64,000 nucleotides of DNA, from contig CAVZSQ010000022.1 in assembly GCA_963777955.1 (NCBI GenBank), forward strand, positions 32,001 through 96,000, written 5' to 3'. Within the stretch, counting starts at the first letter, position 1; the number at the start of each line of letters is the position of its first letter. The notes under the pieces are model-generated. The model was not told the DNA's origin and did no database searches. It was given only the letters and a program-made list of their open reading frames with translations. The DNA is from Calditrichia bacterium. GTDB taxonomy: Bacteria; Calditrichota; Calditrichia; JAJRVZ01. Of the stretch, positions 1 through 64,000 are shown one piece after another. Both the position numbers and the translations under genes were made by a program.

Positions 1-8
1 CGTCCGGC

Positions 9-1523
9 GTGCTCACCCTCACCCGCCGCGCCGCGGGCTCGGCGTGGGCCGCGGTCGCCGCGCTCCCGTGGGGGGCGCAGCTGGTGGCCGTGCTCGCCGC
101 CGCGACGGTGATCGCCCGCTCGCCCGGGCTGCTCTACAACGGGATCTTCGATCGCGACGAGGCCTACCTGAGCGTGATGGGCGACGTCATGCGGGGCGGC
201 GGCACCCTCTACGTCGACGTCATCGACCGCAAGCCGCCCCTCGTCCCGCTCGCCTACGAGCTGGCCCGCAGCCTCAGCGTCGACATGCGGATGGTCCGGC
301 TGCTCTGCGCCCTCGCCGTGCTGGTCAACGGCGTGCTCGTCGCCCTGCTGGTGCGGCGCCTCGCCGACAGCCGCAACGCCGCCCTCGCCGGCGGCGTGCT
401 GGCCGTGCTCGGCACCGCCTGGTTCCTGCCCGCCGACGCCCAGGCCGCCAACTTCGAGCTCTGGGGCCTCGCCCCCGCCACCGGCGCGGTGCTGGCCGCG
501 GTCATGGCACGCGGCAAGGGGGCCGCGGCCTGGCGGTGGTTCCTCGCCGCCGGTGCGCTCGTCGCCGTGGCGGCCCATGCCAAGCAGCCGTACATCGCCG
601 CCGGCCTGCCCGTGGCGTTCGAGGCGGTGCGGGCCCACACCGGCCGACGCCGCAACCTCGTGGCCGGCGCGGCCGGTGCCGTGCTCGCCACCCTCCCGCT
701 GCTCGTGCTCGTCGACCTGGGCTCGCTGTGGCGCTGGGCCTGGGCCGACAACGGCGACTACCTCGACGGAGGGCTGTCCACCGCCCGGGCGCTGGGCGTC
801 GGCCTCGGGCTCACCGTGGTGTTCCTCTGCTTCCACCTGCCGCTGCTCTACGGCTTCTGGGCGGCGGCCACCCGTCGGGTGAAGCTCGACCCCACGGTGC
901 TGGTGTGGGCCCTCGCCTCGCTGGTGGTCATCCCGCTCGGCCTGCGCTTCTTCGGCCACTACTACCAGCAGCTGGTGCCGCCTCTCGCGGTGCTCTCCGG
1001 CGTCGCGCTGGCCACGGCCTCCCGATGGGCGTGGCGGGTGGTGGGGGCGGCCGCGGCCGTCGCCACGGTCGTGCTGCTCGTGGTGTCGTTCGCCCACCGA
1101 CCCGACCTCACGAACTACACCGCGCTCGGTCGCTACGTGCAGCGCACCACGGCGCCCGACGACCGCATCCTCGTCTGGGGTGCCCTCCCCGACGTGTACG
1201 TCTCGGCCCAGCGTCAGCCCGCCGGCGTGTTCCTCCACGACGGCTACCTCACGGGCAACTGGGCCAGCCGTTCGACCGTGCTCGACCCGGCGGTCGTGGC
1301 CGAGGAGCCCTTCCGCGAGCGGTGGGAGCTGTTCTTCGAGGATGTCGCCGCCGATCCGCCGGAGCTGGTGATCGACGCCGCCCGCCCGGGCACCGACTGG
1401 GCGGCGTACCCACCCAGCCGTTACCCCCTCGGTGCCGTGCTCGAGCAGTGCTACGAGCAGGTCGCCCCGGTCGACGGCCTGCCGATCTGGCGGCGCGACC
1501 ACGTGGCCTGCCCGACACCCTGA
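9..1523 (+). CDS. ArnT/PMT-like (GT-C fold) integral membrane glycosyltransferase
   Basis: 504-aa multi-TM ORF with DRDEAY, LYVDVIDRKPP and FFGHYY motifs typical of GT83/GT39-like proteins. Confidence 0.75.
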   Translation: MLTLTRRAAGSAWAAVAALPWGAQLVAVLAAATVIARSPGLLYNGIFDRDEAYLSVMGDVMRGGGTLYVDVIDRKPPLVPLAYELARSLSVDMRMVRLLCALAVLVNGVLVALLVRRLADSRNAALAGGVLAVLGTAWFLPADAQAANFELWGLAPATGAVLAAVMARGKGAAAWRWFLAAGALVAVAAHAKQPYIAAGLPVAFEAVRAHTGRRRNLVAGAAGAVLATLPLLVLVDLGSLWRWAWADNGDYLDGGLSTARALGVGLGLTVVFLCFHLPLLYGFWAAATRRVKLDPTVLVWALASLVVIPLGLRFFGHYYQQLVPPLAVLSGVALATASRWAWRVVGAAAAVATVVLLVVSFAHRPDLTNYTALGRYVQRTTAPDDRILVWGALPDVYVSAQRQPAGVFLHDGYLTGNWASRSTVLDPAVVAEEPFRERWELFFEDVAADPPELVIDAARPGTDWAAYPPSRYPLGAVLEQCYEQVAPVDGLPIWRRDHVACPTP

Positions 1524-1550
1524 CGGTCGGCGCCGGGCAGGTCCGGTGGG

Positions 1551-2309
1551 TCAGTCGACGGCGGTGGTGCCGCCGTCGACGATGAACGACTGGCCGGTGA
1601 TGAACGACGCGCCGTGGCTCAGCAGGAAGGCGACGGGCTCGCCGATCTCGCGGGGCTGGCCGAGGCGGCCGAGCGGGGCGCTGGCCTGGAACCCCTCCTG
1701 GACCCCGGGGACCTGGAGGGCGGGGGCGAGCATGGGCGTCTCGATGTAGCCGGGGCACACCGCGTTGACGCGCACGCCCTGAGGGCCGAGCTGCTGGGCC
1801 ATCGAGCGCACGGCGCCGAGCATGCCGGCCTTGGACGCGCAGTAGGCGGGGATGGCGGCGTTGCCGATCCAGCCCTCGATGGAGGAGATGCCGACCACGG
1901 CGGAGCCGGGGTTGGCGGTGAGCTCGGGCAGCAGCGCCTGCACCAGCATCGGGAAGGCGGTGAGGTTGATGGAGAGCACGAAGTCCCAGCCCTCGCGGCT
2001 GATCGAGCCGACGGGCTCGGCCAGCACGGTGCCGGCGGCGTGCACGAGGCCGCCGATGGGGCCGACCGCGGCGCGGCTCTGCTCGACGGCGCCCGGGTGG
2101 TTGGCCTCGTCGCTCACGTCGACGCCGAGGCCCACGGCAGCCACGCCGTGGGCGGCGGCGAGGTCGGCGGCCGCGGCGGCGGCCCGGTCGGCGTCGAGGT
2201 CCCAGAGCGCGACCGCCCGGCCCTGCTCGGCGAGCGCGGTGGCGCTGGCCAGGCCGATGCCCGATGCGCCTCCGGTGACGATGACCGCGGTGGTGACGTC
2301 GTTCCCCAT
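1551..2309 (-). CDS. SDR family oxidoreductase
   Basis: [29 protein letters not shown] motifs. Confidence 0.93.
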
Positions 2310-2358
2310 GTGTGATCCCCCTGGTGTCGGTGGTGCGGTGCGGTGTGAGCGGGGCCGC

Positions 2359-2940
2359 TCAGCGGCCGGTGGTGTCGAGCTCGTCGAGGTCGGCGAGCAT
2401 CTGGTCGGTGAGGGCGAGCTCGTCCTCGATGCGGCGGCAGGTCCACCGGCCGACGAGGGCCGGGTAGGCCCAGTCCGGTTCGGTGGCCGCGGTGTCGGCC
2501 GACTGGCGGGCGGCTTCGAGTTCGGCCCGGAGCGTGGCCCGGTGGGCCTCGATCTGCTGGCGCAGGCGGTCGGGTGGGGCCATGTGGCCGAGCCAGAGGC
2601 GCAGCATGAGGCCGTGCTTGAGCACGGTGGCCTCGGGGTCGGTCTCGACCTGCCAGCGCTCGAGCGCCTCGCGTCCGGCGGGGGTGATGGCGTAGACCCG
2701 CTTGCCCCGGACGTCGTCGCGGGCGACCACGTGGCTCACCACCAGGCCGAGGCCCTCCAGGCGGCGCAGCTCGGCGTAGATCTGGCTGGTGGCCGGGCTC
2801 CAGTAGAAGAACCGGAGGATGGAGTCGGCCCACTGCTTGATGTCGTAGCCCGAGAGCTCGCGCTCGAAGCTGAGCAGGCCGAGCACCGCCCACGCCGTGG
2901 CGGGGATGGCGGGCAGCTCGTTCCCCTCGTCGGCGCGCAC
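2359..2940 (-). CDS. PadR family transcriptional regulator
   Basis: C-terminal part of ORF 2359..4434: AVLGLL...SGYDIKQ...[11 protein letters not shown]...[17 protein letters not shown] start at 2940. Confidence 0.88.
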
Positions 2941-2990
2941 CGGTTCATCCCACCACACGCCTCGTCCACCTTCAACCAGGAGTACTCCGG

Positions 2991-4434
2991 TCAGGCAGAC
3001 GGGGGCCAGGGGGCGAGGCGGGGCCAGGGCAGTGCCTCCTCGATCGCCAGCGCCAGGCGCAGGAGGGTCGCCTCGCTGCCCATGCGGCCGGCGAACTGGA
3101 GCCCGAAGGGCAGGCCGTCGCCGTCGAGTCCCGAGGGGATCGACATGGCCGGCTGGCCGGTGACGTTGAACACGCCGGTGAAGTCGGTGAAGCGGCCGGC
3201 CCGGGTGAACATCGACTGGAGGTCGTTGGCGTCCAGGTACCCGAGCTCGGGCACCGGCTCGACGATGGTGGGGGTGAGCCACAGGTCGTAGGTGCGGTGG
3301 AAGCTCACCGAGGTCGTGGCTGACCTTCTCCATCGCCAGCTGGGCCCGCACCAGCGCGGTGGCCGGTGCGGCCGAGAGGCCGTCGTGCACCGCCCGGGTG
3401 AGGGCCTCGAGGTCGTCGTCGGCCAGCTCGCGGCCGAGCTCGGCGAGGCGGTCCTCGATGGCCACCGCCGACACCGCGCCCATGATCGTGCTCATCGCCG
3501 TGGTGACCTGGGCCGGGTCGTAGGCGGGGGAGGCCTCCTCGACCCGGTGGCCCATCTCCAGCAGCACCTCGACCATGCGCTCCATGGCGGCGAGCGAGGC
3601 GGGGTGGCCCTCGTTGCCGGCGACCGAGGTGGTGGCGTAGGCGATGCGCAGGGTCTCGGGGGCGGTGGCCAGAGCGGCGGTGAACGACCCCTCGGACGGC
3701 GGCGCCGGTGAGGCGTAGGCGTCACCGGGCACGGGGCCGGCGATGGCGTCGAGGAGGGCGGCGCTGTCGCGGACCGTGCGGGTGACGGCGTGGCCGATGG
3801 CGAGCGGGTAGGGGCCGACGCCCGGTGCCGGCCACGCCGGGGTGCGGCCTCGGGTCGGCTTCAGCCCGAACAGCCCGCACGACGAGGCCGGGATGCGGAT
3901 GGAGCCGCCGCCGTCGTTGGCGTGGGCGGCCGGCACGATGCCGGCGGCGACCGCCGCGGCCGAGCCGCCCGACGAGCCGCCGACCGAGTGGGTGGTGCGC
4001 CACGGGTTGCGGGTCGGGCCGTGCAGCAGCGGCTCGGTGCTGGCGTTCTTGCCCATCTCGGGGGTGTTGGTGTTGCCGAGGATCAGCAGGCCGGCGGCCT
4101 TGAAGCGGCGGGTGAGCTCGCAGTCCTCGGCGGCCACGTTGTCGGCCCAGAGCCGTGAGCCGCGGGTGGAGGGGAGCCCGGCGACGTCGCAGCCGAGGTC
4201 CTTCACCAGGAACGGCACGCCGGCGAGGGGGCCGGTGGGGCCGGCGTCGGCCTCGGCCAGCGCCTCGTCGTACCGGGTGGCGAGCACGGCGTTGAGGGTG
4301 CCGTTGCGGGCCTCGATGCGGGCGATGGACGCCTCGGCCAGCTGGCGGGGCGAGAGCTCGCCGGCGGCCACGAGGCCGGCGAGGCCGACGGCGTCCTGGT
4401 CGTCGAGCAGCGCGTCGATGTCGTGGTCGGCCAT
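2991..4434 (-). CDS. Amidase signature family protein (frameshift near 3305)
   Basis: GPLAGVPFLVKD, GGSSGGSAAAVA, DGGGSIRIPAS; C-terminus (FNVTGQPAMSIP...GLPFGLQ) in ORF 2991..3308. Confidence 0.92.
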
Positions 4435-4580
4435 GGGTCCCCCTGCGGTGCGGCGGCGCCCGGCTCGATCGCCGGGGCGCGGTGTGGCCGCAGCTTGGCA
4501 CGGCGCCGGCCGTCCCGATGCGGGCGGCGCTGCTCGGCTGGTCCCGGGGCGGCCTCGGCGGTGCTGCTAGACACGCCGGC

Positions 4581-5366
4581 ATGGCAGACACGGGGGTCCT
4601 GGCCGGCACACGAGCGATCGTCGTCGGGGGCAGCAGCGGCATCGGGCTGGCGACGGCTCGCCTGCTGGCGGCCGACGGATGCCGGGTGACGATCGCCGGG
4701 CGCGACGAGGCCCGGCTCACCGGCGCGGTGGTCGGGCTGGCGGCCGAGGGGCTGGAGGTCCACCCGGTGCGGTGCGACACGCTCATCGCCTCCGACGTGG
4801 CCCGGGCCGTCGAGGTGGCGTGCGAGGGCGACCGGCTCGACATCGCCGTCACCGTGCCCGGCGGCGGCACGCCGATGAACGTCCTCGACTACGAGCCCGA
4901 GCAGTTCTCGGCCGAGGTCGACAAGAACGTGTTCCCGGTCTTCACGCTGCTCAAGTACGCGGGCGAGCGCATGACCGCCGGCGGCTCGTTCGTGGCCGTG
5001 TCGTCGACGGCCGCGGTGTTCTCGACCCGCGGCCTGGCGTCGTACCGCGCCGGCAAGGCGGCGGTCGACGCGCTGGTCGACGTGGCCGCCGACGAGCTGG
5101 GGGAGAAGGGCATCCGGGTGAACTCGGTGCGCCCCGGCCTCACCCGCACCGAGAGCACCGCCGGCATCTTCGCCAACCAGGCGCTGCTCTCCCGCTTCCT
5201 CGAGCAGCAGGCGATCCCCCGGGGCGGCGAGGCGGTCGACATCGGCGCCGCCATCCGCTTCCTCGCCGGCCCCGAGTCGTCGTGGATCACCGGCCAGCAC
5301 CTCACCGTCGACGGCGGCCACACGCTGCGGGCCATGCCCGACATGCGCCCGCCGGCGAAGGGCTGA
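4581..5366 (+). CDS. SDR family oxidoreductase
   Basis: VGGSSGIG, YRAGK, NSVRPG, VDGG; ATG at 4581. Confidence 0.9.
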   Translation: MADTGVLAGTRAIVVGGSSGIGLATARLLAADGCRVTIAGRDEARLTGAVVGLAAEGLEVHPVRCDTLIASDVARAVEVACEGDRLDIAVTVPGGGTPMNVLDYEPEQFSAEVDKNVFPVFTLLKYAGERMTAGGSFVAVSSTAAVFSTRGLASYRAGKAAVDALVDVAADELGEKGIRVNSVRPGLTRTESTAGIFANQALLSRFLEQQAIPRGGEAVDIGAAIRFLAGPESSWITGQHLTVDGGHTLRAMPDMRPPAKG

Positions 5367-5712
5367 TGGCTGATCGGGAGGACGTGGCCGCTCGGCGAGG
5401 CAGGTCCCAGTCTGCTCGGAGCGACAAGCGGTCCGTCCGTGTCTCCAGCGATAGCGACGCCGCGGACGGGCCGATCGGTGTACGGTGATCCAGGACGTGC
5501 TGACGGCTTCACGTCGACAGGCGAGAGCGATGTCGCTGAGAACTGGAACCACGACGGCCACGGTGGACCCTCCCGAAGGGGTGCCGCCCTCAAGATCCGC
5601 TCAATTGTTCGGTCGGCGAAGGGTGTTGGTCCGGTGCATCCGGTGATGCGCTGGCTAAGGTCGCGCCCCGGCAGACGAGTCGTTCGTCGCCAGCATGTGC
5701 CTAGGAGGCTCC

Positions 5713-6109
5713 ATGGTTCTCGCAGCGGACTGGGGGGTGGGCGAGGTCCTCTGGACCTTCATCTACTTCACCTTCATCTTCATCTGGATCTGGCTCGCGA
5801 TCAGCGTCTTCATCGACGTCTTCCGCAGCCACGACATGAACGGCTGGGCCAAGGCCCTCTGGATCCTGTTCATCATCGTGCTGCCGTTCCTCGGCATCTT
5901 CGTCTACCTGATCGCCCGTGGCGGCAAGATGCAGGCCCACGCCGGTCGAGGCCGCCAAGGCACAGGACGCCGCGGCGCAGGAGTACATCCGCCAGGCCGC
6001 CGGCACCGCCAGCCCGGTCGACGAGCTGCACCGCCTGGCCGACCTCAAGGAGCGCGGCGCCATCACCGACGCCGAGTACGAGCAGATGAAGGCCAAGGTC
6101 ATCGGCTGA
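5713..6109 (+). CDS. Small membrane protein with PLDc_N-like helices and a SHOCT domain (frameshift near 5945)
   Basis: GGAGG RBS; DVFRSHDMNGWAKALWILFIIVLPFLG, then DELHRLADLKERGAITDAEYEQMKAKVIG in the shifted frame. Confidence 0.8.
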
Positions 6110-6204
6110 CACCAGGTCGAACCGACCCGGGCCCCGTGCCCGGGTCTGACCTGCATCTGAAGCACCGTGACGGCTCGGGCCGGGAGCGCGCGACGATCTT
6201 CGTC

Positions 6205-7188
6205 GTGACCCCGCCCGAGCCGTCGTCGTATTCCGCCCCGTCCGCCTCCGACCCGTGGGCGCGCGCCGGCCTCAGCGCCGAGCTGATCGGCGAGCGGTTG
6301 GGGGGCGACTTCGACGTCGCCGTCGTGCTCGGCTCCGGCCTCGGCGCCGCCGCCGAGCGGCTGGGCGACGCCTCGATGTCGATGGCCGACGCCGGCTTCC
6401 CGTCGACCAACGTCGTCGGCCACGCCGGCACGATCCTCGCCGGCACCGTGGGCGGCGCCCGCGTGCTGGTGCTCGCCGGCCGGGTCCACCTCTACGAGGG
6501 CCACCACCCGAACGCCGTCGTGCACGGCGTGCGCACGGCCGCCCGGCTCGGCTGCCGCCGCCTGCTGCTCACCAACGCCGCCGGCGGCATCCGCCCCGGC
6601 CTGTCGGTGGGCGACCTCGTCGCCATCTCCGACCACCTGAACCTCACCGGGGCCAACCCGCTGATCGGCACCCACGACCTGCCCCACGAGCGGTTCATCG
6701 ACGTCTCGAACCTGTACCCGCTGGCCCCGACGGTCGCCGCCGCCGGCGGCCTCGAGACCGGCGTCTACGCCGCCCTCCCGGGCCCGAGCTACGAGACGCC
6801 GGCCGAGATCCGCATGCTGGCCACCCTCGGCGCCGACCTCGTCGGCATGTCGACCGTGCTCGAGGCGCTGGCCGCCCACGCCCTCGGCGTGCAGGTCGGC
6901 GGGCTCAGCCTCGTCACCAACGCGGCGGCCGGCCTCGGCGGCGAGCTCAGCCACGAGGAGGTCACCGAGGTCGGGGCGTCCCGGGCCGGCGCGGTGGTCG
7001 ACACCATCGCCGCCGTCTGCGAGGCCATCGCCGCCGACGTGGCCGCCGAGGCCGCCGAGGCCGCAGCGGCGGCCGCGGATCGATCCCCGCCGCGGTCGCA
7101 CCGGCGGTCGTCGCCAGCGCCATCCCCGAGCCGGTCGATCGCCCGTCGCGGATCGTGCTGGCCGGTCGCATCGACCACACCCTGCTGA
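6205..7188 (+). CDS. punA: Purine-nucleoside phosphorylase (possibly fused to DeoC)
   Basis: VVLGSGLG, GRVHLYEG, TNAAGG, GPSYETPAE, GMST, SHEEV motifs; homology ends near 7030. Confidence 0.88.
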   Translation: MTPPEPSSYSAPSASDPWARAGLSAELIGERLGGDFDVAVVLGSGLGAAAERLGDASMSMADAGFPSTNVVGHAGTILAGTVGGARVLVLAGRVHLYEGHHPNAVVHGVRTAARLGCRRLLLTNAAGGIRPGLSVGDLVAISDHLNLTGANPLIGTHDLPHERFIDVSNLYPLAPTVAAAGGLETGVYAALPGPSYETPAEIRMLATLGADLVGMSTVLEALAAHALGVQVGGLSLVTNAAAGLGGELSHEEVTEVGASRAGAVVDTIAAVCEAIAADVAAEAAEAAAAAADRSPPRSHRRSSPAPSPSRSIARRGSCWPVASTTPC

Positions 7189-7802
7189 AGCCGGAGGCCT
7201 CGGCCGCCGACGTCGCCGCCCACTGCGCCGAGGCCGACGACCTCGGTGTCGTGGCCGTGTGCGTGTCGCCCACCCGTCTGGCCCAGGTCGTCGAGCTCGG
7301 GGCCCGCTCGGCGTGGAAGCCGTGCACGGTCATCGGCTTCCCGTCCGGTGCCCACCTCCCGGCGATCAAGGAGGCCGAGGCCCGCCAGGCGGTCTACGAC
7401 GGCGCCACCGAGCTCGACATGGTCATCAACCTGGGGGCGGTCGCCGACGGCGCCTGGGGCCTGCTCACCGAGGAGATCACCCTCGTGCGCCGCACCATCC
7501 CCGCCGGCGTGCTCAAGGTGATCCTCGAGACCGCCGCGCTCCAGCCGTGGCAGATCGAGACCGTGGCCCGCCTCGCCCTCGACGCCGGCGCCGACTTCCT
7601 CAAGACCTCCACCGGGTTCCACCCCGCCGGCGGGGCGACGGTCGAGGCCGTGGCCCAGCTGGCGGCGGTGGCCAAGGGTCGGGCGAAGGTCAAGGCGTCC
7701 GGCGGCATCCGCGACATCGACACCGCGCTCGACATGATCACCGCGGGCGCCGACCGCCTCGGCACCTCGGCCAGCGCGGCGATCCTCGCCGGCCTCGAGT
7801 GA
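7155..7802 (+). CDS. deoC: Deoxyribose-phosphate aldolase
   Basis: IDHTLLKP, VIGFPSG, ELDMV, LKVILET, FLKTSTGF, KASGGIR, RLGTS; start uncertain. Confidence 0.92.
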   Translation: MLAGRIDHTLLKPEASAADVAAHCAEADDLGVVAVCVSPTRLAQVVELGARSAWKPCTVIGFPSGAHLPAIKEAEARQAVYDGATELDMVINLGAVADGAWGLLTEEITLVRRTIPAGVLKVILETAALQPWQIETVARLALDAGADFLKTSTGFHPAGGATVEAVAQLAAVAKGRAKVKASGGIRDIDTALDMITAGADRLGTSASAAILAGLE

Positions 7803-7851
7803 GCGTCCCGGGCTTCTGACGACCCGTCAGGTCCGGTCGTAGGATCGACCG

Positions 7852-9958
7852 GTGACCCACGGACACCTGCTCTCGCCCGGCTCGATCGGGCCCATGCCGC
7901 TGCGCAACCGCATCGTCATGCCGGCCATGGACCAGAACACCTGCGACGAGGGCGAGATCACCGACCTCACCGTGGCCCACTACGAGGCGCGGGCGAAGGG
8001 CGGCGTCGGGCTGCTCATCCTCGAGACCTCGGCCGTGGCCTGGCCGGTCGGCGCCACGTCGATCCACCAGCCGGCGCTCTCCGACGACCGGTTCGTGCCC
8101 GGGCTCGAGCGCCTGGGCCGGGCGGTGCACAAGCACGGGGCGAAGATGGTCGTGCAGGTCTGCCACCACGGCAAGACCGCCGGCGTCGACGCCATGCAGG
8201 ACCGCGACCAGCTCGTGCCCTCGATGCCGATGCCCCACGAGGACGTCGACATCAGCGCCCTCACCATGGACGAGCTGATGAAGATGGCCGCCCTCACCGG
8301 CGGCAAGCGGGCCACCCAGCGCGAGGCCACGGCCGACGACCTGGCGTGGGTCGTCGACCAGTTCGCCGACGCTGCCGCCCGGGTGCAGGCCGCCGGGCTC
8401 GACGGGGTCGAGGTGCACGCCGCCCACGGCTACCTCATCTCCACCTTCCTCTCGCCGCGCTTCAACACCCGCACCGACGAGTGGGGCGGATCGGTCGAGA
8501 ACCGGGCCCGGCTGATGACCGACGTGATCCGGGCCATCCGCACCCGCTGCGGCGACGGGTTCGCGGTGATCGTGCGCATCGACGGCCGCGAGTACGCCGA
8601 GGGCGGGGTCACCCCGGAGCTGGCCGCCGAGCACGCGGTGCTGGCCCAGGCCGCCGGCGCCCACGCCGTGCACGTGTCGGCCAGCGCGCCCAACGCCCTC
8701 GGCGTGGGCTTCACCGACGGTCCGCTGCCGTGGCAGGCCGACCAGTACGTCGGGCTGGCGGCGCTGCGTGAAGCAGTCGATCGCGGTGCCGGTGATCGGT
8801 GTCGGCCGGATCATGCCCGACGCCGCCGAGCGCCACATCGCCAACGGCGAGCTCGACTTCGTGTCGATGGGCCGCCAGCTGCTCGCCGACCCCGAGATCC
8901 CCTCGAAGCTGCTCGCCGGCCGGGCCGACCACGTCCGCACCTGCATCAACTGCTTCGTGTGCGTCGCCCAGAACTTCTGGGACGGCGCTCCGGTGTGCGC
9001 GGTCAACGCCGAGCTCGGCCACTACGACGAGGGCCCGATCGTGCCGGCCGAGGTGCGCCGCACCGTCGCCGTGGTCGGGGGTGGGCCCGGCGGCATGGAG
9101 GCGGCCCGTGTCGCGGCGCTCCGCGGCCACCGGGTCACCCTGTTCGAGAAGGGCACCGAGCTCGGTGGCACCGCCCGCTTCTCGTCGCTCACCACGCCGA
9201 TGAACGCCGAGCTGGTGCGCTACCTCACCAACTCGATCCAGGACCTCGACGTCGAGGTCCTCACCGGCACCGAGGCCACCCCCGACGCCGTGAAGGCCGT
9301 CGGGGCCGAGGCCGTCGTGGTCGCCACCGGCGCCCGCCGCGACCGGCCCGACGTGCCCGGTGCCGACCTGCCCCACGTGCTCTCCGGCGACGACCTGCGG
9401 GGCATGCTGACCGGCGACGACCCGTCGGCGCTGAAGCGCCTGTCGCTCTACCGGCGCACCGTGGTCGCCGTCGGCCGCCGCACCGGGATGATGTCGAGCA
9501 TGGACCGGGTCCGGGGCCTCTCGAAGCGCTGGATGCCCATCGGCAAGAAGGTCGTGGTGATCGGCGGCGGGCTCGTCGGGCTCGAGCTGGCCGAGTTCCT
9601 GGCCGAGCGGGGCCGCAAGGTCACCGTGCTGGAGGCCGGCGACAAGCTCGGGGTCGAGATGGCCCACCCCCGTCGGGCCCGCGCCCTGTTCGAGGCCCGG
9701 GCCCACGGCGTCGAGCTCGTCACCGGGGCCGAGGTCTCGATGATCACCGCCGACCGGGTCGAGTACCGGGTCGGCGACCGCTCGCTCGCCAGCGACGCCG
9801 ACGCCGTCGTCCTGGCCAGCGGTGTGCACGCCGACCGGAGCACCGCCGATCGCATGGAGGCGGCCGGGTTCGAGGTCCACGTGGTGGGAGACGCCGGCGA
9901 GGTCGGCTACATCCAGGGCGCCGTGCGCAGCGGCCATCTCGTCGGTCGGGCCCTCTAG
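7852..9958 (+). CDS. NADH:flavin oxidoreductase (OYE / 2,4-dienoyl-CoA reductase-like; frameshift near 8765)
   Basis: LRNRIVMPAM, EVHAAHGYLISTFLSPRFNTRTDEWGGS, CINCFVC, VGGGPGGMEAA. Confidence 0.9.
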
Positions 9959-9998
9959 CGCCCTGTCGGTCCGCGTCGGTCGCCTATCCTCGGCACCC

Positions 9999-10580
9999 AT
10001 GGTGCTGGGTGGTCTCCTCGGGGTGGTCGCGGGGATCCTCGCGGTCGGGGGGCTGGCCAAGCTCCGCGGACCGGAGGCCACCGTCCCCATGCTCCGGGCC
10101 CTGGGCCTGCCCGCCTCGCCGATGCTCGCCCGTGCCCTCGGGCTGGTCGAGGTCGGCGTCGGCGTCGCCGCCTTCCTCGTCGGCGGATGGGCCCTCGCCG
10201 CCGCGGTGGCCGTGCTGTTCGTGATCTTCACCGTCGCCGTGCTGCGCCTGCGCTCCGGTGGCGAGGCCGTGTCGTGCGGGTGCTTCGGTCGCTCCTCGGC
10301 CCCGCCCACGATGATCCACGCCGTCGTCGACGGTGTGGCGGCGCTGGTCGCCGTCGCCGCCGCGGTGGCCGACGCCCCCGGCTTCCTCTCGATGCGGCCC
10401 GACCTGCCCGCCGCCGGAGTGCCCCAGCTGGGGCTCACCGTGCTCGCGGTGTGGCTCGGCGTCGCCCTGCTCACCGTGCTGCCGGAGGCGCTCGTCGCCG
10501 CCCGCCGGGTCCCCGCCACCGAGGCGCAGCGCGCCGCTCGTGCCCTGCGCACCTTCAGCCTGGAGTCGCCGCTCCCATGA
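9999..10580 (+). CDS. MauE/DoxX-family membrane protein
   Basis: GLAKL...LGLVEV...SCGCFG signature in a hydrophobic protein; ATGA overlap with the next gene. Confidence 0.85.
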   Translation: MVLGGLLGVVAGILAVGGLAKLRGPEATVPMLRALGLPASPMLARALGLVEVGVGVAAFLVGGWALAAAVAVLFVIFTVAVLRLRSGGEAVSCGCFGRSSAPPTMIHAVVDGVAALVAVAAAVADAPGFLSMRPDLPAAGVPQLGLTVLAVWLGVALLTVLPEALVAARRVPATEAQRAARALRTFSLESPLP

Positions 10581-12777
10581 GCCCCTCTGCTCAGCTCGCC
10601 GACAAGGTCTCGGGCCTCCTCGGCAGCCGGTTCAGCCGCCGTGGGTTCTTCGCCCGCACGGCCGTCGTCGGCTCCGCCGTCGCCGCCAACCCGCTGACCT
10701 ACGCCCTGACCCCCACCGACGCCTACGCCGCGGTCTGCAGCTGCAGCGGCTCGAACTGCGAGTGCGGCTCGATGTGCTGCGACGGCTACACCGAGTTCTG
10801 CTGCACCCTCACGCGGCAACAACCAGTGCCCCCCGGGCGTCGCTGCTCGGTGGCTGGTGGAAGGTCGACGGCTCGGGCTTCTGCAACGGCCCCCGCTACT
10901 ACATGGACTGCAACGCCCCCTGCAACGGGTGCGGCTGCGGCGGCGGCGGCATCTGCAGCGGCGGCGCGCTCGGGCACCAACTGCGGCTGCGGCCTCGGCG
11001 ACTGCAACAACCGCAAGGCCGGCTGCGTGAACTTCCGCTACGGCCAGTGCAACCAGCAGGTCGTCCTGCATCGGCCCGATCCTCTGCCGGGTGGTCACCT
11101 GCATCGCCCCGTGGGAGATCGACGGCACCTGCACGACCACCGCCCGCTACGACGCCACCACCGCCGACCCACGACCGGCCCTGCCTGCACGGTCGATCGG
11201 CGACGTCGAACACCGCGGTGGAGGACCAGCCGTCAACGGCGGTCCCGCCATCGGGTCACCGGCTGGGCGCATCGACTTCGACACCAACGCCTCGATCGAC
11301 GTCCGCGTCTACGTCGACGGCAACTCGCCACCACGGCCACTCGCCAACCGGTGCCCGGTCCGACGTCGCCATCGCCAACCCGGGTCAGGGGCCCGAACCA
11401 CGGGTTCGACGTCACCGTCCCGATCACCTCGGGCGCCCACAACGTCTGCGTGTATGGCTCAACGCCGGCCCGGTCGGCAACGGCAACCCCGCCTCGGCTG
11501 CCGCGACGGTCACCAGGTCGGAGCGCCGTTCGGCAACCTCGAGGGCCTCGACCGTCGGCACGGGCCGATCACCGTCCGGGGCTGGGCCGCTCGACCCGGA
11601 CACCACCGGCCCGGTGAGCGTCCACGTCTACGTCGACGGCAACTGGGCACGGCCAGGGCGTCGCCGACCAGCCCCGCCCCGACGTCGGCCAGGCCTTCCC
11701 CGCCCTCGGCCCGAACCACGGCTTCACCGTCACCGTGCCCCTCGCGGCCGGCGCCCACAACGTGTGCGTCTACGCCATCAACGTGGGCAACGGATCGGTC
11801 AACACCCAGATCGGCTGCGTCACGGTCATCGGGGCAACCCGTTCGGCTCGCTCGACGTGGCCACCGCCACCGCGGGCGGTGTCGACGTCAGCGGCTGGGC
11901 GATCGACCCCGACCAGCTCACCAGCCCCATCGACGTCCAGCTGCGCCTCGACGGCAACCCGGTCAGCACCGTCGCCGCGGGCGAGTCCCGGCCCGACGTC
12001 GGCTCCGTCTACCCGACGGCAGGGGCGAACCACGGCTTCTCCCGATCGTCCCCGCCACAGCCGGTGTGCACACGATCTCGGCGGTGGCGCTCAACGTCGG
12101 GCCCGGCACCAACCAGGTGCTCGCCACCCGCAGCGTCGAGGTGCGCTCGCGGCAGCCCGTTCGGGAACCTCGAGCGCACCTGGACCGGCCCGGACACCGT
12201 CCGGGTCCCGGGCTGGGTCCTCGACCCCGACAACACCGGCCCCATCCAGGTGCAGGTCGACGTCGACGGCGTGGTCGCCACCACCGCCACCGCCGATGTG
12301 TCCCGGCCGCGACGTGGCCGCCGTGTACCCGGGCTACGGCCCCGTGCACGGCTTCCAGGTCGACGTGCCGGCCACCAACGGCCTGCGCCTCGTGCGGGTC
12401 GTGGCCCTCAACGTGGGCGCCGGCTCGCCGGTGGTGCTCGGCGTGCCGCAGCTGCAGGTGGGCGGCAACCCGTTCGGCAACTTCGAGGACGTCGTGGTCG
12501 CCTACGGCCGGGTCGCCGTCGCCGGCTGGGCCATCGACCCCGACACCTCCGATCCCATCGACGTCCACGTGTACATCGACGGCAGGCTGGCCCTCGTCGG
12601 CACCGCCAACCAGTCCCGTCCCGACGTGGCCGAGGCCTTCCCGCTGTACGGCCCGAACCACGGCTTCAGCATCTCGACCCCGATCGCCCGCGGCCGCCAC
12701 GAGGTCTGCGTTTCGCCATCGACCAGGGCCCGGGCACCGAGAACGTGCTGATCGGCTGCCGGACGGTGACCGCATGA
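10577..12777 (+). CDS. Tat-exported Cys-rich (MauA light-chain-like) protein with five C-terminal beta-rich repeats; many frameshifts
   Basis: SRRGFF Tat motif, AYA cleavage site, ~25 Cys in ~150 aa, then repeats GW(A/V)xDPD...VYVDG...RPDV...HGF spread over three frames. Confidence 0.75.
11190..12775 (+). repeat. Five tandem ~100-aa protein repeats (PFG..GWAIDPD..V.VDG..RPDV..GPNHGF)
   Basis: Units start at about 11190, 11525, 11835, 12155 and 12463. Confidence 0.8.
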
Positions 12778-13652
12778 CCGTCCTCGTCGTGCTGCTCGCC
12801 CTCGTGGTGGCGCTGCTCGCCGTGCTGGTCATCGGCCTGCTGCGCAGCCACGCCGAGATCCTGCGCCGGCTCCACGAGCTGGGCGCGGGGATCTACGACG
12901 ACGACGAGGGCACCACCGTCACGTCGCCGACGTCGACCACCGGTGGCGTGCGCTCGCCCGTCGAGCTGCGCACCCGGCCGGGCGTGCCCGAGCCCCGCAG
13001 CGCCGAGGGCCTGGTGGCCACCGACGCCCACGACATCGCCGGGGTGACCCCGACCGGCTCGGCCACCATGGCCGGGGTGGTGGGCACCGGGCACACGACC
13101 CTGCTGGCGTTCCTGTCGAGCGGCTGTGGCACCTGCGCCGACTTCTGGCGGGCGTTCGGCGACGGCGAGGGCACCCGCCTGCCGGGCCGCGACACCCGCC
13201 TGGTGATCGTCACCAAGGGCACCGAGGCCGAGAGCAGCTCGGCGGTCGCCCTGCTGGCCCCCGCCGGGGTCACCACGATCATGTCGACCGAGGCCTACGA
13301 CCAGTACTCGGTGCCGGCCAACCCGTACTTCATCCTCGTCGACGGGCCCACGGGCCGGGTGCTCGGCGAGGGGGCCGCCGCGTCCTGGAGCCAGGTCGCC
13401 ACCCTGCTCGGCCAGGCGGCCGCCGACGCCGGCCTCGCCCTCGACGGCTCGCCGCTCACCCGCTCGGCCCCGGCCGGGCGCATGTCCGGCCCCGATCGGG
13501 CGGCCCGCGCCGACGACGACCTCCTGGCCGCCGGCATCGGCCCCGGCCACCCGAGCCTCTACCCCGACCAGCTGGTGGGTGGCGACGACGCCGCCCTGCC
13601 ACAGACCGACCCCGTCCCCGGCGGCCCCGCCGACCCGGGCCGGGCGAGCTGA
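12774..13652 (+). CDS. MauD-like membrane-anchored thioredoxin-fold protein
   Basis: N-terminal TM then GLLRSHAEILRRL; LLAFLSSGCGTC (CxxC); YSVPANPYFILVD; ATGA overlap. Confidence 0.8.
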   Translation: MTVLVVLLALVVALLAVLVIGLLRSHAEILRRLHELGAGIYDDDEGTTVTSPTSTTGGVRSPVELRTRPGVPEPRSAEGLVATDAHDIAGVTPTGSATMAGVVGTGHTTLLAFLSSGCGTCADFWRAFGDGEGTRLPGRDTRLVIVTKGTEAESSSAVALLAPAGVTTIMSTEAYDQYSVPANPYFILVDGPTGRVLGEGAAASWSQVATLLGQAAADAGLALDGSPLTRSAPAGRMSGPDRAARADDDLLAAGIGPGHPSLYPDQLVGGDDAALPQTDPVPGGPADPGRAS

Positions 13653-13660
13653 GGACGACC

Positions 13661-14135
13661 ATGGCCACGCTTGAAGGCCCACGGGATCGGCGTCGCCCCG
13701 CCGGCCGGCTGGGACGCCCAGATCTACTCCCGCAGCGCCGATCCCCGGATCATGACGCCGCAGGGTGTCAGCGAGATCGTGCCGCCGATCGCCCACGTCG
13801 CCAACTTCGCCCTGCCGCCCGTCCGCGGCGACTTCGGCGGTGGCGCGGTGGAGCTGATGGAATCGGGCGCGGTGTTCATCGCGCTGCTCGAGCACGACGC
13901 CGCCGAGGCCGACACCGCGCTGTTCGTGGGCAAGAGCATCCCGTGGCCGCTGAAGGCCGACGACTTCGACCCCAACAACCTGCAGCGTGGCATCGGCGGG
14001 CAGGCCGGGTGCCAGCGGTTCTTCCTCGTGAACGGCCGGCCGTTCTGCCTCTACGTCGTGATCGGCAGCCACCGCCTCCGGCACGTGCTCGTCCGCGAGG
14101 TCAACGCCGCGCTGGCGGCCGTCACCTTCGACTGA
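13661..14135 (+). CDS. Hypothetical protein, last gene of the Mau-like cluster
   Basis: GAGGA RBS and ATG at 13661, main frame 13671..14135 (indel near start); HVANFALP...GDFGGGAVE...GCQRFF...RPFCLYVVIG. Confidence 0.7.
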
Positions 14136-14224
14136 GCGGCCGGCCCGGGGAGTCCCTCGGGCGTGGAGTCGCGGACCTTCGGCCAGGGTCGGCCCCGGAG
14201 GGCCGGGGCTACCCTTCGCGGCCC

Positions 14225-16145
14225 ATGGGCACCTTCGACGAGGTCTACGACCGGAGCATCGCCGACCCGGAGGGGTTCTGGGGCGAGGCCGCCACGGCCA
14301 TCCACTGGGACACGACCGCCGGCCACGGTGCTCGACGCGAGCAACCCGCCCTTCTACCGGTGGTTCCCGGACGGCGAGCTCAACACCTGCTTCAACGCCC
14401 TCGACCGCGGTCGACGGCGGGACGGCGTCGACGAGCTGCGGGCGACCAGGCCGGCGCTGATCTACGACACCCCGGTCACCGGCACGGTGCACGACCTACA
14501 CCTACCGCGAGCTGCGCGACGAGTCGCCCGCTTCGCCGGCGCGCTGCGCGGCGCTCGGCGTCGGCAAGGGCGACCGCGTCGTCATCTACATGCCGATGGT
14601 GCCCGAGGCCGTCATCGCGATGCTGGCCTGCGCCCGGCTCGGCGCCGTGCACTCGGTGGTGTTCGGCGGCTTCGCCGCCCACGAGCTCGCCGTCCGCATC
14701 GACGACGCCCGGCCCACGGTCGTCGTCTCGGCGTCGCTGCGGCATCGAGGGCACGCAGGTCGTCGAGTACAAGCCGATGCTCGACCGGCGCCTCGACCTC
14801 GCCGAGCACGAGCCCGCCGAGCACTGCGTCATCCTGCAGCGCCCGCAGGTCGCGGCCACGCTGGTCGCGGGCCGCGACCTCGACTGGGCCGAGGCCGTGG
14901 CGGCCGCCGAGCCCGTCGACCCGTGCGTCCCGGTCGCGGCCACCGACCCGCTCTACGTGCTCTACACCTCGGGCACCACCGGCAAGCCCAAGGGCGTCGT
15001 CCGCGACAACGGCGGCCACGCCGTCGCGCTGCGCTGGACCATGCCGCAACATCTACGACATCGCAGCCCGGCGACGTGTTCTGGGCCGCCTCCGACGTCG
15101 GCTGGGTCGTCGGCCACTCCTACATCGTCTACGCGCCCGCTGCTGCTCGGGCGCGACGACCGTGCTCTACGAGGGCAAGCCGGTCGGCACGCCCGACGCC
15201 GGGCGCGTTCTGGCGGGTGGCCGCCGAGCACGGGGTGAAGGTGCTGTTCACCGCGCCGACCGCGTTCCGGGCGATCAAGAAGGAGGACCCCGAGGGCGCC
15301 CACCTCGCCGGCCACGACCTGTCGGCGCTGCAGACGCTGTTCCTGGCCGGCGAGCGACTCGACCCCGACACCTACCACTGGGCCGTCGACCAGCTCGGCA
15401 TCCCGGTGATCGACCACTGGTGGCAGACCGAGACCGGCTGGCCGATCGCCGCCAACCTGCATGGGCATCGAGCGCGCTGCCGGTCAAGCCGGGCTCGCCG
15501 ACCGTGCCGGTGCCCGGCTACGACGTGCGAGATCCTCGACGCGACGGGGCGCCGAGGTGCGAGCCGCGGCGACGAGGGCTCGATCGTGCATCAGGCTGCC
15601 GCTGCCGCCCGGCACGCTGCCGACGCTGTGGGGCGACGACGACCGCTACGTCGCGTCGTACCTGTCGACGCTTCGCCGGCTACTACCTCACCGGCGACGG
15701 CGGCTACGTCGACGACGACGGCTACCTGTTCGTGATGGGCCGCACCGACGACGTCATCAACGTCGCCGGGCACCGGCTGTCGACCGGGGCGATGGAGGCG
15801 GTGCTCGCCACCCATCCCGCCGTCGCCGAGTGCGCGGTGATCGGCGTCGCCGACGAGCTCAAGGGCCAGGTGCCGCGCGGGCTTCGTCGTGCTCAAGGCC
15901 GGCGTCGACGTCGAGCCGACGGGCTCGCAGGCCGAGCTGGTGCCGATGGTGCGCGACGAGATCGGCGCGGTGGCGTCGCTTCAAGCGGGTCGACGTCGTG
16001 GCCGCGCCTGCCGAAGACCCGCTCGGGCAAGATCCTGCGCAAGACCATGCGCGGCATCGCCGACGGCCGCGACGAGCCGGTGCCGTCGACCATCGAGGAC
16101 CCCGCCGTGCTCGACGAGATCGGCGACGCCCTCGGCCGCCCCTGA
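14225..16145 (+). CDS. prpE: Propionyl-/acetyl-CoA synthetase (many frameshifts)
   Basis: FYRWFPDGELNTCFNALDR, YTSGTTGKPKGVVRDNGGHAV, DHWWQTETGW, LPLPPG, LPKTRSGKILRK. Confidence 0.85.
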
Positions 16146-16159
16146 CCGGCCGCCCCCCG

Positions 16160-16213
16160 CGTTCTGGTGGAGGTTCCGCGTCACCTGATGACGCGAGGAG
16201 CTCCACCAGAACG
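16160..16213. repeat. REP-like hairpin between convergent genes (may act as a bidirectional terminator)
   Basis: CGTTCTGGTGGAG...CTCCACCAGAACG stem with an inner CGCGTCA/TGACGCG stem. Confidence 0.7.
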
Positions 16214-16238
16214 GGGTGGGTCGGGTGACCCGGGAGGG

Positions 16239-16664
16239 TCAGGCCAGGGAGGCCTCGAGGGTGATGGTGGTGCCGGTGAGGGCCTTGCTCACCGGGCAGC
16301 CGACCTTGGCCTCGTCGGCCATGCGCAGGAAGTCGGCCTCGTCGATGCCGGGCACGGTGCCGACGACGGTGAGGTGGATGCCGGTGATGCCCTCGCCGGG
16401 CTGGAAGGTGACGGCGGCCGAGACGGCGAGCTTCTCGGGGGCGTGGTCGGCCTTGGCCAGGGCGTTGGAGAACGCCATCGAGTAGCAGCTCGAGTGGGCC
16501 GCGGCGATGAGCTCCTCGGGGCTGGTGCGGCCGTTGGGCTCCTCGGAGCGCGACGGCCAGTTGACGTCGAACGTGCCGAGGCCGGACGACTCGAGCGTCA
16601 CCTGCCCCGAGCCCTCGAGCAGGCTGCCGGACCAGTTCGTGGTGGCGTTGCGAGTGGTGGCCAT
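16239..16664 (-). CDS. osmC: OsmC family peroxiredoxin
   Basis: WSGSLLEGSG, TSPEELIAAAHSSCYSMA, CPVSKAL; GGAGG RBS. Confidence 0.92.
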   Translation of the reverse strand: MATTRNATTNWSGSLLEGSGQVTLESSGLGTFDVNWPSRSEEPNGRTSPEELIAAAHSSCYSMAFSNALAKADHAPEKLAVSAAVTFQPGEGITGIHLTVVGTVPGIDEADFLRMADEAKVGCPVSKALTGTTITLEASLA

Positions 16665-16750
16665 GGATGGTTCCTCCTGGAAGACGGTTCGTCGGTGAGC
16701 CCGGCGATCCTGGCACGGTCGGGGCGGTGGTGCTCGGCCCGCCGGCTCGT

Positions 16751-17264
16751 TCAGGAGAACGGGCGGACGCCGGCGTCGGCCAGCGCCGCCCACGCGAACC
16801 CGATGAGCAGCACGGCCTGGGGGGTGAGCAGGCAGAGCCGGTAGGTGGCCGGTCGGGCCGGGTCGTCGCGCAGGGTGAGGACGACCCGCGCTCGGCGGCG
16901 AGCAGCAGGGCGATGCCCTGGGCGGCCACGATGGCGGCCTGGGCGGTCACGCCCCACCGCCAACCGACGGCGGCGATCGCCATGAGCCCGAGGCCGAAGG
17001 CGGCGAAGCCCTGGTCGAGCGTGGGCGGGGCGAGCGCCAGGGGCCCGGCGTCGTGCGTCGGTCGGCTCGGGGTCGCTCGCCGTCCGGCGGTGGCCGAGCA
17101 ACGCGGCCACGAGGCGTGAGCAGCCCGGTGACACCGACCGAGAACAGCGCCACCGGGAGGATGGCGTCGACCGGCGACTGGGTGCCGAGCTGGTTGAAGC
17201 CCACCACGAAGCCGAAGGCCATCACCGCGTCGGTGACCAGCACCGCCACCGCGGCGGCCTTCAT
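16751..17264 (-). CDS. Hypothetical membrane protein (frameshifted)
   Basis: Hydrophobic segments spread over three frames; start overlaps the gatD stop. Confidence 0.5.
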
Positions 17265-18063
17265 GAGCGCCGGAGCAGGTCTCGCCACGAACGTCGCGGC
17301 GCCAGCTCGTGGGAGCGGGCCGCCCGGAGGCGCTCGGTGCGCAGGTCGTCGACCTCGTGGTCGTCGAGCGGCGTCAGGGCCTCGGCGCCGACGACCCAGC
17401 CGAGCAGCAGGTCGGCGAGGCGCGGGTTGCGGGCGAGCACGGGACCGTGCAGGTAGGTGCCGACGACCCGGCCGCACACCACGCCCTCGCTGCCGTCGCC
17501 GTTGCCCTCGCCGATCTCGACCGCCGCCAGGGTGGTGCTGCCGGGCCCGGGCACCGTGCGCCCGGCGTGGTTCTCGAAGCCGGTGAGCACGCCGAGGTCG
17601 ATGGTGGCGCCGGGAGGGCCGTCGGGATCGGGGACCGAGGCCTCGGTGGTGAGCAGCTCGCCGACGGCCCGGGGGCGGTCGACCCGGACGGTGTCGCAGT
17701 CGAGCAGGCCGAGCCCGGGCCGGTCGGCGCCGGTGGCGTCGGGGAAGCGGTGGCCGAGGATCTGCATGCCGGCGCAGACCGCCAGCACCACCGCGCCGCG
17801 GTCGACGGCGCGGTGCAGGGCCCGGCTCTCGGCCAGCTCGCGGGTGGCCTGGACCTGCGGGCCGTCCTCGCCGCCGCCGACGAGGTAGAGGTCGCACGAG
17901 TCGGGGGCGGCCTCGCCGGCGGCGACGGTGACGACGTCGACGCCGAGGCCCCGCCAGGCGAGGCGCTGGGCGAGCACGAGGGCGTTGCCGCCGTCGCCGT
18001 AGGTGCCGAGCAGGTCGGGGAAGAGCACGCCGAGGCGCACGGCGGACTCGCGGGCGCGCTCAC
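17261..18063 (-). CDS. gatD: GatD-type glutamine amidotransferase (lipid II amidation)
   Basis: LGTYGDGGN, GGGEDGPQ, AVCAGMQILG, GFENH, GTYLHGPVLARNP. Confidence 0.9.
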
Positions 18064-19352
18064 CGGGGCCCTCCGACGAGGTCGAGGTACTCCTGGAAGG
18101 CGGTGTAGTTGGCGGCCACGTCGACGACCGCGCCGGGCTCGTGGCCGGGGGCGGCGGCGGCCCGGCGGACGGCCTCGGTGACCTCGGCGACGGTGACGTG
18201 CTCGACGCCGGCGTAGCGGAGGCGCACGGCCAGGTCGTGGCGGCGCTCGCCGGTGGCCACCACGAGGCGGCCGGCGAGGCGCTCGTAGGCGACGTCCCAG
18301 AGCCACGACGGGTCGTGGCCGTCGGCGATGCGGGCGTTGATGGCCACGACCACCGGCGCCGGGCGCGGGCGTGATGAGGTCGAGGGCCTCGTGCCACCCG
18401 GCCGGGTTCTTGGCCAGCAGCAGCCGCACCGGGCAGCCCGGCGAGCGAGGCGACCCGGTACCGGCCGGCGACCTCGTTCACCGCACCGGCGGCGGCCGCC
18501 GCCCGCGTGGGGTCGGCGCCCAGCGCCGTGGCGGCGGCCAGGGCGAAGGCGGCGTTGACCCGGTTCACCCGGCCGGGCAGGCCGAGGTCGAGCGGCACCC
18601 GCCCGCCGGGGAGCACCACGCCGCCCCTCCATCGTCATCTCGTCGATGGTGACGTCGGGGGTGGGGCGGGCGAGGTCGCAGCCGGTGCAGCGCCAGGCGC
18701 CGGGCTCGAAGGCGATGCGGCCCGAGCAGTTCGGGCAGCCGGCGGCGTCGGAGTTCCAGTCCTGGCCGGTGGCCACCCAGATGACCTCGGGCGCGGCCGA
18801 GGCCGCCCACGTGACCAGCGGGTCGTCGGCGTTGGCCACGACCCGGGCCGGCGGCGTGGCGGTGAGGGCCCGGCGCCAGCGCTCGGCCAGCTTGCGCACC
18901 TCCTGGGTGCGGTCGAGCTGGTCGCGGCTGAGGTTCAGCAGCACCACCGTGCCGGCGCCGGTGGCGGCGAGCACGTCCTCGACCCACCGCTCGTCGACCT
19001 CGAGCACCGCGGTGGCGGCGGGGTCGGCCACGCCGAGGGCGGCGACGATGCCGGGGGTCATGTTGGCGCCGAGGGAGTTGGAGACCACCGGTCGGTCGGT
19101 GCCGAGGGCGGCGCCGATGAGGCGGGTGGTCGTGGTCTTCCCGTTGGTGGCGCTCACGATCACGACCTCGCGGTCGCGGGTGAGCTGGCGCAGCAGGTCG
19201 CCGTCGACGAGCAGGGCGGCACGGCCGCCGATCACGCTGCCCGAGCCGAAGTGCACGAGCTTGGAGGCCCCGGCGACGGCCCGACCGGTGGCGACGGCGA
19301 GCCGGGCCCGGGTCGGCAGGCCGGTCGTGGGGGAGGGGTGAGCGGGTGACAC
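18060..19352 (-). CDS. murT: MurT ligase (Mur ligase + DUF1727; frameshifts)
   Basis: GSGSVIGG, SATNGKTTTT, LEVDE, NLSRDQLDR, CPNC..CTGC, LLAKNPAGW, DPSWLWDV, ANYTAF. Confidence 0.9.
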   Translation of the reverse strand: MSPAHPSPTTGLPTRARLAVATGRAVAGASKLVHFGSGSVIGGRAALLVDGDLLRQLTRDREVVIVSATNGKTTTTRLIGAALGTDRPVVSNSLGANMTPGIVAALGVADPAATAVLEVDERWVEDVLAATGAGTVVLLNLSRDQLDRTQEVRKLAERWRRALTATPPARVVANADDPLVTWAASAAPEVIWVATGQDWNSDAAGCPNCSGRIAFEPGAWRCTGCDLARPTPDVTIDEMTMEGRRGAPRRAGAARPRPARPGEPGQRRLRPGRRHGAGRRPHAGGGRRRCGERGRRPVPGRLARRAARCGCCWPRTRPGGTRPSTSSRPRPAPVVVAINARIADGHDPSWLWDVAYERLAGRLVVATGERRHDLAVRLRYAGVEHVTVAEVTEAVRRAAAAPGHEPGAVVDVAANYTAFQEYLDLVGGPR

Positions 19353-19401
19353 GACGAGGCGGATGCTACCGGCGACCGGTGGCCCGGTAGGTTGCCCCCC
19401 T

Positions 19402-20115
19402 GTGACGGGAACAGCGAGCAGCGGTGCCGCCGAGGGCGGACCGAAGCGCATCTGGCTGGTGGCGGTGCTGTTCGGGCTGGTCTCCTCGGCGATCCTGGCG
19501 ACCATCGTCATCCTGGCGACGCGTTCGTCGACGACCGAGACCGACCCCCGCCCGACGGTGGCCATCGTCGGCGACTCCATCACCGAGCAGGGCGAGTCGG
19601 CCCTGGAGCAGGTGCTGTCCGACGACTGGCGGCTGAGCATCGACGGTCGGTCGGGCTTCACCGTCGCCGAGCAGCTCCCCGCGGCGCGCACGCTCGGCGA
19701 GCGGGGGCCGAGCCAGGTCATCGTGAACCTCGGCACCAACGACGTGCTGAAGGGGAACGACCTGACGCAGTCGGCCGCCGACCTCGCCGAGGTCGTGGCC
19801 GCGTTCCCGGCGGCGACGTGCATCCACCTCGTCACGATCAACGAGGGCATCGAGATGGCGGGACGCTCCTACGCCGATCGCTCGGCCGAGCTGAACCGGT
19901 CGATCGTCGCGCTGGCCGCCACCGATCCGAGGGTCGACGTGATCGACTGGTCGGCGGTGGTGGCCGCCTACGAGGCCGGTGACCAGGCCGACGGCCCGAT
20001 CCTCACCGACACCGTGCATCCCTCGCCCCGGGGCCAGCTGGCGCTGGCGCTGCACTACGCCGAGGCGCTCGCCGTCGTGCCCGGCCACCCGTTGATCCGG
20101 CGGCGGCCGGCCTGA
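19402..20115 (+). CDS. Membrane-anchored SGNH/GDSL hydrolase
   Basis: N-terminal TM, GDSIT, NLGTND, DTVHP. Confidence 0.85.
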   Translation: MTGTASSGAAEGGPKRIWLVAVLFGLVSSAILATIVILATRSSTTETDPRPTVAIVGDSITEQGESALEQVLSDDWRLSIDGRSGFTVAEQLPAARTLGERGPSQVIVNLGTNDVLKGNDLTQSAADLAEVVAAFPAATCIHLVTINEGIEMAGRSYADRSAELNRSIVALAATDPRVDVIDWSAVVAAYEAGDQADGPILTDTVHPSPRGQLALALHYAEALAVVPGHPLIRRRPA

Positions 20116-20139
20116 CAGTCCGACCGGCCTGGTCGTCGG

Positions 20140-20475
20140 TCAGGTGGCGCCCGACGCGGCGAGGCGGGCGGACTGCTCGGGGTGCACGCTCTCGTAGGGC
20201 ATCGGCCGGGCGGCGAGGCCGAGGCTGTGGGCCATGGCGATCACCGACCGGACGATGGTCGTGTCGTCGTGGCTGGCGCCGAGGCCGATCTCCTCGGCCA
20301 CGGCGAGGAAGCGGTCGGGGGAGAGCAGCCGCTCACCCGGGCGGTTCCACGCCAGGAGGGCTTCGTCGCCGAGCGGGCGGAGGTCGTCGACGGCGTACTG
20401 AGGCCGGAGGTAGAGGGAGAGCTCGTCGTGGGCGATGGCGTGACGCAGCCCAGCCTCGAGTCGGAGGATCCAGCG
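20140..20475 (-). pseudogene. Internally deleted EAL-domain remnant
   Basis: LRHAIAHDELSLYLRPQ..GDEALLAW..LSPDRFLAVAEEIGL joined directly to DTTIVRSVIAMAHSLGL. Confidence 0.7.
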
Positions 20476-20529
20476 GGGCTCAGCGGACGGGGAAGATGCC
20501 TGCGGCGAGCAGCAGGTCACCGTGCGCGT

Positions 20530-21035
20530 CGTCGAGAGCAGCTCGACCCGCACGTGGTCGAGCAGCCCTCGGCAGGCCGCCTCGATCAGGTCGTAGACGA
20601 CCACGAAGCCGTCGTCGCCGCCGGCCCACGGGTCGGGGACCTCGCCGCCCCAGCGGTCGTCGGGCCCGAGGGCGGGATCGAACTCGCGGAGCAGTCGCAG
20701 CCGGGGGTGCAGCTCGGGGTCGGTGCGGTCGCGCAGGTCGGCCAGGTTGGAGCGGTCCATGGCGAGCACCAGGTCGTAGGCCGAGGGCGTCGCCGGGCAT
20801 GAACGTGGCCGCCCGTGAGGTGAGCTCGACACCCCGTCGCGGGCCTCGGCCCTCGCCCGCGCATCGGGCAGCTCGCCCCGGTGCCAGCTCCCGGTGCCGG
20901 CGCTGTCGACGATCGACGCGGCCGTCGAGGCCGGCCTCGGACACCAGCGCGGCCATCACGCCCTCGGCGGTCGGGGACCGGCAGATGTTGCCCAGGCAGA
21001 CGAAGCACAGGCTCACGGGATCGGGGTTCCGGCAT
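20530..21035 (-). CDS. Low-molecular-weight protein-tyrosine phosphatase (frameshifts; reads into the EAL remnant)
   Basis: FVCLGNICRSPTAE, YDLVLAMD, VPDPW. Confidence 0.9.
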
Positions 21036-21091
21036 GGGTGGAGTCTGCCGGGCGACGGGGCGCCGCGAGCCATCGACCTACGCTCGCGACG

Positions 21092-22500
21092 GTGGACGAC
21101 CACCATCCGGTCCGGTACGTCGACCGGCACGTCGGCGAGAAGCCGCTGCAGCGCACGGCCGGCGATGGCCGCGCTCGTGCTGGGCGCGGCCGGCCTCGTG
21201 CTGCTCGTGTGGTTCGGCTTCGACAACCTCGGCTACCTGCTGGTGCTGCTCGCCGCCGCGGCCCTGTTGCTGTTCGCCGGGTTCGCCGCCCTCACCTCGA
21301 CCGGCGCGATGCGGCTGATGGCGGTGGTCGCGACCCTCGTCGGCCGTCGGCGTCCTCGTGGCCGCCACCGCCATCCGCTTCGCGTCGCTCGGCCACGTCC
21401 GCGGCACCGGTCTCGCCGCCCTGCTGTGCCTCGTCGTCGCGGTGGCCTGTGGCCGGTACGCGCTGCGGGTGCCGCCGCCGAGCGGCGACGCCGTGTGGGC
21501 GGTGCCCTCCCGCGGGCCGACCACCCGGCACGGGGTCGTCATCGCCAACCCGGCGTCGGGCGGCGGCAAGGTCGGGTCGTGCGGGCTCGAGGAGGTCGCC
21601 CGTGAGCACGGCATCGAGGTGGTGGTATGGAGAAGGGCGACGACCCCGCCGACCTGGCCCACGACGCGGTCCGGCGAGGGGCCGACGCCCTCGGCATGGC
21701 GGGCGGCGACGGGTCGCTCGCCCAGGTGGCCCAGGTCGCGCGTCGACCACGACCTCCCGTTCGTCGTCGTCCCGGCCGGCACCCGCAACCACTACGCCCT
21801 CGACCTCGGCCTCGACCGCGAACGACCCCACCCTCGCCCTCGCCGCGTTCGTCCGGGGCGACGAGCACCGGGTCGACTACGCCACGGTCAACGGCCGCAT
21901 GTTCCTCAACAACGTCTCGCTCGGCGTCTACGCCGCCGCCGTCGAGCAGCCCGAGTACCGCGACGCCAAGCTCGAGACCACCCTGAAGCTCCTGCCCGAC
22001 CTGGTGGAGAAGGGCGGCCCGTGCTTCGACCTGCACGATCGACGTGCCCGAGCACGGCCGCTGGGAGACCGCGGCGCTCATCCAGGTCTCCAACGGCGTG
22101 TACGAGATGGCCGGCAGCGCGTTCGGTCGCCGCCTCCACCTCGACGAGGGCGAGCTCGGCGTCGTGGCCGTCGACATCAGCCACGGCGCCGACCTGGCGG
22201 CCATCACCGTGCTCGCCGCCGCCCGGCACCCCGAGCGCCACGCCGGCGTGTGGCCCTGGTCGACCGACGCGCTCACCATCGGGTCGGGCCAGCGGGAGAT
22301 GGGGGCCGGCGTCGACGGCGAGCACATCGTGCTCGAGCCGCCGCTCGAGTTCCGGGTGGTGCGCCGCGGCCTGCGGGTGCTGGTGCCGCGAGGGCACGGC
22401 GGTCGGCCTGGCCCGCCAGCACCTCGGCAGCACCGGCGGCACCGTGACCGGGCTGCTCGAGGTGGCGTTCAACATCGCCGCCGCCTCCCCGGACGACTAG
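21092..22500 (+). CDS. Diacylglycerol/lipid kinase family protein with N-terminal TM helices (frameshifts)
   Basis: NPASGGGK, AGGDGSL, VPAGTRNHYALDLG, FLNNVSLG, GVDGE. Confidence 0.8.
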
Positions 22501-22536
22501 ACACACGGCCAGACGACGACGCGGACGACAGGAGCA

Positions 22537-23310
22537 GTGGTGGACGACTTCGGAGGCCGCACCGGCGCGGCGTTGGTCACGGGCGGCAGCGGTGGCATCG
22601 GCGCGGCGATCTGCCGGATGCTGGCCGAGCGGGGCAGCTCCGTGGCGTTCACCTACCGGGCCAACGCCGCCGCGGCCGAGGCGCTCGAGGCCGAGCTGCG
22701 GGCGTTCGGGGTCGACACGTGGTCGACGCCCCTCGACCTCGTCGACGAGGCGGCGGCCGCCGCCGTCGTGCAGGGCACCGTCGAGCGCTTCGGTGGGCTG
22801 CACACGCTCGTGCACGCCGCCGGGCCCCACGTGCCCCAGATCCACCTGAGCCGGGTCGAGCCGTCGGCCTACCGGGCCCAGATCGAGGGCGAGGCCGTCG
22901 GCTTCTTCAACGTCCTGCAGCCGGCCCTTCCCGCCCTGCGCGAGGCGGGCGGCAGCATCGTGGCGGTCACCACCGCCGCCACCCGCCGCTACCCGGTCCG
23001 CGACGGCCTGTCGTCGGGCACCAAGGGAGCGGTCGAAGCGGTCGTGCGGGCCATCGCCGCCGAGGAGGGCCGCTTCGGCATCCGGGCCAACTGCGTGGGC
23101 CCGGGGATGCTCACCGACGGCATGGCGGCCCGGTTGATGGCGTCGGGTGATCTCGACGAGGCCGCCCTCGAGGTCACCACCCGCAACATCCCGCTGCGGC
23201 GCTTCGGCGACGCGGTCGACATCGCCGAGGCGGTCTGCTTCCTCGCCTCCGACCGGGCCGACTTCATCAGCGGCCAGATGCTCGACGTCGACGGCGGCTA
23301 CGGCATCTGA
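22537..23310 (+). CDS. SDR family oxidoreductase
   Basis: TGGSGGIG, NCVGPG, VDGGY. Confidence 0.9.
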   Translation: MVDDFGGRTGAALVTGGSGGIGAAICRMLAERGSSVAFTYRANAAAAEALEAELRAFGVDTWSTPLDLVDEAAAAAVVQGTVERFGGLHTLVHAAGPHVPQIHLSRVEPSAYRAQIEGEAVGFFNVLQPALPALREAGGSIVAVTTAATRRYPVRDGLSSGTKGAVEAVVRAIAAEEGRFGIRANCVGPGMLTDGMAARLMASGDLDEAALEVTTRNIPLRRFGDAVDIAEAVCFLASDRADFISGQMLDVDGGYGI

Positions 23311-23413
23311 GGTCACCCACGGCCCGACGTTCCGGCCACGGTCAGCGCGTGAACAGCTGCTGTTCACGATCCCCTCATGCTTTTCGTGCCCGGATTTCGT
23401 AGGCTCCTGGGCG

Positions 23414-23881
23414 ATGACTCCCCCGGACATGCTCGACGAGCAGGCCGCCGACCGCTCGACCACGCTGCCCACCGGGCCGTCCTGGTCCGATCGGGCCAGC
23501 ACCGACGCCCACCTGCGCACCGAGCTGGTCCACCGGCACCTGGCCACCCGCATCGGTGTCGCCGAGGAGCAGCTCCAGATCCTCGAGGACCACAGCCCCG
23601 CCCCCGAGGTGCTCGTCGCCCGCTTCGGCGCCACGATCACCGACGCCCAGGCCGTGCTCGACCGTGAGCGGGCCGAGGTCGCCGTGCGGGCCGAGCACCG
23701 TCGCCAGGACACCGAGCTGCAGATCTCCGAGCTGCTGGCCAAGGCCCTGGCCGAGGCCACCGCGATCCTCGAGGTGGCCGCCGAGGTGCGGGCCACGACC
23801 GCCACCGCCGCCCGTGGCGCCTGTCGCACGCGGCCGCTGCTCCCGTGGCCCCCGCCGCTGCCGGCGGCCCTCCCGTCGTGA
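23414..23881 (+). CDS. Hypothetical coiled-coil protein
   Basis: ATG at 23414; A/E/L/R-rich, GC3-biased frame. Confidence 0.55.
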   Translation: MTPPDMLDEQAADRSTTLPTGPSWSDRASTDAHLRTELVHRHLATRIGVAEEQLQILEDHSPAPEVLVARFGATITDAQAVLDRERAEVAVRAEHRRQDTELQISELLAKALAEATAILEVAAEVRATTATAARGACRTRPLLPWPPPLPAALPS

Positions 23882-23911
23882 GCGAGCCCACCCCGTTCGC
23901 GTCTGGCGTCG

Positions 23912-24948
23912 GTGCCGGCGGTGTCGACCGACCCCCGGCTGCTCACGATGCACCTCGACATCTGCCGCATGCGGGCCGAGCTCGAGCTGCTCGAGGGCCG
24001 CATCAGCCGCATCCGGGCCAGCGAGGCCGAGGCCGCCGCCGACACCCGGCCCTTCGTCGACCGGGCCCAGGACCTCGTCGACCGCACCGTCGCCTCGCTG
24101 CTCGAGGCCGGTCGGGCCGAGATCGAGGCCACCGACCGCCAGAGCATCGGCGCCGCCGAGGCCCGCATGGCCGAGGCCAACCGCCAGGCCCGCCTGCTGA
24201 TCACCGCCGCCCGCGAGGAGCTGGCCGCCGCCCTCACCGAGCGGGCCGAGGCGGCCGAGCGGGCCCACGGCTCCGCCGCCGACGTGGTCATCCTCCCCGA
24301 CGAGGGCCTCGTGGTGCTGCCCGGGCGACGACCTCGTCGTCCTGCCCGACGAGGGCCTCGTGGTGCTGCCGGGCGACGACGCGGTGATGTCCTCGGCCGA
24401 CGGTCTGGTCGTGCTCCCCGGCGACGACGTCGTGCTGGTGCTCCCCGACCACGACGGCGAGCCGGCGCTCGGCGCCGGTGTCGGCGCCGCGCGGCCGAGC
24501 CGGTGGCCAGCGCCGCGGTCGAGCCCTCGACCGAGCCCGTCACCATCGAGCCGGCCCCGGCCGATCCGGGGTTCTTCGCCGGCGCGGGCTTCGCCCCGCC
24601 GTGCGGCCTCGGCCGCCGAGCCGTCGGAGCCGTCGGTCGAGCGTCACCACGCCGCCCCCGCCTCCGCCTCCTGCTCCCTCCGGCTCCCACCGGTGGGTCG
24701 GCGCTCCCGCCACCGCCCGGCCACGACGCCGGCCGCGCCGCTGCTTCCCTCGGCTCAGCTCCGCCGATGCCGCGTTCGACGTCTGGCTCTCCATGGCCCC
24801 GCCCGCCGAGGCGACGCTCGAGGGCGACGACGAGCTGCCCGAGGTCACCGACGCCGGTCGCCCGGCGTGGCTGCGCCCGATCGAGGCGGTCGCCGCCCTG
24901 ATCCTCGTGGCGCTCGTCGTGGCCGTCGGCCTCGTCCTCGTCGGCTGA
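23912..24948 (+). CDS. Hypothetical coiled-coil protein with 8-aa repeats and C-terminal TM (frameshifts)
   Basis: Helical N-terminus, LVVLP(DEG/GDD) repeats, C-terminal IEAVAALILVALVVAVGLVLVG. Confidence 0.55.
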
Positions 24949-24993
24949 CGCCGACCCGGCCGGCCGCCCGTCGCGTCAGCCGGGCGTCCGGGG

Positions 24994-26003
24994 TCAGGCC
25001 GCGTCGGGCTCGCTGTCGCCCAGGAGCTCGGGCCCCTCGGCGGTGTCGGTGTCGCTGTCGGAGGCGAACGAGCCCTCGACGGCCCAGGCCAGCGTGCGCA
25101 GCAGCGCCCGGGCGGCGGGCTGCACCACCAGCGGGTCGACGCCGGGCAGGATCGGCAGCCACAGCTCGCGCTGGGCCCACCCGGGGAGCAGGCCGACGGC
25201 GGCCGGGGCGATGACGGCGTAGGCGGGGCGGGCGGCCATGGGCAGCGGCGGGACCATCAACCAGCGGGCGGCCTCGTGGGCCTGTGAGCCGGCCCGCAGC
25301 TCGGGGCGCACCGAGCTGAAGTACGACCGCAGCTCGGCCACCGAGCGGGCCGGCGGCTCGCCACCGAGGCGCTCGCAGACCACGGCCATCTCGGCCACGT
25401 AGCGGTCGGCCTCGGCGGGGGAGAGGGGGTCCGAGCCGTAGCGCTGGTAGGCCCGCAGGAAGCTGTCGACCTCGGCGTGGTGCACCCAGGCGACGAGGTG
25501 GGGGTCGTTGGCGGCGTAGGGCCGGCCGTCGGGCGCGGTGCCCACGACCGCCTGGTGGACCCGACGGACCATGGCGAAGGCGGCGTCGGCCTGCTCGGTG
25601 GTGCCGTAGGTGGTGGTGGCCACGAACACCGCGGTGCGGGCGAGGCGGCGGTCGGGGTGGCGCCGGTAGTCGGAGTGGTCGGCGACGCCGGCCATGGCGA
25701 GGGGGTGCAGCAGTTGGAGCAGCAGCGCCCGGAGGCCGCCGACGAACATCGAGGAGTCGGCGTGGATGCGCCAGGTGACGCTGTCGGGCCCGAACAGCCC
25801 GGGATCGCCGTCGACCGGACGGCTGAGGTCGCGGACCGGCTGGCGGTCGCCGGCGACCATCTGGCGCACGCCCCGGCCGATCTGGTTGCGCACGCCGCTG
25901 ACGGCGGTGTCGACGGCACCGGTGACCGCACCGCTCACCGCGCCCCGAGGGCCGAGGCCGGCACGGTGACCGGGGCGGTGAGACGGTCGAGCGAGAGGTC
26001 CAT
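24994..26003 (-). CDS. MpaB/DUF2236-family oxygenase-like protein
   Basis: GLFGPDSVTWRIH, LLQLLHPLAMAGVADHS, YAANDPHLVAWVH; probable ATG at 26003 with an indel. Confidence 0.88.
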
Positions 26004-26071
26004 CACCCTTCCGAGGATAGGAGGGCGCGGTGCACGGCCGGTGGTCCGGCGCCACACGTCACCTCCTCCGG

Positions 26072-26181
26072 CTCCTGAGGCACAGACGTGCGGAATCCGA
26101 GTGTCGGTGCCTCGGGAGGGCGACGGCGCGGCGCTCGCGAGGCACAGAGGTGCGGAAACCGACGGTTCCCGCCTCCGGAGG
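26072..26181. repeat. Two tandem ~48-bp REP-like hairpins
   Basis: GAGGCACAGA(C/G)GTGCGGAA(T/A)CCGA occurs twice, each copy closing with GCCTC.GGAG. Confidence 0.6.
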
Positions 26182-26216
26182 CGTCGATGCCGGGGTGGAC
26201 GTGGTTGACGGTGGGG

Positions 26217-26345
26217 GCCGGGTGTGGTTCGGTGGGCGGCACAACGCAACCTGCCGCCGTGGGGGAAGCCGGTCGAATTCCGGCGCTGACCCGCAACCGT
26301 AGGTGGCCGTCCGAGGGCGGTCACGAGCCGGAATGCCTGCGCCGG
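26217..26345 (+). ncRNA. Cobalamin riboswitch
   Basis: GGTTC...GGGAAgccGGTcgAATTCCggcgCTGACCCGCAACCGTA...GAGCCGGAATGCCTGC; upstream of an ECF operon. Confidence 0.88.
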
Positions 26346-26385
26346 GGGGATGCTCCGCCCTTGACCCGTCGTCGGACTGCGGGAG

Positions 26386-27420
26386 GTGGAGCTCGGTCGG
26401 TCGACGGGGGCTCCCCGTGGGCGGGGTCCGGGTTCGACCGCCCGCCCGGAGGTTCCGTGCCCCTCACCCGCCACCGCCGCAGCGTGCCCGTCCGGTGGCG
26501 CGCCCGTGGCCGGGCGTCGGGGGCCGGGCGTCGTGTTCTCCCTGGTGGTGGCGCTGCTCGGCCTGCTCGGGGGCCTGGGGGCGCTGTCGGTGTCGGCCGG
26601 TCCGGCGGCCGCGGCCGGCTCGTGCCGCGGCCCGATCGCCGCCGGCCAGATCCGCGTGGTGATGGTGGTCGACCCGGGCGAGACCGGTCCTCGGGGCCCG
26701 ATGGCCACCTGCCTGGTCGTGGCGGCCGGCACCTCGGGGTCGAAGATCCTGGCCCAACGGGCCGCCGAGCTCGGCCTGCCGTCGCCCCGCTACGCCGGCA
26801 GCGGCCTGCTGTGCGGCCTCGACGGCTTCCCGGCCACGGCCTGCCCGGTGAACAACGGCGGCAGCTTCGCGTTCTGGGCCTACTTCAACGGCTCGGGCGG
26901 CGCCTGGTCGTTCGGCCACGACAACCCGTTCGTCCGCCGCATGGTCGACGGCGAGATCATGGGCTGGCGCTACACCACCGGCTCCACCGAAGGCGACGCC
27001 CCGGCGCCTCGCATCGCGCCGAGCGGCTCGCTGTTCCCGCCCCTCACGCCCGTCGCCACCGCGCCGCCTGCGCCGGCTCCCACGGCGGCGCCTCCGGCGG
27101 GCGGGTCCGCCGGCGGCGCGCTCGGGCTCGGGCTCAGGGGCTGCCGGCGGTGCCGGTGTCACCGATCCGGCCGCCGCCGATCCGAGCGCGACGACCGTCC
27201 CGGCCGACGCCACCGGGGCCGGGGTCGACACCTCGACCACCACCGCCGACGGGGTCGGGTCCACCGACGCGTCCGACGCAGGCCGAGGAGCTGGCCGCCG
27301 CGCCGGCCAGCAGCTCGTCCGACACCGGTCGCTGGATCGGCCTCGCCGTGGCCGTGGCCGCGGTGGGGCGCCCTGGCCTTCGGTGCCGTCACCCGTACCC
27401 GCAGGGCCCGGCGCCCGTGA
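26386..27420 (+). CDS. Secreted, C-terminally anchored protein of the B12-ECF operon (SCO2322-like; frameshifts; start uncertain)
   Basis: Signal peptide, VVVDPG, GLLCGLDGFP..C, FWAYF...GWRY, P/A/T linker, C-terminal TM plus basic tail. Confidence 0.65.
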   Translation: MELGRSTGAPRGRGPGSTARPEVPCPSPATAAACPSGGAPVAGRRGPGVVFSLVVALLGLLGGLGALSVSAGPAAAAGSCRGPIAAGQIRVVMVVDPGETGPRGPMATCLVVAAGTSGSKILAQRAAELGLPSPRYAGSGLLCGLDGFPATACPVNNGGSFAFWAYFNGSGGAWSFGHDNPFVRRMVDGEIMGWRYTTGSTEGDAPAPRIAPSGSLFPPLTPVATAPPAPAPTAAPPAGGSAGGALGLGLRGCRRCRCHRSGRRRSERDDRPGRRHRGRGRHLDHHRRRGRVHRRVRRRPRSWPPRRPAARPTPVAGSASPWPWPRWGALAFGAVTRTRRARRP

Positions 27421-28565
27421 GCTCCGCCTCCCGCTCGATCCGGCCCCGTCGCCTGTTGCACCCGGGCGCGTGGTGGCTGTGGGCCGCGGGGTTGGCCGTC
27501 GTGGCCCTGCGCACCACCAACCCGTTGCTGCTCGGGCTGATCCTCGGCGTCGTCGCCTTCGTCGTGGCCAGCCGTCGCAGCGATGCGCCGTGGGCCATGT
27601 CGTTCGCCGGCTATCTGAAGTTGGGTGCGTTCGTCATCGCCATCCGCATGGTGTTCCCGATCCTGTTCGGCAACCGCCTCCCGGGCACCGAGCTGTTCAC
27701 CATCCCGTCGGTGACGCTGCCGAGCTGGGCCGCCGGCGTCAGCATCGGTGGTCCGGTCACGGTCGAGATGCTGGTCGGCGCGTTCTACCAGGGCCTCCGC
27801 CTCGCCGTCGTCATCGCCTGCGTGGGTGCCGCCAACACGCTCTGCAGCCCCTACCGCATGCTGCGGGCCCTCCCGAACGCCCTCTACGAGGCGGGCATGG
27901 CCGTCACCGTGGCGCTGACGTTCGCGCCGCAGCTGGCCATCACCGCCCGCCGGGTGCGCGACGCCCGTCGCCTCCGGGGCCGGCCCACCAAGGGGCCCTC
28001 GGCCTGGCGGGGCTCGATGCTCCCGGTGCTCGAGGGTGCGCTCGAGCGGGCCGTCGCCCTCGCCGCCTCGATGGACTCGCGCGGCTACGGCCGCCACGGT
28101 CAGGCGCCCGCCGCCATCCGCCGCACCGCCGCCGGCCTCACCCTGGGCGGCATGGTCCTCGTCGCCATCGGTGCCTACGGCGTGCTCGACCCGAGCGTGC
28201 CGTTGGTGTTGCGGGCCCCGGCGCTGCTCGCCGGTGGGGTCGCCCTCGCCGGCGCGCTGGTGTTGGGAGGTCGTCGCTCCGACCGCACCCGCTACCGCGC
28301 CGACCGGTGGCTGCTCGCCGAGTGGGTCGTGTCGGTGTGCGGCCTCGTGGCCGTCGTCGGCGTGGTGGTGTCGGGCCGACTCGGCGACACCCTCGATCCG
28401 TCGGTGTACCCGCTCGAGTTCCCCGAGCTCCCCGTCGCCGCGGCCCTCGGCGTGCTCGTCGCCGTGCTGCCCGCCTGGGTCGCCCCTGAGCCGCCCGAGC
28501 TGGCGACCGTGCCGTCGGCGGTCGAGGCCGCGGCATCGGCCGAGGCGCTGGAGGTGGCGGCGTGA
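27417..28565 (+). CDS. ECF transporter T component (CbiQ/EcfT)
   Basis: LHPGAWWLW, ARRLRG, LAASMDSRGYG. Confidence 0.9.
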   Translation: MSSASRSIRPRRLLHPGAWWLWAAGLAVVALRTTNPLLLGLILGVVAFVVASRRSDAPWAMSFAGYLKLGAFVIAIRMVFPILFGNRLPGTELFTIPSVTLPSWAAGVSIGGPVTVEMLVGAFYQGLRLAVVIACVGAANTLCSPYRMLRALPNALYEAGMAVTVALTFAPQLAITARRVRDARRLRGRPTKGPSAWRGSMLPVLEGALERAVALAASMDSRGYGRHGQAPAAIRRTAAGLTLGGMVLVAIGAYGVLDPSVPLVLRAPALLAGGVALAGALVLGGRRSDRTRYRADRWLLAEWVVSVCGLVAVVGVVVSGRLGDTLDPSVYPLEFPELPVAAALGVLVAVLPAWVAPEPPELATVPSAVEAAASAEALEVAA

Positions 28566-30242
28566 TCCGCTTCGAGCACGTCACCTTCACCTATCCCGAC
28601 GCCGAGGCCCCCACCCTGGTCGACGTCGACTTCGTGGTGCCCGAGGGCGAGCTGTGCCTCGTCGTGGGCACCACCGGCTCGGGCAAGTCCACCCTGTTGC
28701 GGGCGGTCAACGGCCTGGTGCCCCGCTTCTCCGGCGGCACGCTCCAGGGCCGGGTGTGGGTCGACGGCCGCAGCACCGACGAGGTGCCGCCGCGCGAGCT
28801 CGCCGACGTCGTGGGCCTGGTCGGGCAGGACCCCGCCGCCGGGTTCGTCACCGACGTGGTCGAGGACGAGCTGGCCCACGTGATGGAGAACCTCGGCGTC
28901 GCCCCCGACGTGATGCGCCGCCGGGTCGAGGACGTCCTCGACCTGCTCGGCCTGCACGAGCTGCGCAACCGCCCGCTCGGCGCCCTCTCGGGCGGCCAGC
29001 AGCAGCGGGTGGCCATCGGCTCGGTGCTCACCGCCGGGCCCCGGGTGCTGGTGCTCGACGAGCCCACCTCGGCCCTCGACCCCGCCGCCGCCGAGGAGGT
29101 GCTCGCCGCCCTCACCCGCCTGGTGCACGACCTCGGCATCACCGTGCTGCTGGCCGAGCACCGCCTCGAGCGGGTCGTGCAGTACGCCGACCGGGTCGTG
29201 CTCGTGCGGTGGGCCCGGGCCAGCCCGTCATCTGCGGCGAGCCGGCCGAGATCCTCGCCGCCGCCCCCGTCGTGCCGCCGGTGGTCGAGCTCGGCCGCCT
29301 CGCCGGCTGGTCGCCGCTGCCGCTGTCGGTGCGCGACGCCCGCCGGGCCGCCGCCGACCTCCGCACCCGCCTCGCCCCCCTCGTCCCCGCCGCGACCCGT
29401 TCTGGCATGCGTTCCGCACCGCCGGCGGTGCGCAACGTCAGCCAGAACGAGGGTCGGCGGGGCGAGGTCGTGGCCCGGGCCGAGGGGCTGCACGCCAGCT
29501 ACGGGCCGGTGGCCGCCCTGCGCGACGTCGACGTCGAGCTCCGGGCGGGCGAGGTCGTGGCCCTCATGGGCCGCAACGGCGCGGGCAAGTCGACCCTGCT
29601 CTCGCACCTCGTCGGGCTGAAGGTGCCGGGCCGGGGCAGGGTGCTCGTCGGCGGGCGGGAGCCGCACTCGCTGCCGGCCCGCGAGGTCGTGCGCTCCGCC
29701 GGGCTCGTGCCCCAGGACGCGGGCCTGCTGCTCTACCACGACACCGTCGCCGCCGAGTGCACGGCCGGCGACCGCGACGCCGACCTGGCCGCGGGCACCA
29801 CCCGGGCCGTGCTCGACCGGCTCGTGCCGGGCATCGACGCCCGGGCCCATCCCCGCGACCTCTCCGAGGGGCAGCGCCTCGCGCTCGCCCTCGCCGTCGT
29901 GCTGGCCGCCGAGCCGCCGCTGGTGCTGCTCGACGAGCCCACCCGCGGCCTCGATTACCCGGCGAAGCATCGCCTGGTCCGCATCCTCGGCGATCTCGCC
30001 GCCGAGGGCCGGGCCGTGGTGCTCGCCACCCACGACGTCGAGGTCGTGGCCGAGGTCGCCGACCGGGCCATCGTCCTGGCCGAGGGCGAGATCGTGGCCG
30101 ACGGCCCCGCCCGGAGGTCGTCGTGCACTCGCCGGTGTTCGCCCCCCAGGTCGCCAAGGTCCTCGCCCCCGAGCCGTGGCTCACCGTGGGCGAGGTCGCC
30201 GCCGCCCTCGACCAGCTCGCCGGCAGCGGGAGCCCGTCGTGA
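28562..30242 (+). CDS. ECF transporter duplicated ATPase (frameshifts)
   Basis: GTTGSGKST/LSGGQQQR/LDEPT and GRNGAGKST/LSEGQR/LDEPTRGLD. Confidence 0.92.
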
Positions 30243-31158
30243 CGGCCACCGCTCCGGTGCCCGCGCCCACCCCGACGCCCGACCCCGGCCGCGACCGAGG
30301 CCGTGTCCCAGGCCATGCGGCTGCGCACCCGGTCGTGGCTGCTGCTCACCGCCTGCTCGGTGATCGGCGTGGTCGCCTTCGCCTGGCCGCTGCTCGCCGA
30401 CCCGTCCGGCTCGGCCGGCACCGCCCACTCGGCCGATGCCCCCTGGTTGCTCGCCGTGCTGCTCCCGCTGCTGCTCTGCGTCGTGCTCGCCGAGCTGGCC
30501 GACGGCGCCCTCGACGCCAAGGCCGTCGCCCTGCTCGGCGTGCTCGCCGCGTGCGGGGCCGCACTGCGCCTCCCGAGCGGCGGCGTGGCCGGGTTCGAGC
30601 CGGTGTTCTTCCTGCTCATCCCGGCCGGTCGGGTGCTGGGCCGGGGCTTCGGGTTCGTGCTCGGCGCCCTCACGCTGTTCGTCTCCGCCCTGCTCACCGG
30701 CGGGGTCGGGCCGTGGCTTCCGTTCCAGATGCTGGGCGCGGCCTGGATGGGCTTCTTCGCCGGCTGCCTCCCGCCGGCCAGGGGCCGGGCCGAGGTCTGG
30801 ATGCTCGCCGCCTACGGCGTCGTCGCCGCGCTGGCCTACGGGCTGCTGCTGAACCTGTCGTTCTGGCCGTACGTGGCCGGCGGCGACTCGGCGCTCTCGT
30901 TCGTGCCGGGTGCCGGGCCTGGCCGAGAACCTCCGGCACTTCTGGGCCTTCCACCTGGCCACGTCGCTGGGCTTCGACATCCCCCGGGCGGTGTTCACCG
31001 GGGCCTTCATCCTGGTGGCCGGCCGCCCGATCCTCGGCGCGTTGCGCCGGGCCTCGCGCCGGGCCGCGTTCGGTGCTCCCGTGGCCTTCGTCGAGGCCCC
31101 GCAGGCAGACGCCGTCGCCGCACCCGCCGAGGCCGCCGCGGTTCCGCCGGTGTCCTAG
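30239..31158 (+). CDS. ECF transporter S component (probably cobalamin; frameshifts)
   Basis: DAKAVALLGVL, GFEPVFFLLI, GGVGPWLPFQM, TSLGFDIPRA. Confidence 0.88.
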
Positions 31159-31169
31159 CGTCGGAGCCC

Positions 31170-32152
31170 ATGGCTCCCGTCGTCGTCGTCACCCGCCCGC
31201 TGCCCGATCCCGGCGTCGCCGTGCTCGCCGAGGCGGGCTTCGACGTGAGGGCCAACCCCGACGACCGCCCGTGGCCGAGGGCCGAGCTGCTCGCCGCGGT
31301 GGCCGACGCCGACGCCCTGCTGTGCATGCTGAGCGAGCCGGTGAACGCCGAGCTGCTCGATGCCGCCCCGGGGCTGAAGGTGGTGTCGAACTACGCCGTC
31401 GGCTTCGACAACATCGACGTGGCCGAGGCCCGCGGCCGCGGCATCGAGGTCACGACCACCCCCGACGTGCTCACCGAGGCCACCGCCGACCTGGCGTGGG
31501 CCCTGCTGCTCGCCGCCGCCCGCCGCCTCGGCGAGGGCGACCGCCTGGTGCGGGCGGGGGAGTGGACCGGCTGGGGCCCCAACCAGCTGATCGGCCAGCC
31601 CGTCGCCGGCCGCACGCTCGGCATCGTCGGCATGGGCTCGATCGGCCGGGCCGTCGCCCGCCGCGGCCGGGGCTTCTCGATGCCGGTCGTCTACTTCAAC
31701 CGCAACCGGCTCGACCCGCGGTCGAGGCCGAGCTCGGCGCCCGCTACGTCACCCTCGACGAGCTGCTCGCCACCGCCGACGTGGTCTCGCTGCACGCCCC
31801 GCTCAACGACGACAGCCGCCACATGATCGATGCCGCCGCCCTCGCCCGCATGAAGCCCACGGCCGTCATCGTGAACACCGGCCGCGGCGCGCTCATCGAC
31901 GAGGCGGCGCTGGTCGAGGCGCTGCGGGAGGGCCGCATCGCCGCGGCCGGCCTCGACGTCTACGAGCGCGAGCCCGCCCTCACCGACGGCCTCACCGCCC
32001 TCGACAACGTCGTGATGGCCCCGCACCTCGGCTCGGCCACCACCACCGCCCGCGCCGCCATGGTGCGGCTGTGCGCCGAGAACATCACCAACGTGCTCGC
32101 CGGCCGCCCCGCCGTCACCCCGGCCCCCGGCCCGCCGCTCACCCCTCGCTGA
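31170..32152 (+). CDS. D-glycerate dehydrogenase / glyoxylate reductase (frameshift near 31720)
   Basis: YAVGFDNIDV, TPDVLTEATAD, GMGSIG, NTGRG, AGLDVYE, PHLGSAT. Confidence 0.92.
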
Positions 32153-32771
32153 GGGCCGTCGCCGGGTGCGAGACCTCCGTGTACCGGGCGGCCTCCTCGT
32201 CGGCCTCGCCGAAGACCTCGCGACTCGACGGGCCGCCGGGCCTGCCGGTGTACCGGGCTCGTGGAGCCCGTGCTCCAGGACGGGACCGGTGAGGGCCCAC
32301 GCGGTCGGCTCTCGCCAGCGTCGCGATCTGGGTCGAGTGGTAGTCCTCGGCCTCCTCCGCGGTCATGCGCTGGTCGAGCGAGTACGCGTCGCCGCGGGGC
32401 CCGACGATGCCGACGAACATCAACGCAGGAAGCTGATCGTCGTACGGCCGGCCGACCTCACGCAGGAAGTCGATGGCGCGCAGCTGCATCTCCTCCAGCG
32501 CGGCCGGCGAGTAGCCGAGCCGGGTCGCCCAGTCCGGGCTCGCCCGGTAGTCGAAGCCACCCATCAGCGCGCCGAACCCATGGGCACAGGCGGTCTCGAG
32601 GTAGCGCTCGTACATCGCCCGCAGCTCTGCGACCGCTCGGGGGTCGTCGAGCAGCGGGAACATGGCGAACTCGGGCAGCTCGAACCCGAACTCGTACATG
32701 ATCTCGGTCTCCTGACCACCTTCGGTCAGGTACCGCAGACCATCCTGCTGCTGCGGGAAGGAACCAGCCAT
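32139..32771 (-). pseudogene. Homocysteine S-methyltransferase family, N-terminal half only
   Basis: YLTEGGQETE...LPEFAMFPLL...RASPDW...VGPRGDAY...AEDYHSTQI; homology stops near 32305. Confidence 0.7.
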
Positions 32772-32895
32772 CTCACACCCCCGATGCGCCGTTGCATGAG
32801 TCTCGTGGATGAAGCCGCCCGACGCCGATCAGGACGTTCGAGGCGACACGATGGGGGTCGAGTACCGCCAGGCGGGCCTGCTCCGGAGGCGCCGC

Positions 32896-34186
32896 TCAGC
32901 CGACGTTGATCGAGCGCCCGGCCCGGTCGGTGGCGGTGACCGTCGGCGCCTCGTGGGGGCGCCACGCCGGTCGGGCCAGCGCCATCTGCACGACGCTGAT
33001 GGCCCGTTCGTCGAACGCCGCCTCGCAGTAGCAGAGGTAGAAGTCCCACATCCGCACGAAGCGCTCGTCGAGGCCCATGGCGTCGAGGGCGCTCTCGTCG
33101 TCGTGGAGGTTGGCCCGCCAGCGGCGCAGGGTCTCGCCGTAGTGCAGGCCGTAGTCGTCGACGGCGGTGACGGTGAGGTCGGTGACCCGGCTGATCGACC
33201 GGACGATGGCCTCCATCGAGGGCAGGCAGCCGCCGGGGAAGATGAACGCCTTGATGAAGTCCTGCGTGTTCTTGGCCCGCTCGTAGCGCTGGGGCTCGAT
33301 CACGATCGCCTGCAGGGCCATCAGCCCGTCGGGGCGCAGGAGGCGCCGGCAGTGGCCGAAGAAGGTGTCGTGCTCGCGCCAGTCGACGGCCTCGATCATC
33401 TCGATGGAGGCGAGCTTGTCGTAGGTGCCGGTGAGGTCGCGGTAGTCGTCGTGCAGCACGGTGATGCGGTCGGACAGGCCCTCGCGGGCGACCCGCTCGG
33501 TGGCGTAGGCGTGCTGCTCGGCCGAGATCGTGGTGGTGGTGACCCTGGCGCCGTAGTGGCGGGCCGCGTGCACGGCGAAGCCGCCCCAGCCGGTGCCGAT
33601 CTCGACGACCCGCTCGTCGGGGCGCAGGTCGAGCATGCGGCAGAGCCGGTCGAGCTTCTCCTTGGAGGCGTCCTCGAGCGGGGCGTCCCAGGTCGGGAAG
33701 ACGGCCGCCGAGTACATCATCGTGGGGTCGAGGAAGTGCTCGAAGAAGTCGTTGCCGAGGTCGTAGTGGGCCCGGATGTTCGTGCGGTCGCGGCGCTTGT
33801 CCTGGCGGCGGAGGCGGCGCACGGCGTCGGTGGCCGGGCCGGTGACCCGCTGGATCGGACGAGCGCTGGCGGTCGGTGCGGCGGGTGGCCCGGCTGAGGA
33901 TGCGCAGCACCGAGGTGAGGTCGTCGGTCTCCCACAGGCCCTCGAAGTAGGCCTGCCCGAGCCCGGCGCTGCCGCCGGTGGCGACCAGGCGCCACGCCCG
34001 GGGGTCGCGCACGATCATCTGGCCGCGGAGCGCGGGGCGGCCGAGCTCGTCGGGGCCGTCGTCACCGAAGCGGTGGGTCTGATCGGGCTCGACGATGTCG
34101 AGGCGGTCGACCACGAACCGCCGGGCCAGCCCGAGGACGATCAGCCGGGCCGCCCGGTCGATCGGGTCGTCGTGTCGCGGCGTCAT
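32896..34186 (-). CDS. Cyclopropane-fatty-acyl synthase-family methyltransferase (UfaM-like; frameshift near 33860)
   Basis: NIRAHYDLGNDFF, MMYS, EIGTGWGG, SIEMIEAV, FIFPGGCLP, YLCYCEAAF. Confidence 0.92.
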
Positions 34187-35079
34187 GGACGGTCCACCTT
34201 CCCTCTGGGGCCGGCGACGATGACAGGGCGCTCGGGGCCGGTGCGGTCGGGGTGCGGGAAGAACGGTACGCGCTTGGCGGCGAGCGCGACGGCGTGAGCG
34301 TGGATCCCGAGCCACACCTTGTAGGTGGCGAACGGATGGTCGAGCAGCGTTCGGGCCATGAACGCCCTGGTCAGCGGCTCTGCGGCGGAGGGCGAGGTCG
34401 GCGTCGAAGACCTTCGTCGGCTCACCTTCGGGGCCGTCCTCGAAGGTCTCGAGCCGCAGCCAGAGGTGGGGACCGGGCGCGGTGCACGTGAGCCGGTAGG
34501 TCTGGTCCATCGGCATGAACGGCGAGACGTGGAGCGCCTTCGGCATCTCGGCGTGGAGGCGGCCGCGCTCGTCGAGGTGACCGACGGCGAACGGGGCCGG
34601 GAGCGCTCGTCGGGTCGGCGCCGGGCCGGGCGTCGACGACGTAGCAGTGGCGCTCGTGCCACGGCGTGCTGGTGACCTCGAGCACCACGACCTCGAGAGC
34701 GGGGCGCTCGTCGTCGCTCGGTGCCGGGGGCGAGGCAGTAGTGCACGGTGATCGGGTTGAAGACGTAGCCCTCGGTGCGGACCTGGGTGAGGGTGCGCAC
34801 GGGGCCCAGCGGCCGGCGGCCGGTGCGGGCCTCGACGAGGTCGCGGACCGAGGTGCCGAGCGGGGTCGAGGCGTCGCCGTCGAGGTAGTCGGTGCGGCGG
34901 TAGTGCACCGGCCACCAGGGCTCGGGCCCGAGGGCGCCGCCCCGGCGGCGGGGGCCGTCGGCCCGGTCGAGCTCGTCGTGGTCGAGCAGCACGAGGTACA
35001 GCGAGGTCTTCAGGGTGTGCGGCTTCGGGGCGAGCCGCCGGTGGCGCGTGGCGCCGGTGTAGATGGCTCCCGCGGTCAC
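34183..35079 (-). CDS. DUF1365 protein (UfaO-like; frameshifts)
   Basis: HRRLAPKPH, GYVFNPITVHYC, EVTSTPWHERHCY, KALHVSPFMPM. Confidence 0.88.
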   Translation of the reverse strand: MTAGAIYTGATRHRRLAPKPHTLKTSLYLVLLDHDELDRADGPRRRGGALGPEPWWPVHYRRTDYLDGDASTPLGTSVRDLVEARTGRRPLGPVRTLTQVRTEGYVFNPITVHYCLAPGTERRRAPRSRGRGARGHQHAVARAPLLRRRRPARRRPDERSRPRSPSVTSTSAAASTPRCRRRSTSRRSCRWTRPTGSRAPRPVPTSGCGSRPSRTAPKVSRRRSSTPTSPSAAEPLTRAFMARTLLDHPFATYKVWLGIHAHAVALAAKRVPFFPHPDRTGPERPVIVAGPRGKVDRP

Positions 35080-36361
35080 AGCCCGGTGCCGAAGTGGCGG
35101 CACACGTCGAGGGCCGAGACCACGCCGTCCTCGTGGAAGCCGTAGCCCCAGTAGGCGCCGGCGAAGAAGGTGCCCCTGTCGCCCTGGATCTCGGCCCGGC
35201 GGCGCTGGGCGGCCATCGCCGCGCCGTCGAAGACCGGGTGGTCGTACTCGAACTCGGCGAGCACGGTGGAGCGGTCGATCTCGTCGGCCCGGTTGAGGGT
35301 GACGAGGAAGTCGTGGTCCGACTCGAGGCGCTGGAGGTTGTTCATCCAGTACGTCAGTGTGGCCTCTCGGCCCGAGCCGACGCCGAGGTGGTAGTTCCAG
35401 CTCGCCCGGGCCCGCGGCTCGCGGGGGAGCAGGCGGGCGTCGGTGTGGAGCGTGGCGATGTTCGGCTGGTAGCGGATGGCGCCGAGGATGTCGCGCTCGG
35501 CCGGGGTCGGGTCGCCGAGCAGCTCGAGGCTCTGGTCGGAGTGGCCGGCGAGGATCACGCGCGTCGAAGGTCTCGGGGCCGTGGGTGGCGGTGACGACCT
35601 CGACGGCGGTGCCGAGCGGGCGGTCGGCGTCGACGGTGCGCACGACCTTGGTGACCGGCGAGTCGACGCGCACCGGCTTCGAGAGGCGGGCGGTGAGGGC
35701 CTTCACGTACTGCTGCGAGCCGCCCTTGACCGTGCGCCACTGGGAGATGCCCGGCAGCTCGAGCAGGCCGTGGTTGTCCATGAACCGGCAGTAGGCGGCG
35801 GCGGGGAACTCGAGGAAGGTCTCCGGGTCGGCCGACCAGATCGAGGCGCCGAGGGGCACGAGGAAGTCGTCGCGGAAGCGCTGCGAGTAGCCGCCCTGCT
35901 CGATGAAGTCGGCGAGGGACACCGTGTCGTCGCCGCCCTCGGCGACCAGGCGCCGGGCCCGCCGGTTGAAGCGCAGGATGTCGATCAGCATGCGGGTGAA
36001 CGACGGCTTCAGCAGGTTGCGAGCGCTGGGCGTAGAGGGTGTTGAGGTTGGTGCCCCGGTACTCCATGCCGGTGAGCTCGCTGCTCACCGAGAAGCTCAT
36101 CTCGCTGGGCTGGCTGGCCACGTCGAGGCGCTCGAGCAGCTTGATGAAGTTCGGGTAGTTGCGGTCGTTGAAGACGATGAAGCCGGTGTCGACGGCGTGG
36201 TGCTGCAGGGTGCCGTCGGGACCGGGCAGCTCGACGTCGACGGTGTTGGTGTGGCCGCCGACCCAGGAGCCGGCCTCGAAGACGGTCACGTCGTGGTCCG
36301 GGTCGAGCAGGTGGGCGCAGACGAGCCCCGAGATCCCGGTTCCGACGATGGCGATCCGCAT
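35076..36361 (-). CDS. FAD-dependent oxidoreductase (UfaD-like; frameshifts)
   Basis: IAIVGTGISGL, GGHTNT, VDTGFIVFNDRNYPNF, SEMSFS, ASWNY, GAYWGYGFHEDG. Confidence 0.9.
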
Positions 36362-36488
36362 CGAGCCTCCTGTGTGGTGCCGACGGGATCGCCGGACGGG
36401 GGGATGTAGGGGAAGTGAACGCCTTTAGTGCTGATTCATTCCCAGCGGGTGGCTACGCCATGACTACGAGGCCGGCCCCGTCGACGGA

Positions 36489-37488
36489 TCACCGGCATCG
36501 GTCGGGGTCGGTGGCCGCAGTGGCACGCTGCTCGCACCACGCCCAGAGCCGGGCCCGCTCACCGGGGGGCGTGTGGGTCCACGGCACCTTGGTGGCGCTG
36601 CGGCGGCGGCGGTCGAGCCAGAACCCGCCGCTGGCCCCGAGCTCGGCGGCCGGCGCCGCCGGCCATCCAGACCAGGGTGTCGGCCCCCTCGTCGGGGCTG
36701 CGCAGGATCGGCCGGGTCAGCGAGTGGAACCTCGGCAGGCTCTCGACGACACCAGGGGTGTCGGCCCACCCCGGGTGCAGGGCGTGGAAGGCCACCGAGG
36801 CCGGGCCACGGCGGGCCCACTCGGCGGTGAGCTCGACCTGCGCCCGCTTGGCCCGGGCGTAGGCCCGCACGCCGTCGTAGTCGTCGGGGCCCATCTCCAG
36901 GTCGTCGACGTCGAGCCGCTCGGCGTACATGCCGCCCGACGCCATGGTGAGCACTCGCCCGGCATCGGCGGCCTCCAACTGCGGGAGCAGCAGCGTGGTG
37001 AGCAGGAACGGCCCCACGACCTGTGCGGCCACGGTGGTCTCGATGCCCTGGGGCGAGGTGGTTCGCTGGCGGGTGAGCGCCCCGGCGTTGTGCATCAGCA
37101 CGTCGACGTGGTCGTGGGCGGCGACGATCTCGGCGGCCAGCCGGCGCACGTCATCGAGGTCGGAGAGGTCGGCCACGCTGGTGGTGACCTGCCCGCCCGA
37201 GCCTCGGAGTGCGGCCGAGGCGTCGCGCACCTTGTCGGGGCTGCGGCCCACGAGGTGGAGGTGGGCGCCGAGCCCGGCCAGGCGCTCGGCGGCGGCGAGC
37301 CCGAGCCCCGAGGTGAATCCGGTCAGCACGATCACCCGGTCGTCGAGGCGGGGGAGCGGAGCGTCGTCCCACCGGTAGAGGCGGCGGCGGGCGAGGTAGC
37401 CGAGCCGGCTCCAGCTCGGCGCCACGGTGAGCTCCATGGCGGCGTCGACGAGGCCGGCGAAGGGGACGGGGTCGGGTCCGGTGGCCAC
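36489..37488 (-). CDS. SDR oxidoreductase (DHRS12-like; 3' frameshifts)
   Basis: TGFTSGLG, HNAG, SGGMY, YARAKRAQV, HPGWADTPG. Confidence 0.88.
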
Positions 37489-37490
37489 GC

Positions 37491-38361
37491 TCAGGAGGCC
37501 CGGAGTCGGGTGCCGGCCAGGCGGCCGAACACTTCGATCAGCTCCGGCGCGCTGGAGGTGACCTCGTCGGCGCCGAGGGCCTTGCCCGCGGCCTCGTCGG
37601 GAACCCCCTGCCCGCCGAGCACGACCGGGCAGTCGAGGTCGCGGTGCACGGCCTCGATGGCCTCGGCGATGCTGGCCTCGTTGTCGCTGCTGGTGGCGCT
37701 GATGCCGATGCCGACGAGGCGGTCAGCGCTCAGCCCGGCGTCGACGAACGACGATGCCGGGCTGTCGGCGCCGAGGTCGATCACGGAGAACCCGGCGCCG
37801 CGGAGCAGGTCCGCGGCGAGGGCCACGGGCACGCCGTGGTGGTCGCCCGGCGGGGCGCCGACGACGACGGTGCCGCGCTTGCGGCCCCGCCGCGAGAAGC
37901 GGGGTCCGAGCCGGCCGATCAGTCGGAGCATGACCACCGACGCCCGATGCTCCTGGGCGACCGAGACCCGGCCGGCGGCCCAGTCGTCGCCGATGCGGGC
38001 CATGGCCGGTGAGAGGACCTCGAGGTAGATCTCCTCGGGGTCGACCCCGGCGGTGAGCGCGTTCTCGATGATCGCCCACGACCCCGGCCTCGTCGCCGGC
38101 GAGGAGCCGGTCCTCGAGGCGCAGGTGGTAGTCGTGGCGCCGGCGCCGGCCCTTCCCGGGTCCGCCCGCCGGCGGTCCCCCCACAGCGGCGGCGCCGGCC
38201 GCGCCCGAGCGCATCGCCTCGACGTCCGAGGTCGCGACGCGCCACTCCGAGCCGAGCTTGGTCGCGGGAAGACGACCGGTTCGGACGTACCGGTAGGCGG
38301 TCATGTAGTGGACGCCGAGGAGCTCGGCGGCCTCGGTCAGGGTGATGGTCTCGTTGGGCAC
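37491..38361 (-). CDS. Excisionase-type HTH + B12-binding regulator (CarH/LitR-like; frameshift near 38082)
   Basis: LTEAAELLGVHYMTAYRYVRTGRLPA; W-x9-EH (WAAGRVSVAQEH); GDHHGVP; DLGADSP. Confidence 0.85.
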
Positions 38362-38518
38362 GGCACCTCGAGAACCGTTCGGGGCCGGATCGACCGGCCA
38401 TTCAGCACTGAACGTACCGCACCGGGGTGGCCGTCCGGCGGGTCGGAGGGCCGTTTCCTCCGCCCGGATCGCCGGTGGTCCCGTGGGGCACGACCGGCGC
38501 CGGTACGGTGGCCTCCGC

Positions 38519-39442
38519 ATGTCCACCAGCTTCCGTCCCCAGGTGGCCGCCGCCTTCGAGGTCCTGGCGGAGGGCCTCGCCCCGTTCGTCGACGCCCGCA
38601 TGTCCGCGCTCGACCCCGGCGAGGACTGGATCCTCATGGCGGCGAGCAAGCTCGGGAAGCGGCGCGACGTGCTCGTGTCGATCGTCGATCCGCACTTCCA
38701 GCTCGAGGTGATCAACCGCTGGTGGGGCCCGGCGTTCTCGCCGGTGCTGCCCGAGTCGATGCGGCCGGTGGTCACCGACCTGCGCACGGCGCGCAACCAC
38801 TGGGCCCATCCCGACGCCGACCACCCGTTCGACCGGGCCTACGCCCTCGACGTCCACAAGTGGGCCGAGGAGCTGTTGCGGGCGATCGGCGCCCCCGAGG
38901 CCGACCAGCTCGGTGAGTTGGCCGAGGCGGTGCGATGGGAGTCGCTCTACGAGACCGCCCGGGAGTCGGGCCAGCCCGAGGCCGAGGTGCTGTTCGAGGA
39001 GCTCGTGCGCCTGGAGTCCGAGCAGGCGTCGCTCAGCACCCAGCTCGCCGAGGCCCGGGAGGCCGCCACCACCGCTGCCGGCCGATCGCGGGCGATCTCC
39101 CGGCAGCTGGCCGAGCTCCAGGCCCAGTACGCGGCCGTGGCCGGTCTGCGCGACGACTACCTCGCGCTCCAGGCCCAGCTCGACACCGAACGGTCGGTCC
39201 GCGACGCCGACGAGCGTGACACCGGGGAGCTGCGGCAGCGCCTCGAGCGCACGGCCGAGTCGTCCGAGCGTCTGGCCGCCGAGGCCGAGGTGCTCCGCGT
39301 CGAGCTCGAGCGCACCCGCGAGCAGATGCGCGAGCTCGACCCCGTCGACACCGAGATCGGCCGGCGATGGATCTGGCTGGTCACCGCCATGATCGTGGTG
39401 CTGGGCGTGCTGATCGCCCTGATCGGCTACACCCCGCGCTGA
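38519..39442 (+). CDS. Swt1-like HEPN domain + coiled coil + C-terminal TM protein
   Basis: LAEGLAPFV...DPHFQL...W..F...LRTARNHWAH..F...LLRAIGA; long helical region; WIWLVTAMIVVLGVLIALIG. Confidence 0.75.
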   Translation: MSTSFRPQVAAAFEVLAEGLAPFVDARMSALDPGEDWILMAASKLGKRRDVLVSIVDPHFQLEVINRWWGPAFSPVLPESMRPVVTDLRTARNHWAHPDADHPFDRAYALDVHKWAEELLRAIGAPEADQLGELAEAVRWESLYETARESGQPEAEVLFEELVRLESEQASLSTQLAEAREAATTAAGRSRAISRQLAELQAQYAAVAGLRDDYLALQAQLDTERSVRDADERDTGELRQRLERTAESSERLAAEAEVLRVELERTREQMRELDPVDTEIGRRWIWLVTAMIVVLGVLIALIGYTPR

Positions 39443-39483
39443 GCTCCTGGGGCCGAGTCACCCTGAGTCGCCCGGGTCGTGGG

Positions 39484-40416
39484 TCAGGAGCGGAGCGTGC
39501 GCCCGGCCATGCGGGACACGAGGGCCGTCTTCTCGGCCAGCTCGTCGTCGTCGAGCACGCCGGCCCGGTGGAGCTCGACGATCGCCCGCATGAGCGACCG
39601 CTCGTCGAGCTGGGCGAGCACCGGCATCGCGACGGGTCGCAGCTTCAGGATGGCGTCCCGGGCAGCTTCGGCGGCCTCGGGCCGCAGGCCCTTGATCGCC
39701 ATGTCGGTGCCGTTGCGGGTGCTCACGAGGAGCACGGCGCTGGTGAGCCGGCGCTGCACCTGCACGTCGGTGATGTCGGCGAGGGCGAGCGTGCGGCGCA
39801 GGCCGTTGTGGCGGTCGCGCAGCTCCAGGCGGTCCCTCATCACCACGAGCTGGTCGCCGAGGCGGTCGATGTCGGTCGCCAGCACCGTCGGGCGCAGCTC
39901 CATGACCGGCTGCTCGTGCTTCGGCCGCTGGGCGGCGGCCGCAGCGAGCACGCCGGTCGTCACGCGGGCCGGTCCGCCGGCGGGGACCACGACGCCGGGG
40001 GGCGGGACGCCCACGGGGCGATCGTCGGCGCCGGCGTGATGGTGGGGGTCACCGGGATCGCTCCCCGCCAACGGCATCGGCCAGGGTCCGGAGGAGGGCG
40101 GGGTCGAGGGAGGCGGTGGTGTCGGCCCGGGCCCTGCGGATGGCACCGAGCCGGCGGCGACCGCGACGGGCGTCAGGTCGAGCGGTTCGGCGACGGGCGG
40201 GGGTGGCGGGAGCGCGGCCGGCGGATCGGGGATCACCAGGAGCCGGTCGTCGGCGATCGGGGCCCGCCGGGGGACCTCGAGGCCCAGGGCGCGGGCCGCC
40301 GCCTCGCTGCGGAGGGGCGCCACCCTGGCGGCGTCCTGACGGGACGCGGCCTCACGGGCGGCGAGTTGGGCGGCGAGGTGGTCGTCGTCATGGATCGGAT
40401 GGGTGAAGTCGGCCAC
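39484..40416 (-). CDS. Hypothetical protein: Pro-rich N-terminus, PH-like and SHOCT-like C-terminus
   Basis: TLALADITDVQVQRRLTSAVLLV...; ELHRAGVLDDDELAEKTAL. Confidence 0.6.
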   Translation of the reverse strand: MADFTHPIHDDDHLAAQLAAREAASRQDAARVAPLRSEAAARALGLEVPRRAPIADDRLLVIPDPPAALPPPPPVAEPLDLTPVAVAAGSVPSAGPGPTPPPPSTPPSSGPWPMPLAGSDPGDPHHHAGADDRPVGVPPPGVVVPAGGPARVTTGVLAAAAAQRPKHEQPVMELRPTVLATDIDRLGDQLVVMRDRLELRDRHNGLRRTLALADITDVQVQRRLTSAVLLVSTRNGTDMAIKGLRPEAAEAARDAILKLRPVAMPVLAQLDERSLMRAIVELHRAGVLDDDELAEKTALVSRMAGRTLRS

Positions 40417-40477
40417 GCTTGTCTCATCGGCGTCCGAGGGCCGATGATTGAGCGTCGTCTCACCCAGGAGCCTCCCG

Positions 40478-40726
40478 ATGACCGATGCCGTGCAGCCCGA
40501 CGTCCCCGAGCAGGACGGCCTCGCCGAGCCCGAGCTGCCCCAGCTCGACATCGAGGGGGCCCGCCTGCTGGCCAACGAGGCCCGCGATCGGCTCCACGCC
40601 GACGGCTTCACCGACGACCAGATCGACGCCTGGGTGCGGGTCTACTTCGAGCAGGAGCACGAGGGCACCGTCGACGGGTTCATCGCCTTCATCGCTGCCG
40701 AGCAGGCCGCCGGCCGCCAGTCCTAG
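40478..40726 (+). CDS. Small acidic hypothetical protein
   Basis: AGGAG RBS; 82 aa in a GC3-biased frame. Confidence 0.65.
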   Translation: MTDAVQPDVPEQDGLAEPELPQLDIEGARLLANEARDRLHADGFTDDQIDAWVRVYFEQEHEGTVDGFIAFIAAEQAAGRQS

Positions 40727-40754
40727 GCGGCCCTACCGGGGAGGAAAGCCCTGG

Positions 40755-41411
40755 TCAGGACGGTCGTAGTCGGCCCACGAGGGCCGGCATCGACGACAGG
40801 ACCTCCACATCGAGCACCCCGGTGAGGAAGCTCCGGTTGCGACGGTGCAGGTCGTCGGCGGGGTCGAACCGGTTCAGCATCACGAGCGGGGTGGCCACGT
40901 GGGCCCCCGTGTCGAGCGCCTCCAGGCCGAGGCGCACACCGTTGATCGTGCCGAGCCCGGCGTCGGCCACCAGCAGCACGACGATCGGGCTGCAGCTCCT
41001 CGATGAGGGTGACGGCGTCGCCGTCGGCCGCCAGCGGCGAGCGCACGCCGCCGGCCGTCTCGACCAGGCCGACCTCGGGCCCGGCACCGGCCAGGCCGTC
41101 TCCAGCACCAGGTCGGCGATGGTGAAGGGCGGCCGGCCGAGCACGTCGGCGGCCATCGGCGGCGCCATCGGCACGGTGTACCAGCGGTGCTGCGGGCACA
41201 CGTCGGTGGGGTCCTCGCCGGTGGCGCCGCCGAGCACGTCGGCGTCGGTGGTGCGGTCCTCGGGGCCGAACGACTGGGCCGGCTTGCGGGCGGCCACGGT
41301 GTGGCCCTCGGCCCGCAGGTCGCGCAGCAGGTGGGCCGACACCCAGGTCTTGCCCACCTCGGTGCCGGTGCCGACCACGACGATCAGCAGCTCGGGGCGG
41401 GCGCCGCTCAC
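40755..41411 (-). CDS. bioD: Dethiobiotin synthase (frameshifts)
   Basis: GTGTEVGKT, KPAQS, VETAGGVRSP, GLGTIN. Confidence 0.9.
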   Translation of the reverse strand: MSGARPELLIVVVGTGTEVGKTWVSAHLLRDLRAEGHTVAARKPAQSFGPEDRTTDADVLGGATGEDPTDVCPQHRWYTVPMAPPMAADVLGRPPFTIADLVLETAWPVPGPRSAWSRRPAACARRWRPTATPSPSSRSCSPIVVLLVADAGLGTINGVRLGLEALDTGAHVATPLVMLNRFDPADDLHRRNRSFLTGVLDVEVLSSMPALVGRLRPS

Positions 41412-42564
41412 GGTCGACCTCCGACGGGCTGGCCCAGGGCGTCGAGCGCCCGGGCGAGGGCGTCGACCTGGGCGTCGGTGTGCGCGGCCGACAGCGCGAC
41501 CCGCAGCCGGCTGGTGCCCGGCGCCACCGTGGGCGGTCGGATCGCCGGGACGAGCAGCCCCTGCTCGAGCAGCGCGGCCGAGGCGGCCATGGCGCGGCCT
41601 CCTCGCCGAGCACGACGGCACGATCGGGGAGGGGTGACCCGGGCGGAGCCGCTCGACGTGGCCGCGCAGCCGGGCGCGCAGCGCGTCGCCCTCGGGCGAG
41701 ACGCAGCGACGCCGACCGCGGCGAGCGCGGCGGCGGCGTCGGCCGGGCTGAGGGCGGTGGTGAAGATGTAGGTGCGGGCCCGGTTGACCAGCAGCTCGAC
41801 GTAGCGGTCCGGGAACCGGCGACGAAGCCACCGAGCGCGCCGAGGGTCTTCGACAGCGTGCCGACCTGGAGCACGGACGGGCCGTCGGTGGAGGTCACCG
41901 GGATCGGGCTCGAGCACGGCGTGGGCCTCGTCGAGCACGAGCAGGGCATCGTGGCGGGCGCAGATCTCGAGCAGGTCGTCGACGGGGGCGACGTCGCCGT
42001 CCATCGAGAACACGGAGTCGGTCACGACGACCGGCGCTCGGCACCCGGCTCGGCCAGGAGCGCGTCGAGCTGGTCGAGGTCGCCGTGGCGGTACACCGCG
42101 CAGCTCGGCCCCGTGGCGCGGGCCAGGCGGCAGCCGTCGATGATCGAGGCGTGGTTCAGCTCGTCGGAGCGGATGCGCACCCCGGGGCGGCCGAACGTGG
42201 TGAGCACGCCGAGGTTGGCGGCGAAGCCGGTGGGGAACAGCCGCGGCCGCCTCGGTGCCCTTCCAGCCGGCGAGCGCGGCTCGAGCTCGTGGTGGACGGG
42301 CCGGGACCCGACGATCAGGCGCGCGGCGCCGGCACCGGTGCCCCACCGGTCGACGGCGGCGATGGCGGCGGCCATCACCGCGGGGTGCTGGGAGAGCCCG
42401 AGGTAGTCGTTCGAGGCGAACGACACGACGTCCTGGCCGTGGCGGTGAGGCGCGCCGCTGGGCCCGGCCGCGTCGAACGAGCGGGGCTCGCGCCACTGGC
42501 CGGCGGCGTGGATGCCGTCGGTCTCGGCGTCGACCCAGCGCTCCCAGGCGCCGCCGGGGCTCAC
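41408..42564 (-). CDS. bioF: 8-amino-7-oxononanoate synthase (frameshifts)
   Basis: FASNDYLGL, SDELNHASIIDG, VFSMDGD, DEAH, TLSK, AIRPPTV. Confidence 0.92.
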
Positions 42565-43915
42565 CGGCCGCACACCTCGTCGACCGCCTCGGCCGAGCAC
42601 GTCGACGATGCGCTCGATCTCGTCGGGCGTGAAGGTGAGCGGCGGCATGAGCACGATGACGTCGCCGAGCGGCCGCAGCAGCACGCCCGCGGCGCACCGC
42701 CGCGGCGCACACGAGCCGGCCCCAGCGCAGGCCGTCGGTGGGCGGGTCGAGCTCGACGCCGCTCATCAGGCCCCGGCGGCGAACGTCGCCCACCACGGCG
42801 GGTCGTTCGCCGGCGAACTTCTCGAGCAGCGCACCGAGCTGGGTGGCCCGCTCGCGCACGTTGGCGAGCACGTCCCACTCGTCGAACAGCTCGAGGTGGC
42901 GGAGCGCCACCGCGGCGGCGAGGGCGTTCCCGCAGTAGGAGTGCCCGTGGTAGAGCGTGCGCTCGCTCAGGTCGGGGCCGAGGAAGGCGTCGTAGACCCG
43001 ACGGCTGGCGACGGTCGCCGACATGGCGAGGTAGCCGCCGGTGAGGCCCTTGCCGATGGTCATGAGGTCGGGGCGCACGCCGCACTGCTCGGAGGCGAAG
43101 AGCGTGCCGGTGCGGCCGAAGCCGGTGGCGACCTCGTCGCAGATGAGCAGCACGTCGTGCTCGCGGCAGGCGTCGGCCGACGCGCGCGACGCGACTGGGG
43201 GTCGGCGACCCGCATGCCGGCCGCGCCCTGCACCAGCGGCTCGATGACGACGGCGGCGAGCTCGTCGGCGTGGGCGGCGATCAGCGCGCAGGCCGTGTCG
43301 GCCCAGCCGTCGGGTCGTCGAAGCCGGGCGCGCGCAGCACGGGGAAGCGCAGCGGGTCGAACACGTCGGTGCCGAAGCCGCCGTCGCCGACCGAGAGCCG
43401 CCGATCGTGTCGCCGTGGTACGCGCCGCCGAACGCGAGGTAGCGGGTGCGGCCGGTGACGCCCTGGTTGGTCCAGTACTGGAAGGCGATCTTGAGCGCCT
43501 GCTCGACGGCGGCGGCGCCGTCGGAGGCGAACAGGAAGTGCGGCTCGTCGACCGGCACCCGCGGCGCCAGCGCCTCGGCCAGCTCGATGATGGCCCGGTT
43601 GCCGTTGCCGAGCAGGGTCGTGTGGGCGACCCGGTCGAGCTGCTCGCGGGCGGCCTGGTCGAGCTCGGGCACCCGGTGGCCGAGGGTGGTGACCCACAGC
43701 GACGAGATGGCGTCGAGGTAGCGGCGGCCGTCGACGTCGATGAGCTCGTGGCCGTCGGCCGACTCGACGATCACCGGCTGGTTCTCGGCGTAGCACGACA
43801 TCTGGGTGAAGCCGTGCCACACGACGGCGGCGTCGCGGTCGACCCAACGCTGATGGGCGCTGGTGAGGTGGGCCCCGGTCGTGGCAGGGGTCTGGTCGCC
43901 GGTCGTCACCCTCAC
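42561..43915 (-). CDS. bioA: Adenosylmethionine-8-amino-7-oxononanoate aminotransferase (frameshifts)
   Basis: VWHGFTQM, DAISSLWV, ALKIAFQYW, YHGDT, DEVATGFGRTG, KGLTGGYL, HGHSY. Confidence 0.92.
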
Positions 43916-45038
43916 AGCTTCGCGCCGGTGGCCTCCGACCGGCGCCGGCGGCGCCACTCGTCGATGCGCAGGGCCATCGGGGTGGAGGGCGGGCCGTCGA
44001 CGAAGGGCCACAGCTCCTCGGCGATGCGCCGCCAGTTCCCGGTGGCCTCGAGCTCGCCGAAGATGGCGTAGAGCCCCAGGTTGATGCGCTGGATGATCAC
44101 GAAGCTCTGGGGGACGTTGGCCGCCTTCTGCATCGTGGCGTAGGGGCCCGACGTGTCGAAGAAGCGGCGCACGGTCTCCGCCGCGTACTCGTGGGTGATC
44201 GTGTAGGGCCCGTCGACGCGGACGAAGTCGTAGAAGTGGCCGAGGTAGTCGGCGACCTCGTCGTCGGTGACGGGCAGGCCGGCCGGCAGCAGCCCGATCC
44301 GCTCGACCGTGGCCCGGAACGCCGCCGGGTCGTGCTCGAGCACCATGTGCCGGATCATCTCGTCGAAGTCGTCGAGCTCGTCCTGGGTGAAGTGCTTCAC
44401 CAGGCCGAAGTCGAGGAAGGTGACCCGGCCGCCGGGGTGGAACAGGTAGTTGCCCGGGTGGGGGTCGCCGTTGAAGGCCCGCAGGCGGTAGAGGCTGCCG
44501 AAGGCGAAGCGGTAGAGGGTCTCGGCGGCCAGGTCCTTCTCGTCCTGGGGCCAGGTGAGCAGCTCGTCCCAGCGCACGCCGTCGGAGAGCTCGGTGGTGA
44601 GCACCCGGCGGGTCGAGAGGTCGGGCACCACCGCGGGCACGTGGATCGTGGGATGGCCGTCGTAGGCCTGGGCGAACACCTGCTGGTGGCGGGCCTCGGC
44701 GCGGTAGTCGAGCTCCTCGACCAGGCGCTCGCGCAGCTCGGCCACGAGCGACTTGGGGTCGAGGCCCGGGAACAGCTGGCCGAGCCCGCCGAAGAGCAGG
44801 CCGGCGTTGTCGAGGTCGGCGGCGACGGCCTCGGCGACCCCCGGGTACTGCACCTTCACCGCCACGGCCCGGCCGTCGTGGGTGATGGCCCGGTGGACCT
44901 GGCCGATCGACGCCGAGGCGATCGGCACGGGGTCCCACTCGGCGAAGACCTCGTCGGGCTCGCCGCCGAGCTCCTGGCGGATCACCCCGGCGGCCAGCTC
45001 GGCGCTCATCGGCGGGGCGTTGTGCTGGAGCTCGGCCA
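43912..45038 (-). CDS. ABC1/UbiB-family kinase, 5'-truncated at the junction
   Basis: ASASIGQVHRA, VAVKVQYPG, EELDY, DPHPGN, FLDFG. Confidence 0.9.
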
Positions 45039-45039
45039 C

Positions 45040-46326
45040 GCTACCACCGGCAATGATGTCTGGCTGATTAAAACCAATGCCTCCGGAGATACACTCTGGA
45101 CCAGAACGTTCGGTGAAATCGGTTCGGATGGCGGTTATTCGGTTCAACAGACCGCGGACGGAGGATTTATTGTAACCGGGTCAAAAAGCACATTCGATGG
45201 CAACGGCAGTTATGTCTGGCTGATTAAAACCGATGCCGCCGGAGATACACTCTGGACCAAAACGTTTTGGGGATATTATTCTGGTAATGCTGGTCAGGCG
45301 GTACAGCAGACTGAAGATGAGGGATATGTCATTTCCGGATATACGGAGGCCTGGGACTACAGTAATGGCGAGGTCTGGCTAATCAAGACCGATTCCTCCG
45401 GTGATACACTGTGGACGAAAACTTTCGGAGGAAGTCAGAGGGAGTACGGCAATTCAATCCGGCAGACTGAAGATGATGGGTACATAATAGCCGGCTCGAC
45501 ACATTCATTCGGCGCCGGCAACTCTGATCTCTGGCTGATTAAAACCGATGCCCTGGGCGATACACTCTGGACCAGGACATATGGTGGAAGCAGCGTAGAT
45601 AGAGCATATTACATCCAGCAGACTGCAGATGCAGGGTATATCATCACCGGCTCGACACATTCATTCGGCGCGGGAAACTATGATGTTTGGTTGATTAAGA
45701 CAAATGCCTCTGGTGATACACTCTGGACCAGGACGTACGGAGGAAGAGGTGAGGATTGCGGTAATGCAGTCCAGCAGACTGATGATAAAGGTTATATCTT
45801 AAGCGGCTATACCTCTTCATTCCCCGCCGGTATCAGGGATGCCTGGTTGATTAAGACCGATGACGCCTCCGGGGATATAATCTGGACGAAAACATTCGGG
45901 GGAGGTGATCATGATGCCGGTTACGACGTCCGGCAGACGCCGGATGGAGGATATATCATAGCCGGTTATACCTCTTCATACGGTAGTGGCGGCTCTGATG
46001 TCTGGCTGATTAAAACCACCTCTGATGTTAATCCAATTTATGAAGATAACATCGACAATACTTCAGATTATGATTTACACCAAAACTATCCCAACCCCTT
46101 TAATCCATCCACTACTATTGAATTTGATATTCACTCGTCCGGATTTGTTTCATTGAAAGTGTATAACATAGTGGGTCAAGAAGTTGCGATATTAGTTAAT
46201 AAAGAATTATCCCAAGGGAATCATAAAGTAGAATGGAAACCAGAAAATCTATCAAGTGGACTATACTTCTATAAAGTGGAGACAACAGGATATCAGGAAA
46301 CGAAGAAACTCATACTAATGAAATAA
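45040..46326 (+). CDS. Secreted repeat (probable beta-propeller) protein with T9SS-type C-terminal domain, 5'-truncated
   Basis: About 7 copies of DVWLIKTD..GDTLWT.T.GG...QQT.DGGYII.G; LHQNYPNPFNPSTTIEF...SGLYFY...KKLILMK. Confidence 0.88.
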   Translation, partial: ATTGNDVWLIKTNASGDTLWTRTFGEIGSDGGYSVQQTADGGFIVTGSKSTFDGNGSYVWLIKTDAAGDTLWTKTFWGYYSGNAGQAVQQTEDEGYVISGYTEAWDYSNGEVWLIKTDSSGDTLWTKTFGGSQREYGNSIRQTEDDGYIIAGSTHSFGAGNSDLWLIKTDALGDTLWTRTYGGSSVDRAYYIQQTADAGYIITGSTHSFGAGNYDVWLIKTNASGDTLWTRTYGGRGEDCGNAVQQTDDKGYILSGYTSSFPAGIRDAWLIKTDDASGDIIWTKTFGGGDHDAGYDVRQTPDGGYIIAGYTSSYGSGGSDVWLIKTTSDVNPIYEDNIDNTSDYDLHQNYPNPFNPSTTIEFDIHSSGFVSLKVYNIVGQEVAILVNKELSQGNHKVEWKPENLSSGLYFYKVETTGYQETKKLILMK

Positions 46327-46438
46327 AAAGTAATATCTATCTGACCTGTCTGCTGCCAGGCAGGCGCCGGCTGGCCCTGGTCAATAAAATCATCCAGGCC
46401 GAATTGTGGGAAAAATTAGTGGGAGATAGGGGTAAAGC

Positions 46439-46633
46439 ATTACACGGAGTTACACAAAGTAACACGGAGTTCCACAGAGAAAGAAAAATTCTGGTTTAGT
46501 AATAGGACTTCATTAATAAATGATTCAGTTTAAAAATCTTTAATATCCCATGCACGAATCATCAAATATTAATTACCAATCCTGATTAATTGCTCCGTGA
46601 AACTCCGTGCTCCTCAGTGGCTCTCCGTGTGAC
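46439..46633 (+). mobile_element. ~200-bp MITE/REPIN-like element, copy 1
   Basis: Terminal arrays of CACGGAG / CTCCGTG; core alignable to copies 2 and 3. Confidence 0.6.
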
Positions 46634-46667
46634 TATCTTCTTACTCGCTCTCCAATTTATTCAGCAT

Positions 46668-47741
46668 TCACGGCCTTGGATTTTTATGCTGTAAAAAGAA
46701 AACCTGCACATGGGCTTGATGCTGCGGACGCACCCACTCATCGCCATGATCTTTGTAAACCTGCATCTCCTTGACAAAAGCGAAGTCTTTCTCCAGTGAA
46801 AATTGATCCTGCACACTGTCGAGATCTTTCCCGTTTAAGGCAGCTTCTTTTGTGCCGTTCCACAGGTTCCTTATATATTCAAGGTGGGTAACTGCGCGTT
46901 CTCTCGTCCAGACATCACTCATATCGCAGATGACCCTTTCAACCGCATTTTTACCTTCCAGCAGCTCCTCAAGTATCGAGATCCAGCGTTCCACATCCAG
47001 TTCGGCATATTCATGGTAGGGATAAGGGGCCAGATGCTGGGCATGCAGAATAAAACCGGGTATAATTGCCAATTTCTCCTCCGGAATAACCACTACGGTC
47101 ATGCCGTTGTAATTTCCGGCCTTGCCAAACCAGATCAGTTTGAGCGTAAGATCACCCAGGTCAAGCGACATTCTATCGCTATAAACCAAGGTCGGTAAAA
47201 TCAGGGAAAAACCGGCCTCCAGCTCGTCGGCCCTGCGCTGGCAGGTCATGATCCACCGCTGCTCAATGCCGGCTTTATCCGAATCTTTTTCCAGAGTTTC
47301 CAGACGTTTACGTGCAGCATCGGCTTTCCGGCGCCACATGTCTGTAAGTTTCCTGATTTCCGCCTTAACTTCATCTTGCTTGCCCGTAAACTTATCCAAA
47401 AAACTGTCGTGACCGACGATACTGGTTTCTCCATAGGCTGCATTTCCGCCAAACATATCCAACCGATCCACCATGTTGATGGTATAGGCAAAATCATCCC
47501 GTTTGAAATATTTGACGATTTCTGCTTTATATTGCCGGGCGGTAATCTGGGACCAGAAGGTATCGAAAACAATCAGCCCCTTTTCTGAATTAATAACTAA
47601 TTGATCTTCTCCTCCTGCGGGATCATTCACAATGAATATTTTATCGGTAATGGCCCTGATCTGAAAGTCAGCGGCCAAAGCGAAATTGGAACCGATTATA
47701 TGCTGAATTATAAACAGTATAATCATAATTATTCTGTTCAT
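46668..47741 (-). CDS. Secreted MBL-fold-like protein lacking the metal-binding motif
   Basis: Signal peptide; SEKGLIVFDT, YTINMVDRLDMFGGN, PTLVYSDRMSLDLGDLTLKL, VVVIPEEK. Confidence 0.7.
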   Translation of the reverse strand: MNRIIMIILFIIQHIIGSNFALAADFQIRAITDKIFIVNDPAGGEDQLVINSEKGLIVFDTFWSQITARQYKAEIVKYFKRDDFAYTINMVDRLDMFGGNAAYGETSIVGHDSFLDKFTGKQDEVKAEIRKLTDMWRRKADAARKRLETLEKDSDKAGIEQRWIMTCQRRADELEAGFSLILPTLVYSDRMSLDLGDLTLKLIWFGKAGNYNGMTVVVIPEEKLAIIPGFILHAQHLAPYPYHEYAELDVERWISILEELLEGKNAVERVICDMSDVWTRERAVTHLEYIRNLWNGTKEAALNGKDLDSVQDQFSLEKDFAFVKEMQVYKDHGDEWVRPQHQAHVQVFFLQHKNPRP

Positions 47742-47882
47742 TGCTTGTCCCTCCCGGGTATTAGATAAATTTAAAATCAAGATCAATTCAACGTTTGTTC
47801 GTCTAACAGGTGTTATGTGCCTTAGATTACGGAAGGCGGGCGGAGAAAGTTTCAAATTCGTTTTGGGTGGTTGGGGGAAAGC

Positions 47883-48083
47883 ATCACACGGAGGGACACG
47901 GAGCAGGCACGGAGAAACACGGAGAAGATACTTATGGATTTGTAATTAATATTTTGATCAACAGTGCTTGGGAGTTTAGCATTCTTCATCCTAATCACTT
48001 ATTGACGAAGTCCTATCACCAAACCAGAAATATTTTTACTCCGCCGAAGGTCTCCGTGCTTGCTCCGTGTAACTCCGTGTAAC
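47883..48083 (-). mobile_element. ~200-bp MITE/REPIN-like element, copy 2 (inverted)
   Basis: Reverse complement matches copy 1, including TTCTGGTTTRGTRATAGGACTTC and TATTAATTAC.AATCC. Confidence 0.6.
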
Positions 48084-48171
48084 GCTTTTCCCTAACCTCC
48101 GGAAATTAATATTTCCCCTTTTTAGTTACTCAATTATATTATCATATGTAAACCAAAAAGGAGATTGTATC

Positions 48172-48687
48172 ATGTATAAATTAAGCATCCTGTTTTCAAT
48201 TCTATTCTTACTCCTCACGGTACCCCTGCTGGCCCAGGAGGAACCTGCCCAATCCATGACGCTCCCCCAGCCGCTTGACGACGCATTCCTTAAATGGATG
48301 GTCGGGGAGTGGAAGGGAACCACCAGTTCAAGCAACGGCATCACGGAAGATTATATGAACTGCGAAATGGAGATAGGTGGACAGTTCCTCTTCGCTACCT
48401 ACACGGCGAACTATGAAGGAAAACTGATGATGTCCGGCTTGGCTGTGCTGACCCTGGACAAGCAGGGTAACGATGTGAGCTACTGGATCGACTCCATGCG
48501 GGAGATGGGAACAGGCAAGGGCAGCCGGCAGGGGAATGTGTCGGTCGTGAAATGGCCCATGTACGGCGGGGAATACGTACGCACCACCGAAAAAGTCGAT
48601 GAAAATACCATGAAAGTCACCGGGGTGATGCTCATGCCCGACGGGAAGGAAATGAAATCGGAGACGTTGTTGAAAAGGATTAAGTAG
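48172..48687 (+). CDS. Secreted protein, DUF1579-like
   Basis: AGGAG RBS, signal peptide, WMVGEWKG...GGQFL...YWIDSM. Confidence 0.7.
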   Translation: MYKLSILFSILFLLLTVPLLAQEEPAQSMTLPQPLDDAFLKWMVGEWKGTTSSSNGITEDYMNCEMEIGGQFLFATYTANYEGKLMMSGLAVLTLDKQGNDVSYWIDSMREMGTGKGSRQGNVSVVKWPMYGGEYVRTTEKVDENTMKVTGVMLMPDGKEMKSETLLKRIK

Positions 48688-48695
48688 AGATTTAT

Positions 48696-48930
48696 ATTAC
48701 ACGGAGTTCCACGAAGACCTTCGGCACGGAGACCTTCGGCGGAGATTAAAATTTCTGGATTAGTGATTAGATTTCATTACTGAGTGATAAAATTCAAGTT
48801 TTACATATGAATTGATAACTGTAATGTAACTGGTAATTACTAATTACTAATTACCAATTACTAATTATTAATTCCTAATATTTACCTCCGCCGAAGGTCT
48901 CCGTGTTTACTCTGTGGAACTCTGTGTAAT
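48696..48930 (+). mobile_element. MITE/REPIN-like element, copy 3 (contains a heptamer array)
   Basis: ATTACACGGAG...CTCTGTGTAAT termini; GACCTTCGGCGGAG / CTCCGCCGAAGGTC arms. Confidence 0.6.
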
Positions 48931-48947
48931 TTTTTACCCTAAACCTC

Positions 48948-50481
48948 CTACTTCACCAATACCATCTTCCTCATCTGTACCCAATCATGCCCAACCTGCA
49001 ACCTGTAAAAATACACCCCGCTGGCCAGACCTGAGGCGTCAAATTGCACCATATGCTTACCAGCTGTCTGATTTCCGCTTACCAGTGTGGCCACTTCCTG
49101 TCCCAGTAGGTTATAGATTTTCAGAGTTGTTAAATTCAGGAATTTGGGAATTGTGGAATTGGAAGGTGGTGCTTGAATTAAAGGGATTGGGATAATTCTG
49201 ATTTAATTGGTATTTGGTTATTGGTGCTTGGTTATTCCCAACTTGGGTCGCGTAATCGCTTTCAAAAGCGCCGAGATCGGGTGCTGAACCTTTATATGGA
49301 TAGCCCAGATCCACACCGCCATCGATCAGATCGCTGCCCTCGTAGAGGTGCATGAAGGCGATCTCCGGTAAACTATTGCCGGCCTGGCGTGCGGTATCAG
49401 CCGACTCGCTGTCCAAACTCAGAAAATCACCGGCCGTGACTTCAAAAGGTGTAAGCCAGCTGTTAGTTTCCTGCACGGCAAAGGTTCCCAACTCGACATT
49501 GCCGTTATATGAAACACAATTTTTTACGGTCAGGGTCTGTCCGGGAACCAGCGCACGCTGAATTCTGTAATTGGACACCAGGTTGCCGTAACCGGTGCAA
49601 TTATATAAAGTCATTGATCCGAGATTGTTATTCTGATCGAATCCTTTACCTTTATTATTAAACGCCAGACAATTTATTAAAATAAAATGGTGCATCAGCG
49701 AATCGGCATTGCTGTTGTCGCCACCGCCCATCTTAAAGCCGTTACCGTTGGCCTGAATACCGGGATCCGAGCCGTCTTTCAGATAGCCGTTACCCCAGGT
49801 CCAGCAATTTTCCAGTGTGGTGGTTACGTCTGTAGCGCCGCGCATATAACCATCCCAACCATCGTCGCAATTGCCCCAGGCCCGGCAGCCGTAAAAATAG
49901 TTGCCGCTGCCGACGGTAAGCTTGGGCGCGAAACCGTCCGCATCCCCATAATCGGTCGGATCGGCATTATAGTAGGAATCGCAATTGATGATCCGGTTAT
50001 TGGCCGAACCGTTGCCCAACTGCAGCCCGCTGTCCCGGTTTTCGTAAAACTGGCAATTTTCGATAATATTATTGGAACCGAAGTCGATATTCATACCGTT
50101 ATCGCCGGCACCCTTGATCTGCAGTCCTTTAAAATGCCAGTAATTCGCTTTCAGAATGAAACCTCTTGAGCCGAACGCCTGTGCTGAAAAATCAAGAATA
50201 GGTACCTCGTCATTGTAGGCGGTCATGGTGAACATCAGCTCTAGAGTACCGCTTTTTACCGCGGTGATGGTTATGGTAGCAATCAGATTATATACACCGC
50301 CGCGGACATAAATCGTATCACCAGGTTGGGCAGCCGAAATTGCGGTGGGGAATGTGGCGTAGGCTGAATCTATGGTACCAGGATTGGTGTCCAGACCGTC
50401 AGGGGAAATGTATATTTGTGCATTGAGCAGAGTTGTGGTAATTAGTAAATAGTAATTAGTAATTATGAATTTTTTGAGCAT
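48948..50481 (-). CDS. PL9-family polysaccharide (pectate) lyase with T9SS-type C-terminal domain (frameshift near 49130)
   Basis: PGDTIYVRGG, GDADGFAPKL, WGNCDDGWD, NGNGFKMGG, APDLGAFE; CTD continues in another frame as IYNLLGQEV...RKMVLVK to TAG at 48948. Confidence 0.85.
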
Positions 50482-50498
50482 ACCAATTCCTTCTTCAT

Positions 50499-50561
50499 GA
50501 CCCTCCCCAGCCCCTCCCTTTCAGCCTCTGGGCTGAAAGGGAGGGGGTAGGGGGTGGGTTA
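50499..50561. repeat. GA-rich REP-like hairpin, copy A
   Basis: GACCCTCCCC.AGCCCCTCCCTTTCAGCC-loop-GGCTGAAAGGGAGGGG...GGGTGGGTTA. Confidence 0.75.
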
Positions 50562-53500
50562 TTTCATCAACACCAGTTTCTTTACCGACACAAAATCACC
50601 CGCCGGTGATGCGGTAATAATAAATTCCACTGGCGTAGCCGCGGGCATTCCAATGGATGATGTAAGCACCGATATTGTGCCTGGCGTTGACCAATTCAGC
50701 GACCTGGCGGCCCATTACATCATACACCACCACAGTAACATCACTTTGTTTCGGAATGTCGTAGCGGATGGTCGTCGCAGGATTGAACGGATTCGGGTAG
50801 TTCTGGTAAAGGGCGAATACTTTCGGTATCTCGGCGGACGGTTCGGTTTCCACCGAGCTGGGATCGATCAGTAAACTTCCGCCTTCATATGAAATCGAAC
50901 CATTCGGTCCCAGGGTGAAAGGAATCGTATTATCAAATACGCCTTGTTTCAGATGCAACACGCCGTTAATGGTCGTTTCCTGGGATAATTTTACACCGGA
51001 TGTATCGTCGATGCTCAAATCGTTGACAATCACCGGCATCAGCATACCGGTAACCTGCGGCACGCTGGCGTGAAATATGTAATTGGCGCCGCTGCTCAGG
51101 GAATCTTTCCCCGTATTTTGCAGGGTGCTGTCCAGACCGCCGGGATTAGCCGTGGCCAGCGTCGCGCCTTCGTTCAATATAAACAGGCCTGCGCCGCCCA
51201 GTCTGATTAGAACTAAAATCCAGTATTGTACCGGAAGCGACTTCCAGGGGCAATCCTCCTCCGCCGTAGGTCATATTGTGGAGGGAGATGGTCTGTACTG
51301 TATCGCTGTTAAACACAAACCAGGCATTTTTGGTATTCGAGTTTTGTGTGGCGGCATTTGCCAATGATAAATTCCCTTCATGCAGATACCAGCGGGTGGA
51401 GCCGGAACCTTCGCCCTGCGATCCGCGGCAGACAGAAAGGTTTCCACCGGTAGCGATAACGTCACCGTATTGATGTACAATAATGGTCGTAAGGGCATTG
51501 CTTGTTCCATTTGAAGTAAATTGACCGCTCTCAACGACCACATCTCCCATGATAGTGAGTTCGGCCGTATCGCTGGCAACGGCTGAGGTCATCTGCCATC
51601 TGTAAGCGCCGGTATTAATCACATTTATGTCGCCACCGATGGTAATACCATTCCAGCTCATGTCGCGGTTGCGTCCGAGATTAGGTGTGTTAAAGGTGAC
51701 ATTATAGAAATTCTGATTGCGGTTGCCCGGCGCATCCTGAGTCGTGCCGGTCAGCAGCAATGTGGAACTTTCGTTCCAGGTGCCGTTCGGAATTTCTCCG
51801 CCGTTCTGCGCATGTTCGTAAACCGAGCCCGCATCAAAATCCAGTGTGGCGACGGCACTGAGAACACCTTTATTGACAACAGTACCTGCGACATTCCCCC
51901 CGCTGGTAGTTATACTCCCTGCGCTATCGATCTGCATAACTGAACCTGCCTCCACTTCCAAATCCGTGCAGACAAGGGTGTCGTTAAAGGTGACTCCGGC
52001 CGTATTGATTATGGTCAGCGTGCCTATGGAATCGGTTATGGATACTCCGGATATCTGTGCTGCAGTTCCGTTGAACGTGAAATTAGCTGCCAGGTTTATT
52101 GAGTCTTTACCTGTATTTTGCAGGGTGCTGTCCAGTCCGGCAGGATTTGCCGTGATCAGGGTTGCATTCTGATTCAGTATGAACATGCCTTCACCGTATA
52201 AATTGTTCAGGCCAAAATCAAGTGACGAACCCGTGGCGACCTCGATGGGCAGACCTCCGCCGGCATAGGTTACATTGGAGAGTGTTATCATTTGTACGGA
52301 ATCTTTATCAAAAACAAATTTAGCATTACCGGGGGTGGGATTGGAATTCTGTGTTGTGGCATCGGACAAAGAGAGATTCCCGTTATGCAGGTACCAGGTG
52401 GTTGTACCTGAACCGCTGCCCTGTGTTCCCCGGGAGACGGATAGATTTCCACCGGTGGCGATCACGTCGCCATACTGATGGACAATAATCGTTGTATTGG
52501 CATTGCTTGTTCCGTTGGTAGTAAACTGGCCCGCTTCAACGATCACGTCACCCATAATGTTAAACTCGGCAGTATTGTTTGCCGAGGCGGAGGTCATTTG
52601 CCATCTGAATGCACCGGTATTCAAAACCGTAATATCACCACCGATAGTATTACCAGTCCAGCCCATGTCGCGGTTGCGTCCAAGATTGGGTGTGTTGAAG
52701 GTGACATTGTAAAAATTCTGGATCCGGTTCGCCGGTGCATCCTGCAGGGTACCGGTCAATAAAAAGGTCGATCCCGCTTCCCAGATAGTCTGTCGGTATG
52801 CTACCCGCATCGCGGGCATGATCGTAAACCGAACCATTGGCAAAGGTCAATACGCCCATCGGATCAACGGCGCCGTGGTTGACCAGCAGGCCGTTGACAG
52901 TGAGATCTGTAGTTATTTGCATGACAGCAGTATCGGCAACTTCGAAATGGATTCCGCCTCCGCCGTAGGTTACATTATCGAAACTGACTTTCTGGGTGTC
53001 TTTCTTAGCAAAGACAAACTTTGCATTTCCTGCAGTCGGATTAGAGTTCTGTATGGTGGAATTGGCCAGGGACAAATTCCCGTTGTACAGAAACCAGGCG
53101 GTTGTACCCGAACCGCTTCCCTGCGAACCTCTGGCCAGGGAGAAGTTGCCACCGTTAACATCGATGTCGCCGTAGTGATTAACAATAAAAGTCGTATTGG
53201 CATTACTTGTTCCCTGTACGGCCAGGGCGCCGGATTCGACAATCACATTGACCCATTATGGTAAATTCAGCAGTATTGTTAGCCGAAGCCGAGGATAATT
53301 GCCATCTGTATGCTCCGGTACTGATTACCCTGATATCACCACCGACGGTATTTCCGTTCCAGCCCATATCGCGGTTGCGTCCAAGGTTTGGAGTATTGAA
53401 GGTAACATGATAAAAATCCTGGTTCCGGTTACCCGGAGCATCCTGCACAGTACCGGTCAAAAGCAGGGTTGATCCCTCGCTCCAGGTGGCTACGGGAAGG

Positions 53501-53847
53501 CTGCCAGCATCACGGGCATGTTCGTAGGTACTGCTATCTCCAAAATCCAGGGCAGCCGGTGGTGACTTCAAGGAGTGCCGTATCCTTTAGCAGGTTACAT
53601 ACCCGGTAATAGTCACGGCTCCATCCACAAGAACTGTATCTACTCCGTCAACAGTGATTATTTCTGTCCCGGTCGGAGCACTGCCGGCAGCAACCCAGTT
53701 CGATCCGTCGAATGTCTCCCAGGTGGCTGCAACGCTCCAGTTCCCGCTGGCCACAGAGCGGTAATCACCGGTTGCCTGTGAAAAAGCAAATACGGATAAC
53801 AACAAAACAAAGAATACTGCTAAAATTGCATGTTTTGGTATTCTCAT
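50559..53847 (-). CDS. Large secreted protein with three copies of an unknown beta-rich domain and a T9SS-type CTD (frameshifts)
   Basis: Signal peptide and GDYRS..SGNWS start; VTFNTPNLGRNRDM.W occurs 3 times; LYQNYPNPFNP...KKLVLMK. Confidence 0.75.
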
Positions 53848-54027
53848 AAGGCTTCCTCCCTATTGGTTACTATTTTGTTTAGCATATGTATTCTAAAAAG
53901 AAATTCCAAATTCCAAGCACCAATAACCAAAATTCAGTTCACTAATCCTTAAATTTTTTCTCCGTGGATCTTCGTGTCTTCTTCGTGTCACTCCGTGTAA
54001 TTTTAATTACCAGTTACAAATTACCAA

Positions 54028-55590
54028 TTACTTTATCAACAACATCCGTTTGACTTCCACATTCTCCCCCGCCTGGATGCGGTAAAGATATACTCCCGAA
54101 CTGAGATTGCTGGCATCGAATTCCACATTATGCACTCCTGCACCTTTCCTGCCCTCAAAAAGCGTAGCGATTTCCTGTCCCTGAACATTGAATACTTTAA
54201 CGGTTACATCAGATACTGTAGGCAGCCCGAAGCGTATTGTCGTGGAAGGATTGAACGGATTTGGAAAATTCTGCAGAACAAAAAACGTATTGGGAATATA
54301 CCTTGGCATATCTTCCAGCGCAGAAACCGGAACTTTTAAACTTCCGCCTTCATACGAAATCGATCCGTTCGGGCCAAGAATGAAAGGAATGGTATTATCG
54401 AACTCGCCGGCTACCATGAGTCTCAACACTCCCATGATGGTCGTTGATTGCGACAGCACCACCCCGGCTGTGTTATTAATTGTCAGATTGGTTACGGTAT
54501 CCGGCATTAGTGCACTGGTGACCTGTGCGGCACTGCCGTTAAATTCAAAACTTGAAGCATTGGCCAGACTGACCACACCGGTGACCGTACTGAAAATTCC
54601 GGTTAGCCCTCCGGCCACAGTTGTAGCCAGGGTTGCTCCTGTGCTAAGAGTAAAATTACCGCTGCCGGCCAGCACACTGGCACCCATATCAAGCGTCGTG
54701 CCGTCGTTGACTTTTATGAACAATGCGGTAAGTGTATTGCCTTCGCCCAGGGTTAAGGTTTGTCTGCCGGCCTTGCAAAAGATAAAATTGGCATTGCCCG
54801 GAGGATTGGTGGAACACTGGGTGGTGGCATTGGACATTGAGAAATTACCTTCATACAGATACCAGGTAGTACTTCCATTCGGTTGCGATCCGCGGGCCAG
54901 GGAGAAATTGCCGCCGGTAACGATAATGTCGCCATAATGATGGACGGTGAATTTGGTCAGGGCGTTACTGGTGCCCTGCGTGGCAAACGTTCCCGCCTCG
55001 ACAATTACATCTCCGAGTATGGTAACGACCGCACTATCGTTGGCGGTTGCGGAGGTCAGGTACCAGCGATTCAGACCGGTATTAATTACCCGGATGTCGC
55101 CGCTGACAGTATTGCTGTCCAGGTTCATATTAAGATTAGCCACCTGATCGGGGCAATTGAAGGTAATATTATAATAATTCTGATCGCGGTCATCCGGAGC
55201 GGTATCCTGCACCGCGCTCATCAACAAAGTTGAACCCTCGGCCCAGTTGGCCAGCGGCATGCTGCCCCTGTTGCGGGCATGTTCATAAGTCCCGCCATTG
55301 GCAATTGTAAGCAGGCCGTTTGCTTCCACTTTCCACTGGTTGACCAGTTTTCCGCTAATAAAGACAGCCGCGTCGATAAAAATCGAGTCACCGCTTTGTA
55401 CGGTACTCGTTTCGGCTCCGGTGGGCGGAGTGCCGATGGCTGCCCAGGTTGAACCGTTATAGCGCTCCCAGTTCTGGGCCGCACTCCAGTTGCCGCTGGC
55501 TTTGGTCCGGTAATCCCCGGTAGTCTGGGCCAGCAGGGATATTGATAATAATAAAATCAGGATGAATACAAATGATGTAAATCTTGGCAT
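54028..55590 (-). CDS. Secreted paralog with one copy of the same domain and a T9SS-type CTD
   Basis: GDYRTKASGNWS, YEHAR..W.EGSTL, QGTSNA, NFSLARGSQ, QNFPNPFNPST. Confidence 0.85.
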   Translation of the reverse strand: MPRFTSFVFILILLLSISLLAQTTGDYRTKASGNWSAAQNWERYNGSTWAAIGTPPTGAETSTVQSGDSIFIDAAVFISGKLVNQWKVEANGLLTIANGGTYEHARNRGSMPLANWAEGSTLLMSAVQDTAPDDRDQNYYNITFNCPDQVANLNMNLDSNTVSGDIRVINTGLNRWYLTSATANDSAVVTILGDVIVEAGTFATQGTSNALTKFTVHHYGDIIVTGGNFSLARGSQPNGSTTWYLYEGNFSMSNATTQCSTNPPGNANFIFCKAGRQTLTLGEGNTLTALFIKVNDGTTLDMGASVLAGSGNFTLSTGATLATTVAGGLTGIFSTVTGVVSLANASSFEFNGSAAQVTSALMPDTVTNLTINNTAGVVLSQSTTIMGVLRLMVAGEFDNTIPFILGPNGSISYEGGSLKVPVSALEDMPRYIPNTFFVLQNFPNPFNPSTTIRFGLPTVSDVTVKVFNVQGQEIATLFEGRKGAGVHNVEFDASNLSSGVYLYRIQAGENVEVKRMLLIK

Positions 55591-55620
55591 GATGTATCTC
55601 CTTGTAAAAGTGATGTCAGT

Positions 55621-55758
55621 GACCCTCCCCTAGCCCCTCCCTGTCAGCCAGGAGGCTGACAGGGAGGGGGAAAGGGGGTGGGTTAATTTCGTCTCTGACC
55701 CTCCCCTGGCCCCTCCCTATCAGCCCCGGGCTGATAGGGAGGGGTATGGGGTGGGTTA
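55621..55758. repeat. GA-rich REP-like hairpin, tandem copies B (55621-55685) and C (55697-55758)
   Basis: Same sequence as copy A with compensatory stem changes. Confidence 0.78.
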
Positions 55759-55760
55759 TT

Positions 55761-57255
55761 TTATTGTATCTTCCACGGTATATCATACGTCAATTGCGCA
55801 AGTAAAAAATGACGCCTGTCACTATTCTTGCTGATCGCAGTGGACCAGATATCCTGGTATTTCATCAGCGAATTCTCATAGGTTAAATTCAATCGCAAGC
55901 CTGCATAATAAACTCCGCAGCCTGCCGAATAAACCGTATAGGTCACCGGCTCACCTGCCAGATAACTTCCTTCTGCCTCGAAAACCTCAGCTTCGCCCCG
56001 CATTCCGCCGCGCAGCGCCAGCCATGGTGTAACCTGATACTCAGCTCCTACCCGGAAAAGAGAAGACTGCAGCCAGGGGGCCGTTTCCGTACCCTGCGCA
56101 TCGGTATAACGGACAGACTTGTAGGGCCGGAACTCATACTCCAGACCGACCGTCAGATTTTCCCGCGGAGTAAGGGAGAGACCGATTGTTCCGCGCCAGG
56201 AGAGTTTCAGTTTATCCTCGCCCTGGACCGAGGATATTGAAGGCGTTCCGCCACCTGTGGTGTCTGTGGCAATTTGCATCGAGTATTTTCTGGTAATGGT
56301 GGTCGGCGGTTTAATAGAAAATCCGATGCTGACATAGCGGCTGCTGAGGATGCTGCTCAGGGTAAATTCCCGGCCGCTGAAATCCGAAGTACCGGTTTTA
56401 GTAATTCTTCGATACACCGAATCTGCCCGGAAAGCCTGGAAGTAGAATGTGAGTTTACCTCTGGCCAGTTGTTGTTCGTAATCATCACTGCTGCCGTCCA
56501 GAATCATCCCGCTGAATCCGAAGGCCAGGTTATACTCCGGCAGACCTCCGGCCAGGGCAAAACCGTAGCCCTGAATTTCACCTTTCCGCTGGCGCAGCGA
56601 TTTGCGACCAATCCACAGCAAGCGGATTATCATCGGTCGGACGTAAGGTGGGCAGGGGACGCTGCGATAAAATCGACGGCGAAAGCACATTGTTATTCTG
56701 ATAATAGTGATTCAGGTTGGCATATTCGACAGTACCGATGCCGGCGACGATTTTGACTTCACCCAGCGATACCGGCACAGCCAGCATGGCCTGCAGCGGC
56801 ACGCTGTTTTTGCCCGATCTTGACCAGTTCGGACCTATTTTGTCGTACGGTCTCTGCACGGTGTCCTGGAGCGTGAAACCAAAAAGCGAGGTGTCGGGAT
56901 CGGGAATATAGGCGGTCAGCCCTTCCAGCAGCAGACTCAGATTTGTATAATACCGGACCGGAGCGTAATTCTGCTCCTGTTTTGATTCGCTGGAAAAATA
57001 AAGTCCTCCCAGCGATAACTGCAGCCCCTGTATCGAAAAGAGAGTGGCCGGATTCTGGAACATCAATCCGGGATCCTGCTTTATACCGATCGAAACACCG
57101 GCCATGGCCCTTGAGGCGGCCGAATGCAGGGTGAAGTGGTCAAGCCCCTGGAAGGTCAGCGCTCCGCCATACCCCTGGGCATAAAGCGGCGCTGTAATAA
57201 AAAGCGGGCTGATACACAAACTTAGAATTCCAATAATGACTTTTATCTTTTTCAT
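55761..57255 (-). CDS. Outer-membrane beta-barrel protein (FadL/PorV-like; frameshift near 56585)
   Basis: SAASRAMAG, FQNPATL, alternating beta strands, FRVGAEY..WLALRGG. Confidence 0.7.
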
Positions 57256-58286
57256 GGCAGCGCAATCCCTATACTAAACCGCTGTACATTGCCGAGATAG
57301 GTACCCATGGCTCCATAACTGTAATCCGCCGATAAGCGGATACCTTCGATGGCATATTTAATCCCGGCTCCGAATGTTAATCCGTCATAATCATAATTGA
57401 ATTTATATCCACCGCGCAGGGCAATCGAACCGGCAAATTCATATTCCAGGCCTACATGCATTTGCTGGGCGTAATCGTTGGGATGGAATATGTCATAGGC
57501 CATGCTTAAGCGGTGCTCGCTGCTTCCGCTAAGCATCAATCCTTCGGTACCGATGACATCGGCACCCACGCCGATACGGAACAGCAGCGGCACGGCGTTA
57601 GATTCCCTGGCATATTTTACATTTGCGCCAAAGTTCTGCACCGCCGAGCCAAGATAAACAGAGCGGTAACCGGTGTTATAGCGAATTCCAAAATCAAACA
57701 ACAATCCATCCGCCCAGGTCTTGACCTCTTCAAATACCCCCTGTTTTACCTGGGCGACTACTCTTTGACCATTAAATAGTGATTCATGGGCATACTTCAT
57801 GCTTATACCTATTGAAAACTTATCAGTCAGGTAGCGGGCATACGATATACCGATCAGATAGCTGAACGGATTGAAAGTATTGCCGGTCAGTCCGGGGTGG
57901 TCAGGATTGCTGATATACGGACGTTCGTTGCTGGTTTCCTCGAACTCGCCGAAATCGACATACTGGACCTGCACACCGACGGCTCCGAATCCCTGTATGG
58001 CCAGGGCATAAGAAATTGCACCCTGCTGGGCATCGAACAACCAGTTGACATAGGTAGTGGAAAGTTCCATGTTATCCAGCCTGGCCAGACCGGCGGGATT
58101 CCAGAAAACCGCTTCGGCGCCGGTGGCCCACACCGCATAAGCTTCACCGAGCGCAGTGGCCCGGGCCGAGGGCATGACCTTCAGGAACTGCATCGAGGTA
58201 CTGCCCACCTTCTGGGCAAAAGATAATGAAGTACAAAGCAGCCCGGCTAAAACTGCAAGAATAAATTTTCTTTTTAGAATACTCAT
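57252..58286 (-). CDS. PorV/PorQ family protein
   Basis: QFLKVMPSARATALGEA, FWNPAGL, GLEY...LRGGY, DYSY...QRFS. Confidence 0.85.
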   Translation of the reverse strand: MSILKRKFILAVLAGLLCTSLSFAQKVGSTSMQFLKVMPSARATALGEAYAVWATGAEAVFWNPAGLARLDNMELSTTYVNWLFDAQQGAISYALAIQGFGAVGVQVQYVDFGEFEETSNERPYISNPDHPGLTGNTFNPFSYLIGISYARYLTDKFSIGISMKYAHESLFNGQRVVAQVKQGVFEEVKTWADGLLFDFGIRYNTGYRSVYLGSAVQNFGANVKYARESNAVPLLFRIGVGADVIGTEGLMLSGSSEHRLSMAYDIFHPNDYAQQMHVGLEYEFAGSIALRGGYKFNYDYDGLTFGAGIKYAIEGIRLSADYSYGAMGTYLGNVQRFSIGIALP

Positions 58287-58528
58287 GATATTTCTACCAT
58301 ATTTTTAATTTCCAAATTCTAATTACTAATTAAATCAAATTCCAGGCACCAATGACCAAAATACAAATTACTAATCTCAAATTTATTCTCCGTGGAACTC
58401 CGTGGTTCTTCGCCGAAGGTCTCCGTGGATCTTCGTGTAATTTTTTACCTGATAAGATTTCTCGTCCGCCTGCCGGCGGACTCGAAATGACAGTCATTAT
58501 TTCAATTACCAATTACTAATTACCAATT

Positions 58529-60742
58529 CTAGTGTATCACCACAAACTTCCCGCTTGACCTCGCGCCGGTATCTCTGTCCTCCACAACAAAATAATACAC
58601 CCCCGAGGCGATTATCTGATTATTAATACTGAGTTGATACCAGGGATTACCGTACGTTTCCCGGTTGTGCTCGCGGGTCATGATCAACTGGCCGGTGTAT
58701 GAAAATATCCTGATGGTGCAGCGATCAGTCAGGCCCACAAACTGGATGCGGTCGCCTATTTCTCCCCCCGGATCGGACCCGCTTAATCCGCTGGTGACCA
58801 GCAGCGGATTAGGTATCACATAAACTTTTCCCAGCGTTTCAGCCGGAGGTGCCTGTGTTTCATGTATTGTTATATTGGTGAAGCCGCTTCTGCCGCCCAG
58901 TTCATCCACTGTGATGACAGCATAGGCAGCATTATCACCGAGATTACTTTCAGGATCTATAATGGCATATTCGCCATTGCTGAAGTATCTCAGATCACCA
59001 GGGTTAACGGAGTCTATGACCGTCCATGGACCCAGGGGATGAGGTGCGCGCAGCACTTCGTAATGATCCAGGGCAGCATGGAGTTTTGGTGAATCAAAAG
59101 ATTCTACCTGCGCTCCCCAGATAATCTTGTTTGCTGCAGCACGGGTATCTTCAATCCGGATGACCGGCGCAGGAAAGGGAATGGGAATAGTGTTGTACCT
59201 GCCCGTTGCCGGTGCTTCCTCCGGTCTGTACTGCAGTGTATCATATTTGGCCAGCGGTTGCCCGGTATACATTTCTATTGCGCGGTCGGCCACATCCCGG
59301 ATCGACACCACGCCGGGGGTCACGTACCACGGCAGCGGATGATTTTGCAGATAATCACTCCCTATATAATTCTTATTTCCTAAATAATTATAATGCAGCG
59401 TATCATACCAGCTCGGTACCGGATTAAAATAGGCACCGGCGTCGACACCGGAACGGATGGCTCCGCCAACATCCTTATAAATCTTATCACCGGCCACGCC
59501 GGGACCGTAACCCGCCAACTCTGCTATCGTAAAGCGCATGACTTCGTCCGGTGGAAGTACATAAGGGTAAAATCCATAAGCGCGTGAAACAGGTTGATAC
59601 CAGGAAAGATTTATTGAAGTTTTAGTGCGTCCTTTCCAGTACGGCCACAGTTCCGGTTCAAACTGGTCGGCGAAACGGGTTGAATCGGTAGTGCCTTGCC
59701 ACACGCCCGTTTTCCGCTGCAGAGTCGGGTCCATCCAGGTTCCGGTTTTAGTATCTCCGGGCAGATTACCGTTTTCGTAACGCAGCAGAAAGGGTTGTTT
59801 GGCTTTGCTGTTTTCATCCCACATACCTGTGCTGTCCGTTGCTCCGTAAAATACCTGACCGGTCTGGTCTTTGCGGCTCAAATGTTCGTAGTCATAATGC
59901 AGCACCATTATACCGACAGCCTGTGGAGAGTTCAAGCCGCCGCGGTTGCCTGCAGTTGACCAGGTGTCAAAGAAATCCGGGTCCGGCAGGCCGTCCCTTT
60001 CGTGGTTATAACTCATCCAGCGCTTTAGATCGAATCGTGCAAAATGATCACCCAATCCTGGTGACTGACCTCGAAAGGAAGCCTCGGTCCATTCACCGTG
60101 ATTCCGCTGGTAGCCGAACATCGATGGGCCGAAGGTGTTGGCAAAGGTAATGAACAGATCTGCGATCGTATCGCCAGTTACATTTTGAAACTCATATTCG
60201 TAGATGATAAAACTGTCATAACCGGGAAAACTCCAGGTCCGGCTGGTGCGGGTGACCCTGATACCGGCGGGTGTATCCCAGCGTGAGAGGATAATTTCTT
60301 CAGCTTCGTCGGGATTATAGGCAGTATTCAACTCGCCGTTTTCCAGCACGGGGAAATTCTCGGTCCTGACCAGTTCCAGGGGTGTACTGTACACTCCCAG
60401 CACCGGCACCGGTTCTCCGCTGGTATTGGATGTGGCACCGCAGAAGGCATAAACCCGGCCTGATGGCAGGGTTCCGGCGATCCAGATCCCGCTGCCGAAG
60501 GAATTATGCTGGCCGGGATAATTCACCCGGTCCAGGATCATGCTGGAATAGGGCGGCCATTCCATGGAGGGACTGCCCGGTTGTATGGTGCCTCCGGCAT
60601 TATACGCCCGTCCTAATTCACCCGTATTATAAACAGTCTGATGCAATAATCCGCGTCTGTGCACCTGCCAATCACGCACCTGGGCATATAAATCGCTCAA
60701 GGGGAGAGTCAACAGCAGAATTATTAAGCCAATACGTTTCAT
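58529..60742 (-). CDS. Large secreted hypothetical protein with a CTD-like terminus
   Basis: Signal peptide; C-terminal VYVIPNP...IQFVGL...IRIFS..GQL...IASGVYYFVV...GKFVVIH. Confidence 0.8.
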   Translation of the reverse strand: MKRIGLIILLLTLPLSDLYAQVRDWQVHRRGLLHQTVYNTGELGRAYNAGGTIQPGSPSMEWPPYSSMILDRVNYPGQHNSFGSGIWIAGTLPSGRVYAFCGATSNTSGEPVPVLGVYSTPLELVRTENFPVLENGELNTAYNPDEAEEIILSRWDTPAGIRVTRTSRTWSFPGYDSFIIYEYEFQNVTGDTIADLFITFANTFGPSMFGYQRNHGEWTEASFRGQSPGLGDHFARFDLKRWMSYNHERDGLPDPDFFDTWSTAGNRGGLNSPQAVGIMVLHYDYEHLSRKDQTGQVFYGATDSTGMWDENSKAKQPFLLRYENGNLPGDTKTGTWMDPTLQRKTGVWQGTTDSTRFADQFEPELWPYWKGRTKTSINLSWYQPVSRAYGFYPYVLPPDEVMRFTIAELAGYGPGVAGDKIYKDVGGAIRSGVDAGAYFNPVPSWYDTLHYNYLGNKNYIGSDYLQNHPLPWYVTPGVVSIRDVADRAIEMYTGQPLAKYDTLQYRPEEAPATGRYNTIPIPFPAPVIRIEDTRAAANKIIWGAQVESFDSPKLHAALDHYEVLRAPHPLGPWTVIDSVNPGDLRYFSNGEYAIIDPESNLGDNAAYAVITVDELGGRSGFTNITIHETQAPPAETLGKVYVIPNPLLVTSGLSGSDPGGEIGDRIQFVGLTDRCTIRIFSYTGQLIMTREHNRETYGNPWYQLSINNQIIASGVYYFVVEDRDTGARSSGKFVVIH

Positions 60743-60760
60743 ATTTTCTTCACCGTTATT

Positions 60761-63690
60761 CTAAAATTCAAAGACGATTCCGAAACTATAGGACCTCGGT
60801 TGATTACTGTAAATTAGAAACGATTGATCCACGCTGAATGGGCCCTGTGTTCTCTTATCCCACCAGTAGCGGATACCGTTTTCCTTATCATTTATGGAAA
60901 ATTGTTCATAATATTGCAGCGGGAGGTTGGGATTGATAGGCGTGGGTCTCTGGAACAGATAATCGTAATTGAGAGTTTTATTCTCGAACAGGTTGAATAT
61001 TTCGGCATAAAAACTTACCGGCACGCCCAGGAAATTCTGAATCTTTTTGGTCACCCTCAGGTCAGTATTGTATTCCATCGGTGTACGCTTCACATTGATC
61101 AGCCGGATATCGGAGGGGGAGGTATAAGGTCTGCCGCTGCGAATCGATGATTGCGCCGAAATATTTACGTTGGACAAAAGTTTTGACTGTAGAATTGCAG
61201 GTCCCCAGTCTTTCCCGGTCAAATAGCCGAGGGTCAGGATAATATTATGCGTCCGGTCGAAATCCAGCAGGATGTCGCGCGTCGGCACATTGGTCAGATC
61301 GGTGGTAACGATTCCCAGGGTATCGCGGTTAAAAAGTGGAGTGGCTGCGGTGGCGGTAGCGCTTTTACCGGTGGCGTAACCGTACTGGTAATTGATCGAT
61401 CCGGTCAAGGCTCCTCTTCTTTTGTTCAGGGTTATGCGGAAGCCGCGAATATCGGCATAATCGAGGTTGAAGTACGAACTCACCTGGTAAGCCGGCTCTT
61501 TCGTCTATGAAATCCGATTGTTGAATAAGATTTTTAACATCCTTGTAGTAGCCGCTGACATCCAGGGTAAATCCTTCTCCCGAGGCCTTGCACCACTCCG
61601 ACATCGTAACTGTTGGTCGTTTCTGGTTTAAGCCTGGGATTGCCCAGGATCAGGGGATCGCTCAGGAGTTGGCCGATTCTTCTGGAGACGATATATTGAA
61701 ATGATGGTCTTTGCATGAAAGCGCCATAGTTCAGATGAAAGGTGGTGTTGCTGGAAACAGGGAATGAGAAACCAAGCCGCGGCTGCAGGCGACCATGGAC
61801 AGGCGATTTTTTAGTATCGGCCTTTGATGGCTTGAATCTGCCCAGCGAGTCGGGATCTCCGAACGGAGTGTACAGATCAGGGTAATAATCCACACCGGAG
61901 TACCATAAATCAAATCGCAGTCCCACATTGGCGATCATACCTTCAAATTCCATTTTATCCTGCACATAGATTGCGGCTTCAAAGGGGTGCGCCGTGTATC
62001 GTTCGAGTTCCCGGTTCGAGCGCACGCTCAGAAAGTTCGACACATCGATGAAGTATGAATTGACCTGAATACCGCTATTAAGCAGGTGAGATCTGGTAAT
62101 CTGACTGGTGAATGCACCATCAAGTGTTATAGTCCGGGTTTTCTCTTTGTTGAATGTATCATAACCGGATTGATAATCGAGCTGGTCGGGGGAGCTGGTG
62201 TTTGGATAGACGATGGTCTGGTTCGGCCAGTTAAAATCGACTGAATCAGGCAGTATGTCGGGTACCGGAGTAGCGCCGGTCGTATTGTCGGTGAACAGGG
62301 TGTTCAATTTCACTTCATAAAAAGTACTCTGGCTGATTGTCTTGGTCAGGCGCGCCCCGAGTTGAGTATTGAGTCTTTTCCTCTGGCGGATGCCGGTTAT
62401 GCGGTCCCAAAGCCAGCGCTGGTATCCGCCCACACTGTTCACACCGGGAAAGACGTTGTTGTTTTGCTGGGTAAAACCCCCGCTGAGACGGAAGGTGATA
62501 CTTTTGCTCAGATCGGTGACCACATTGCCCATGGCCTGGTATTCGGTGTTGGGTAGTTCAGTGGGGAAAACAGGTGCCTGCCGGTCTGAGCGCAGGGCCA
62601 GGAACATGGTCATCTGCTCATTGATAGGTCCCCCGGTGGCTGCTTCCAGGGAGTAATCCACTTCAGTTCCGTAGGTCCGGCCTATATCTCTGCGGGTCTG
62701 TTCCCAGAGGGTCCGGGCCACGGCCAGTCGCACCAGGGTATCGCCCATGAAAGTGTTGGCAAATCCCGAAATCATCGCACCGTAATATGGCTGGGATTGG
62801 TCTGAGTTGGGGTCTCCGCTTAACCAGACCTCTCTGTTCAGCAGCAGTTTGATATAATCATTGGCGTCCGGGTCGAAGGCACTGGGACCGAAATGTTTGC
62901 GGCCCGGGGCGCGCATACGCGATTCGAACCTGGTTTGCCATTTGTTCCGGTCACCCTCTTTCATCGAGATATTAACCACTCCGGATTGGGCATTACCGTA
63001 CTGGGCGCCGAAGCCGCTGGTGATAACCTCAACTTCCTCGACGCTGCTCATGATCGGCAGAAAAGCCGAAGAGCGGTCCAGCGGGTTGACAATGCCCATG
63101 CCCTGCAGGATGTAGTATTCCTCCCCCTCGCGTCCGCCTCTGAAGTGCCCGTCGGAAATATCGGCAGCCAGGTTAAGGACATCTCCGATGTCCCTTATCC
63201 CCGGCAGTGCTTGCACCTCTTCGAAGCGGACGATGGCGCTGGTTGAGGTTTTATCCCGTTCCACATCGGGTCGCACGGCTATAATCACCACCTCTTCCGA
63301 TTTAAGCACCTCGACTGACATTTTAAAATCGATGGTGGTAGTTCTGGTGGCGTTCACGATAATATCTGTCATTTTTATAGTCTGAAAACCGATTATACTG
63401 GCGCGGAGTTCATATTTTCCCGGAGGAACATTCAAAATATAGTATTCGCCATTGATGTCGGTAGCCGCGCCCATTTTAGTGCCGACAACGACGATATTTA
63501 CACCCGGTATCGGTTCGCCGGTTTCAACCTCTGTAACAGTTCCGGCTATTTTACCGACCGTCTGGGCAGAAAGCGGGTTTGAACACAGACAACAACGAAC
63601 CAGGCAGAAAAGAGTACTTAAAAATAAATTATGGAGTTTACCGGCACTTCTGATATAATTCCGTATTTTATTGGGACTTGAGGTGGACAA
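60761..63690 (-). CDS. TonB-dependent receptor (frameshifts at about 61490-61580; start uncertain)
   Basis: GKIAGTVTEVETGEPIPGVN, HFRGGR, SGFGAQYGNAQSGVVN, PRLGFSFP, GNPRLKPE, C-terminal PRSYSFGIVFEF. Confidence 0.9.
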
Positions 63691-64000
63691 CTTGACTTAT
63701 CATTAATCTCTCCTATTGGGGTATAGGAAACTTTTTCGCCGTATTTTAAAATCGGTTACTGCCCATCTAACGATTCATAAATTGCTGATTTAGTATACAT
63801 CTGAATCTAAGCAATTATTATATATAAGAAAGTGATTCACTGTGAAAAACAGTGGAAAAAGTGTCTTTTTACTGCTGCAACACCACGCGAATAGTCTGTT
63901 CCAATTGTTTAATAGAAAAAGGTTTGGAGAGGAAACAATATTTATTTTGCGGTGCTTTATCCCCACTATACACCCGGGTTTGTGTATAGCCCGAACATAA

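Follow-up and report, generated by a model that had tools for sequence, protein, structure and literature searches.

In methylamine dehydrogenase (MADH) clusters, MauD and MauE mature the disulfide-rich light chain MauA, MauB is the heavy chain, and MauG makes TTQ. The Paracoccus denitrificans cluster runs in the order mauF-B-E-D-A-C-J-G (NC_008688). MauE is presented as a generalist DsbB-like CxC oxidase in the available part of a recent preprint (bioRxiv 10.64898/2026.03.05.709764), and the accessible part of a study of Streptomyces describes candidate RiPP clusters in which mauE (and mauD) neighbors the gene for a Cys-rich precursor and other mau genes are absent (PMC7794033).

The window, i.e., the whole 64,000-nt stretch of DNA analyzed here, contains a cassette of four genes that we call E, A, D, and X. 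Like the P. denitrificans mau cluster, the cassette, with the fifth gene F of its relatives, has homologs of MauE, MauD, and MauF and a disulfide-rich Tat-type client whose leader resembles that of MauA and which has candidate equivalents of Trp57 and Asp76. Unlike that cluster, it lacks MauB, MauG, amicyanin, and MauJ and includes an extra PsbP-fold protein, X, and an F protein that often appears to contain Sec; its client has no Trp108, carries 16 to 28 Cys rather than the 12 of MauA, and is fused to wall anchors. E shares the CxC-F-G motif and an occurrence without Pfam MauA with the generalist MauE as described in the available preprint text, but it goes with a single client and three further helpers; the same text mentions neither "actino" nor "MauF." The pairing of mauE/mauD-type genes with a Cys-rich client recalls the Streptomyces clusters, whereas the client here is a folded, anchored domain of 150 aa rather than one of the short peptide precursors in the accessible part of that study, and it is accompanied by MauF-like and X genes. 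The features are as follows.

9999..10580, + strand: E, MauE-family membrane protein, 193 aa (Pfam PF07291, E = 2e-15)
10577..12777, + strand: A, whole gene, ~730 aa in intact relatives (leader of 50 aa, core of 153 aa, five ~105-aa repeats)
10577..10726, + strand: A leader, 50 aa, twin-arginine type (SRRGFF) with MauA-like n-region (hhalign and n-region scores)
10727..11190, + strand: A core, 153 aa, 26 Cys (codon map through five 1-base insertions)
11191..12777, + strand: A tail, five ~105-aa Ig-like repeats, frameshifted here (comparison with relatives)
12774..13652, + strand: D, MauD-like, N-terminally anchored thioredoxin-like protein, 292 aa (family HMM and CxxC)
13661..14135, + strand: X, 157 aa, no signal peptide, predicted Mog1/PsbP-like fold (AF2 model and fold matches)
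44950..45150, no strand: chimeric junction, context outside the cassette (GC step and ORFs cut there; mid-gene join)

The genes lie in the order E-A-D-X on the + strand, with ATGA overlaps at 10577 (E/A) and 12774 (A/D) and an 8-nt gap between the end of D at 13652 and the ATG of X at 13661. These junctions agree with the first-pass annotation, which had described four tightly linked genes. It had given the last as a 155-aa protein; the gene is present, but its intact length is 157 aa from ATG 13661, and the window copy is frameshifted near 13670, ~10 nt past the start, so that a 154-aa ORF from TTG 13671 represents the tail of X (96% to the intact relative P0001). The A core carries five 1-base insertions within 609 nt compared with the intact relative L001. 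These frameshifts, together with the chimeric contig, could suggest that the cluster consists of decayed pseudogenes or arose as an artifact of assembly. Against this, indels are not confined to the cassette but occur throughout the 14.8-kb block shared with L001 (159 gap openings), the extra base is absent at 4/5 of the A-core insertion sites in short-read contigs of related strains, and the query pieces are 94 to 95% identical to intact relatives. Sequencing errors are the apparent source of the frameshifts, and decay or artifact, which would concern this copy alone and not the system, is very improbable. The four cassette genes are real.

The GC content of the window is 72 to 77% up to ~45,000 and 48 to 52% thereafter (4-kb bins), and that of the rest of the source assembly is 41 to 47%. 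The contig is a chimera of an Acidimicrobiia piece and a ~45% GC genome, and the absence of mauB and mauG from the window or the source assembly is therefore uninformative about the real host, as is a MauB search of the source assembly, in which no control matched.

In the relatives, E, A, D, and X occur together in 62/80 loci, in several gene orders, and all five genes (E, A, D, X, and F) were found in 20/20 further loci chosen by X. Among 251 sampled Acidimicrobiia-class genomes, A is present in 89, X in 88, both in 87, and either one in 90; at least 585 matching stretches occur in GTDB. The expectation of four-gene synteny across actinobacteria is borne out, and the view of the locus as an actinobacterial disulfide-folding cassette is supported. 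No further neighbor is conserved, as other gene clusters recur in at most 11/80 loci. Neither an oxidizing maturase nor an electron acceptor was linked to the cassette loci in the neighbor clusters and the MauG-family search. A literature search outside subscription papers found no published description of the cassette or of a Sec-containing MauF.

E scored 57.6 bits against Pfam MauE (PF07291; cut-off, 27), in keeping with its first-pass assignment, and its family HMM matches Paracoccus MauE (E = 9e-17). Its CxC motif, C-G-C-F-G (within SCGCFG), is encoded at 10275-10289 and is kept in 63/65 loci with a strong E match. E is a probable DsbB-like disulfide generator. A MauE query against plasmids gave no match. 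D had been called MauD-like, and its family HMM indeed matches Paracoccus MauD (E = 6e-12), but it has no Pfam match and scored 20.1 bits against TIGR02661, below the equivalog cut-off of 188.6; by this sequence model D is MauD-like rather than a MauD ortholog. Its CxxC motif, CGTC (encoded at 13125-13136), is present in 66/66 loci scored. The charge around the D anchor averages 2.3 K/R versus 2.0 D/E after the helix, a bias too weak to assign topology.

The relatives carry a fifth gene, F, encoding a MauF-like membrane protein that adjoins the cassette in many lineages, so that the four-gene system of the first-pass annotation, although co-conserved, was missing a member. F is unlinked in the window's lineage, and a tblastn search of the source assembly with an F protein gave no match in an assembly that holds only ~77 kb of host DNA. 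The F family matches Paracoccus MauF with E = 2e-27 over 200 columns, W-S-P-C-G motif included; a 119-family table in a 2026 review has no MauF-like entry. The codon for the single conserved Cys of F is TGA in 35/49 loci and TGC or TGT in 14/49. Beyond the UGA, the frame remains open for at least 175 codons in 33/35 cases. SelA, from which we judged the Sec machinery, was present in 34/35 UGA-type genomes (fragmented in 2) versus 2/14 Cys-type genomes, plus 1 below the cut-off. A 6-bp hairpin lies 3' of the UGA in 35/35 UGA genes versus 0/14 Cys genes, although the same sequences served to define the motif, and coding and descent are confounders. F is, as predicted from sequence, often a selenoprotein with Sec at MauF's one conserved Cys, which argues for redox chemistry there.

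The A gene had been described as encoding a Tat-exported protein with ~25 Cys. Relative to L001, 25/26 Cys codons of the core are intact in the window, and the leader reads SRRGFF followed by AYA, with R21 and R22 invariant in 50/50 proteins; the Tat consensus is unclear or degenerate in 6/20 distant loci, and export itself is predicted from the leader. The claim of a dedicated export system fails, since the cassette contains no dedicated export gene and the general Tat route would serve. Over 214 diverged A domains, the Cys count is 16 to 28 in all but one row and is even in 193. W94 (codon at 10858 in the window) is found in 214/214 domains and D110 (codon at 10906) in 213/214. The neighboring W93 is equally invariant (213/214), and hence both Trp residues may be structural. 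Many non-Cys polar residues are near-invariant, among them R106, D110, R153, R170, and T194; H197 is conserved in 196/214 domains, and D69, the Asp32 equivalent, in only 154/214. In relatives, the tail is replaced by SLH, CWB2, FG-GAP, DUF4214, or LGFP domains or is absent. Anchor-less forms occur in 9/20 further loci, which identifies the core as the working unit.

Several comparisons relate A to MauA. The A leader aligns with MauA leaders in hhalign (P = 97%, E = 3e-11), and its n-region scores >3 bits in 92/115 MauA leaders versus 1/12 unrelated Tat-like leaders. In Foldseek, the AF2 model of the core (pLDDT 89.5) retrieved MADH/AADH light chains at ranks 1, 2, 4, and 10, with E values of at least 0.84; in a VIA-wide search a light chain ranked 1 of 48,161, and four light chains were the only chains among 187 to reach Z of at least 2. 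These matches (PDB 3c75, 3orv, 1mda, and 2agy) are the best for the A core, though weak (Z 2.2 to 2.5, TM 0.23 to 0.30, rmsd 3.2 to 4.5, 67 to 75 residues aligned). The core resembles the light chains in the order of its Cys residues, CPPG motif, Trp, and YxDC; it differs in its insertions, which bring additional Cys pairs, in its extended C terminus, and in the absence of the TTQ cross-link partner, with Trp anywhere in the Trp108-equivalent stretch (positions 150 to 168) in only 6/214 domains. Forced, low-confidence profile alignments put W94 on MauA Trp57, whereas the match of D110 to Asp76 rests on the YxDC motif by eye and is not given by the profile alignments. Mature A against MauA gave P = 9.5% in hhalign (score 23.2; 1/60 shuffles higher), and distant A sets gave P = 7.3% and 1.2%; distant anchor-less forms failed as a bridge to MauA (P = 1.2%). 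Pfam MauA (PF02975) matched 0/50 A proteins and 0/35 genomes, with the Paracoccus plasmid control matching, and the MauA HMM gave A domains no score. The core had no family in Pfam, NCBIfam, and PDB-sequence searches and no usable match in the ESM Atlas. We consider it likely that the A core is a remote homolog of MauA by descent. The client had been proposed to be a different surface protein; it is not that of an ordinary MADH, but it is probably a distant relative of MauA rather than unrelated.

X, previously of unknown function, gave a confident AF2 model (pLDDT 89.6) with VIA matches to Tsi3 (Z 6.6), BT_1490 (6.2), and PsbP (5.4) over 105 to 115 residues. It resembles Mog1/PsbP/DcrB proteins (Tsi3, BT_1490, MTC28, LpqN, and PsbP; Z 5.4 to 6.6) in predicted fold, which at Z below 8 indicates only a shared arrangement, and differs from them in having no sequence family match and no signal or lipoprotein peptide. 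Pfam, NCBIfam, and PDB-sequence searches yielded no family for X, and the ESM Atlas yielded only unnamed, mostly actinobacterial clusters. A relationship to MauB was rejected by profile comparison (P = 0.2%). A modeled A-X complex scored 0.81, versus 0.29 for the best of 3 controls, with W94 at the interface and partner pLDDT of at least 79; one of three runs scored 0.01, and contact agreement between runs is at least 0%. The mark used for this score is reached by 116/157 solved complexes and 2/215 mismatched pairs, counts that are only approximate for the alignments used here. Interface residues were not enriched in conservation over the remaining residues (p = 0.33 for A and 0.61 for X). From these models, X, with its PsbP/Mog1-like fold, is a probable binding partner of the A core.

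By profile comparison, E, D, and F are homologs of MauE, MauD, and MauF that travel with A and X. E would draw on its CxC motif and the quinone pool to oxidize D, which in turn would introduce 8 to 14 disulfides in the A core, while the reducing or isomerizing side would fall to F and its single Cys or Sec; jointly, these steps are very likely. X would bind the folded core over the face containing W94 and the FRYGQ segment, in the heavy chain's place, and, lacking its own signal, would be carried out of the cell by Tat as a passenger of A, a role that we consider fairly likely. The A tail would tie the pair to the wall. W94, aided by D110, might then be oxygenated without MauG, yielding a redox site in the form of hydroxy-Trp or a quinone without cross-link; its substrate would be extracellular and most plausibly an amine. 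The analogy is to Trp57 and Asp in pre-MADH: the first Trp hydroxylation in TTQ biogenesis is thought to be autocatalytic with a nearby Asp, according to the available part of one source (PMC7876137). This last step has nearly an even chance. With no Trp108 partner, the site could not be TTQ.

An ordinary TTQ amine dehydrogenase with mauB and mauG elsewhere in the genome is largely refuted. It would accord with E, D, F, and probably A being Mau homologs, and most hosts are incomplete MAGs, the window's true host genome not being at hand. However, MauB (PF06433) was found in 0/84 A-positive genomes, most of them incomplete (Paracoccus plasmid control, E = 2e-212), and MauG (PF03150) had no convincing match in 79 genomes, with 2 weak matches (E ~2e-4, <80 of 149 positions per match; plasmid control, 1.7e-43). 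These counts uphold the earlier statements that neither protein accompanies the cassette. One genome in a single chromosome record (G003) has A and neither mauB nor mauG, and the lack of Pfam MauA matches and the rarity of Trp in the Trp108-equivalent stretch further argue against a TTQ enzyme.

A more serious alternative is that A is a noncatalytic, disulfide-locked binding or adhesion domain with structural Trp and Asp and that X is a cytoplasmic chaperone or escort that A sheds prior to or in the course of export. The missing Trp108, the variable D69, the want of a maturase or acceptor, and the fusion of A to wall-binding repeats are all consistent with this, as are the absence of a signal peptide in X, the few polar residues of X that stay invariant in distant members, and its fold neighbors, mostly binding or immunity proteins. 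The many near-invariant non-Cys polar residues across 214 diverged domains and the retention of anchor-less A forms with all four helpers speak against it, and the complex model would dock X on folded, mature A; we hold this alternative to be plausible but well short of even probability. The high Cys content, the conserved H197, and the redox chemistry suggested by Sec in F would suit a third role for A, chelating metal (copper) or buffering thiol-disulfide redox state at the surface, with D, E, and F (through its Cys or Sec) recharging it. The even Cys counts and confident compact fold instead suggest structural disulfides, and no metal-resistance family recurred among 35 neighbor clusters scanned, bar a lineage-specific P-type ATPase (4 loci), making this unlikely. 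The best reading of A is a MauA-like surface protein that lacks TTQ and has X as its cap where MADH has MauB. The best explanation overall, a five-gene Mau-derived assembly line for a MauA-like surface protein and a new partner, falls slightly below an even probability. Its strongest form, in which A-X is a new type of wall-tethered tryptophylquinone enzyme whose MauA-derived catalytic chain has its Trp oxygenated with neither MauG nor a cross-link to Trp108, bears a PsbP-fold cap where MauB would supply a beta-propeller, and is matured with a Sec-containing MauF, is more tentative.

The system is common, occurring in many uncultured actinobacteria and in about one-third of the sampled Acidimicrobiia-class genomes (89/251), and A, X, and F each lack a match to a curated family. 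These results point to an undescribed cell-surface redox protein. Because the cassette keeps the MauG-independent part of mau (E, D, F, and a MauA-like chain that carries the Trp and the Asp), it would allow a direct test of the first oxygen on Trp57 and of MauF function. If the proposal is correct, A-X would amount to a naturally occurring "pre-MADH" in which the role of MauF and the initial, MauG-independent step of TTQ formation are isolated. If A is noncatalytic, the cassette would still represent an undescribed disulfide-folding pathway and a new selenoprotein family.

The cassette comprises four linked genes in the window, with the positions, two ATGA overlaps, and 8-nt gap that the first-pass annotation had assigned to them:

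9999-10580, E, MauE-like membrane protein
10577-12777, A, Tat-type protein with a 26-Cys core and a tail; frameshifted
12774-13652, D, MauD-like protein with a CxxC motif
13661-14135, X, Mog1/PsbP-fold protein; frameshifted

The first 609 nt of A contain five 1-base insertions relative to the intact relative L001; of the 26 Cys codons, 25 are intact. The block shared with L001 (88% identity) contains 159 gap openings spread throughout its 14.8 kb, and the extra bases at 10812, 10840, 11063, and 11165 are missing from short-read contigs of related strains. We read the indels in A and X as sequencing errors. The window is also chimeric: its GC content is 72 to 77% before, and ~50% after, a step near 45,000 that truncates genes, and the remainder of the assembly (G000) has 41 to 47% GC. 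At the join (window ~44950-45150, on contig C22), ~77 kb of actinobacterial DNA with 70 to 77% GC is fused mid-gene to a genome of ~45% GC; a high-GC end is also found on contig C15 (345 to 355 kb). The true host of the cassette is closely related to G001, a genome of the Acidimicrobiia type. Because the window is chimeric and only ~77 kb of host DNA is present in G000, absence tests were made on relatives. On the lower-GC side (44191-52843) lie several large secreted proteins, one pectate-lyase-like by eye, whose C-terminal domain we take to be a YPNPFNP-type sorting domain.

GTDB contains at least 585 matching stretches, the best 80 of which were analyzed as loci. All four genes occur together at 62 of these 80, in the orders EADX (57 loci), DXEA (3), and ADXE (2), confirming that the linkage seen in the first pass is conserved. 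Several of the remaining 18 loci stop at contig edges, and four (L009, L027, L066, and L072; match at ~10150) carry a lone A with 10 kb clear on each side. X was present elsewhere in all five genomes tested, namely, the four lone-A genomes and that of L064 (G581, unpublished); the cassette can split. Among 251 class genomes sampled evenly, 89 carried A, 88 carried X, and 87 carried both (88, 87, and 86 of 250 without the unpublished G207). X was detected in 26 of 301 phylum genomes sampled (including the unpublished G383 and G533), and E, A, D, and a fifth gene, F, encoding a MauF-like membrane protein, were also present at all 20 X loci taken from that search. No other neighboring gene recurred at more than 11 of the 80 loci. 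The genes beside the cassette in the window, for an NADH:flavin oxidoreductase (7852-9958) and an acyl-CoA synthetase (14226-16145), are both frameshifted and are neighbors at the lineage level only.

The proposed MauE and MauD resemblances are borne out: E passes the Pfam MauE model, and family HMMs built from the loci match Paracoccus denitrificans MauE (9e-17), MauD (6e-12), and, for F, MauF (2e-27). In the loci examined, the C-terminal part of D (window 13430-13580) has a conserved RaD.eL.aAGi.PgdpsLy-like motif, beyond the thioredoxin-like domain, that is not found in Paracoccus MauD. Intact A in the window's lineage begins with a 50-aa twin-arginine-type leader, followed by a 153-aa Cys-rich core and five ~105-aa repeats. 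In relatives this tail is replaced by SLH, CWB2, FG-GAP, DUF4214, or LGFP domains, and A is core-only at 9 of 20 distant loci. The number of Cys residues is even in 193 of 214 cores. In the distant, anchor-less A of L108 to L112 and L115, the twin-arginine consensus is degenerate or missing, yet E, D, F (TGA), and X are retained; these proteins may not be Tat exported, or their leader may act in recognition. No signal peptide is seen for X in a 119-sequence alignment or among 20 distant copies. The X model (pLDDT 89.6) resembles Mog1/PsbP in its arrangement (best Z 6.6, rmsd 3.6, 107 residues), a match that indicates a fold and not a function.

Several lines of evidence bear on whether the A core is homologous to MauA. 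Three neighboring genes are Mau homologs, and A leaders match MauA leaders (P = 97%); the segment upstream of RR scored >3 bits in 92 of 115 MauA leaders, whereas 1 of 12 did so in a control set of unrelated Tat-like leaders, which is small and unverified and from which one A-family leader was set aside. Foldseek placed MADH/AADH light chains at ranks 1, 2, 4, and 10, and VIA-wide a light chain came first of 48,161. Only 4 of 187 chains reached a Z of 2 or more against the core, all of them MADH/AADH light chains. Forced profile alignments place W94 onto MauA Trp57 and FRYGQ onto YRPE; visual comparison gives in-order counterparts for ten of the twelve Cys residues in MauA and pairs YMDC with MauA YRDC (Asp76). 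Against homology, these Z scores are just 2.2 to 2.5, and profile matches for the mature domain are marginal (P = 9.5%, with 1 of 60 shuffles higher; 7.3%, with 0 of 100 higher; and 1.2%). On balance, we consider homology to MauA quite likely. W94 is conserved in 214 of 214 cores and D110 in 213. Judged from these residues, TTQ (tryptophan tryptophylquinone) is excluded in A, because D69, the Asp32 equivalent, is kept in only 154 of 214 cores and the family lacks an equivalent of Trp108.

mauB and mauG, reported as absent from the window, were also sought in relatives. None of 84 A-positive genomes, most of them incomplete and excluding 9 of the 89 class positives, yielded MauB; the MauG family gave weak matches in 2 of 79 and Pfam MauA none in 35 genomes, again mostly incomplete. 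The positive control, a Paracoccus plasmid, was detected for each of the three families.

F, which is unlinked in the window's lineage, was found at 49 of the 80 loci by an exact-motif search. The codon at the Cys of its W-S-P-C-G motif is TGA at 35 loci and TGC or TGT at 14, and TGA occurs at the same codon in 18 of the 20 X loci described above. SelA was detected in 34 of 35 TGA genomes versus 2 of 14 Cys genomes (33 of 34 and 2 of 13 without the unpublished G282 and G287, whose loci, L076 and L019, belong to the 80 and enter the F counts); one additional match fell below the cutoff. A 6-bp hairpin beginning 9 nt past the codon, a motif defined post hoc and uncontrolled for kinship, occurs in all 35 TGA genes and in none of the 14 Cys genes. 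The Ser codon within it is always AGC, and the neighboring Ser is TCN. Most UGA genes and some Cys genes have another hairpin after it, 27 to 42 nt past the UGA (e.g., L074:12201), whose 3-nt loop starts with G; either hairpin could be the SelB-binding loop. At L054 (G005) and L045 (G151), selA lies within ~7 kb of a UGA-type cassette. In the window's five closest relatives, F is of the Cys type and is encoded away from the cassette; L019 supplied the F query for this search and one other. The F alignment contains no second conserved Cys, and F has no NCBIfam match. In the portions available, Table 1 of PMC13188914 has no MauF-like entry and the main text of PMC13326102 does not contain "Mau."

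ESMFold2 gave an A-X score of 0.81 (runs, 0.81, 0.87, and 0.01; best control, 0.29), with contact agreement of at least 0% and partner pLDDT of at least 79. Of 157 solved complexes, 116 reached the mark, as did 2 of 215 mismatched pairs; these figures are only rough for the alignments used here. The modeled interface on A comprises G70, W94, D97, F152, R153, G155, Q156, and D191, which show no extra conservation over the rest. The MauA YRPE region faces the heavy chain. The models support A-X binding as a prediction. One reading of the pair is that A is a noncatalytic binding domain and X its chaperone; we consider this plausible at somewhat lower probability, ranked close behind an oxygenated W94 redox site. 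The latter is our leading guess because the cassette retains the MauG-independent components. F presumably resembles CcdA/DsbD and could be a Cys/Sec redox partner. E is probably a DsbB-like oxidase (available text of bioRxiv 10.64898/2026.03.05.709764); it would oxidize, with D acting as carrier, and E, D, and F would jointly fold A. X would cap the W94 face and travel with A or escort it. In MADH, the first Trp hydroxylation is thought to be autocatalytic and to involve a nearby Asp (available part of PMC7876137), and the MauG substrate is a Trp that is already hydroxylated (available part of PMC11951088). The whole chain, up to an oxygenated W94 redox site, is held tentatively, at slightly below an even chance.

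Orphan mauE/mauD clusters with Cys-rich precursors have already been noted in Streptomyces (available part of PMC7794033), and our searches of openly accessible literature turned up neither this cassette nor a Sec-MauF. The cassette is real and, within that scope, is a previously undescribed variant of the mau system.
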